DNA of 59,271 nucleotides, the filler included, from Basidiobolus ranarum (Eukaryota): the NCBI GenBank assembly GCA_040143965.1. It is 6 parts of 6 records of this genome, joined end to end, with 100 filler letters (N's around TTAATTAATTAA, not from the genome) between each part and the next. Parts side by side here need not be neighbours in the genome. Positions count along the whole stretch, not along the records: positions 49,497 to 59,271 come from JASJQH010007660.1; 5 more parts are not named here. One strand, written 5' to 3'. The notes under the pieces are model-generated. The model worked only from the letters and a program-made list of their open reading frames with translations. It was not told where the DNA came from and made no database searches. This document shows, one piece after another, positions 1 to 59,271 of the stretch (the first letter of the stretch is position 1; each line of letters starts with the position of its first letter). A program made the translations under genes and the position numbers.

Positions 1-141
1 AGGATTTCGGCTATTCATAATCAAATTAGTTGTTTGATTAAATCAAACGTCAGCTAACTAAATCACTTGAGAACAGAAAATTCAAATTGCTGTTGTAAAC
101 TTTGTTCTACTTGAGAGCAGTTGCAAAAACATCAAGACATA

Positions 142-1614
142 ATGGTAAAACTTCAAAACTAGTCTATTTGATTTCCATATTTTAATATACCCATCCTGTG
201 TTACTTTTAACAAAGCATGGACGTCGTAAGGTTGCGACCACAGCAGAATTAGAAAAACTTCGAAAGGAAAAAGAAGTTCATAAGATTAAAGATTACTGTA
301 CCCTCAATGAAACATTACTGAATAAAGTAAGTTCAACTGCATTTGTATTTTCATTTTTATACACTTCTGTTAATTGATTCCTAACTTTTATTGTCACTTG
401 CAAGAAAAAAGATGGTGTTATGGATAAGGAAGCATTTCAGTTGACTACTAAAATGGTTAAAACCAACCCTGAAGCGTACACCGCCTGGAACTATCGTCGC
501 GATATCTTGCAAGCAGATTTTGCCCAACTGTAAGTAACTTTGACAGCTTACGACCATCCGAACTTTTCTCACTTTTACCTGTATAGTTCCGAAACAGAGG
601 TTCAAGAAATCTGCACAAATGAACTACATCTGATAGAAGAGGTATTTAGAATTAATCCGAAATCATATTGGATTTGGAATCACCGAAGCTGGGTGTTACA
701 TAATATGCCACAACCGAACTGGAGGCGTGAACTCCTGCTGGTAGTGAAGATGTTAGACCTTGACCCTAGAAATTGTAAGTTATTGTTACTCTTCCATCCC
801 ACCGGAATGACTACTTAGAATACCATCATATTATACAGTCCATGGGTGGAGTTACCGTCGTAGCGTGGTATCAGAACTTCGTCGTTTGCCATCTGAAGAA
901 GATATTGATAGGATAGAGTTTGACTACACTACGAGTAAGATCAACCAGAGCTTTTCCAACGGTTCCGCTTGGCACTATCGTAGCAAACTCTTGCCTAGCA
1001 TCCTTCTGAAAGCCCCTGCAGATGAAAGAGTCAATCTACTTGAAAACGGTAATTGTATGAAGATAATCGAGATCTCTGACTAGCGACTTAATTCACACCG
1101 ATTTCCCAGAATACGAGTTAGTCAAATCCGCCTTTTATACTGACCCAGAGGACCAAAGCGCCTGGATTTATCACAGATGGCTAATAGGAAAAAGTAAGTT
1201 ATATTTCATGCTGCCTTTCGCTTGGCACTCATTTGACGTACAATTTCATCGAAGATAGAGAGAGTGTTCACTCTGGTAGTCTGGAAGAGTCGATCGACAC
1301 ATCCAATGTGATAGAGAGCATTGGCTTGGACCGTGTTAAAATTCTTGAGCGTGAGATTGAAGCGGTTCGCGAGCTGGTGGAAATAGAGCCTGATTCCAAA
1401 TGTAAGGGTTAGGGTTAGATGTTTACATGTTCGGTGCACGTATTAATTCTTTTTAGGGCCATTGCAAACGCTTGTATACTTACAAGATGAACTCCGGACC
1501 ACTGTTGGCTCGGGAGAAGCAGTAGTAAATGAGATTCGTGAGCATCTCGAAAAACTTCAATCAATTGACCATTTGCGTAGACATCGCTACCAGGATCTCC
1601 AAAAATCACTTTAA
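142..1614 (+). CDS. BET4: Rab geranylgeranyltransferase (GGTase II) alpha subunit, multi-exon
   Basis: ATG|GT micro-exon at 142-144 splices to HGRRKV (MHGR N-terminus). PPTA repeats: [65 protein letters not shown]-terminal [12 protein letters not shown]; stop 1612-1614. Confidence 0.93.
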
Positions 1615-2117
1615 TAAATCACTCCGCTAAACTCCACATTTAAAAATCATGGTCAACGAAGATTTAGCATTATTATTATCTAAATCCCACCGATATGAAG
1701 TTCGATACTTTAAATACGCCTCGGTGTTCGTGGGATTTAGATAAAGATTTATCTCACGACACAGTGTATTGAGATGAGATGATAATGATGGGATTTTCTG
1801 TTAATCAACGGCTGAGTCTCTAACCCAATCAGTTACCCTAACCCACCTCTAGTGCCACTTTTCTATGTGAATTTCTGGTCAGATGTTTGGTAATCGAGTC
1901 TTTCATATAGCCAACCAAACCATACTAGATTGCACCAAGATGATGATGAATGTCTAGACCAAAATGGGTAGAAATAGGTGCATGGTTGGAAATTGATAAG
2001 ATTATCATTCAACGCTACCCCGCACACCCATATAAAGGTGTGAAGAGTTGCGGAAGAGTAGTCCAAGCGTGCAGTCAGGCCAATCCAGCTATCAATATTT
2101 CACTTATCAAACTTAAC

Positions 2118-2918
2118 ATGTCTGAAATCAACCTTCCAACCAAGACTGCTATTAATGATGTTTTCAACACCTATGGTACTTACCTTAACCGTTTCCCACT
2201 CCGCACCAAAGCTATTACTTCGGGTGTTCTTCACGGTTTACAAGAGTTAATTTCCATGAAGATTGCCGAATCTATTGCCAAAAAAGAAAACCCTCTCGCG
2301 TTTGTTGGAGCTTCTGGGGAGAAGAACAAGTTCTTGGTTGCTAACTATTCTAAGATCTGGAAGATGGTTTTGTATGGTACGTTGGTGGTTGTTTTACCAT
2401 TCTGGGGCTTATCACCTTTTCTTTGCTGAATACCTATAATTCTTTAATTAGGTCTTATCCTCAATGGCCCTATTAACCATTATGGTTATTCCCTGCTGGC
2501 CAAGTTCTTCGCTGGTAAAAAGGGACGACTTAACCTTGCTCTTCAGTTGATCGTTGCCAACATCACAATTACTCCTATTATTAACGCAGGTACTTTTTGA
2601 CCATTTTCTAATATGGATTGATATCTAAACTCAAGTGCTAACCTTCTACCAGTTTTCTTGGCATCTATGGCCGTGATTGCCGGTATCACTGATCCAAATC
2701 AAATAATCAACAATGTTAAACGCGGATTCTGGGGGGTCATCAAGAAGAGTTGGATCATCTCTCCTACCATTCAACTTATTGCTAACAAGACTTTACCCTT
2801 GAACATGTGGGTTCCATTCTTCAACGTTGTATTCTTCGTGTTCGGTACATATGTCAACTCTACTACCAAGCTTCGTCTTATTCGCGAAAACAACAAGAAA
2901 ACCGAGGAATCTGAGTAA
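2118..2918 (+). CDS. Mpv17/PMP22 (PXMP2-like) membrane protein, 3 exons
   Basis: YLNRFPLRTKAITSGVL, MVLYG..GPINHYGY and SWIISPTIQLIANKTLPLNMWVPFFNVVFFVFGTYVN are typical family motifs; GT-AG introns. Confidence 0.88.
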
Positions 2919-3580
2919 ATATTTCACCAATTCGATTCTTATGAGTGTCGGCATAGATCATTCCATAAAAGAAGTATTTTAGCTTAGTACACGTCATGTA
3001 TCGCTTCTCCTCATAGCATTCACTCTCATTATTTACTTATAAACACTATTTCATATCGAGTCTCAGTATTATTGATGTCTTGTTGACATAAAAAACCTCG
3101 ATTATAGGAGGTGTATCAAAACATGTTGAGGGTTTGCCAAAGCCTATGATATTCCAAGCATTGCTAGCAATTCTTTCACTAAACTAAGAGGACTGTTTGT
3201 ATAACTTTGCAAGCTCATGTGACACCAGGATATGGCTTATGATTTACCTATAGCAGCAACAATCAAATCTTGGCCTATTTTGGCGATACCTGGTCAAACC
3301 TGTATGAGTCAAGAATGGTATTGAAGGCAAATTAAGATTGAAGTCTATTAAAGAGAGTAGATCAAGACCGGTGCTTCTCAATCGCTTTCTAGCACTGATA
3401 AAGGTATCCTTCTACTCATGCGATAAAGTTAACGTTTGAAGTATGTACAGTATTTCCATTTTAGCTTCAATCAAGGCTTACGTGTGCCCACACGAGGATA
3501 AACAAATTATCAGGATTGGCCGTTAAGAAGTCAAATGTAACAAACACCATATTACGCCATATGTATATACACTACGCACC

Positions 3581-3612
3581 ATACACCCTATACTATACAC
3601 CCTATACTATAC
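3581..3612. repeat. Short tandem repeat (ATACACCCTATACT x~2.3)
   Basis: 14-bp unit directly repeated. Confidence 0.7.
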
Positions 3613-6035
3613 GCCTCGCATCAGACATCATAATCAAAGTCACTAAACAGGCCATCATGATAGGTTGACTCTCACAAGAAGAATCGGACTCTGATCGGTC
3701 GAAAGCTATATGGTTGAGCATCCTACCAGCGTTTTCACCTACATATTCTAGTAGCGTCATCATCCTCACCCTCATCCTCACAAGATCTAGACCATTTTGG
3801 TCCTCGACATTAATATGGAAGAATGATCCAACTGACAGGAATAATATCCATAATTACTCCTAGATATTACCAGAATTGGTAAATCTCGATCTTCTAATGG
3901 TAACCCTAACCCTGGGTACTCAAATGGCTGCTGGCTTTCAAAATCAGTGCGATATTATGGCCATTTGATAATCTAGGATATTTATTTGGTCAAGAATTAG
4001 ACTTCATTAGACTTAACCCAGCCCTCTGGGAATATCTGTAACACCGTCTACTCCACCCCAAAAAATCCCAATTGAGAATATTTTTCGTGACCATGTAAAT
4101 AGCATCAGGTTTGGTCTCGATTGTACCACGTTGGTTCCGAAACCTGTTTAAAATGGTATTTCTACCAATACTTCAAATACCAACAAATACCGCTGAACCC
4201 TAACCCTTCTCTTGAGTCCAATCTATCGAAGCCAACCCAAGGAAAGAACTGAACGATAACTCGACATTATAACTGCGTGGTTGGATAAATTTCTGAGCAA
4301 AATAAGCATTAGAAGTGTTTCTCAGGCAAGATAATGCTCTCTCTTAATAAAGTTTCTGCAATTTGTAGATTTATTCCTTTGAATAAGCATTTAGGCGATA
4401 GATAGGAATCATTTGTGCACCAGAAGAAGTATACAGTTGATTCAGATTTAGTGGAAATATTTGCCTTTGGTGTTTAAGGGTGTGTTGACACCAAATTTGT
4501 TTCTCCTTCCAGATGGCGGTTGGTTGGCTATTTCTTTTGCGATATACTGTGTAAATTTTTACCAGATGCCTCTCACTAATCCGCATCCTAAGCCCGATAA
4601 GCTTGGAGCGATTTGATTAATAGCAGACACCATAGCTTACGAAGGGTCCTTTAAATATGCCAATCTGAATCAAGTCCTGCCATAGCGAGATAAGACTGAG
4701 CATATAAGGAGTGCAAATTGTTTCATTCAGCAATGTTGCTACCTTGACTACGATTTAGAACAACGACCTTACTGTGCATCATATAATTCTCACAAAGAAA
4801 TTTGCCAGGTAGTTACACAAAGGTCATACCCTCTGTCACGAAGATATATTTAATTATTTCCAATTAATTACATTAACAATACGAAATGCTGACCGCTTAG
4901 ACTGCCATGGATATAATCCGTGTCTAAATTAAACCTCCATTCTATTTGTTCTAGAGTAGCCACGGATAATATAGCAAAGTGAGTGTCCCCGTCTTCTCTT
5001 CACGGTCCATTTAGATAGTAATAATTCGTTCTCTGCACTTGCCCCTTTGCTGGCGAAACGTATGTTGAGTAAAATCTTTACAAGTCGAAGCACCATAAAA
5101 GAGAAAACATTCAAGAGCCCATAATATGTTACGCATAGCTAAGGTAAATTGTTTTGATACATATGGCAAGCACCCTAACTCTAGGAAATGAAACATACGA
5201 AATTTATAATCATATACAAATTTATTTATCTATTTCTTATATTTAAATTTATCACAACTAACTAGTTGTGGCAATTGACAATTAAGTGGATGATTGGCAA
5301 GAAAGCATTCATTGGGAAGACACATTTCCGATGTATATATATAAATGCAGAGTAGATTCCAATTTAGTCTTTCAATCTTTCCTCATTTTTCTAACTTGTA
5401 CTCAATCTCTTCTGAAACCTCAGTCTGTACGTCAACTCCCCCTGGTTACTTGCCTCTCTACATAGTTGTCTCTCTCTTTTTCTTGACGATTATTTACCAT
5501 AGCTGTAGTACTTCTGAACTTTTTTCCTTTATACGCTTTGGTAGACTCTTTTCTATACCTAGTTTTAAAACTTGCCACCGTTGTATAAATAGCTGGTTGC
5601 TCTTTTGCTTGCAGTATTTAGAGACTCTCCAAGTAATTTCAAGTCTAACTACCAAAAGGATCTGACTTTAAACTCCAAAAGTCCCTTCCTTACGCAACTT
5701 ATCGAACTTACATAGACGCTGGTTTACCTACTGGTGATAATTTTTTCAGAGGTGAGTTTTCTTATTTGATGTCAATCTTGGCTTTCAACAGTACTCTTTA
5801 CTGCTTCACCTTTTCGGTTTATTCTTTACTTGGATAAGTTTTATGACTGATGCACACTTACGGAATACTTCAAACTTAGATAATAACCGGATACTTTCCG
5901 AATACAACTAACTGAAGGTTCCCTAAACTTTAAAGTGGGCTTTCTAACTACTCAAGAAAATTCAGTGGTTCACCAACCGTGTTGAACACTTAATATCCTC
6001 CTCCCCACTTTTTGGAACGAAAATTCTCTGCTATC

Positions 6036-7101
6036 ATGATTGATATCCAAGGTCAATCCGGAAAAATGCAAGACCCTCTTGATACAAACAAAATGGTCAA
6101 TCGTAATCGCTCTAGTAATGGACGTTTTAAATCCACTAAAAAACGAACATCTGGGTCCAATAGACGAACATCTCGCACCAGTTCTAAAGAAACCTCAACC
6201 ATCTCGGATGTTTCCCTGGATAAAGAGGATGAAATCTCCAAAATCCCCACCAAATCTTCTATGGAATCCAAGAGTAATCAAACTAAACGATCTTCAAGAA
6301 ATGAAAGCCCAAGATCTGAAAAATCTACCGAATCTGACACCTCTGATATCTCTTCTATACTGAATCGTCCAAATACAAGAAGGTTACGAAGATTGGTTGG
6401 GGATACTTCACGTGTTTCCGAAGAGCTACCAACACGAGAGAAACCCGAAACTAACACAAAGGTTGAACAACCTACTGAATCTTTAGATAACCATAAACCT
6501 GTTACAAATAGTCGAAAGAGAAAACGAACAGTTGAAGAGCAAAAACCATCCCAATCAGAACAGGAATCATCCACTTCTCCATCGAAAACAACCATCAGTG
6601 ATCCAACCCCTTCTTCATCAAACGAAGTGGAAAAAGTTTCTGAAAACACGAAAAATTCCCATTCAGAAAAAAAGTTGGAAAAGAGGAGTCCCGAAAAAAC
6701 CTCCACCAGTTCCAAAAGATCGAAAACCAAAAAAACCGGGAAAACCAGACCAGAAAAGAAAAATCAATCACCTCAGATACAAGGTAGATTATTCATATAT
6801 TTTCTTGGTAAGAATGTCATTAACATTTACCCTGTATTTAGTAAGTTATATATATCTGCCGAAAAATGAGCATGCCAATGCTATTCAAAGATTGCAGTAT
6901 CTCCGTGAAGAATACAAGAAACTCACGTCTCAAGTGGAGAACTGGCATATCGAGATCAAACGTCTTACTGAGCCTGAAGAGACGGAACCCCATGTGGAAG
7001 GGGAGGCGGAGGAAGAAGAAGAGGAAGAGATCATTCCATTGATCGTACAACGGCCACAACGTACAAGGAGAAAACCCACACGAATCCTGTATGATCATTG
7101 A
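6036..7101 (+). CDS. Hypothetical S/K/E/T-rich disordered protein with C-terminal coiled coil and basic tail
   Basis: Long ORF 6012-6869 joined by a frame-consistent GT-AG intron (6784-6841) to ORF 6532-7101 (AIQRLQYLREEYKKLTSQVENW; acidic run; RPQRTRRKPTR). Start codon uncertain. Confidence 0.6.
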
Positions 7102-8290
7102 GGGTTTATCAGAGGTTCTTGAGAATAGACACGTCTATCACTCGAAGCAACTTTTCATTGTATATATATATATGTAATTGAGGATATTAAGTGGAGTTCG
7201 TTTTGATGACTGGAATGTTTTTCGCCCTCTTCTTTCTACAGGGTCAACTAGGTCTGGTCAGACTTTTCCCATTGTCATGTTGTATATCAGGAGTGAATGA
7301 ATTTTGTAAAAAAATGGGTTTCAATTGAGAATAAATCCATTCATTTTGGTCCCAAATTCTATGATGTTTAACCATGGTTGACCGCCAACATACCACGAAA
7401 TATTTCACTTGAAAATCCAATCATTAGGTGTTGATCAGGATCCAGATCCATGGAATCCTGGCGTCAACATTCATTTACTCAGCTTGGAGAGCAATTTTGA
7501 ATGGAGATTTTCAGTTCTAGACGTAGAATTCCCGACTTTCCTTTGTGAACTAACTCAAGTGCAGTGTGATGCAAATGCAGATGCGGATATAGTGGGTTAG
7601 TGATTCTAGAATAATAGGCTGAAATAGAACCGGTTCTATTGATTGGTTGAAAGGTATACCATAATATCAAATGGGATGATTTTTCCAGTTAAGGTGAAAA
7701 TTGGAGTGGGAGTGTCAGTAGAGAAGCAGGGGAAATAGGTCAATGTGAAGGGTAATGGTAATGGTATTGTAATGGCCTCTTAGATACCAATCATATACCA
7801 ATCACTACAGAAATAGTAATCAATATTCAGTACGAATGGGGTTAGGACGTGTTGTGTTACTCAATCAAAGTATTGCAGACACACCAAAATCTTGTATAGG
7901 CGATTGGGGTTGGTGATATACATACATTCAGATATCGGATGAAGGCGAAGATCTGACCGAACAATTCTTCAGTGAAATCAAGAACCTCTATGATGTCATC
8001 GTGAGATCATCTCTTCCGGTAATAATCACCGCCAGTGTGATTGAAACTTAAATTCACTAAAGTATAGTCAGATCAAGTATGAATGGCAAACAGTACTTTG
8101 GATTCAATGGTCAACAAGACTTCTGCTTTCTCACAAGAGGATTTATTGGCTAATCTTTTCTCACGTGAAATATTTGAAATATAAGTAAACACTACATTAG
8201 AAAACTGGGATATATATATATAAACTTGCCCTATAAATTCAATTTATGAAATGAAAGCGATGATTGTAACATCTCTTTGATGTATGCTAG

Positions 8291-8628
8291 TGTTGAAATT
8301 AGCATTGCCTAAACACCTATATTAGAGGAATTGGTGGTTTTTATTTATTGATTTATTGAGTAGAAAGTTGACATTTATAGTTTTGTAAAGATATAAAAAA
8401 ACTAATGTGTAGAATGTGTTAAGGAAGGTCCCAGGAACATGTGTGCAAAGTTTGGGGCTTCTAGCACTAGTTTCAAAAATCTATATATCTGAGAACTTCT
8501 AAGTTGGTAAAAATATTCCAAGTAAATTCCAATTGAGAATAATGGATGATATCTTAATATATTATAAGATAACTAAGTACTAAGCTATATATGACTATAT
8601 AGGTGTTTAGGCAATGCTAATTTCAACA
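8291..8628 (-). mobile_element. Ty1/Copia 3' LTR (rearranged) with 32-bp perfect terminal inverted repeat
   Basis: TGTTG...CAACA ends; preceded on the minus strand by a polypurine tract GAGGGAGAG (8629-8637) right after the RNase H region; homologous to copies at 45.1-45.8 kb and 49.3 kb. Confidence 0.85.
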
Positions 8629-8643
8629 CTCTCCCTCAACTAA

Positions 8644-9660
8644 ATAGTCATATATACTAATCCTACTAAAGGTCTAAATTTCTCAAATTTCTGTCTAGCT
8701 AATGGTTTTGTTAATATATCAGCAATCATGTCTTCTGTAGAACTATAAGTTAAGTCAATAAACCTATTCTCTCCAGTCTCTCTAATAAAGTCATGCTTAA
8801 TATCTATAGGTTTGCTTCTATTATGAAAAGTGGGATTTTTAGCAAATTTGATGTAACTTTGATTATCTTGAAATATTGTAGTTGGTGAGTTTTCAGAATA
8901 ACCTAAATCTGTTAGGATTTTTCTTTACCATATTGCTTCTTTTGTTGGTTCACAGGCAGCCATATACTCTGCTTCTGTTGTTGAAAGTGCTATGATGGGT
9001 TGTTTCTTTGAATTCCCATAAATAGCACCATTACAGCAAAGAAACAAGTAACCTGTTATAGATATCCTGTCTTCAATATCTCTTCCCCAATTTGCATCTG
9101 AATATCCCTTCAGATCAAAGTTTGATCTAGAATCTGTGTATTTTAGACACAGATCCACAGCTCATCTCAAATATATGAAAATCCACTTAACTGCTATGAT
9201 TTGATCAGATCCATAATTTTGAAGATATTGGCACTTAACTCCCACAGAATATGCAATATCTGGCAATATTCCAATCATGATATACATCAAACCACCAACC
9301 ACAGATTGATAAGGAAATTTCTGGCTTTCATTTGAATCCAAAAACATCCAATTAGAACCATTTTTGGTCATCTTAAGATTTGTCTCCATTGGGATAGATA
9401 CTGAATTACATTCTTCCATGTTAAACTTCTTTGATACAACTAGGATACACTTAGACTGGTTTAAAGTTATTGTTTTGATAGCTCTATCTATCTTAATTTT
9501 GATTCCATAATAGTATGAAAGTTCTCCAAGATCAGTCATTTTAAATTTGGCAGATAAGCTGGATTTGGTTTTCTCCAAAGTCTTCAAGTCATTAGTTACT
9601 ATAATAAGGTTATCTACATATAAGGCTAATACAACTGGGTTTGTCTTATCTGGCCTGCAG
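8644..9660 (-). mobile_element. Degenerate Ty1/Copia pol (RT + RNase H) with in-frame stops
   Basis: LYVDN (YVDD mutated), KFKMTDLGEL, PYQSVVGGLMY..PDIAYSV, GYSDANW, ALSTTEAEYMA, DNQS..NPTFHNRSKPIDIKH, DMIADILTKPL; stops near 9160 and 8925; 5' part missing. Confidence 0.95.
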
Positions 9661-9811
9661 TAGATACTGTTGGATAATTAATCTTTATTCAACATCATAT
9701 TTAACTTTAGTTATGATACATATATCAGAAACAGAAAGCAATGTATCTATAGCCCCTATATTCTAAATAGGTATATCTCTATATCTATATAACAAGTATG
9801 TCTTATTACCC

Positions 9812-9911
9812 NNNNNNNNNNNNNNNNNNNNNNNNNNNNNNNNNNNNNNNNNNNNTTAATTAATTAANNNNNNNNNNNNNNNNNNNNNNNNNNNNNNNNN
9901 NNNNNNNNNNN
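9812..9911. other. Artificial assembly spacer (N44-TTAATTAATTAA-N44); also at 19719-19818, 29619-29718, 39512-39611, 49397-49496
   Basis: Five identical 100-bp N runs with a six-frame stop linker. Confidence 0.98.
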
Positions 9912-10516
9912 AATGGAAATGAAACAGCTCTTGATTGGTATCATTACCGTGGCTCCAGCTGAGTTACCGCTTAAATACTTGGAAGGCTAGGCGAGTTTCA
10001 TTGATTTCCTAGAATTCATTACTAGGATTTATGCAAAAACGTTTACTCTGAACGTAGTTAAAAGCAATTTGATAACTCAAGCCCATGGTTTCCATAACAT
10101 AAGCGACTACAAACGCTGGAGCACGAGATATACCACTTTCACAGTGAATCAACACTCGACCACCTTCAGAAATGGCTTGATCAATAAAGCTTTTGACTGT
10201 TGGAAACTGTCTGATAAGATTTTGAAGTGTATCATCTGAGACCTCGATAAGTAGATACTTCAATGCTTCGGGAAAGTATGGTCTCATAAAAAAGGCCTCA
10301 TCTACACTACGAAGGCACACGATATGTGTGATTTGGTTTTGTGTGAGGGTGGGTAAAGACTTGGCCACTGAATACGTCCTAAATAAAGGTTTGGTAATAT
10401 TTCTTGCATTTCACGACGCATTTCATAACGCCATTCAGGGACCTCATTGTAATCCTAATACTAAAGTTAGTATTATAGAGGAATATGAAGAGAAGGAGAT
10501 AACATACCAAGTCCAT
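9912..10516 (-). CDS. STYX-like dual-specificity phosphatase-family protein (1-nt frameshift near 10376; 3' end unresolved at contig edge)
   Basis: Exon 1 MDL, then EWRYEMRREMQEILPNLYLG/YSVAKS...ITHIVCLR...FFMRPYFP...VLIHCESGISRAPAFVVAYVM...VQSKRFCINP, closely resembling STYX. Confidence 0.85.
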
Positions 10517-11043
10517 TGAATAAATCCCAATTTATTAATTGACAAACAGAGGTGAAGTTGATAGAAGAAACAGCTAGGTGTTTCAACTTGAAGGATAATA
10601 CTACCAAAGGAATAAAGAGAAAGGGTAACTTAATCTACGTATGGGTAGATTTATTTCGAGTTTGTTAAAATTTATATTAAGATTTTTAATAAAGTAATCA
10701 TTAGTAATCTTCTAGGGAATAACTTCAGGATTTGTACCATTCTTGACTATCAAATGGGATTCCGTCATTGAGCAATCCACTATTTCAGTTGGAAGTCAAA
10801 TAGTACAATCGTACACGAATATATAAATGATTTTGTGATCAAAATCGCAGTAGATTAACGAGTGGATCCGATTTCCAGCATTTATCCATCCTGGTTACTC
10901 ATAATACATATTATATACCTGAAAGTGCCTATTTGAAGTGTGAATACTTTTTATATTTGTATTAGTTGTGGCTTTCTTGTCATTTAAGAAATGTATTACA
11001 ACAAACAAGAGGCGCTTTCTACAGCATTACAAAAAGAGGACAA

Positions 11044-12416
11044 ATGTTTGGTATGTGAAAGAGAAGTGCTGTGTTGTAATCCCAAAAATCAAACGTTAAC
11101 ATAGATACTTGAAGTCTAAGGAATTGGAATGGCTATTGGATACGCAGCTAGAGCCTACCCTGAGCATGGTCAAAGAACATCTTGAGGTGAGCTTATTACT
11201 AACTGGTATTATTTAAGCTATTCATAGAGGCTTACGTTGAATTTTAGTCAGCTCGAGAGGTGTACATAGCTGCATCAAAAGGTTTGATAATTATAGCTGA
11301 ATAGAGGTTTTTACTCACACTTGATATTAATAGACGTATATAATTCCTTCCAAACAGCAGAAAATTCCGTAAATACTCTGGCTTTATCCTCTACAAAGTA
11401 TGGTTTTTAGTTAACAACTGTATCGGAGATTACTCCTAACTGACCTGTTCTTTTTCAAATATTTCTAACAGTAGCGATGCTTTAAAAGGATTTGTAAAAA
11501 TCTCAGGATTTCAGCTTCGTAGAGCGGTTGGTTATTGATAAATTCTCAATATAAAGAAACATCATGATATTAAACATATCTTTTTAATAGGACCTTCAAA
11601 TCAAGCTTCCCGGTTTCAACAAAGGTCACTTATTCCAGAGTTCACTTCAACCTACAAAACCTTACACTTTAGAGCAGGTAACAGGTTTGATTGATATTAT
11701 GCAGGAATATTACGTACTCACTCGATTTTTTACTATTTAGATACAAACTTCACATAATTACTTGGAACTTGCTTGGGAAGAGTTGGAATTTGGAAGATTT
11801 CCAAGATATAAAGATGCCGTGAAGAATGTTAGTTAAAACTCAGTCATGATGTCACTTTCACTTGTTTGAATCTAACCCATCTTGGTATAGCATCTAGAGA
11901 GCATACTCAACTTCATTAACAGAGGAATTGAATCGTTGCATAAAGTAGACGAAGAGAAATTATTTCCGAATAAAGTATGCGATCCAAAGGTCAATATTCT
12001 CATGGACTTGAAATATTATTCTTTACAAATATTGAAACTTTTAATCTTCTATCTTAGATGTTTCAACCCGAACTGCCTTCAGATCTGATTGTTCAATTCT
12101 ACGTCAAAGGTAGTGCTATTGTAGCAAATGCATTGACCATTCAACTGCACCAAAATATGCCAACAAGTTCAGGCATTTTAAGAAAGAAAAATACTCACAA
12201 AATCAAGTAAGACTTAAGACCTTTCACAAAAGAATATTCATAATCAATTTCTAACTCATATGCTTTCCTAGTCAATATAAAGGAATGTACGCTGAAATTA
12301 CCGGCGAAATTGCCGTTGAAACGCACTGCCCATCACTTGCTGCTGCTTTAAGCGGTCTAACACAGGCTGCTATTGCTTGCCAACAGCTCCTTGCTAAACT
12401 CTCAGCATTTGCATGA
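11044..12416 (+). CDS. Rogdi / RAVE complex subunit Rav2-like protein, many short exons
   Basis: Manually spliced exons: KELEWLLDTQLEPTL, NTLALSS..SDALKGFVKISG, PYTLEQ..IQTSHNYL, LFPNKVCDPK.MFQPELPSDLIVQFYV, EIAVETHCPSL..CQQLLAKLSAFA*. Absent from the ORF track. Confidence 0.8.
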
Positions 12417-12818
12417 AACCATATTTCTTTAATAGTTTTAAAAAATTAGTTCTCTTGATATCTGACAGTGTACGTGAATAAATGGCAAAGTAACAAATAT
12501 GTAAGGTAGGGGTTAGTCCCAGAGCAGTAGGGTAGTCTTATTACATGAAAATCCTACTAGACACGGTCACAAAATTCAGCTGAATGGGCTATTTATTTAA
12601 TGACAATAGTATAGGTGATTTAAGTTAAGAATTATACATGGGTCGAGAAGTAGTTGAAGTAATAATCTGCAACCACCTTTTGGACTCCAGCCACGATTTA
12701 AATGACCAATGCGAAATAGTCTATTCACCCATCATGGGGTGTCAGCAACTTAGACATGTAAAATTGTGAAACTGATGATGTTATGCAAATGATTTGTAAT
12801 GAATATAGATAGATAGAA

Positions 12819-14223
12819 TTATACAGCTGCAGAAATATCAATATTTTGAGCTTTTTGTTTCTTGAGAATATTGGTGATGTAGAATTCACCAGCCTTGTAT
12901 GAAGAACGAACCAAAGGTCCACTAGCAACATACTTGAATCCGAGCTCCTCACCGACCTTAGCCCAATGGTCGAATCTTTCGGGAGTAACGTATTCAGTTA
13001 CCTTCATATGTCTCTTTGTAGGGCGCATGTATTGACCGAGAGTCAAACAATCAACATCAACAGAGCGAAGATCTACACAAATATTAATGTCAGTACTTGA
13101 CTTGCAAATAATGCCCAATTTGAACTAAGTACCTTTCATAGTTTGAAGTACTTCTTCATCAGTTTCACCGAGTCCCAACATAACGGATGTTTTGGTAAAG
13201 AGAGAAGGCACTGTCTTTTTGGCGTGTTCCAATACGGCAAGTGACTGTCTGTATTTAGCACGACGATCACGGACGTAAGGTGTAAGTCCTTCTACGGTCT
13301 CCATGTTGTGTGCATAAACATCGAGTCCAGATTTTGCTACAATTGCAACATGGTCCAAATTTCCTTGGAAATCACCAGTTAAGCACTCTACTAAAATGTG
13401 AGAAGCCTTCTCTTTTATCTTTCTAATAGTGCTGGCAAAATGTTCAGCTCCACTATCAGGAAGATCATCACGATCGACTGAAGTCAATACAACGTAATCT
13501 AGGCCCCATTTGCTGATCGCTTCGGCAGTATTCTCAGGTTCATTAATATCTAAGGCTTGTGGCTTACGGTTTGTCTTGACCGAGCAGAAACGACAACCAC
13601 GAGTACACTCATCACCCATTAACTGTAATAAGCAGAGTTTTGTTAGTAACGTGTCCACGAAAATCATTCAGTATAGGGATAAAGTACCATAATAGTAGCG
13701 GTAGCAGTTTGATGCTCACCACCTCCCCAACAATCGCCGATATTTGGACATCTAGCTTCTTCGCATACAGTATGTAACTTTAAGTCACGCAAATTTTTCT
13801 TAATCTGGGTGAAATTGCTTCCTACGGGAATTTCAGTTTTCAACCACGGGGGTAATCTTTGCTTACTATAGTTGAAAGTATCGGTTACAATAGAATTCAA
13901 TGATTATTATCTTTCATGTAAAGAACATACGGTTTTTTGACACCGGATGACGCAGTGGTTTCCTTGAGTTCAAATGCTTCTTCTGGAGATATTTTGGAAG
14001 AGCTAGTAATGAAATCATCAAGGGAAGGACCATCGGAGAGTTTCTTAGAGAAACCAGTGAGAATGGGAGCCTGCTTAGTAGTAGCAAGAGTACGCAACTG
14101 GCCCTAACAACATTTCAACAGAAATTAGCAATTGGAGGACAAGCAAATACTTTCACTATCAGTAAATACCCTGAAAGAATGGCCAAAGCTTGAGAAAGCA
14201 GCTGTATTCAGAAGGCGAGACAT
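12819..14223 (-). CDS. LIP5: Mitochondrial lipoyl synthase (radical SAM)
   Basis: [68 protein letters not shown]. Confidence 0.97.
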
Positions 14224-15867
14224 ATTAGTAGGATATATCGGTTTAGGTAGAAAGCAAGCTTCGAACGCAACTTATTCCTGTGGGTTGCTTATTTCCTTAA
14301 AAAAGAGAAATTCTAAGGTAGGGGGTGTAAGGAATTTGGGGTACAAAGTTGGGTTCAAGGTATATAGTATGTGAAATTGACAATACATATTTGTAAATCA
14401 ACTCAGACTGTGTGTTGAGATTACCATAAAGAATTAGGAAAAAAGATAATCAGCCATTGGTAGCATTGATAGATTAAACACCAATTGATGTAGTTGCACT
14501 TCTTATGGGTTCTACCGCAATATTAATCTATATACAGTCACTAAACATCAAATGGAGGACCTGCGATAATCTGACCGGCACGATCCTGACATCTCGTCCC
14601 CAACCGCACATCAGTAGATTATCTTCCGTACATAGGATAATCGAGAAGTGAACGAAGTGCTTTCTCTACGGCTTCGTGAGAATCGATCATCTTACAGCAG
14701 AGAGTAGCAACGGGTGGCAGTAGGTTGCTCAAGAGCCCTTCCATTGGTTGGAGATCAGCTCTCTGCCAGATATCACTAACATCATCCAAGGTAACCATGG
14801 TGGGAAATCCCTGTAATACAACCCTGATTCATACGATTATCAACTATCTAGAGTTGGTACTCCAGAAATATAATCTCAACCCTACAAATACTGGTTCTGT
14901 TGCAACTGAAGCACTGATTTGTTGCATCCTCATTGGACAGCTCCAAGACATCTGAGGAATCCCAGCATGCTGAAATTATCTGGGGCATTAGATAAATTCA
15001 ATCAGAGCACGAAAGATGAGATAGCTTAGATTTCACGGCCATCGCACTAAAACATGATTGATCTTGCCACATCAACACAATCTAGCTAGCGTGCTGTTGT
15101 AACGTGATGATATCAACATTGCTCGGCTAGCAATAGCCGTAACTTTTTTGGCTGGGACAGTTAGCCACTGCCAGAGTTAAGGTAGCCTCAAGCAATGGTA
15201 ATAGACTCTAGTAGTCAACATCGTATCTGGATTCTAACAAATTACTGACTCTAGTTAGTGGGACTTTACGTTCCGTACCCTAGACTATTGGATCTAACAG
15301 TAATATTGGAATTGAGAGAAGAAGCATAACATATTCGCTTGAAATTCGAAACTAGCGCAAGGCATGTTATTCATATAATAACCGGTGGCTGTTCAAAACT
15401 TCAAAGGGTATGGGGGGTATGCATGTTAGCCCGATTCGATTCACAAAATGGCTTGCGAAAATAAAGTTTAGAGCTCTACGTTATCACGAAAATGATCTAT
15501 TCATGGTGGCGCAATCCTGAGGTGTCTTGTCATACCAATCACAACACCTCTGCATTCATGATCTTACATATATTTATTGTTAATGACTCTCGGGCGAGAT
15601 TCTGATAGAATATTATCCTACAGTATTGATGGATATAGGAGTATTAATAAGAAGCATATCTTTCAATTAGAATAGAGTATATGAGGTGCATGGGTGTCAG
15701 TAGCCTCACGATGTAGGCATATGAAATAACGAACATTAATATATAAGCAAGGTTCAAAATGTAACAGTAATTGCAAAAATAATAAATGCTAAAGTACGAA
15801 ATGATTTCTGGTTTCTCCATAGGCATTGTTCCAAAACGATTATACATGCTGTTGAAAAACGAAACAG

Positions 15868-17553
15868 TCAGGATCTCGAAGCGGTAGGCCATCTTGAGGT
15901 GACAGTCATTGGGCCTTGTACAGAGATGATGGAAGGCGTGTTGACCCGGCAATTGACCATTCCATTAGAATTAAGTGGCTCTGCTCTCAATGAGTACTGA
16001 TTAGAATCTCCGGAGGTCCTGCCATCAAAGTAATTACCATTACCTCCTTCCAAAGATTGGTTGTTTTCGTAGGAAAAGGCATACATATACCCTTGTCCTC
16101 CAGAACCGGTATTTCCGCCACCCCCTCCACCCCCATGTCCAGATGGTGGTGGCTGGTGATGGCCGTTATGCAAAGAGTACATGGTTGCCGTTTGAGCATC
16201 TTCTAGACGTCTCTGTAAAGTGTTGGCCTTATTTTTTAGCCGTTGATTTTTGCGTTCCAATCGCTTTATAAAATCCACAGCTTTGAATAGTATCGTTGAT
16301 TTACTATTGTTCATGTCTCGAAGCGCAGGAACGATTTCAGTCAAGTCACGAAAGCCAGAACGGATCATGTTACGCCTTTTTTGTTCGGAGGCAATGTGGT
16401 TTGCCCTTTTTTCTTCCTCTGTTAATAATTCTTTATTGCCTTTACGCAAACGATCAGACTTAGACATGTTGTCTTTCTTATCATCGAAAGAGTTCGGTGT
16501 AGGGGACTCGGAATTCTGAGCTGATTCCTCTTTCTTAACTTCGCTGTTAGAATTGAGTGATGATTCGTACTCTAACTCTTTTGAAGATCTTCTATTAGCC
16601 TTTTCTGCTTTAGTTGGACTGATCTTTGAGGGTGCTTTTTGGGACCTGGGGTGACTTCCTTTCCGTTTAGCAGGTATCGTAGGACTGTTAATACCGATAT
16701 TATTGGTATATGAAGAAGAGGGGGTCATAGAGCCTCTTGTATGAATATTGGGGGATTCAATGCTAGCTGGATTATGATTTGGAGTGAGGGTTCGGCGTGA
16801 GTTATTCTCGTTCGAGGCTCCGGGTTCATGGCTCAAGAATAAACTTGAAGGGGTTGTAGGTGCACTATGCATACTAGGTTCCTTAGAGTGTTGCTTAAAC
16901 ATATCATAAAGCGCAGAGTGTACCGCAGATTTATGTTGAGGTTTTTCCAAAGTAAACATGTGTGATGTGCTACTGGAAGATAAGGAGGGCCCAGGAGTAA
17001 AGTAGGTAGGGTTTTCAAGAGTTGGAGGGAGAGGATTGTCAGTGAAGAGGTTCTCATCAAAAAATATATTATCTAGAAAATTATCAAAGAAGCGTTGTTC
17101 TGATTCATCAAAAAGCTTGGTGTTAGGGTTCGTAGCCGATCTCAATGATGGTGAGGATGGTAGGGTGGCTAAATCTTCTTCAGTCAAACCAAGTTGATGA
17201 CCAAGTTCTGTAAAAGAGAGATATTAATGACATAATCACTGAGTAGGCATCAATTAAATACTCAACATACCTCTAAGCTCTTGCGCCAAATGTACAGATA
17301 TTGAGGGGTCAGATACTAAGGGAGGAGGCGGAATAGAAGGTGGAGCAGCTGCATTACGATTCATCAACTCGTAAGGGGACCCAGAGTACAGATGAGGAGG
17401 AGTATAATTATAATATGTGGGATGGTAAAGGTTTGGATTTATCTGCTGAGTGTTTGATTTACTATCATTGATAGGAGGTTTGGAGAGATTTGCAGTGCTA
17501 TGTGTATAGTAAGCGGGATCATTTAGCGTTGAGTTGGGATTTGGTTGGTTCAT
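15868..17553 (-). CDS. bHLH(-zipper) transcription factor, Ino4/Max-like
   Basis: ELLTEEEKRANHIASEQKRRNMIRSGFRDLTEIVP...SKSTILFKAVDFIKRLERKNQRL; exon 1 (ORF 17254-17559) splices into the 439-aa ORF. Confidence 0.88.
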
Positions 17554-18953
17554 TGACAAAGGTGAATATTATCTCCAAGAAACTTATATCAACAGATTAG
17601 CGCACGGTGCGTTTGAAGAATCTGCTTCAGCCTGGTTAACTTTAAAAAATCTAACTCAAAGAAGACAAGGAGGCACTTTTTGCTGAGCAATATATGTTTG
17701 GTTACGGACTTGGGAGCCACGAGTATAGCTATTTACGGGTAATATCAAGGTGGCAAGTAAGGTTGATGAGAAGTAATGAAATAAAAATGTTAGTTACATA
17801 GATGGGGGTTCACTTGAGGCTTCTTTCAAGTATGCTCCACTATTGGTGCTACAGAGCCCATTTAGGATGCGATATGTTGTCAACGTCTCACTAGGTGGGA
17901 AAATAACTGGAATATTAAAGTAGATAAAATGACAAAATATTATGTGATGATTTATTCAATATTTTCACGTGTGTTTTGAGACGAACTAAGAGATATTTGC
18001 TCAACTAAAACCCGAAACTGAGGACAATACGGCTGTATTGTTTGTGATAGATGCTTTGGGAGTTATCGATTGTTTATCTCAACTCTTAAAGAGAATTGGG
18101 CATTTGATCCAATATATAATTAGATATAATGCTGAGTTTGGTGAACCAAATCATATGATGAGATACACAGAAAGAAGTAACTAGCATTAGTAGGATTGAC
18201 GTGCAAGTCGATGGGACTTGAGAGTAGTCCGCAACTGATTTACTCCACCTCATTAGGCCAGTGATGGTATTGATTGTGGGGGTGCTATTTGTAAACTAAT
18301 GAAATCATAGGAAATGGGCAGGTGCACCTCGTAACACGTTCCTTCGTATGCTATATAGGTTTACATGTGATTTTCTGAGAAGCTGGGTCACTAATGATTA
18401 TTATAAAGCGAAGGCTTTTTATAGTATTTAGAAGGGCCTGGCGACATTTTACGATAACATCAGGCTTACCTTTAAATCGCATCATGCAGTTGATTAGCTC
18501 CACGAGTCATCCCCTGAATAGAAATAGGTTGTTGGGGTGTTCTCTAGGATGAAAGCCAGCGTGGTTGAGAGTGCTAGGCACAGAAATGTGTGATGGAGTA
18601 ATGGTTGAATTCTATAGGTATATTTGACAGAAACCTGCATATAAAACTCGTAGTAGGTTTCAGATATGATAAATGAGCATTTATGATTTTACAGTCCAGT
18701 AAATACTGCAGATCATGAGTTATCGAGGGGCTGTTTCATTAATTTCAGTAACTCGTGATATGCCAATTTTTTGGACCAACTTTGGAATTGGCTCAAATAG
18801 AGTCACAGGTTCTTAAAAATAAGGACTCTTGCGTTGCGGCTTATACCTCTTACCATTGTTTACTACTCTTGACACCTAACCTCTTTTACCATTATTCTTG
18901 AAAAAAAGTAACAAATACACGGCCTATAGAGACTCTGTTAGGCACGAGGACAG

Positions 18954-19718
18954 ATGAAATCTTTACTAAGTGTTTTACGGTCCATACCTAGAAGACATGT
19001 CATAGTCTTTCTATGTGCAATGAGCGTGATTATAAGTTATGCAGGTTTGTCAAGTTCTCAACTATCGCACTTGAACTAATACCTTTCATTGAAAATGTTT
19101 TTTAAAAAAGAAATATTTCATTTCAGATCGCTCCAATATTTCAATTGCAATCATTCCAATGTCAGAAGAGTACTCTTGGTCTTCTACAACTCGAGGACTA
19201 GTTCTTTCAAGCTTTTTTTACGGATATTTCTGCACTCAAGTTCTTGGTGGTCTTTTAGCTGATAAATTTGGAGGGAAAAGTGTCTTAGCTGCAGGTAAGT
19301 ATTTAAATGGTAACATTTCAAGCAGATAGCTGAACCTTAATAATTTACTATGCAAAATCAAAGGTGCATTTCTTTGGTCTCTTTTCACTCTAATAACACC
19401 TTGGGTATCTCACAACTTCACAATTTTGATCTGTTGTCGTATGCTCCTCGGCGCCGGAGAAGGTTAGTAAGCACTTTTAATTAAAAGCCTCTGTTCCTAT
19501 CCGTCTCATATTGTCTTTGAAGGGCTTGGATTTCCTGCGATCCATTCCTTAATAGCTAAATGGATTCCACATAACGAGAGTTCCCGCGCAGTAGCTGCCG
19601 TAACAGCTGCATCATACGCGGGTGCGTTCTTGGCGCTTTTAATCTCTGCAGCTATAGCTGCTTCATTTTTAGGATGGCTGTGGTGCTTCTGCGTTTTTGC
19701 AGTGATGGGTTTGGCATG
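18954..19718 (+). CDS. MFS anion:cation symporter (SLC17/sialin/PHT4-like), truncated by contig end
   Basis: Spliced: IPRRHVIVFLCAMSVIISYADRSNISIAIIPM..WSSTTRGLVLSSFFYGYFCTQVLGGLLADKFGGK..CRMLLGAGEGLGFPAIHSLIAKWIP..ESSRA. Confidence 0.9.
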
Positions 19719-20089
19719 NNNNNNNNNNNNNNNNNNNNNNNNNNNNNNNNNNNNNNNNNNNNTTAATTAATTAANNNNNNNNNNNNNNNNNNNNNNNNNN
19801 NNNNNNNNNNNNNNNNNNGGCACCTGGAGACACTTACTCTATTCGTGTGATCACTAACACAGGAACCGACCGCTACAGCCACTACTTTAAGATTGAATGA
19901 GTCAATCCGTGGCCATAGCTTTACCCTTTCATACATTCCCAAAGGCCCTTAGATACCGAACTAAATTTACCCTTGTTTACTCTAGATATCGAAATAAAAT
20001 AATATTAATCCTTATATATTGTATTGTAGAAGTTTACATATTGTGGCTACTATTTGTTGTGGCCAGACAAAAATGGTTCAATATTTACC

Positions 20090-21490
20090 AGCTAAGCAAC
20101 ACAAGGATGCAACAAATATTCTTGCCATCCAAAGCTACTTCAACTGCCCTATGACCAAGAGAGATCACTAAATCGTCCAACTCTTTAGAGATCATTTTAA
20201 GGGCACTATCTGATTCAGCACCACTAAGTATCTTAATACTCTCCAGCATGGCTTCAAATAGATTAACAGCATCACATACTTGATGAACTTAATTTTCAGC
20301 GATAGTTACAATACAACGAATCCCCTTCGAGGTGGTGGACTCCTCGATTTCATCAAATGTGACTACTTCGACGTAAATTTTCAAATTGTTAGTGATGAAT
20401 TCGTTACAAATCGTCTTAATCTCAGTAACTTGTCTAGGAGTTATGGCATTCTTATAGCCAAAGTCAAATCAGGATTTTTCTTGAGCAACAATGGATCCTG
20501 TGAATCAATGATATCCTCGAGAACTTTTCGCAATGTGAAATTTAAAATGCGGGTACCAGTGTGACTCTTACCAAAAGCCCAACATCTATTCTTATCATAA
20601 GAACAAATAACCTCATCACCAACAATTAATTCCGATATTTTAAGTAGCCAGTATGTAAGATATAACTACCGAATACTTATGCTGATTCAATAACAAATCG
20701 GTATGTACATCATAACAATGGTTCAATGATCATACACTTGGTTCAGTGTAGAAATTGATTCTATCGAGAATAATACCGATAACTTTGCTGAGTATTAGCA
20801 ATCCCACTAGCAAATACTTTATTGTGATAAATGACCTGAACAGTAGTTGTGATAGCTTCACAATAATACTTGTAGATATCTGCAGTCTCATAGGCATCTG
20901 TACTCCTGTCAATTTCATTGATAACAGGCAATAATCTCATCAGAAGCAGTGACACTCTGATTAGTCTTGGAAGCAGGTTTAACAGTAGTTTTTTCCTATT
21001 GAACTCCTTTTCATCAACCTCAAGAGCATTCACCTTGGCTACTAAACGAATCAAACCCACGGGAAAAGTACCATGAAGACCCACAACACCTAACACAGAT
21101 AAGAAGTTTGAATTGAATTCTCGAGTTTTCTTAAACTACGATTCAAACAAGCGTTCAACCAGAGCCAAAGTTTTGCTAAATAATTCCTCCTTTTCATTCG
21201 GAATGTTTTTCACGTAATTCACATCCTTGGTAGTTTCAGGAGAAGCAACTCCTACTTCACTGATTACCATGTCGATTAAGGAAGAAAAGAAAGCTACGAT
21301 TTGTACACAAGACTTTCTTCTACTGTACACTACGACAAATAATCCTTTTTAACGCTAAGTCACTTCCGATATGAGTAGCGATAACAAAATTGATGTTGCC
21401 GTTTGCTAAATATATAAGTTGAGTAAATGTATTGCCAAAGAAAAGGAGTAAGGTTTGTTCAAAACTAATAATCTTTTTGACACTTTTGAG
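20090..21490 (-). pseudogene. Decayed intronless ORF of unknown family
   Basis: ORFs 21136-21330 and 20761-21096 share a frame and are separated by a single stop; protein-like helical sequence continues with further stops and frameshifts to ~20090. Confidence 0.4.
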
Positions 21491-22426
21491 TTGGAGGAAC
21501 TGTGCTCTATTTTTATATACTATATATAAAGTACATAAAATATACCACCGACATTCTGCGTTGTCAGTAAATTCTACAGTTTGTCACTACCTAAGGTCCA
21601 GCTGATATGACTGAATGAATGAAATCATGGCAAATTGATTTAACGAAGAGCAAACAATAGTAAACGAGGCTTGCAAATGTGGGGAAATATAGTCGTGCAG
21701 CGATTGGCACCACGGAAATAGATCCGTAGTCCAATATAATTTATCTGTAGAGAGCCAAATATGTAATTTGATCTGAATCGAGTGGAAGCTTTGGAACAAG
21801 CACTCTATATTTGATTGTTGGGAAGAGGAAATGAACCTACTGAGATATCATATGCATATCAATTGATATATATGTCCGAGATAGACTGCAAGGAATATAG
21901 CCCTGCAACAATATGGTCTGATGACATGTACATATATAGAAAGCTTGCTACGTATCTTTACAAATGTGAGTGTGGCTATCAATTTTCTCCTTTTGCATAA
22001 AGGATGACTTTCCAAATATATCGGCGATTGTTGATATCATGAGCAAGGAAGCTATTACATCATACTTTCTCTCATTGGGTGCAGCTCATATGATCGGGCG
22101 TTTATCAAACGATAATCCGTGTTCCGTATCTATGAACGAGTTGGGATTACATCAATACCGCAGTGGCGTTTTAAAATGATATGTTTGGCTTTATAATACA
22201 GAATATTTTTTTAAGTTTTTGTACAGATATAAAGATATGTTGAAATATCAAAATATTCAGAATACCGAAAGGAATACTGAGGAATTGAGGAAATTAAATG
22301 AAATAGAGTAGTATATACAGGCTTAGGGAAGCTCACTATCTAGGGCCAGTGGAATTGTTCCTAGTCCCATTATGAATGAATGATGCGTTTACGGCTGAGC
22401 GTTTAAAATCGTTTCCAACAGAGAAA

Positions 22427-23059
22427 TTAGAAGCATAATCTCGCTCTTTTGCCAGTTTGAATACTTTCCCCGTCATTCCATAGAGTTTCGCGACACCGCT
22501 TTACCATATCAGAATTATCTGAGTGATGGGATTGCTCAGTTGAATCGGAGACCAAATATGGAGTGATATTCTCACAAGACATGGGTTGTTGGCAGAGAGA
22601 TTCTGGTGAAATCCAGTTTAACATTTAGCCAACCATGAAAATAATGCAAATATTCCTGGGCAAAAATACCAACCGTAATCAACTTGTGTACTGTGGGGTT
22701 GTTCTTGCGAACTAAGCTCCTTGCTTTGGTCGACTTCTTTAAAATAGTAATGAAAATATTTGATAAACAATGCTTTCAAAACGGACAACACGGTCACATA
22801 AATAATGACGGATATAATTCTTACCAGCCATTATCATTTCAGTGGATTGTTTGGAAGGTATGGGAACTTGTACGAATTCGTCATCCTCATCTTGATTGAG
22901 GGTGGCAAGCTCGCGTTTAGCTGCCTTGCGGAAATTTATAAGCAGCAAACGTGTTCGCAAATTTTGTTCCCTCTTCTTGGAACGGTTGTACTTACGAAGT
23001 TTGCGATTGCAACTTCCCAAGACATTTTCCATAAACATGAAATCGAAAAGTTGATCCAT
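22427..23059 (-). CDS. Small protein with N-terminal SERTA-like helix, 2 exons
   Basis: Exon 1 MDQLFDFMFMENVLGSCNRKLRKYNRSKKREQNLRTRLLLINFRK; a frame-consistent GTAAG...CAG intron (22824-22603) joins ESLCQQPM...GKRARLCF*. Confidence 0.5.
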
Positions 23060-26000
23060 AGTTGCTTATTCTGTTGGCTCGGTATAAGTGGTAGGGATGA
23101 GCTTTGTGAAAGAATAATAGTGCAAAGGGAACTTTCGTAAGAAGAGGAGGAAGAAAAGTTCGACCCATTTCCTTCCATCATCCAGGTTTTTATAAGAATT
23201 AGAGACCCCAGCTGTTTTGTTTTTTCCAGTCGTGCCATTGGCAAACAAATGAAATTTTTTTCGATCTGTCGCACTTATTATTGGTTAGCTGTTTATCCTT
23301 AATGGAGACATAGTGCAATACAAAATGATTGAATCCAAACAATTTTCCAATGGAAACCCGTTCATCCTACATGAAAACAAGAATGAAATTAGCTTGTGTG
23401 TACAATGACGATTTGGTTGAAAACCAATTTACACTAAATTGAGAAAACCATAGCACAACTAAACGGGAGATACATGTGAAGGCATCGGGATTGGTTTCAT
23501 TAATCTTGGTGCAGTCTCATCTAGTAAACATAAATAGAAACATCCATCCTCGTAATCAAATCAGGTAATTACCTACGTTTTTGAAGGAGCACAGAACTCT
23601 GCGTTCCTACATTGAATGCTTGCGTAATATTCCAGATATTTTAAACCCTGATTCCATCCATTTGATCTGTTGGCAAGGCTGGATTCGATCGTTGCTGATT
23701 TCTACAGCGGTGCATAGATATATCAACCATGAATCATGTTATATTGTTTCTGGAAATGCAGCATTATCAGAAGTATATCAGTAATAGAGATCGAGCTTCT
23801 GAGGTTGAATAGGTTGCTGCTGATCTTCGATCTCTAGGAGATGCTGAGTTTCTTGTTGTATGCTCTATCATCTAGCTAACTTTGGACTGCATTTGCATAA
23901 CCTCCACCTCCTGTAATGAGTTGTCATGCATCGACATCTGCAAGCTCCACTAGGTTTAGAGTTTCATTTGAGGTTCTAGAACTTGTATCTAGAGTGCATT
24001 GAGTGCTACTGGGAGTGAAACTTGCGATGCTTGGCTCGCTAATTGTATTTTGGTCAAATGTGCGGCATTGCTGGATGTTTTCAGAGTTTTGCTCTGGAGC
24101 ATTATATCTGTATTTACCGTCATTTCAAATATTGGTAGATAATATACCCCACAATCATGATGACAGAATGATGAAGTCCTATCATTAATATATCTGATAT
24201 TCGCATATCGCTTTCAAAGATGAGTTGATGACTGAATGATCCAATTATTTTGATCCTCTGCTGCGGGAATCTTAAGTTTTAAGCCATAGTTTACAGGTAT
24301 ATAGGGATATGAAACAAAGCCAACTATCGGCAAGAAAGAATGTGAAGTAAAAAGCATTCAAACTATAAACAGTTGAAATAATGCCACAATACTGAATTAG
24401 AAGTGTATATTAGTCATACATTGACAAGCTGTTCTTTTCGTGCGTGTTATTGTGTTTCCGTGCGGAGGAATAAGTAGAGTAAATATTTTATTATTAGGCC
24501 AAACATCAGATTAGATGAATATTGTATCTACACTATTGTCATAGAAAGGCCAGTTGCTCTAGGTTTGAGAATTTTTCCCTTTAAATCTGTAACCACAAAA
24601 TAGTGGAATCAATTCATGAAGAGAAATTTTACCTCCATCTCTCAACCGCTAATAATGAAAAAACCATTACGATTAGTTGCCATTACAACAGTCTAGGATA
24701 TCATTTTACATTCTATTACGTAGAGAACGATACCGAGAATGTCTCTTATATATTAAGCGGTCAAAAAGTAATAGCTGTAGGGAGACCTTGTTTTCTCACT
24801 TATTACAGGATGTGTACTCCTTCAATTTATCGGCTCAGTACAATCGTAATCATATTTATTACCACCAATATATGCTTACTTTCATCATTGATGAGAGATT
24901 AAATCTAGCGTTATGAGTATATTCTATGGCACATAATATTCAAGATAAATAAGATTGATTCATAATTCATATGAACAATCAGATTTATCTGAAAGTTGAC
25001 CATTTTCACGTTGTATTGCTTGTTACACCTATCGCTCACATGTTGTGACTTCCATCTTGTATTTCTTGAGGTCACATAGTCTAACGCGAGTCGGAATCAT
25101 TGCTTATTGTAACATGATTAATTATTCTTGAATAAATCTATTTTCAAGTGTTCAATATACGCTTTGGTAGCAAAGTCCAAAGAGTCAGCGTAGTTAGTAA
25201 TTCTTTCAAGCTCAATAGTATTTACTTTGAATGGTTTGTACTTGACTATAAGAGTTGACTCAGGGAGAGGGAGGGGGGTCGTTTCAGACCGGAAAATGTT
25301 GGGAGCTAAACAATATGACCTTGTTAACTTTCGCAGTCTGTGGCCTAATTAATCCCTCAGTTCTCCACAATATGATTAGCCATATATGTGTAAATCTCAC
25401 ATATAGATCAAATGACCAGCTTTCATTCACCTTACCTGTACAGCAAGTTTATATGTATTAGTATAGTCTAGTATGTGGCTCATTACAGAACCAATTAATA
25501 GTGGAGCTTACTATAATATCTATTGTCAACTTGAGAAAGCCCGTCATGGTTCAACCTGAGGTAAATTAGGATTGTGTCATTGCTTTCATTCGATGTTTGA
25601 CCATTCAGTATTAGTGCTAGAGTAATAATACTTGGAATCATTATCTTTGGTACGAAATTTGAGTTTCGTAGAGCACATATAACAATTAATTGAGATTCTA
25701 TAATTGTCTCTACAAAAAACATGGAGATAAAGGATCAAATCTAATCAAGCTCCAAGGCGACGCGCTCAAGTTGGGAACAGTATACAAAGTCACTATCCAC
25801 TGAAGCTGAGGTAGAATGCCATTGTGGAGTTATTGGAGCCAATAAATATCCAAGTGGCTTTTTTCAGAACAAAAATAGCCGGGACCACTTAACATAAACA
25901 CAAAGATGTTACGCATGAAAGATTTATGTATATTTTTCGAACAGAAGTGATAACGGTAGCTAACAAATGTATCAACGCAGTGATTATCAGTCAATAATTC

Positions 26001-26332
26001 AACTAAGGGGACATAGTATTGAATAAAGTTTCATATTTGCTGTTAGTCTTCCTAATCAATCAACCGCGTTCTTGCAACCAAATTTATCCCCAACGTTAAA
26101 CTCATGGTTTACTTCGATCTATCGACGTCCATCCGTTTACATAGTAGTTGATACATTATTGATAAATACCAAAATTCGTAATATTGCAGATATATCTATG
26201 ATCCGATATAATCGTACAAGATACGTGTGATTTCTGAATGTTATCCGACTAAGTGTGGGAATAGTCGTTTTGTACAAGATAACTCTTGGGGATATAAAAC
26301 TCTCTTCTTGGGTCGTGAAGGGTTTTTTAAAC

Positions 26333-28457
26333 ATGTCTTACATACTCACCAGGAGTTCCCAGATATCTACACCTCTAAAACTCGCTTCAGTTTTATGTGG
26401 TACTAGAGCCCAATTCAACTTCTTACCAACTCGCTTACTTTCTTCCTATGCCAGCAGAAATATTACACCTAAGCAAGTGCCATACACCTCTGATTCTCAC
26501 CCTCAATTCAAACGGAATAAACAGTTTAAGAAGGTGAATAACCATTATGTATACTTAATACTTTTCAATCTATTATATTTATCCTTGAATAGATTACCCC
26601 AGCAGATATTAAACATTTTAAAAATATCTTGTCCACGACTGGTGTAATAGAGGCTGATGGAGTTCATATTACCGAAGAAGATTTATTACCTTATAACCAA
26701 GATTGGTTCCAAAGCTACCGAGGAAATTCTAAGGTGGTCTTGAAGCCTCGTACTGTACAGGAAGTGGCGCAGCTTCTAAAGTATTGTAATCAAGAAAAGT
26801 AAGCTAAATATTACTATGTAAAGAACTATGGATGTGAGAGATGCTTACACAGGATTATTAAGACTTGCTGTTGTTCCTCAGGGAGGAAATACCAGTGTTT
26901 GCGGTAAAATTATCCCCATCATAACATACTTCGAAAGATTGAACTTAAATGTAATTTGTTGATAGGTGCTTCGGTCCCAGTCTTTGATGAGATCATAATC
27001 AATACTTCAAATATGAACAAAATTCGAGCCTTCGATCCCATATCTGGTAGAACTATACTTTCGGTTAGCAATTGGTCTCTAAGCTAACATCTTACAATTC
27101 AGGTGTCGTCACGTGTGATGCGGGTTGTGTACTTGAGAATCTGGACAATTATCTGGCTGAAAGAGATTATATCGTCCCACTAGATTTGGGAGCGAAAGGA
27201 AGGCAAGTAAGATTGAATAAAGTATCACGTGAATCACCACAGTATTTACAGTTGAGAATCGAACTAATGTAGTTGTCAAATCGGTGGAAATATCTCCACA
27301 AATGCTGGAGGCATACGACTACTTCGTTACGGCTCACTGCATGGCAACGTACTGGGACTAGAGGTTGTCCTCTCAGACGGGACAATCTTGGACAATTTGT
27401 CAACTTTACGCAAGGCCAATACTGGATATGATTTGAAGCAATTGTTCATTGGATCTGAGGGAACATTAGGCATGGTTACTGGGGTATCCTTGCTGACCCC
27501 TAGGCGGTCCAAGTCTGTCAATGCGGTGTTATTTGGATTAAATTCCTTTGACCATGTTCAAGAAACCTTTATGAATGCCAAAGAAAAGTTGAATGAAATT
27601 TTATCGGCGTTCGAATTTTGGGATGAGTCATCGTTGCACTATGGACAAACATTAACGGCCAAGAATTATCGTGTTCCATTCGATAAGAAATATCCATTCT
27701 ACGTATTGGTAGAGACAAGAGGATCCCACGAAGATCATGACCGCGAGGTACCTATTTAATGTATTTCGCTAATACAAATCCATTTGACCAACGATGTTTT
27801 AGAAACTGGACACATTCATGGAGGACCTATTTAATCAAGGCCAAATCGAAGATGGAGTTATTGCCCAAGATGCTTCCCAGGTATGTCAATCTCACTCGCT
27901 TGTCGTTGTGATAGTCTTGGTGATCTTAAAACATGTCAACTCTATTAGTTCAACAACCTGTGGTCTATTCGGGATTCTTTGGGTGAGTCTTGGGGTGGTG
28001 GTATGCCAATCTATAAGTATGACTTGGGAATGCCAGTTCCTATGTTATACAAACTGGTGGAGATGTTGAGAGAGCGATTAACTCAACATGGCGTCCTTGG
28101 CCCACAGGGACCAGCTAAAGATGTTACTGGGTTTGGACACATTGGCGATGGTAACCACAGGCATGATAACATACTCTTGGATAATAACTCACTATTTTCT
28201 CTGGGTCTTGTTTAGGTAATCTTCATCTGGCGGTTTTTGCCGAACGTTATGATCAGAAATTAGCTGCACTTATTGAGCCATACGTATTTGAATTTGTTGA
28301 AAAGCATCAAGGCTCTGTGACTGCTGAACATGGTTTGGGCATTAAAAATAGCTCTTTCATTGGCTATTCGAAAAGTCCGGCTATGGTGGATACAATGAAA
28401 AGACTAAAGAAAGTAATGGATCCAAATGGAATCATGAATCCATACAAAGTAATCTAG
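26333..28457 (+). CDS. DLD2: Mitochondrial D-2-hydroxyglutarate / D-lactate dehydrogenase (FAD-linked oxidase)
   Basis: [100 protein letters not shown]. Confidence 0.95.
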
Positions 28458-28643
28458 AGTCTTGTAGGGAGGAAAGCCTTAACGAACTGTTTTTGTCTAT
28501 AATGCTTGTATGAAAACGACATTGAATAAATGGATGAAAATTTATTTTGATGATTATTTGAATGCAGTCGGAACAATTAATCGAGCCATTGATGATCCAT
28601 TCAAAATTTTGAATGCAATCCTATATATGTATGCAGTGTTGAG

Positions 28644-29618
28644 CTAGATCTTATGTCCACATTCCTTCAAAGTTTCTTCTACCGCCTTTAAGACTCTGGT
28701 GATATGTTGACGCTCTGGTTCAATGACACTAATGCCCATATGCCTATGCGTAGAGTAAGGTACATCAGTAAGCGACATCTATAAAGAAACACAATGAATG
28801 CTACTATACCCGATTCTGAAGTATTTGCTGGCGTTTTCCTTATGAATTCCTCCAGCAATGGTCACCCCGCGAGAGGCAACTTTAGGGAGAAAGGCTGTAG
28901 CTGCAACATTTTCAGGGTAATATACAGCAGTCATAGCATGAGCAGCAACGTCACGAGAATTAGGCACCTGGAATCGGGATCAATATATTTCTAGCATACA
29001 GGTGTTTGAATAAATATTATTTTACCAATTGAAGTCCCCAACTTTCAAAAGTATTTTTAACATTGTCGCTCACTTCACGATGCTTAGTGAAATTGTTCTC
29101 AACTCCATAGGAATGAAGTCTCTTCAACGCAACGTTCAAGGCCATTACATTTTGTACCGCGGGGGTAGCAAAATAACTGGCCTTCCGGGCCTCGTAATTC
29201 CTCATAATGGGTATCCAACGGTTCCAACCAGCGTAGTAGCTTGAAGGAGGAGAAGTGCGTTTTTCGAATGTACTCTATATTAACGATGTTGATTAGGACC
29301 CTAACTTGGTGAAATAAGGGAAATATAAATTGATAATGATTTTCTTACGATTGCGCGTTGACTTGCCAATAAGAGAGAAAGGCCTGGTGGCGCCCCAAGA
29401 GCTTTCTGACTCCCAGTCAACACGACATCTACTCCCCAATCATCCATTTTGATATTTTCACACCCAACTGAGCATACTCCATCGACTACTACCAAGGTAT
29501 CGGGAACCTTTTGACGAACAAGTTTGGCTACACCCTCAATATCCGCTAATACACCGGTAGATGTATCCACATGAGTTAGGGTGATGGCTTTGTATTTTCT
29601 CTCATTTAATGCCTTTTC
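28644..29618 (-). CDS. AGX1: Alanine-glyoxylate aminotransferase (class V PLP), 5' part lost at contig end
   Basis: ITLTHVDTSTGV, VVDGVCSVGCE, VLTGSQKALGAPPGLS, SYFATPAV, GVTIAGGIH, YFRIGHMG. Confidence 0.92.
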
Positions 29619-29718
29619 NNNNNNNNNNNNNNNNNNNNNNNNNNNNNNNNNNNNNNNNNNNNTTAATTAATTAANNNNNNNNNNNNNNNNNNNNNNNNNN
29701 NNNNNNNNNNNNNNNNNN

Positions 29719-30143
29719 AGCCTCAGTCTTAGCCTTTCTCAATTTCTTGATGAGACCCATGGGCTTGCGCTTAAGACCACGGTTGAACTTTCTACGGGCA
29801 CGGCAGTGAACAAGTTCCATGAATTGTTCGCTGGATAAGTCCAAAAGTTGGTCGAGGTCAACACCACGGTAAGAGTACTTGCGGAAAGTTCTCTTCTTCT
29901 TAATTTCAGCACTTTGTTGGTCAGCCTAGGGAAAAAACACAACAGTTTGAGTTCAATCATTCATATTATAGAAGTAAGGTAACTTGTCTAGGGGAAAATC
30001 TATAAAAGTCAAGTAGTCATCATATAGTGATGGATGAAATACTCGATTAAATCGATTTTTGTTTGTAAAACACTAACTACGCGCTACTTCCTCCAACAAG
30101 TTTCCTTTGTAATAGTTGAACAAAATGTCGGTTCTCTTACCAT
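29719..30143 (-). CDS. RPS15: 40S ribosomal protein S15 (uS19), 3' part lost at contig end
   Basis: ATG-only exon (30141-30143), intron 29926-30140, then [66 protein letters not shown]. Confidence 0.96.
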
Positions 30144-30530
30144 GTTGCTTTATTTCTGAAGATGAATTCCTGGAGGCGAGAGGCAAGAGGATTCTCCACA
30201 CGGAAAGAGAACGATTCAATGAAACAATTTGCTCAGTTTTGTGGACCGCCATTTGGCAATTCAGTGGCAGGGGGTATGAATCCACTGCAATGGGCCAAAT
30301 TACACATGATTCAATTAGTTTTAATCCCCTGTCATTGATTCACTCTATTTTTTAGTTGAAGAATAGTTTAGCCAAAATACCTAATCAGTAACTAGTCAAG
30401 TTTGCTTTACTTTCAGAGATCATTTAGCATAAATGCATATTATTTCGTGACATGCTTTAGTAACCTTTTGCATATTGTCAGTTCGTTTTTATCGTATATT
30501 TGAGAAAGTTAGTTGTAAAGAGACACACAA

Positions 30531-33448
30531 ATGTCAAATAAATACTTACCCATAGTAGCGCACGTCCTGGTGGTTGCTTTGTCAGTACACAGTTAAACGG
30601 GGTTTTACTAGCTATCGAGTACTAACCATTTACTTTGGTTCATTAAAACTAGTCACCACCAACTTGGTCCTATAGTAGAGTTCGCCCACCCCCCTTTACC
30701 TTCTTTTGCGGAAGACGAAGAACTACACACTGAAATCGGATTTCCTAAAGTACCTAACGAATGGGTGTTTCTACCCTTCTTAGCTTTGCCTGGTAGGTCT
30801 TATTCTTACTAAATGGTGAAATTCCTGTCACTCCAAACGCCATATTTAACTTTAAATATCAAATTACAAGACGGAGCACACTTAAACGAGCAGCAAATTT
30901 GTTATTTCCATTTACCACCTATAAGACGAGAAATCGACTATGCTTTTTCCAATATGACCCTTTTTGGAATTTCTTGCTTTCGACAAGTTGAAACTTCAGT
31001 GAGTGAAGTCTATTGGTGATATATCACGAAACTTAACAGAGAAAGTCCAATACATTGATATTTTACGCGCGTTCATTTCTTTCTTTTAGAAAATCAAAAA
31101 TAGAACCCCCGATATTACTCGCGCTACGGTTCAAAAGGCAGTTGTCATAATCACTAGACAGGTATGTCAATAATCACCTTCAGCTAGCATTTTGTATACT
31201 TTTGCATGTTGTTGATGTCAATCTATAGGTAGTAGTAGGTTCCGTCAGAGACCAATTAATAGCAGCAACGTCCGCATACTTCGATCAGGGAGATTTCACA
31301 CAGAAGGATATTGTCATAGTGAGTATTAGATTAAAGCGTAGAAAGATATCTGAATTTGGCGGACGAAATTTAATTCAAATCTACTTTAAAAGAAACTTTA
31401 TGAAAGTGTCAGTACGAAATTTCACCATGGTGTCACCAACTCTTCTCTTTACTTGGGTAAATAGTGAGATTCTAAATTGATATTATGCAAGCATTAGTTG
31501 ACATAGAAATTCACTTTTCTTATTGCTAAGGGATATCCTTACAAGGCTTGGTGAGAAAATTCAAGTCGAAAACTCTGGTCTTATTTAAGTTACTTCTGCT
31601 TGAAAAACGAGTAAGTAATAGGCTCTTTACATAATACATCTCAAACCCATTATCTAATTTTAGTTTGGCTAAGGTTATGTTCTACGGCCATCCAGTTGAA
31701 AATTTGTGCGCTTTTCAATATGCTCTAGTTTCGTTAATCCCAGGTAAATTAGGACGATATCTTGGTTCTAAGCTCCACCACTTTCCCCTAGTGCTTGCCC
31801 AACTAAATTCTCATATCTAGGACTTTTGAGCCATTTACAAGAATGTGGCTCACCCAATCACTTACCCAATAGTAGAAAACCCGTAGTTCGTGATTTCAAT
31901 GACGAGAGACAAGTATTCTTCGAAAAAATGGCCCTTCCATTAGACATATTTAACGAGGTATACCGATAAAAGTGATGGCTCGTGATTCACTATTTTCTAA
32001 TTATACACTCCGCTTGCACTTAGGATTGCTTTTTTCAACCATATTTCCCGTTACAGCAGTTAGATATGATCGAAACGGAGGGTACTAGGTCGTTCATTAT
32101 TGGAACGGTATAATATCTTCTAAAGATCCCACTTCGTTGCTTCACTGTTTAACCCACCATCTTATATGATACTAGAGCAATGGGGTGCTTAAAACATTGC
32201 ATCGGAATCTGATTGACGTCGTAGTAAATGTACGTACTTGTTGCAACGAGTCAACCTCAGGAAGCCTAGACTAATTGTTTTTACCGATGCAGATTGAGAA
32301 TGGAACCATCAGCTACAATGACCAAGGCATCAGTGATATTGTGGAGCTAACATCGGCAGATAAGAGATTCATGGATGAGATTCTACAATCGGTGAATTAT
32401 TTCTATGATAAAAATGGTACAACTCCGAGCTCTAAACACCATACCACATTCTACCCACTCACTCCAACACCTCTTATCCTTCAGCACCTGAATACCAGGG
32501 AAGTGACGAGTATATTCGTGCAAAGTTCGAAAATTATCTCCTGGCTTTCTTGTCCAGTATTTATTACTCCGAAATGGGAGGTGAACACGAATCTTTTGAG
32601 GTGGTGTCAGTCACGGATGGAACTGGTAAATTTAACGATGAACTTTTATTAGCATCAATACCAATCTTGTTTGATTCTTTTTTCTTTTCCATAGAAACAA
32701 TCCAAATTAAAGACTTCAACGAAACCTGGGTTCATCACTGGACTGGTACCAAGAATTATGAGATTTGGAAGACTCAAATGATGCCAGAATTTATTTCTAT
32801 CATTGAGCCAAGGTATTTCGTCCTTCAGCTTAGATATAATGATTGTTGTTTAACGCAGTGGTTTTCACTAATATCTAGACACCCTGGTCATGGTGGAAGC
32901 ACGATCAATGATATGCAGCGAAAAATCTCCAAGTATTAAGCAGTTAACCACTTTATCATTAAACAATATGTTATTGACTGAGCCCGTTGTTTTTTACTCA
33001 TTTCCGCTAATAGTAGTTTGTATGACTTGCATTTGGACCTTGGCCCTATCACTGGTACCATCGCCAAAGCGATGTCCAGTGGGTCCGAGAGGCTCTCTAA
33101 GGCCGTTGGTACGCCATTATTCTCCTCTAACCATCACCAACCACCAATTACTGAATTTAATCCATTGATTTAGAAGGGCTATATGATCGCAATTCTTCAG
33201 GTAACTGGTGTAAGCTTCTTTCGAGTATATTCGTAGATTAAACCATCTTCCAGTAGGGAGCGGCTCCGAAACTAGTAGTATAAGAGAGGAACATGAAGGT
33301 CATTTTACATTCAGCTCTCTTTTTGGTAGAAGAGAATCATCGGAGGTAACCTCACATTCACCACCCTTCTTTCCCAGTCTATACTAACCCAAGGTACTCC
33401 CACTATACTTTCTAGAAAAGCGAGACTTCCCCTGAAGTAACGAAATGA
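30531..33448 (+). CDS. AVL9: Late secretory pathway protein Avl9 (DENN-related), many exons
   Basis: HVLVVAFHHQLGPIVEF, WVFLPFLALPDGAH, TLFGISCFRQ, DITRATVQKAVVII, LVLFKLLLLEKR, QYALVSLIP, FQPYFPLQQLD, LTSADKRFMD, DFNETWVHHWTGTKNY. Confidence 0.9.
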
Positions 33449-33748
33449 ACTAATTTCTTTCGTTTTATCCCAATTCTCCATCCTTTTACATAACCGACCG
33501 AATAGATTTGCCTAATTTCCTCACCATCTTCATTTGAAATAAACCACAAAGGAAAGGAACAAACCATTGACGTTGGTTGAGAATACCCTCATTTGAAATG
33601 CATTTTTTTAATGTGACGGAAAGAAATAAGAGTCATAAGCAATGAGAGTGAAGGGTTAAAGGTCAGATGATAACAAGACTATCTATATCTTAAATGGTTA
33701 GGTATATGCTGAGATGTGTAATCAACTAACTGGACGCTTCTAAAGAGA

Positions 33749-35157
33749 TTACTCGTGAGTTACTTCGTACTTCTTGCCCCTGATGGCGTAGATGCCCCAA
33801 TTGGCATTGATGCCAACTCGTACATCCTCTGGGTTGATGTCGTACTTCAAGCTTCTGAAAACATTCTTGGTTGGCTTCATTAACCAGTCAAAGTCATCCA
33901 CGTGATCTTCTTTAAGGGTTTGCACATCAGAATTCATATCTTGCTCATCGAAAGAAGTGATAAAGATGGGACATTTGGTTTCCAAGAGTTTACTGATAGA
34001 TGGCTTCCAGAGCTCTCTGGAATCGGATTGGCCAATTCCAGGGCTGAATAAGAAGAACATATCAGTGTAGGGATCAAATGGAGCCGCTTGAGGGAAATAC
34101 TCGTGGTAAAGTGTATTTTCATAGGTCAATGAAAGGTTTGCGTTGTAATTGTTGGTACCGGCTTGCATATTAGGTGGAACTGCTTCAGGTCCTACGAAAT
34201 AAAGATGGAATGCTGTCTCGGGGAATAAGTATGTTATCTGGCTATAAATGTGAGCTGGAAGTTGAGATTCGGCCCGAGCTCCCAAGATAAATACTCGAAT
34301 GGTCTCAGTTGGTCCTCTGACTTTCTTCCCAACTTGTTGGATATTCATGGTATTACGAAGTGCTAAAGTAGGCTTGTTATTACATTGCTGACTTTGGAAG
34401 TAAAATTGGATTAAATAAAAGGCTCACCTGTCAATGACTTCAATCCCTCGTTGGTCAGTACATCACCAAGCTTGTATGGACTAGAAGGATGAAGAATTGA
34501 GCCGATAGTGATTGGATAGGTCAAAAGCTTTGTGATATGACGCATCGATCTTTCGCTATCCATACTAGGGAAACCACGGGTATAGAAGAAAGTATCCCAA
34601 TTAGCCATGTTGATAGTCTCATCAAGGGGCTGACCAGCTTGATTTAAAGAAAATTTAGTCAGTGATAAGACAATGAAAATTTCTAGCTTTTCGGTCTACT
34701 TACATGGGAACTCAAACTCCTTCATTTTTCTACCAGAACGTAAGTCATGCTCATCCTCATTCACATCTCTCAACATACCACATACTTTTTCATGCTCGGC
34801 CTTGTTTTGTTCGTAATGCTCTTCGGAGCAATGAGTGGGATAACCGCAGTCAGGGCACTCGTAGGTTGGATGGTTATGCTCATGCTTCTCTTCACAGACT
34901 GGACAGATACCATACTTGTTGATGAGTAAAGCACGTTCGCCAATCTCCTTGATAGGAGACTTGGATAGAGGGTGAAAAAGATCGTCCTGTGACAAAATGG
35001 GCTCGTCTTTCTGGAAAGAATTTTTCTTACGAGAGAACCAAGTTTTCATACTTAACGAACGAGATAAAACTGGAACAATATGTGCGGGAGTTACCACTCG
35101 GTGGGAACTCACCTTAAGTGAGTTTAAAGCAATACGATTGATTGCTCCACGAAACAT
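33749..35157 (-). CDS. MSS51: Mss51 mitochondrial COX1 translational activator (MYND zinc finger), 3 exons
   Basis: LFHPLSKSP, YECPDCGYPTHCSEEH, NEDEHDLRSGR, NWDTFFYTRGF, TYPITIGSILH, FILGARAESQLP, PFDPYTD. Confidence 0.95.
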
Positions 35158-35591
35158 TACAATGGATTCTGGGTGAAGGGAAAGAGTTGGAGTGTATACT
35201 ACCAATTGACTGTCAGATAGGAAATGTTTGAGCTAGTTGAAGTCAAAGAATTTTTTACGAATTTACGAATCTCCAATCTAGTTAAGACTAGCAATCGAGA
35301 TGCTGGTTGAGAAATTCTTGATATATGCATATAAGCAAATCGCCCACGTGAAAATTGATTAAAATAGAGCTCAGTTTAACCTAATAGTTAATGCATACTG
35401 AATATCTTCAGAAATCTAAGATCCTATAAGAATTCATTTCTTCTCATTTCAACGTTATCGAGTTATGGTTTTATTCAATAATGTTTGGATAATAATGATA
35501 TCTGTTGAGTAATAAATAGCCCTGGTTGATGTATAATGGCCCGGGATGTATGGGAGTGGGATACGCAAGAGATTGGTGTCTCGTCATTCGT

Positions 35592-35735
35592 TTACATAAC
35601 CATGCATGTGGGTTTTCCTTTAACAATCATGCACATCTCTCCGGGCTTGGTGCATGGCTTTGGGCACTGGACTGCGGCATTAACACTAGCAACGACCATG
35701 GCAGCGGCAAGAGTAAGATAGAAAGTGAAACGCAT
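35592..35735 (-). CDS. 47-aa secreted cysteine-rich micropeptide (follistatin-N/FOLN-like spacing)
   Basis: MRFTFYLTLAAAMVVASVNA-AVQCPKPCTKPGEMCMIVKGKPTCMVM*: signal peptide with VNA cleavage motif, CAAC-ATG context, upstream TATA box and pyrimidine-rich leader. Confidence 0.8.
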   Translation of the reverse strand: MRFTFYLTLAAAMVVASVNAAVQCPKPCTKPGEMCMIVKGKPTCMVM

Positions 35736-35798
35736 GTTGAAGATGATGAAGAAGTCGAAGTAGAAGACTGTGATAGCAATGGGACATCAATCTGACGA

Positions 35799-35806
35799 CT
35801 TATATA
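35799..35806 (-). promoter_or_regulatory. TATA box of the micropeptide gene
   Basis: TATATAAG ~64 nt upstream of the ATG at 35735, followed by a CT-rich leader. Confidence 0.6.
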
Positions 35807-36583
35807 GTGGTAAAAAGATGCCCCTGGATGCACCTCCTGTTCAAAAGAAACGTACCATCAGAATTCTTTACATTGTATACATAACAAATTCATGGTACAT
35901 TTCAGAGTAATATGCAGCGTTCATGTGTTTATTGCTCTTCCCCTGATCATTGTTCAATCATTTACTTGAAACAAGGCAGTGAATAGCTGCAAGGTGATGA
36001 GATTCAAAAGAATACTAGTTACTTGGATTATAGTATGACATATGGCGCAAATATCCAGTATCCTCAGAGATCCACCGTGGGAATGATCTAGTATCAATCG
36101 CGTCAGGTACCGACAAACTCATAGACCGTCGTGGTAGTCCACTAAATACGGGGAAACAAAGCTCCAACCTCCATCTGGAAAAGCGTGCAATAATTGGCTC
36201 AGTCAAATTTTTCATCCGGAGGACAGAATAGAATTTGCATTATATATATATATATGCCCACTTATTTTAATCTGTCGTGATTTCGTCTTTTCCAAGTTTG
36301 ACCAATCGTTTATCTTATCATCTTATCTCATCATTCTCTGTCAGAATCCTTTTTTTAACTACTTACTGACTGGGGCATGATCACCTGTATATTTGTTATG
36401 AATCGACTAATTTAATTTTTGAGGAAATTACCATTCTTTTCGGACGTGAGGAACCCTGGCTTTTCATTCGAGTACTTAACTCATTGCTCGAAGCACGGTT
36501 AGTCGCTTTGGATCTCTCGTATCGTGGCTGCTACTTTACCTACTTCACTCTCTCGTAAGTCGGTAATATTGAACTCTTGAACA

Positions 36584-38505
36584 ATGTGTGGTATCGTTGC
36601 TTTGTTATTGGCCGCTCAAGATGGCTTGTCTAGTGGTGATCTTTTCGAAGGTCTAGGTTTGTTACAACATAGAGGCCAAGTATGTATCACCTGAATATAA
36701 CGGTAGTTATTGCTTTGCTTTCTGTTTACTTATTCATTTTCGTATTAGGACGCCGCTGGTATCATTACCTGTGGTCATAAAGGACGTCTTTATCAACACA
36801 AAGGGAACGGTATGGTTTCCGAAATCTTTGGCAAACAGGACTTAATTAACCTCGTCGGCAACATGGGAGTTGGTCACAGTTAGTACAATACTGAAGTATG
36901 ATGCAGCCTATTAAAGTTAACTAATTCATCGTTACTTCCGTAATTTATTAGCAAGATATCCTACTGCTGGTTCTTCTTCGTCCTCGGAAGCTCAACCCTT
37001 TTACGTTAACAGCCCCTACGGACTTGTTTTTGCCCATGTAAGATTTATTTCGGATAGAGTTAAGTCTTGATGTTCTCTTTACTTATCGCTTTGTCTTTAG
37101 AACGGAAATCTTATCAATACTGAAAGTTTACGTAACTACTTGGATTTTGATGCCCATAGACACATCAACACTTCTTCTGATAGTGAAGTTCTACTAAACA
37201 TCTTTGCTGATAATCTACAAAAGACTGGAAAAGCCAGGTACGTGTTTATAATTGTATATTCCAAAGTGCAATTTCTCACTCTTTCATTTGAACACCAGAA
37301 TTAATGAGGAAGATATATTCACTGCCATCAAGGGTATTTATGATACTTGTGTCGGTGGTTACGCCTGTCTTGCCATGATTGCTGGTAATTAGCGGATCCT
37401 TTTATCTCCTTATTTACTCTCAAACTAACCTTTTGTGTAGGATTTGGTATCATTGCCTTTAGAGATCCTAACGGTGTCAGACCTTTGGTTTATGGACGTC
37501 GTGCTTCAAGCGAAGGCTACGATTACATGTTTGCTTCTGAAAGTGTTGTGCTGGATGTACTTGGGTTCACCGATATCGTCGATGTCTTACCTGGAGAGGC
37601 TATCATTTTAACTAAAGGCAATATGACTAAGAGATTGTTAATGCCGGGTAAACCTTCCACTCCATGCATTTTTGAATATGTCTACTTTGCTAGACCTGAT
37701 TCAATCATCGATGGGATCTCTGTGTACAGATCCCGCCTTGCTATGGGTGAAGCCCTTGCCGCACAGATTATCAAGAAACTTGGACCCAATCATGATATAG
37801 ATGTTGTGATTCCCGTGCCGGACACTTCCCGCGTGTCTGCTCTACAATTGTCTTACAAATTGGGTATCCTGTTTAGAGAAGGCTTCATCAAGAACCGTTA
37901 CGTTGGACGTACTTTCATTATGCCAGGACAGCAAATGAGACGTAAGAATGTACGCAGAAAATTGAATCCTATGCCATTAGAGTTTGCCGATAAAAATGTA
38001 CTCTTGGTTGATGACTCCATCGTAAGAGGTACCACCTCCAAGGAGATCATCCAAATGGCCAGAGATGTTGGAGCCAAGAAAGTCTATTTTGCTTCTTGTG
38101 CCCCCGCTATCAGGTGAGCAAGGTATTCATTTATGTCAGTCAAAAGTCATGAAATTAACAGACTTCTCGTATTTTAGATACCCCAATGTATATGGTATTG
38201 ATATGCCATCGGCAAAGGAGTTGGTTGCCTATGGCCGCACGGAAGACGAAGTCTCCGAAGAAATTGGTGCTGATTGTGTCATTTTCCAAGATTTGGATGA
38301 TCTTGTCAAGTCTTGCGCTCGCTTCAACCCCAAAATCGAGCGCTTTGAGGCTTCGGTATTTGATGGAGACTATATCACCGGTGGTGTTACTCCTGAATAC
38401 TTGGCACACATCGAGGATTTACGCAATGACAGTGCTAAAGGCGGTCCGGAAACTTTAGCATCTCCAGAAACAATAGGACTCTTCAATAGCTTCCATAACA
38501 AGTAG
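36584..38505 (+). CDS. ADE4: Amidophosphoribosyltransferase
   Basis: [87 protein letters not shown]. Confidence 0.98.
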
Positions 38506-39611
38506 TGTGTGACAATTCCCAGATCTTCCCTCATGTTTAGTGTGTATGCTCTGTGCTTTCATTTATTCATCCGCTTAATCGTATCCAATCATTTCGCTTC
38601 TTTTCAACTCCCTGGCCTCTCCAGCTTTGGAGCAGTTTTAGAATATTCAGTTGAATTGTACGCGTGAGCTTCAATAGATATATTTGTTTTCCATTCCCAC
38701 CTCACTTCACCTATCTCTTTTCTTCATTCTCTGCCCCCACTTGGCTCTGTTTGAGCAACAGAGAGCATACAACGTTTTAGAAGTCATCATTTTCATCCAA
38801 TTAGTAATAAAATATTAAAATGGCCTATATTTCCAATACCCATTGCATCTTGCAACTCCAACTAAATCCAAGTCAGCCATTGGATAATCATATGATGAGT
38901 CATTTCAATGGAACACAGTCCGACTTCCCAAATCCAATTATTAAAAGCATGCCATTTCTAGATCAAGGTGGATTTGGAGATAAGTTTAAAATATTAGATA
39001 ATGACTGATAATAGATAATCGCAATATTAATCTCAGAAGCGATATCTAACACTTTAGCGGATTTCTTTCCTTTTCTATATTTTCAGGATCATATTCGCGT
39101 TCCACTTTGATCGTGATCTCCCGTCCTTATTTATCGACAATTTTGTAAATTAATCAGCTTTTGGGTGATCCCTTTTTTATTATGGCGAACTTGGTATCTT
39201 CCATGACTGAACAATGCTTGGTGTATTGGCAGGTATTGGCGTATGGTTAGATTTAAGAAATCACTTACTATGATATGACTTCTAAGTTAATGCGATGAAT
39301 TCGATCAGTGAGTTGCAGAAATTGACGGATGAAGATACTTTCCAATATCTAAGACATGGCATTGTGAACCCATCATGTGATATTTCTAATCAATAACCTA
39401 ATTGGGGTAAGAATGAAAATTGGGGTTAATGGTAGTAACCATGTTAAATTCATGGAGATAACTATTTTAAATTCTTCCGCTTCTTATGGAAATGGTGTAG
39501 CCATTTTGGCANNNNNNNNNNNNNNNNNNNNNNNNNNNNNNNNNNNNNNNNNNNNTTAATTAATTAANNNNNNNNNNNNNNNNNNNNNNNNNNNNNNNNN
39601 NNNNNNNNNNN

Positions 39612-39935
39612 TTATCTACGAATTCCTTTGATGAAGTGGGTGCTGTATCGTGGAGGCCCAATCTCTTACTGTGGTGCCTGAAAAGATGCTTGGTCACGGA
39701 CACCAGCAATACATCGTTGGAGAACGAGACGCTGGACCGTCCATATATGGTCCATATCAATTCAGCCCTACATTCCGATATCGACTTGTCCACCGTTGAA
39801 GTGGAAGAGAACAGGTTCAATCTTTATTTAAGCAACAGTCTAAACCTGGAAGAATGCAGAACAAATCAATCAACTGACCGGAAGAGCACTAACCCAACTG
39901 AAAAACTTACAAGTGTGATACCAGTGTACTTGTAG
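39612..39935 (+). CDS. C-terminal fragment of an unknown protein (start lost at contig edge)
   Basis: Open frame from the contig start to the stop at 39935; no recognisable motif. Confidence 0.3.
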   Translation, partial: LSTNSFDEVGAVSWRPNLLLWCLKRCLVTDTSNTSLENETLDRPYMVHINSALHSDIDLSTVEVEENRFNLYLSNSLNLEECRTNQSTDRKSTNPTEKLTSVIPVYL

Positions 39936-40750
39936 TGACACTAATCCGGCCATGGCGGAAACCCCACTAAAGCACGTGGGTCTGTTTTTTGTATAGTTAT
40001 TTATTATTTCTTGAGTATTTTTACATAAGTACATATATACACATGAACTCATATTCCTAATCTCGATCATTTGAGCAGCAACAACGCCCACTCATTCATT
40101 ATATCTGCTCGTCTGTACAGTACATCTACAATTCTTGATTCGCATAGCACTAGTGTTGAATTAAAATGCAGTGTTACCACGCCGGAATTGGTAACAGAAC
40201 ACAATGGAACAATAAAGACCACTATAATTTATTCAATCACCCAAAGTCTACTGACAAACCATAGTGAGGGGCACTCTATCATAAGTGCCGCCCGATTATT
40301 CTTATGAAACACGGGGGACCCCAATCAACTGATAACTTTATTAAACATTGTCACACTCAAGCATGCTGCTTCCCCAGATATACATCAGAGATTTGTCAAG
40401 CACAAAACCGATATGTATCTTGCTAAATAGGAAGTCAATCATTCGATATTACATTCTCCTGCTCACTCTGCCGTCAAATAAAGCTTAATCATCTTGTTGT
40501 GGAGGCACCCAATCAGAGGTCTACCAACAAGTGTTCAATTTGGTATTTTACTGAAACGAGAATACACTTATTTACTTATCACATTGGATTGTTTTCAAAT
40601 AAGCATTTGGCATTACACTGTATAGAGAATCCAACGGGGGATGCCCAGGGTAAATTCACGGAAATATGCATGGAATGGGGATAATTTAATAAATTTCCTG
40701 ATCTTTTCCACCCGGTATGTTGTCATCACGCGCTAAACGAAGCGTCACTA

Positions 40751-42315
40751 TTATAGGGTCTTCTGATGTTCTGGTGTATGGTCTGTTTCATAATCAACAT
40801 GTACAAACGCACGCTCCACATTTGGTAATGCCTCCAACTTGATTTGCAGACTCTCTCCAATATCATGACTTTCTTGGAGTGGTGTGTCGGGCGACATGAC
40901 AATGTCCACCTCTACGAACATATTATTCCCGGCGTAATATGCACGGCAAGTATCCACTTGTAATACCTTGGGATGGTGAGTCAATGCTTATATTCACAAG
41001 AAGTATTAGTGGTCATTGAAATCCCCAGGAGTTCATGATTTTCACTGGATAATTACCTGTATAAGTGATTTTCTTCAAGAAATTCGTATCTGCCGATTTC
41101 CCGACAATCAATTGGATGTTTTCTGCAAGTCCATACAACAATGATTAGTTTCAGGTGGAAGAATATGCAAAAGCCCCTCCATAAATCAATGTTTACCATA
41201 GGCTGTAGAAGTCCAAGATCTCAGTATAATAAGTGCAACTATCAATGCACCCACTGGATCGATCCACCAGCTAATCTTGGCTCCTAACAGTGAGGCAGCT
41301 AAGCCAAACCCGTTCACTAACAGATCATTCTGATGATCCTGAGCAAATGTCTTGGCGGCAGGAAACTCTCGGAGGGTTCTGCAATAAAGAAACAGAATAA
41401 ACTTGGTCACAAGTGCAGCTGAGACGCATACAATACTCCAAGTATCCAAAGTGGTGGAGTGATCTTGACTAATCAAGGCTTTCCCCCCCTCAATCTATCA
41501 TACAGTAAAGTGGTTTAGCTTGACGGGATCCCAAAAATTTGGAAATTTTGGATCGCTCACAATTAGCTGTAATGAAAGTGTACCCATCAATGCTGAGAAG
41601 ACAATAATCCCAACCGTCTCCATACGTGCTTTTCCCTATAGTGAGTGATTAATATTGAATTTCATCACCATCATTACTAGTACACATACTGTAGGGTATT
41701 TCAGTAAATTACTTTTGGCAGCCGCCCGTGCTGCGAAAACCAAAACTGCACTAGAGAATAGGTCCATGAAAGAATCGGCCATAGTTGCAAATAAAGACAA
41801 CGATCCCGAACTTATTGCTGCATAAAGTTGTAGAAAGAACAATGCGATATTAGCACCAAATGAACCGTAAACTGCGATTTTAACCTAAAGGAATGTATGA
41901 GTTTATTCTTGTGTGGATTATTGGTGATAAGGATATGAACTACCTTCAACAAACGAGCATCTTCACTAGAAGCTCCAGTGTTTACAGGAGTCAGTAGGTC
42001 GTTGATGATTTGATTTTGCTCCTCGTAGAATGAAAACACCCCCTTTCCTTGCTGTTTTTTTACTTTTTGAAGTGCATCGATGGATATCCGTCTACAGCCC
42101 AGAAGCAGAGGATCAAGATCATCTTGGGAGTCTGAGTCGTGCTCAAAGTCCTTAGGGCTAGCAGCACGATGGACCAATTGTGAAGTGTTGGTTAAATTTG
42201 GTAAATAATCCGAGACTGAAGTAGGTGGTTGTGGACATGTATTAGCCTCTTCTGAGTAAGTGGGATGCATTTCAATAGAAAATTGAGATGCAGTTTCATG
42301 ACTAGAGGAGTACAT
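40751..42315 (-). CDS. Cation diffusion facilitator (Mn-CDF / plant MTP8-11-like) transporter
   Basis: FYEEQNQII, SGSLSLFATMADSFMDL, KYPTGKARMETVG, AQDHQNDL, WWIDPVGA, LIVGKSAD, VDTCRAY..FVEVDIVM..HDIGESLQIKLEALPNVERAFVHVDYE..H.PEH. Confidence 0.93.
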
Positions 42316-43107
42316 TTTGCAAGTCGAAACCAAAGAAAGGCAGGCAGATGTTTGGGAAAGACTTGGTATATATTTCTTTCGAAATCCCTACACGTGGGAA
42401 TACCATTCGGATCAGACACTAGGATATATATATCGATAGCCAATTAATTTTCTCTTACGTAGTGATAACACAAGATTAGATGGCTGAAAAAATAATGACA
42501 TGCTTCGAATTATGAATTCCTTTGTTACTCCAAATATTTTCTAGAGATGGTTGTCCCACTTTAAAATATAGACTTTGCAGAAATTGATAAGGATCTTCCT
42601 CCGCAATCCCATATATTTACACTTTTAATTGGTTTTAGTTCAAACTTGTACTCCAACTTTCGCGACCATTTAGTAAAGTATTATAAGTTCTACCAAATTT
42701 AGTTATTGTGATTGGTAAATTACCAACCAGTATTTTCATCATCTCTGGTCCCTCTGATGCAACTAGGTTTCATTATCAGTTGAGATTTGATGTTCAGATT
42801 AGACGTTCTTTTACCCATAAAACCTCGCTCTTATCACAATCCAGTATGGGGATGTGATGAAAATGAAATTGGGTGTTTATTAAGATGGACTAAAGGTCCA
42901 TTGACATTTAACTTTTCTGTTTATACTACTTCTGTAGTTTGAAACGTATATTGCTTTGACTTGGTAAAGAAGTCAATTTTATAGAGCAATAACGTGATTC
43001 TTATAAAGTCGTTTTACAAGCTTTATCGGCCAAGAACTTGTAGCAAGCCACTGAATTATAAATAGAAATAATAGCGCAATGTTGACAGATCATTCAGCGT
43101 CTACGAG

Positions 43108-44395
43108 ATGTCTCTAGGGAAGAAATTGGTGATCTTGCTTGAACTTACGTGGGTTGTGTTCTGCAAACCACTCTCTACTGTAATAACGGTCCCACTGACC
43201 AATCGAAGGAATCTTTACGTAAGAGCCAGTTCTTAATCATTATACTCCACTGTACAATCAATATCATCCTAACCTAACTCTATCGATGATGCAGTATTAT
43301 GGTGAAATAGGCATAGGTATGATCTACTTTAGAGTTTTTGGTGGAAAATATGCTTACTACTACATGACATTAATTTAGGAGTCCCAGCGCAACCTATCAA
43401 TGTTCTCTTCGATACTGGTTCTTCAGATCTGTGGGTCCCTAGTGTTGTGCTCCCAGAAGTAGACAACAGAACATATTCTTTCGACTCTTCTTTGTCTGAG
43501 ACGTACAAATTCCTCATGAAGCCGATAGAGTTAGAATACTCGCGTGGGAAAATCAAGGGTATATTAAGTCAAGATGTGGTGCATGTGGGTGGATTGAAAA
43601 TCTACCCTCAGCCAATCATCGAGGCCACGGAGCTATCCAAAGAATTCCGAAATTATCGATTTGATGGAGTATTTGGTTTAGGGTCACCGCTAAACTCCGT
43701 ATCATGTAAGTACCCTGGTCAATCTGATAATTCTTTACAGGGGGGAAATTAAGCACCATTGTTCAGTTGAAAGAAGGCCAATGCAAATTCTCACTCGTCT
43801 CTACCCAACCATTCGTTCCATCTTCGCCTTTTCTCTCAAGTCAACAGCTGGTGACAGCTCCATAACTTTTGGAGGCTATGATCATCAAGCGTTCGAAGGT
43901 CCCATTCATTGGATATCGGTTATTAGCGCTAGTCTGTGGGAGATTCCTGTGGATCAACTGTTTATTGGTGAGACTCCTCTGATTGAATCACAAGATCGTC
44001 ATTCCATAATTGTAGATTCCGGATCATCAATGCTGGTCGGGCCTAAATACCATATCGATGTGATACATCGGGAGATTGGCGCCGATAAAAAAGGCCACCT
44101 AGAGTGTTCCAAGATCAACACTCTGCCAATATTAAGCTTCTTCATAGAAGGGAGCGAATTCCACCTAAGCCCTACAGATTACGTAAGTGTGACCAATAAC
44201 AAGTGTAAGACAGTATTTAGGGAAGATAAGCAAGAGGATCCGCAATGGGTACTGGGTGTAGTGTTTCTGAGGAAGTACTACAGTATATTTGATTGCGACA
44301 AGAGGAGAATTGGCTTTGGTAAGAATCAATATCAAATTATATGCGATCGTTGACTAATGTGAATCCACTCAAGCTCAAGCTAAGGTAGGCTCTTA
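43108..44395 (+). CDS. Secreted pepsin-like (A1) aspartic protease
   Basis: Hydrophobic N-terminus, YYGEIGIG, VLFDTGSSDLWVPS, FDGVFGLG, IVDSGSS, WVLGVVFLRKYYSIFD...RIGF; last exon end approximate. Confidence 0.9.
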
Positions 44396-44888
44396 AAGGA
44401 GAGCATCTGAATCAAGAAATTCGGCAGGGTAAACCCACTCCTGTGTGGGATTGCCATTTAGTGGGACAGGTATTTTTCCGCTCCTTTGCCCTTATAATCA
44501 TCAAGTCCATATATTTCCATCCAAGTAGCTCGCATGGTTAGGGTATTCTATAAATCATTGAAAGAGGTTGTCCTATTAATTTTCAACTCATGTCAACAAA
44601 TATATCACAAGAAAATCAAAATCAAAATTTTATATCACCCATCAGAAGATAATGCAGTAGGAGTTTTGTACACCCACAAAATTTTATCACTCACTAGCCT
44701 ATGATCACAGTTTGATTGTGTCCCTCTATTTAGGCATGAGTAAATGAGAACTTATGTCTGGATGTTGTTAATGGTTGGCATTCTACCAATATATCATACT
44801 GATCGTTGCAGTGTTGAATAATGTTGACTTATCGAATTAATTTATTAACAACACAGAAATCGTTCTTTTTAAACATGCAGCTTTAATA

Positions 44889-45309
44889 TGTTGAAAATGA
44901 CATAGCTTAAGCATCTATATATTCATATAGCTAGCTACCTAAATTTCACTGTTATAATTCAATAACTTTATGAGGAATTTACGCTCATTATTTTACCAAC
45001 TTGGAGGTTTGAAGATTATATGATTTTCTCAAGCTTTGTACTCTACACGTTAGTTTCTCTACTTTTGTCGAAAAGTAGAGAAATTAACGCGTAGAATGTG
45101 CTAAGGAAGGTCCCAGAAGTATGTACACAAAGTTTGGGGCTCCTAGCACAAGTTTGAAAAACCTATATATCTGAGAACTTCTAAGTTGTTAAATATATTC
45201 TAAGTAAATTCCGATTGTGAATAGTGGGTGATACCTTTGTGAAATATGAATAACTAAATACTAAGCTATATATGACTATATAAGTGTTTAGGCTATGCTA
45301 GTCTCAACA
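44889..45309. mobile_element. Foldback (palindromic) element built from two inverted halves of the Copia LTR
   Basis: Right arm (~45070-45309) matches 8390-8628; left arm is a diverged reverse complement; TGTTG...CAACA ends; 25-bp central hairpin at 45042-45095. Confidence 0.75.
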
Positions 45310-45822
45310 TGTTTGTGGCTAGTTGTGAATAATATGTATCTTTCACTGACTGAAAAGAGATTCCTGAAAAGAGATAACTGGAACATCCCTTATGCTAAAC
45401 TAAATTTATCTGCCACTATTCAACATATGCGGAGATGGTTTTTATAATCTTAGTATTGTCATAAATACAGTGATCAAAGTCTTGAAAGGTTTTGATGTGG
45501 AAGTATTTTGGGAGCTGGTTGGAAGTAATTTAGAGAACTAGAACAATTGATGGTTTTCACTTATTAATTTACTAAATAGAAAGTGGCCATTCATACTTTT
45601 GTCAAGATGTAATCAAAAAAACGTGTAGAATGTGTTAAGGAAGATCCAGAAACATGTCTGCAAAATTTTGGGTCTCTAGGGCCAGTTTGAAAAATCTACA
45701 CATCTTCAAACTTCTAAGTAAATTCCGATTGAGATCAGTAGGTGATATCTTAGTTCAATATGGAATAACTGCATACTAAGCTATATATGACTACATAGAT
45801 GTTTAGGCTATGTTAATTTTAC
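45310..45822 (-). mobile_element. Solo Copia LTR, possibly full length
   Basis: 45544-45822 aligns with 8329-8628; 45310-45540 has a minus-strand TATAAAAACC and ends ...CAAACA, consistent with the R/U5 part. Left boundary inferred. Confidence 0.65.
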
Positions 45823-48692
45823 CGTTTGAAAGCCAGAGTAATAGGAGCTGACCATAGTACAATACTGATATGTGTAATTCGCTAATAGACATTGATGCTT
45901 GTGCCTAATGAAAAGAGAAAGAATAGCAGAGTTGTGCTTCTAGAGTAATAAGCAGGTTAGAGGGTTTTCGATAAATTTGATGATAATATTATCTTGACAT
46001 ATCTAAGATATATACAAGATGGATGTTACAATTCTGACTTCAATATTCAGTAAATTAGCGTTAAGTATGCCAAGTATGATACATGAATATCTAGGTGCTT
46101 ACTTTGAATGTTGCCACATTATTTGTAGAGTGTTAAGAATTAGGTAACAGGCTTTGGGAGTTTTTGATCATTCTGAAAATCTTACTTTACTAACATCTCT
46201 AGTATATAATCAAAATACGTGTTTGCATTTTTCAACTGGAGAAAAACCTAAGTTGATAATCAATTTGCTACACATCTTGAATCTTTTTAATTAAGGACCC
46301 AAATATATTAAGTAGAAGATATATAGAGTATACAAATAGAGAGCCTGCCCATCTGGCTTTTATATACCAAAGAGTAACATCCCAAATATAGTATGAAGCC
46401 CTAAGCACATCAGAGCCCCATTCGGTCAAGTTGGGCCTATCTCAAGTGATAAAACTGATTCTTTGAACCTATAATAGTAGCTGTTAGAGTACTAGAGTAT
46501 CTTGTGAGTATACTAAAGCACTAATCGCCCTTTTGGTTGAGCAATAGGCAATGGAGTCAGTTGACATACGCTCTATTACTCCAATTTTCTTGCAAGATTT
46601 GCTTCGTGCTGATACCTATTATATTACAGAAACCACCAGTAAGTATGTAAATAATTTGTACTTGAGAACTTCTTGAAGTTGTACGATAACATGCCAAGTA
46701 ACAAAGTAAGAATATGTCGTATATGGGAGAATGAGGCGTTATACTAATATATTTCATTGCTATATATTCAGCCTAACATGTGGGATGTTATTGACGATGA
46801 GTTAGCCCCAGATAAGCAATGGGTAATCTATAACACTACAATTCACCTACGCGGACTCGAATATAAAGTAGGCTTGCGCAAAATAATTCAAGGATAACCG
46901 TTGTTGTGAAGAGATAGGAGTGTAAAGCATAGAGATATCCCATGTGGCAGTGGTTTTCAGGTTCCTTGAAGTATGGCTTACAGAGTGCTTCAGCTGTATT
47001 CCCTTGAAGTATGGATTTTTAATTGAATTTCTGATCTTTGCTATAAAGTAACACATGGGTTAATGGTTAATTTTGAGTATTGGTAGGCAATAATGCTCAT
47101 TGGCCGAGAGAGAACCTTAGAACCATCTAGCTTTTGATGGAAAGTTTTCGAGATCATCACAACTCCCACTTACAGACTGGTTTAGTCAGATTAGATAAGC
47201 CCTGAGCGGTGTTAGGCCAACTCTCACCCTCATATAAAATCCGACTCTAACTCCTCTCGTTTCGGTAGTTTTGCGGGATATGTTGCTCATCACAGTTTTG
47301 TTGTATCCCGTACGTTACACTACATTTGATGATATAATCTTAATATTTCTACTTCCAAATCAAGCTATCCTAATGAAACTGTAGGTAGGATTTACATGGG
47401 AATCAATATAGTGTTGAGTCTCTCGCTTCAGACGACCACCTACAGCGGCTCTTCCACGTATACCAAATGGGGGAGACACCGGTATTTCTTCGAGATTTGA
47501 AATCTGGTTGATGTGTGGCAGTGACAAGAGATACCAGAATTTCTGATAGAAATGGTATTGCATTCATGACTTGTTCCCAGAAACCGAACGCAATAGGGAA
47601 TACACGGACGTTAACGGAGTACGTATAGACTTGTAATTCCACACATGCTCCCCTTAGTCCAGGAATCATTCACCCCAAATACCTTGAGCTCTACAACTTC
47701 AACTATAGCACGGTTGATTCTGTCTATATTGTAGTTCCGAGTGTTGCTAATTCTATCCTTGACTCAGTAGATGGAAGTGCCACAACAGGGTGCCTTTTGC
47801 TCAAATAGGTGCTGAGATCGTTTCCTTTTTTGGTAAAGAAAACGGTGTATTGAAATAGGTATGACCATCACCAAGTATATTGGTAATAACATGTTAAGCA
47901 TCGGCAAAGCATCGTTTGGCCATGAATCAGTCCACTTAAACTGATCTAAGATAATCAAGCATCTGAGACGGTAGTACAGTGTAACATGTGCTATAAGCGT
48001 CTCTATGTCAAAGCACTTTGTACCAACTAGAGGCTAAAATCTCCTGGGAATACTTTTCAGACAGAAATGAATAGTTACGGATAGAGTATTGTAATTAGTG
48101 AACCGATGCCCTCTACTCATGTTGAGACAGGCCATCTGAATTGGCATATTTTCTTTCCATGGCTTAAGATAACGCAATGCCAGCGTGTCTGTAAACCACT
48201 TCACTATCTGTTATTAATGTTACCATTCATCATGTTTACATTGCTTCGGTTGAGTTGATTTATGACGACAAATACATGCTTACGCATTCATAAACTCTCT
48301 ATATTAGCCAGTTGACAGGTTATACGAGTAAATGTTTAATTGGTAAATCGTGTAGTGGACTAGTAGCTACTAAGATGTATATTCAGAATTTATAATTAGG
48401 AGAGTACTCTATATTACAACTGTAAATCTCACAAGGCTGAAGATTAGTGATTGGAATCGAAAGTAGAAATTCAGATAGAAAATCGAAGAAACGAGTTATT
48501 ATTTGAATGTGATACAATCATGGAAGATGAGGAGAATCTTGGCTAGGAAGGCTGATTATTTCGTATAAAATAATGAGGTACGAATACGTCTGACGTCTTG
48601 CAATAGTTAATTGAAACGTAGCCAACAACTAAGATGAATAAATATCACTTCTTTGAATGGAACCTGGCTCTACTTGGACAATATGTCCGGTA

Positions 48693-49330
48693 TTAGAAGT
48701 CCTCTTTGATATTTCCGACTGGTATTAATTCGATGGTTTTGCCATTGCTGCTTTCCGGTTGTTCGTTGATTAGAGTTCCTTGGAAAAATCCAGTAGTATT
48801 GTTTTCAGGATTGTCTTCGGATGACCATCCACGCTTACGTCTGTTGTGAGTTACTAGCATCATTTCGGACATGAGTTTACTTTTGATTGTCCCTAAAGAA
48901 AATGAGAATCAATAGATGTAATTCCAGTTGCAAACTAGGTTAGGTATTACTTACATCCTATGTAAAGGAGATACCAAGCATTGGTAAGATTCAAAGTGAT
49001 AATTGTAGCGAGGAGTATATCGCAACAAAGGATAACTATGCCAAATACTGCACCATCTCGGGCCAATACACGGTAAACCCCTTTGTTGTTGAATCGCGAG
49101 AGGCGAAAGATGTTGTAAACGAAAATGGAACTCAAAAAAATCATAATAGAGGTAGTGCATATCACCATTCCAAGTGTATAGTTTACTGGGAAACTGACTT
49201 TGCATCCTCCCAAGATTCCTTTTTTCAACTGATATTGGGAGAACATCTGGGAAAGGCAGAATATCTCCACTCCTTGCAACGAAATGCAGATTACTGCAAC
49301 AATTTTGGTAGAGAATGAGGTATGATAGGC
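48693..49330 (-). pseudogene. Multi-pass (GPCR-like) membrane protein 3' half, interrupted by an LTR fragment
   Basis: Hydrophobic helices with GGCKVSFP..Y, VYRVLARDG..F, spliced W-TIKSKL tail and stop at 48693. Upstream the frame runs straight into LTR sequence at ~49331. Confidence 0.55.
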
Positions 49331-49396
49331 TTATTGATTTATTGTGTAGAAAGTTGTGATTTATAGTTTTGTCAAGATGTAAACAAAAAACATGTA
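49331..49396 (-). mobile_element. Copia LTR fragment running into contig end
   Basis: TTATTGATTTATTGTGTAGAAAGTTGTGATTTATAGTTTTGTCAAGATGTAAAC matches ~8346-8400 and ~45561-45615. Confidence 0.85.
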
Positions 49397-49496
49397 NNNN
49401 NNNNNNNNNNNNNNNNNNNNNNNNNNNNNNNNNNNNNNNNTTAATTAATTAANNNNNNNNNNNNNNNNNNNNNNNNNNNNNNNNNNNNNNNNNNNN

Positions 49497-52400
49497 TTTG
49501 AACTCCAACTGAGGGGCCTCCGTAGCATTTATATGTATTTCAAGTCAAGGGTATATGCATGTCCATCACAGCACGAATGTTAGACTCGAATCTGGAATGC
49601 TACAGTCAATATATTTCTATTAATATCATGATGATGAATAAACGTCTTACTGCGGCTTGGTCGATTTCATTGGTACAGTATTTGTGCCATTTTTTGACTA
49701 TTGCAATTTCCGTAGTCATCGATTGCCTACGTTTACACATGAGTTTTTGGAGATTTGATGATTCGATTGAGAGATTGGCTTAGAAAATTTTTTTGGATAA
49801 ACTCCGATGGGATCTGGTGAACTTGTAAGTACTGCGGTCTATATACTGAAGACTGGACCATAACTAGCAAGAATTTGCAAGTCGCTAGCATTCAAACAAG
49901 GCCACATTAAAATGAAGCATTGAGCCAAGTTCAACACTTCACTAAAACTAAACAGGTCAGCAACAGAACTGAGTCAGTATCAAATCAAAATCCTTTAACG
50001 CTTTGGTTAAAGGGAACACTGCCAAAAAGCTGATATCAGACAAGCTTCAGGAAGGTATTTTACATGCTCAATGCACAGAATGTATTGGTTAAGCTCTGAA
50101 ACTGAGAGTAACTCGGACTTCTTATTGTATATCTACCTGCAAGTTACCGAGATTGCTAGTTTTGTGGCTATTGTGAATTGAAAATACTTTAGTTATTAGT
50201 GTATAAGCCAAATGATGGCATGAAACAATATATAAACCACCTGCTTGTTATGATTTTTGCATTGGAAGAAATGAATTCCTGGTCTGAAATTACTTTATTT
50301 CCATAAGTATAGCACGGGAATTTTACCAGTGCTTTAAATAAAATATTAAAAAAATTTTAGCAATTAACTTCTGAATCAAACTGCTATCGGTTGTGCGATG
50401 GCTGCTAAGATAGCGCAAATGTATTTGCAGAGGCAAGCACCGCGTATGTTGTTTAACAGAAGCGCAGTTCTCAAATATTACCAAGAGCACAATCACTTGA
50501 TGGTTACTGTAGTTATTATCAAAATCATGTCATCAACATTCACTGGACCGTGCTTCTAAAGAATATCTCTGGAAATAATCAATTTGGCATCAACAAGTGA
50601 ATATACTAGCTGCTCCTTATTGATAGAAGGATGTGCGTAAAAAATCGGAACATTGGACAAGCTGAGGTGTTACATCTGCAACAAGAGCCCTGTTGCATGA
50701 CCCCTGCTTATAGGAAAACAGAATATGTCATAATTTTGTCTACTGTTAAAAATTCTCTCATGACAGTTTTAATTTTCATTATGAGTTTTGATTACACTTT
50801 CGATTACTGTGGTATCCTCTATAGCATGGTATCTACTCACTTTCCTCAGGAGTATCCTCTCCTATTCATGGCTTCAATATGGTGGAAATACCTAGTCATT
50901 GGAACCATTGGTCGGATTATGGGAATCAAATGTGATGCCTTAATCAACGTAGTGGGAACAGCCTGCCTATTGAATCTAAATGTTACCCACTGTGGCTTGT
51001 ACGTGATGCCCCAATGTCCTACGACCTCAGAGCCAAGATCAGGTAAATATCAACTTAACCATATATCTAACTATGCATATTTTCTAATCACACTGAAAAT
51101 CATCCAGAGTTAATAGCTTGCAGACTCCGTGCTTTCGTATCTGAGAGAGTTGTATCTCCTAGATTTCCAACTTTCTTCGCCTAGTCTACTTTGTCCAGAA
51201 ACCTTTAACCCTACTACCTGAATCTCACGAGTTGAGATTGCAGCCTTCGCTTCTTCGAGACAACATTCAAACGAGGAGTCCCATGACATATCAATGATTA
51301 AATGTTTGAAGCATTGAATTTTGTTAGGAAAGAGAATGAGAGAGAGGATTTTTTTTCTAAGATCTGGATTGATAATTTCTGTTATCTTTGACTACAAATG
51401 CCATTTAAAGGAATACGAGTTGAATCGCTCTTTGGTTTTCTCAGCAACGACCACGATTTGACTAAAATGTAAGAACCATATTCCATCTTTCAAACCGTGG
51501 TAAAAATGGATATGGATGCTTTTTTGTTTTAGCATTCCAATATCAAACCACTGATAACGTAAGTACGAAGTATTTAGCTTCAGTCAATTCGAAGTGATTA
51601 GCTGATATTTCAAGTATATCAGTATGATAAGTTAGCAGCCAAGTGTGCGCAGATTGATTTTGGAAAGTGGCTTAGCCCCAACGATATCCTGATAACCATC
51701 AAATGACCAGATCTGCTTGCACGTATTATAACAAAATGGGCACAATGAGATACAAGCTCTTAAAAGAACCTTTGGTTAAAAGACTTGGTCGATACCCTCC
51801 TTATTTGAGCACTAGTCGGTTGGTATATCCTACGCTCGCTTCATACTCAAGGATTTTTTTCCCACAATAAGTACACCCTGGATTAGTAGTGACATGGCGG
51901 ATGAAAATGTCTTATCTTCGGATTTGGCTCGGGAAGATCTCAAAATACAACCAACAAAGTGAAGCCAAGATAATGCAAATGCAGACTCTGTAATGTCAAT
52001 GTAGATTGCAGGATCCAAACTATGCCCAGAATGTGAGTTTCGAGTATCCTCAAGGAATATTCCATGATACAAAATAACCACATCCCTGGAAATTACCAAT
52101 TATAGTCACTACCCTGATTTGTGAATGGATTAATCCGATCTAGCACTATTATAGGTGCATTCACACCACATATTAATACATTCATGTCACCATTGTCTAA
52201 GCATTTTGAACTCGGTGCCTTAGTGAAATAATACCGTTGATAATACTGGACATTCCAGGCAAAGGAATAGAATGGTCAAGGAACATGATGCATGAGGCAA
52301 TGATCTAGTATCTACCCCACAACTCACCTGATTGGGACCACACTCAAATGATTCATGCTACGGAACGCTCCATCTCAGTCTTTAATTTGCACGATGCACT

Positions 52401-55400
52401 TGCCTATGCGCAAAAGTAGATATAGATAAATATTTTTGCAACACGTAGACCTATCATGTTGGCCACCTGATCGAAACGTGGTGTGCACTATGACCAATCA
52501 GATCTACTACTGTATTTGCTTTGATAAACCAAAATAATGGATAATGCAGTTAGCTTGAATTCTTTTCACAATCGGATCTACTTACCGCTGACCAATCCTT
52601 GTTTGAGAAAGATTGGTTTTATTAAGTTTAATAAAGGATTTATTAATCTCGCTTTCGCAGGCGAGCATACCTACAGACTAATAAAACACTTGGTCTAATA
52701 CACCGTTAACAATTCCCAAAATACATGCTCTGGTGCAGTAAGTGCACTCATGTGGTGTATCGCTGTTCTTACTAGAGATAGAACACTGTATGATTCTTCA
52801 CCACGCGTTAGATACTGAAATGGCAGCAGGCCCATCTGAAACATTATCTCCGTATCACATCCAAGTAGCTAGATGTATCTTGACACATAAGAACCCCATG
52901 AAATCATCTATATAATTGCTTTGTATTGTGATTCTTCATTGAATTGCCATCTTCCCCTAACACTCACCGGGTAAGAAGCGGGGTAGTTTCTTTCTGAAAT
53001 TAAGTATTCAGATTTCGTATATGTGGTCATACTCTCACTTTATTCTAAGCTATCAAATATTCACTCGATAGGTAGCTAAATGGTGGATGAATATGACTTC
53101 TCAGCAAGTTTATACTATGAGAATCTCAGAATGCGAGCGGCAGAACTAAGTCAAGATAATGGGAATAACAGACTTAATCATGTTGAAGTGGATTGTAAAT
53201 TAAAGTCATCATGTAGTAGAGTAAGGTGGCTATACCTCGAGTAAAAGAATGGACTATACTATTTGTATAGGGTGTACTTTCTATAAATCTAGTGCTTATA
53301 GAATCAAAATCACTTAGCCTGATGAAAAATCACCAGAAGAGAGGCACACTCAAACAGCATATGACAAAGAAGGGTAGTATTGTCTGGTGAAAAATTACGC
53401 GGAGGAAAAGTACACTCTAGTAGTATATTCTAGAGTTAGTGTAAGATGGAACGCGCTCTAGAAATATTTCCTTATGAGTCATTTACTTAATTTCGGGATT
53501 GGTGGCTGGTCTAATCTTATCCTCTACATCCGAAATACTTACTATACTTTTATTTCATGTTTACAATTGAAGCCTCATTTTGCCTGATTATTTTCCCCAG
53601 CAAAAGAATACATCGAGGCATAACCTCGATGCCGATATGAGGTAGCGTATTTCTGTGCTTGATATTGTTTTTTCAGATAAGCCTGCTACTGCACATTTGG
53701 TGTCATATTCAATCTTTTCAGTAGTTTAACGCGACAAAGCCTAACCATATTGTAAAGACGATTGACAAGAGTAGATATGAAAGCCAAAAAATTGAAATGA
53801 ACTTATAATGCCGCTCACTCAAAAAACTGTACTTGCGCATATCATGACCAGCTATACTTGGCACAAGTAAAGAATGACCATCTCATATTTAAATATATAT
53901 TTAGAAGTGAAGTATAATAACAGTCGAGATACTCCAATAGCAAAATTTAGGTAACTTGTATTTTGCTACTATTTCCAAAATATATGCACTAGCTGTAACT
54001 TCAGTATACACCTTGAATATCCTATACTATGATTAGACGTAGCGTGTAGTTAGGCGTTCAGTAGTCGTATTCTAGCATCAATCACAGCATTGAAGTGCAC
54101 TGTAGAAACAGATATCGACTTTCTTTGTTGTGTATATTAAGCACCGTGCTTTTTGTCATCAGTTACGATCATGGCAGAATTCAAGTATTCCATTTTCTCT
54201 ATGTTGAGGCTTGCCAATGCTAGGTTTATGGCTTCCCTAAATATAGAATTCTCAGTGGACTTTGAACCAGAGTTTACTTCACGGAATCGCATGACTATAC
54301 TTGGCAACAAAATATAGAAATACTGCTGTCGGTACACATTCCAAGTGGTCATGGGTCGAACAATCTGAGAGCTTTGAATGGGTTCGATAATTTGCCCTTT
54401 CTCAATGGTTTCAAGATATTTTTCAATTCAATGCACCAGTTTAAAGTTCGGAATATTTCTCAGATAAACTATCCTCGAGTAATCCTTTATCAGTCAAGAG
54501 ATTCGTGGGCCTGGGCCTGGATCATGTGTGCCACGTGTGAAAAAACTCAATATTTGCTAGCTAGGCTATTTTGGATATAATGAATCAAGGTTTCATTCTT
54601 CCGCCCAGAATCTTTCGAATGTTACTATTCATGGATGCCTTGTGCTTGATAATATCTTATTTGACCAGGTAGACGTATCAGGCCAGTATTGGTAAAAGAT
54701 ATGTCTGATGATAAGTATCCGTTGTCGGCATAGTTGGCAATGGTAGAGCCTATTGGATGTAAGGATCCTCATCGACGTATTCAGTAGTATTAATAGTGCT
54801 CCAAATTTCAAGATACTCCCAAGACAGAACAATTACTCTAATATTGCAGGTAGACAAATAATGAGCAATATGATGCATTAAATAAATTCATGACTCCATA
54901 TCAAGATCTATGCGAATACGAGCACGAGGTCTTGATTTATCCAGAACACAAACACAGAATATACCAGATGATGCCTAGCCCTGACCTCTACCTCCTCCCT
55001 AGGAATTTGGTTTCAATCGATAAGTAAAGATTACATCTTCTGTCGGCTTTCATACTCTAGCCATAATTGCCGCTAAGTGTAACGAAAGACAATTCGGGGA
55101 GAGGAATACAAGCGATGCGGCTTTTATTCAACGATCCAAATGGAGTGCTATGTCAAGGCCCAACAGGAGTAGAGAAGTGGAAATCATCATTTCAGATGTA
55201 TTAGTCATCGGCAATTACTTCCGTATTTGACTTAGTTAATATATAGTGCATCTTTAGGAGCTATTCTGCACTGATCTTGAGGTACGGACTCCTTCTTCTT
55301 TGGTGCCTGTGATCTACAAATAGAATCCAACAAACTTTTAGATTCCCATACAGCAGGTGTAGAGTCTCGTAGAGTAAGCATTCAACACTATTCTCGTACA

Positions 55401-56150
55401 TATATCATTGGGACTATCAATGCATCTGTAAGTGTTAGAGGCATGGCATCCAGTAGGAGTATGTAGTCAGTGTACATGAAAACACAAATCACTAGATTGT
55501 TTAACTTCCAATGCAATCCCAAAGCTCCAAACAAAGGGCCATCATTTGTCCCGTAAATACAGTGTGGTGGGCCCAGAACCAAGCTCAGCAATTCAGCATT
55601 GGTGGGTATATCGTTTCTTGCCGCTATTGATAAGAATCTGAGTGATTTAGGTAGCGTCAGGCATTCGTAATATACTTGGTGTGACTGTTTCAGACTAGTA
55701 GAATATGCTGACCTATATCACTTTCTAAGATTGATGGGAGACTTCGCTTGTCTTTCTTCAAAACGATCGTTTGAAACCAACTGGCCTTTTGCCAATCCAT
55801 TAAATGATATACAAAATGGAGCATTATGTGTTGGGTGATTGGCAGTGGATAGTGTAAGAACACACCATAAATCATGCGTGTTACTTCAACTGAGTCATTT
55901 AAAATGAGCAAAAATAGCGCTTTCAATGGAGATCGGAAACACATTTCCACACAACAAACAGGTGCATGCTTCACCGAATGAGCACTCCGTTCCTGAACTT
56001 TGTATTAGATCCTACTCTATGACCGAATTGTTAATCTTTAAGCACACTGCTGATTCTGAAGGAGAAACACCGTGGCAGAATTTGGGTTTCAAATTTCTTC
56101 CCTGTTCAAGGGATAAATACATTTTGACTGGGCCATTTACTCTCTAACAT
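49497..56150 (-). pseudogene. Heavily decayed multimodular NRPS relic (apparent A-T-C-A-T-C-T-C, truncated by contig end)
   Basis: Degenerate, correctly ordered motifs on the minus strand across frames: FETQ..SPSESAV (~56070), RARIRIDLDME (~54910), DGHSLL (~53875), QANCIIHY (~52545), SVGYTNRLVL (~51820), YFHHIEAMNRRGYS (~50870), LLVIFEN (~50480), SVADLF..VLNLAQ (~49945), PDPIGVYP (~49805). Confidence 0.6.
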
Positions 56151-56366
56151 TGCGTCAATTTAGCAGTACATAATTGACTTGAAGTTCCTTCTCAGTGTTC
56201 GACTTCTTTTTGTTCACTGAAATCCTCCTCTTGCCTTCAATACTTGTTTTCCCAGGCCTTCGAGACACAACTTGACGGTACACACACTGGGTAAAATTAA
56301 GGCACCCTTTCATCAGAAGCATACTCTCCTTTCCTTGTAAACACCTACTCTACAGAGAATAGAATT

Positions 56367-58225
56367 ATGAAATTTCTAACATTGGCACTAACACTCGGCT
56401 CGTAGCTATTGGTACATGCCAGATCTGTACCACAGCAATCCACCAAATGTTCCAATATCGTGGTTAGAAAGGAGATTCGTCAGCTATCCCGAAAGGAATT
56501 AGCTGGCTTCATGAAGGGGATACAAGAGTTGAAGCGATTGGGAATCTTCGATAGATTAGCAAAGTTCGGTGCTGATTATTCCTACTTTTCAACCAGCACT
56601 CCCTCTTACTTACCCTGGAATCGATTCGTTCTGCGGATATTTGAGTATGCTTTGCAGGGTGTGAATCCCTCTATCGTTCTGCCTTATTGGGTAAGTGTCA
56701 AGTGTCACTTCTTGTATTCTCACCATTGCTAATCGCCTCATTTATTGGTTGTATCCTTCGATTTATGTGGATAGGATTGGACACTGGATTCGCAAGCGCC
56801 TGAAGATAGTGTTGTCTTCAAGTTGATGGGTGGCAATGGAGCAGGGGACAAACAGTGCGTCGCAGATGGGCCTTACAGATCTTGGGAGCTTCCATTTCCT
56901 CTACGACACTGTCTCAGAAGACAATTCAATGGCCCATACAACAAGATTCTCTCTTTTTGGTCGCCTGAGTCTATCGCGCTATTGATTAACGCGGATATTA
57001 CTTACCAAGAATTCAACAGCAGAATAGAAGCCGGGCCAAGTGGCTCAGTGGAGCAAGCGATAGGTGGAGAAATGGCGACACCCTTTAACCAACACGAGTA
57101 TGAATTTCTAACCTAGTGCATTCTACGGTTTCTCCATCTTCGCTAGACAATGACTAACTTCATTTTCAACCCTTTCTCTTTTTCTATTCATCACATAGTC
57201 CGCTTTGGTACTTGCATAGAGCGTATATCGACAAAATCTGGGTAGACTATCAAGCGAAATTCCCCGAGAAGAAGTACGAATACAACGGAGTGAACTTCAT
57301 CGGTGGTAACAATGCCCATGTATCAGATCGCATGATGCCATTCGGTGTACGCGTTGACTCTGTGATGGATAACAAGGGACCAGGAATGTGCTATAAGTAT
57401 TCGGATACGCCCAGTGCCCATATCAATCTCGATAATCCAGACCTTGAATCGTATGGACTCCCCGATTTAACCGGAAAAATCAATGATCGAGAGGCGTATG
57501 CCACTTTGCTAAATGGTGTTGCACCCTCCGATAGAGAGGATCAGAGCTCGTTAAGAGTGCCATTTGCAGTATCCAGACGTTTCATCGATTTCAATAGATT
57601 TAATTATACTGAAGTTCGTCGTTTGGAGGTGTTGAACAGTGTTTTCGTAAATCAATTAAATTCGCAAGGCTATCAGTCAATAGTTAATTTGGCTAACAGG
57701 CAAGATACCTGGAACAATTGTGCCGCGCTTGGAAGTAAATATGGCACTACTTATGGTAATCAAAACGCCAAACCTGACCATACTTTGCCAACTTGTGACA
57801 CAACTGCGCCATTCTGTGCCTTCTATCCTTTGATGGAGCAAGCTCTAAAGGAACGTAAGAGTATCGCTGAAATCGAAGATGCCTCTCCAGTATTGAATGT
57901 GGTAAAGAACCCTAACATACGAGCAAAAGGTTCTCTACCATCTAGTGGTAGGGGTGGTGGTATTTCTGATACTAAGGGTATGGTCTTTAAAGATGGTAAA
58001 TGGGTTCGTCAAGATGGCACTGTATACACACAAGTACGCAGAAAGGGTGGTGCTGGAAGTGCCGGTCAGTGGCGTTTCGTTGGCGGAAGATGGGTCAAAC
58101 GCGAAAGTGGCTCCAATGTCCAGATCACAAAGAGAGTCAAGGGATCTCACAGCGGCCATGGCAGGAGAAAGGTTATCAAAGTTACTCGTGTTATACGTCG
58201 AGCCGATGACGAGCAGTATGAGTGA
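56367..58225 (+). CDS. Tyrosinase-fold secreted protein lacking copper ligands; in-frame TAG at codon 13
   Basis: CSNIVVRKEIRQLS, YLPWNRFVL..FEYALQ....IVLPYW-DWT.DSQAP, GGNG....CVADGPY, HCLRRQF, IEAGPSGSVEQAIGGEM, DPLWYLHRAYIDKIW, CYKY. 3 exons. Confidence 0.85.
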
Positions 58226-58564
58226 TATGTGTTTCTCTATTTTCGAGCAAAGAACCCCTTGTATGGTTTTTATGATATATGACGCTATATTTTCCAATAG
58301 TGAAATAAACATAACAGTTCATCAAGAATCGATGCTTTGTTTGTTAATATCACAAATTATTGGCAGATTCTCAATCATTACCACGTGATCATATACCCTG
58401 AGATTCAGCTGCTTAGTGAAGTATTAACGGTTGATAGCAGCAATATAATTGGTCATTGAATTGTGTTGACATCAATAATGTGAAAAACATGGTGACTAAC
58501 TGAAAATTAACTAAATAGCTGCTTGCAGTCGATTGTACTCAACACCCAAGTCCACACAACAAAA

Positions 58565-59096
58565 ATGTCGCTAAAATCGGGTAAGATAGTGTTTATTAAA
58601 GAATTGGTTCAGTCCTTGAACGACTGGGAAGGTGAAAGTGTAAGAGTCACAGGATTGTAAGTAAACACTTGTCTATCTTTAAACAAGACAAACCACCGTA
58701 ACCAATTTCAATTTTGTTGTAGACTTGTGACTTACGATGTCCATACCAACTTGGCAACAATTCAGCATAATGACTATACTTTAACTATTGATACCTCTTT
58801 ACTTGGAGTATTCTCTCATAGAATCAACGGTCTATTTCAGTTTGTTGGGGAATTAAGCAATCAAGTTAGTCCTCTCACCTTTTTTAATCAATATTTCGAC
58901 CACTTATGAATATCCTACTAAGCCAAACATACCTATATAGAATCCCCAGCAACCACAAAAGACTCGCAATATCTCGGAATATCTACTACTAGCAAGAGTA
59001 GTGAGAAATATGGAAGGATTAGATTTGCAACTTTATGAGAAGGCAATAGCCATACGTAAAAAGTTCGAAAAAGATAGGAAAGGGTTAGGCTTTTGA
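58565..59096 (+). CDS. TEN1: CST complex telomere-capping subunit Ten1 (animal/plant-type OB fold), 3 exons
   Basis: SGKIVFIKEL..GESVRVTGLLVTYD..LATI..LTIDTSLL..LFQFVGEL..LLARVVRNMEGLDLQLYEKAIAIRKKF. Confidence 0.85.
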
Positions 59097-59161
59097 GGAA
59101 AAGTAACTACGTGCTGGTAGTGACGAAGTTGGAGACCCGTACCTCTACTTTCAATGATGCT

Positions 59162-59271
59162 GATCGCGCCGGGCGGGGGCGCGCCGGGCGCGACGGTGGC
59201 GTGGGAGGTCGGCAGAGGGGGTGGCGCAGAGGGCTCCCAGGGCTGGGTGTGGGGTGAGTGTTGTCTGGGGA
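59162..59271. other. Abrupt very GC-rich tail, probable chimeric or contaminant contig end
   Basis: Composition jumps from AT-rich to G/C-dominated exactly after a GATC at 59162-59165. Confidence 0.6.

Follow-up and report, generated by a model that had tools for sequence, protein, structure and literature searches.

A Basidiobolus ranarum tyrosinase-family gene without copper-ligand histidines and with a stop codon in its leader: a probable former secreted pseudo-tyrosinase

When a tyrosinase-family protein has every copper-binding histidine replaced, has the fold been put to another use or is the gene decaying? The locus that raises this question lies in a window of 59,271 nucleotides (the whole stretch of Basidiobolus ranarum DNA that was analysed). 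The window consists of six unrelated contigs of ~9.8 kb joined by N spacers, and the real context of the gene is the contig at 49497-59271 only. The gene occupies positions 56367-58225 on the plus strand in three exons and corresponds to B. ranarum K7432_010866, whose deposited protein is called P0001 here. The 6.8 kb upstream on the same contig contained no ORF with a Pfam match, and 11 of the 12 flanking ORFs examined on the contig were likewise without one. The locus reads as follows.

56367..56420, plus strand: start codon and predicted signal peptide (codons 1-18, MKFLTLALTLGS*LLVHA), by translation, with cleavage after VHA judged by eye
56403..56405, plus strand: in-frame TAG nonsense codon (codon 13), by translation, within the signal peptide
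56367..56690, plus strand: exon 1 (108 codons) with the CuA region, in which G (56568-56570), T (56592-56594) and N (56619-56621) replace three His
56691..56774, plus strand: intron 1 (84 nt, GTAAGT..TAG), whose removal joins LPYW/DWTLDSQ and restores the family motif PYWDW
56775..57097, plus strand: exon 2 with CuB-1 and CuB-2, in which S (57039-57041) and E (57051-57053) replace His in GPSGSVEQAIGG
57098..57198, plus strand: intron 2 (101 nt, GTATGA..TAG, phase 2), with the junction GA/T encoding the Asp of NQHDPLWYLH and matching the NCBI protein
57199..58225, plus strand: exon 3 to the TGA stop (58223-58225), with CuB-3 carrying R (57218-57220) in LHRAYID, followed by the remaining domain and the C-terminal regions; 100% identical to P0001
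57485..57739, plus strand: family-conserved C-terminal helical region (P0001 residues 264-348; DR..LR.P....VR..E..N...LN..GY.S), aligned with paralogues
57743..58222, plus strand: lineage-specific tail (P0001 residues 350-509), without alignment partner, pLDDT mostly <50

The peptides quoted in a preliminary description of this DNA were found in the sequence, and the splice sites are intact as it had reported, both introns having GT..AG ends. It had placed the end of the feature at 57420, which was too early: the frame continues through exon 3 to the TGA at 58223-58225. Its statement that long open frames are preserved held for most of the gene, with neither a further stop nor a frame break in the other 557 codons, but not for codon 13, which is TAG (56403-56405).

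The domain assignment was based on the deposited spliced protein. P0001 matched PF00264 at 61.2 bits (cut-off 22.6; E 2.4e-16) over profile positions 23-213 of 214; in an exon-by-exon Pfam search, exon 1 alone gave a match, weak and below the cut-off. By phmmer, P0001 matched the Streptomyces tyrosinase chains 7ciy/1wx2 with E values of 9e-25 to 3e-24, and the same alignment set the N, S, E and R of P0001 opposite the His of LPWHR, H..VH and LHHA. The AlphaFold2 model of P0001, which is driven by an alignment of His-bearing relatives and from which folding of the apo-protein does not follow, had pLDDT >90 across most of residues 1-345. Foldseek matched this model to the solved tyrosinases 1wx2_A (E 1.4e-11, TM 0.71 by target) and 3nm8_A (TM 0.73). 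The structural motifs and conserved cysteines were said to be kept, and alignments with relatives bear this out: the conserved Cys, PYWDW, GGNG, IGG, DP..LH and the Asp at D+4 are all retained in the gene product. In the C-terminal helical region, pLDDT was about 71 at residues 261-270 and 89-97 from about residue 271 to 340.

Beyond this region, the final ~100 residues of P0001 are basic and Gly-rich, without counterpart in any relative aligned. Two short beta-hairpins within the tail carry a G[KR]WV[RK] motif. It matched no Pfam family, and an atlas search with it returned only Zoopagomycota tyrosinase clusters (0.77-0.80; structural TM <=0.26). The unmatched ~100 residues could derive from read-through of an earlier stop codon, and would then point to a relaxation of constraint.

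The positions of the copper ligands were set by alignments with relatives and with the Streptomyces chains 7ciy/1wx2. In the gene product (codons counted from the ATG at 56367) they are G68, T76 and N85 in CuA and S197, E201 and R223 in CuB. All six copper-binding His had been described as replaced, and the alignments agree, with GTNSER at the ligand sites and the non-ligand first His of 'LHH' as the sole surviving His of the CuB motif. Among 163 other homologues, His was present at the six sites in 128/135, 131/139, 130/141, 148/160, 156/160 and 135/151 of the covered rows, respectively. In type-3 copper proteins, CuA follows the pattern H1(n)-H2(8)-H3 and CuB the pattern H1(3)-H2(n)-H3; a Phe stands four residues ahead of H3 in both sites, and an Asp four residues after H3 of CuB (PMC3658974). 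The gene product has G, T and N at the three CuA positions of this pattern and S, E and R at those of CuB. In P0001 the two Phe before H3 have become Tyr and Trp, and the Asp after CuB H3 is kept (D179). Of the 18 bases in the ligand codons (GGT, ACC, AAT, AGT, GAG and AGA), 12 do not match CAY. RIP-like mutation was ruled out as the source of the His loss: it turns CAY into TAY, a Tyr codon, and Tyr occurs at none of the six sites. Given the ligand loss, copper binding and oxidase activity are predicted to be absent from the gene product.

We compared the loss of the ligands with the state of the rest of the domain. P0001 retained 42 of the 47 non-ligand columns that are >=80% conserved, versus 0 of the 6 ligand columns (Fisher p 2.0e-5), so that the ligand residues are gone and the fold-defining residues kept, as in a pseudoenzyme. 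The five conserved columns that did change all changed conservatively (F>Y, S>N, N>H, F>W and W>Y), and the retained fraction (0.894) compares with a median of 0.915 for 157 relatives. The end branch of P0001 was 1.26, roughly that of its His-bearing neighbour P0002 (1.24; median 0.99), in trees of the 'quick' and FastTree kind in which many forks are weak. Under neutral HKY simulation, losing all six His codons without gaining a new stop had a probability of at most about 5e-8 at any divergence; the null model allowed substitutions only and took today's sequence as its starting point, with nine other His codons serving as proxies. The probability of gaining no new stop was 0.18 at d=0.02 and 0.016 at d=0.05 in this simulation, which suggests that the TAG is young. 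From the column retention, the branch length, the ligand-codon changes and the absence of further stops, the loss of copper binding appears to be old and to have taken place while selection on the frame went on; with respect to the null model we infer that such selection acted in the past. The pattern that neutral decay leaves in a pseudogene, with several lesions and with conserved and non-conserved sites lost alike, was not seen at the locus. The preliminary description had argued that the losses were not random decay, and this is supported by the contrast between ligand and other columns, by 557 codons free of a further stop although two-thirds of the ligand-codon bases had changed, and by a branch equal to that of P0002.

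A pseudoenzyme is expected to have an intact gene, and this one does not: the TAG at codon 13 sits upstream of all conserved domain residues, a disabling lesion of the kind that defines a pseudogene. The N-termini of the paralogues align as MKF..ALVLALTSL, comparable to the leader at 56367..56420. The frame after the TAG aligns at 47% identity with residues 15-109 of the paralogue P0165, an N-terminal region that includes the stretch before the first conserved Cys, and the TAG therefore appears to fall in a real leader. Splicing cannot remove the TAG, as direct reading of the sequence found no GT in the stretch from the ATG to it. An upstream first exon was also considered and ruled out, there being no ATG in the ~200 nt upstream and no leader-like sequence in an ATG-led frame farther away (about 56019). 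The TAG is known from one assembly, on a contig of 9775 nt, and the NCBI record is of the same contig; the NCBI model of K7432_010866 starts downstream of the TAG, at Met49, because codon 13 is a stop. Of the earlier suggestion that selection maintained a non-catalytic secreted function, the part that stands is that the ligand loss was not random decay; the part that does not is secretion at present, as the allele as assembled, with the TAG in its signal peptide, cannot make a secreted protein. Scaffold, ligand binder and regulator of active tyrosinases, the roles that suggestion put forward, would be candidates.

Searches for orthologues gave distant relatives. With exon 3 as query, the only match among 865 candidates was the gene itself. 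Full-length P0001 gave 18 matches, itself included, among proteins of near length (best 35-43% identity) and 3 among shorter proteins (best 48%). A phmmer search with exon 2 against 1.84 billion representatives gave 447 matches at E<=1e-3, the best non-self match being 52% identical. Metagenome contigs yielded 97 relatives, of which 80 were kept (best 35% identity over long matches). No orthologue, His-less or otherwise, was found in the two protein collections and the metagenome contigs, the best non-self identity over the domain being 48-52%; other Basidiobolus tyrosinases, paired across species, share 65-82% identity. The nearest sequences were the Basidiobolus paralogues K7432_001853 (P0165), ORY04611.1 (P0019) and P0002. 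The His are kept in the nearest relatives, whose identity of 35-52% marks them as paralogues and not orthologues, and evolution on the P0001 branch did not look neutral.

Other members of the family are also poor in ligand His. P0153 and P0155 have 0/6, P0041 has 1/6, and P0111/P0166 and P0097 have 2/6; a Streptomyces 'tyrosinase family protein', WP_388474196.1 (P0085), has 1/6. Like P0001, these proteins have the same domain with most or all of the ligand His replaced and 83-91% of the other conserved columns kept. They are unlike it in that they are not its close kin, each having His-bearing best matches and different replacement residues. On the FastTree tree, the His-poor state requires three changes, and P0001 falls in a starred four-row clade with His-bearing Basidiobolus rows. 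These His-poor relatives appear to have arisen independently elsewhere in the PF00264 family.

We lean towards the view that P0001 is a diverged paralogue in the large family of secreted tyrosinases in Basidiobolus, that it was once a secreted pseudo-tyrosinase and that its gene has become a null allele or young pseudogene; this account as a whole we consider on balance probable. PF00264 averages 48 copies in Entomophthoromycotina (bioRxiv 10.1101/2022.06.24.497490), and birth and death of tyrosinase copies is accordingly expected. The course of events may have been as follows. Copper binding would have been lost long ago, with all six ligand His replaced and their codons struck several times each, and purifying selection on frame and fold would have continued after that loss. 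The protein would most likely then have served for long as a secreted, catalytically dead tyrosinase-fold protein, that is, a pseudoenzyme, whose binding targets might have been phenolic or Tyr-bearing ligands, or else partners or inhibitors of active paralogues. A recent nonsense mutation at codon 13 in the sequenced strain would now halt translation within the signal peptide, making the locus as assembled a null allele and a very young pseudogene. Secretion, any binding function and the reality of the TAG are what we infer here.

The main rival to this account is a gene that still encodes a functional secreted pseudo-tyrosinase, its full-length copper-free product being made and secreted as before, with the TAG explained as an error of assembly, as one of several alleles in a polyploid or heterokaryotic genome, or as a leaky stop with partial read-through; we regard this as possible though doubtful. 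All the evidence for past selection applies equally to it, and the TAG is the sole lesion in 558 codons. The base after the stop is C (TAG CTA), and a TAG followed by C is a comparatively leaky stop context in eukaryotes. The persistence of His-poor relatives as a cluster whose members are 38-46% identical to one another also suggests that such proteins can be maintained. Against this, the one available assembly has the stop, which forced the NCBI annotators to Met49, and a base-call error that creates a stop would a priori be rarer than a real nonsense mutation in a family of ~48 copies. If P0001 is live, secreted copper-free tyrosinase-fold proteins kept for a non-oxidative job would have at least three independent origins in PF00264 (Basidiobolus, a cluster of probably bacterial proteins, and Streptomyces), the TAG being allelic, strain-specific or leaky and the candidate jobs being to bind phenolics or Tyr-rich targets or to shield or regulate active tyrosinases; we think this combined picture unlikely.

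That the NCBI model is right, and the product an intracellular protein of 509 residues from Met49 without a signal peptide, is improbable. The Met49 frame is indeed the longest ATG-initiated frame after the TAG, but a protein begun there would have neither the leader nor the first conserved Cys, and would also lack the conserved R.E.R.L segment, for which the sequence upstream of Met49 still codes in frame; members of the family are secreted and Cys-rich, and the start is simply what the stop forces. An ordinary pseudogene in neutral decay, with the His losses as part of that decay, is already disfavoured and in our judgement very improbable. It would fit the disabling TAG, the singleton gene without an orthologue in the collections searched, the short contig with no Pfam-matching ORF in its other 6.8 kb upstream, and the unmatched tail, and there is a precedent in the Basidiobolus copy P0127, which looks decayed (29/41 conserved columns, end branch 2.91). 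It is opposed by the simulated probability of six lost His without another stop, by conserved-column retention inside the range of copper-bearing relatives, by the intact splice sites and by a branch that is not elongated. Hardly credible is an active enzyme with a rebuilt metal site, in which Glu201, Asn85 and other residues bind another metal or support a different reaction. There is a carboxylate (E) and an amide (N) at two ligand positions, and the family Glu before CuB-1 is kept (E145 in P0001), but the remaining four positions carry Gly, Thr, Ser and Arg, which bind metals poorly or cannot bind them at all, the Arg side chain would more likely fill the CuB cavity, and no relative among the 163 other homologues compared shares the replacement set. 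What occupies the old copper cavity might be the pair Arg223/Glu201.

With the account of a former pseudo-tyrosinase preferred, the annotation of K7432_010866 needs care: the deposited model would be an N-terminally truncated artefact of the in-frame stop, and its label, 'tyrosinase copper-binding domain-containing protein', is attached to a product that, judged by its ligand positions, would not bind copper. If the protein was a true pseudoenzyme, it would be a fungal counterpart, within the tyrosinase branch, of the copper-less hemocyanin derivatives of arthropods. Considered alongside the bacterial relatives that are poor in ligand His, it would point to repeated reuse of the tyrosinase fold without copper; we found no paper describing such repeated reuse in the open-access literature. 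With one interrupted copy in one assembly, the finding is modest at present.

Among known systems, the closest in domain are the secreted alpha-subclass tyrosinases of Streptomyces castaneoglobisporus (1wx2) and Bacillus/Priestia megaterium (TyrBm, 3nm8), with which the gene product shares the domain and the predicted four-helix-bundle core. With its Basidiobolus paralogues it shares an N-terminal leader, the conserved Cys and the family C-terminal helical region. Unlike tyrosinases, it has 0/6 Cu ligands, Tyr and Trp for the two Phe, a basic tail of ~100 residues and a nonsense codon in the leader. Arthropod hexamerins and pseudo-hemocyanins are copper-less derivatives of type-3 copper proteins. 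In a myriapod hemocyanin-like protein, CleHcBI2, three of six His are missing and evolution is about 4.5-fold faster than in its sister (PMC6034248). P0001 resembles these proteins in keeping a type-3 copper fold after loss of ligand His, presumably for reuse without O2 or copper chemistry. The arthropod copper-less proteins differ in belonging to the hemocyanin/phenoloxidase branch rather than PF00264 and in being expressed and abundant; compared with CleHcBI2, P0001 shows no acceleration, retains none of the six ligands and has a stop in its frame. Inactive chitinase-like effectors are dead paralogues of secreted microbial enzymes that act as binders or decoys, and Phytophthora sojae XLP1, an inactive paralogue of XEG1, reportedly serves in the same way. 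These belong to unrelated folds and organisms. The likeness is one of concept and serves as a lead: within a secreted enzyme family, one paralogue loses its catalytic residues, retains the fold and works by binding, as P0001 may once have done.

The tyrosinase-like gene has three exons (558 codons, stops counted), and its translated exon 3 was 100% identical to K7432_010866 of Basidiobolus ranarum at NCBI, the deposited 509-aa protein called P0001 here. The splice junctions restore the family motifs PYW/DW and NQH-D-PLWYLH and are consistent with deposited P0001. The preliminary description had ended the gene at 57420; exon 3 continues to a TGA, and the feature therefore extends to 58225.

Features in the window (codons counted from the ATG at 56367)
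56367, +, start codon ATG
56367-56690, +, exon 1
56403-56405, +, TAG at codon 13
56568-56570, 56592-56594, 56619-56621, +, CuA ligand-site codons 68, 76, 85 (G, T, N)
56691-56774, +, intron 1, 84 nt, GTAAGT..TAG
56775-57097, +, exon 2
57039-57041, 57051-57053, 57218-57220, +, CuB ligand-site codons 197, 201, 223 (S, E, R)
57098-57198, +, intron 2, 101 nt, GTATGA..TAG
57199-58225, +, exon 3, TGA at its end
58661-58906, +, Ten1_2 open reading frame
9812-9911, 19719-19818, 29619-29718, 39512-39611, 49397-49496, spacers, each N44, 12 letters, N44

P0001 matched Pfam PF00264 (Tyrosinase) with 61.2 bits (E 2.4e-16) and solved Streptomyces tyrosinase chains with E 9e-25 to 3e-24. The preliminary description had quoted peptides in which all six copper ligands were lost, and correctly so: P0001 reads G, T and N in CuA and S, E and R in CuB where its relatives carry His. 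Sixteen of 17 non-self homologues aligned had His at every covered ligand site, and the remaining one, P0018, lacked two. Across 163 other homologues, His occupied the six sites in 128/135, 131/139, 130/141, 148/160, 156/160 and 135/151 of the covered rows.

An AlphaFold2 model of P0001, built on a 135-row alignment of copper-bearing relatives, reached a mean pLDDT of 77.1 and a pTM of 0.73, with nearly all of residues 1-345 above 90 and the tail from residue 350 largely below 50. Foldseek against the PDB placed tyrosinases on top (1wx2_A, E 1.4e-11, TM 0.71 by target; 3nm8_A, TM 0.73). The predicted structure shows a sequence compatible with the tyrosinase fold; given the copper-bearing relatives in its alignment, it speaks to fold compatibility and not to stability of the apo-protein. 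In the tail, residues about 429-468 (window about 57980-58130, +) are predicted to fold into two short beta-hairpins, in which a G[KR]WV[RK] motif recurs (FKDGKWVRQDG and FVGGRWVKRES). This basic tail was assigned to no family and had no match among the relatives.

The proposal that ligand loss was not random decay held up in four indirect tests, namely selectivity, codon age, intactness of the frame and branch rate, each of which argues against decay as its cause. Read from the window sequence, starting one codon past the TAG, and with columns shared by 80% or more of the remaining sequences counted as conserved, P0001 retained 42/47 non-ligand conserved columns versus 0/6 ligand columns (Fisher p 2.0e-5); the five altered non-ligand columns were all conservative (F>Y, S>N, N>H, F>W, W>Y). 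NCBI's truncated protein gave 36/46 (p 3.9e-4). The column score of P0001, 0.894, fell inside the family range (median 0.915 for 157 sequences, 51 of them lower). In the six ligand codons 12 of 18 bases differ from CAY, which indicates that these codons have long been free to change. In neutral HKY simulations, started from the present sequence with window base composition and substitutions only, new stops averaged 1.7, 7.6 and 23.8 at d=0.02, 0.1 and 0.5, respectively, and the probability of losing all six given His codons with no new stop never exceeded about 5e-8; indels would lower it further. The end branch of P0001 (1.26; IQ-TREE 'quick' tree, 29 rows) was close to that of its His-bearing neighbour P0002 (1.24; median 0.99). 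With selective ligand loss, an intact frame and an unaccelerated branch all against it, we consider plain decay improbable. P0127, a partial B. meristosporus protein (ORY05871.1, 204 aa), looks, unlike P0001, like real decay in a second degenerate Basidiobolus copy, with 3/6 His left, PYWDW changed to TIWDW, 29/41 conserved columns and an end branch of 2.91.

The preliminary description of a long open frame holds for the absence of any other stop in 557 codons; it overlooked the in-frame TAG at codon 13, where the frame reads MKFLTLALTLGS, the stop, then LLVHARSVPQQSTKCSNIVVRKEIRQLS. Residues before the TAG resemble the paralogue leaders MKF..ALVLALTSL, and those after it form an ungapped alignment with P0165, a His-bearing paralogue (its residues 15-109; 47% identity, E 8e-31). 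Read directly, the sequence has no further ATG within ~200 nt upstream of 56367. From this flanking likeness and the lack of an alternative ATG, we judge that the TAG is a nonsense codon falling within a true signal peptide. No GT occurs from the ATG to the TAG, so that splicing cannot remove it. The simulated probability of no new stop was 0.18 at d=0.02 and fell to 0.016 at d=0.05; this suggests that the TAG is recent.

Because of the TAG, the NCBI model begins at Met49 and omits the leader, the first conserved Cys and a conserved R.E.R.L segment; all three are still encoded in frame upstream, and a cytosolic product initiated at Met49 is unlikely. That P0001 is still functional, the TAG being an error, allelic or leaky, is a possibility of some weight. 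We lean towards a former pseudoenzyme whose locus has become a null allele or a young pseudogene, the young TAG preventing the secreted protein from being made from the gene as assembled.

No orthologue of P0001 was found in the protein collections and metagenome contigs searched. The sequences most similar to it are Basidiobolus paralogues, with which it shares 35-52% identity; for other B. ranarum/B. meristosporus tyrosinase pairs the figure is 65-82%. Both trees, in which many forks are weak, grouped P0001 with the His-bearing P0002 and P0019/P0165 (SH-aLRT 85 in the 29-row tree; a starred 4-row clade in FastTree), and the 29-row tree also with His-bearing P0007, absent from the FastTree rows. 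Of the 131 rows (168 in all) that span the six sites completely, 114 carry six His and 17 carry fewer. Eight rows have two His or fewer (P0001, P0041, P0085, P0097, P0111, P0166, P0153, P0155), P0153 and P0155 having none, like P0001; P0085, from Streptomyces, is annotated as a 'tyrosinase family protein'. The other His-poor rows (0-2 His) retain 83-91% of the remaining conserved columns, and several match each other well (38-46% identity). Since their best matches are not P0001, and FastTree requires three changes to the His-poor state, P0001 is on this sequence evidence an independent instance of recurrent His loss in PF00264. P0041, P0097, P0111/P0166, P0153, P0155 and P0085 may represent a maintained copper-less subfamily.

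The window comprises six separate contigs in descending length (9811, 9807, 9800, 9793, 9785 and 9775 bases), so that genes on different pieces are not neighbours. The tyrosinase-like gene lies on the last (49497-59271), ~440 nt upstream of an open reading frame that matches Pfam Ten1_2, a subunit of the telomere-capping CST complex, with 38.7 bits (cut-off 27; E 8.7e-10). None of eight tested upstream ORFs of at least 70 aa (49497-56300, 6.8 kb) had a Pfam match, and this stretch may be repeat-rich or non-coding. On another contig, ORF 9162-9677 (-) resembles by eye a copia-type retrotransposon reverse-transcriptase fragment (..LALYVDNLIIV..).

PF00264 is reported at an average of 48 copies, a strong expansion, in Entomophthoromycotina (bioRxiv 10.1101/2022.06.24.497490) and as one of the indicator families for secretomes of Zoopagomycota (PMC9391592). 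A search of open-access full text turned up no account of His-less PF00264 tyrosinases, and on Basidiobolus tyrosinases nothing beyond copy numbers. Type-3 copper proteins are described as having a six-His binuclear site (PMC3658974); with no imidazole ligand this site should be unable to form, and on established type-3 copper knowledge oxidase activity of P0001 is predicted to be absent. A rebuilt metal site is very improbable. Retention of the frame and fold residues long after ligand loss implies a copper-independent function of the secreted protein, for which copper-free P0001 would have been kept. By analogy, it may have bound ligands that are phenolic or carry Tyr, or else partners or inhibitors of the active paralogues. 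Copper-less derivatives of type-3 copper proteins occur in arthropods, hexamerins among them. One such derivative, a myriapod hemocyanin-like protein, is reported as 4.5-fold accelerated (PMC6034248); the P0001 branch, in contrast, is not lengthened relative to P0002.
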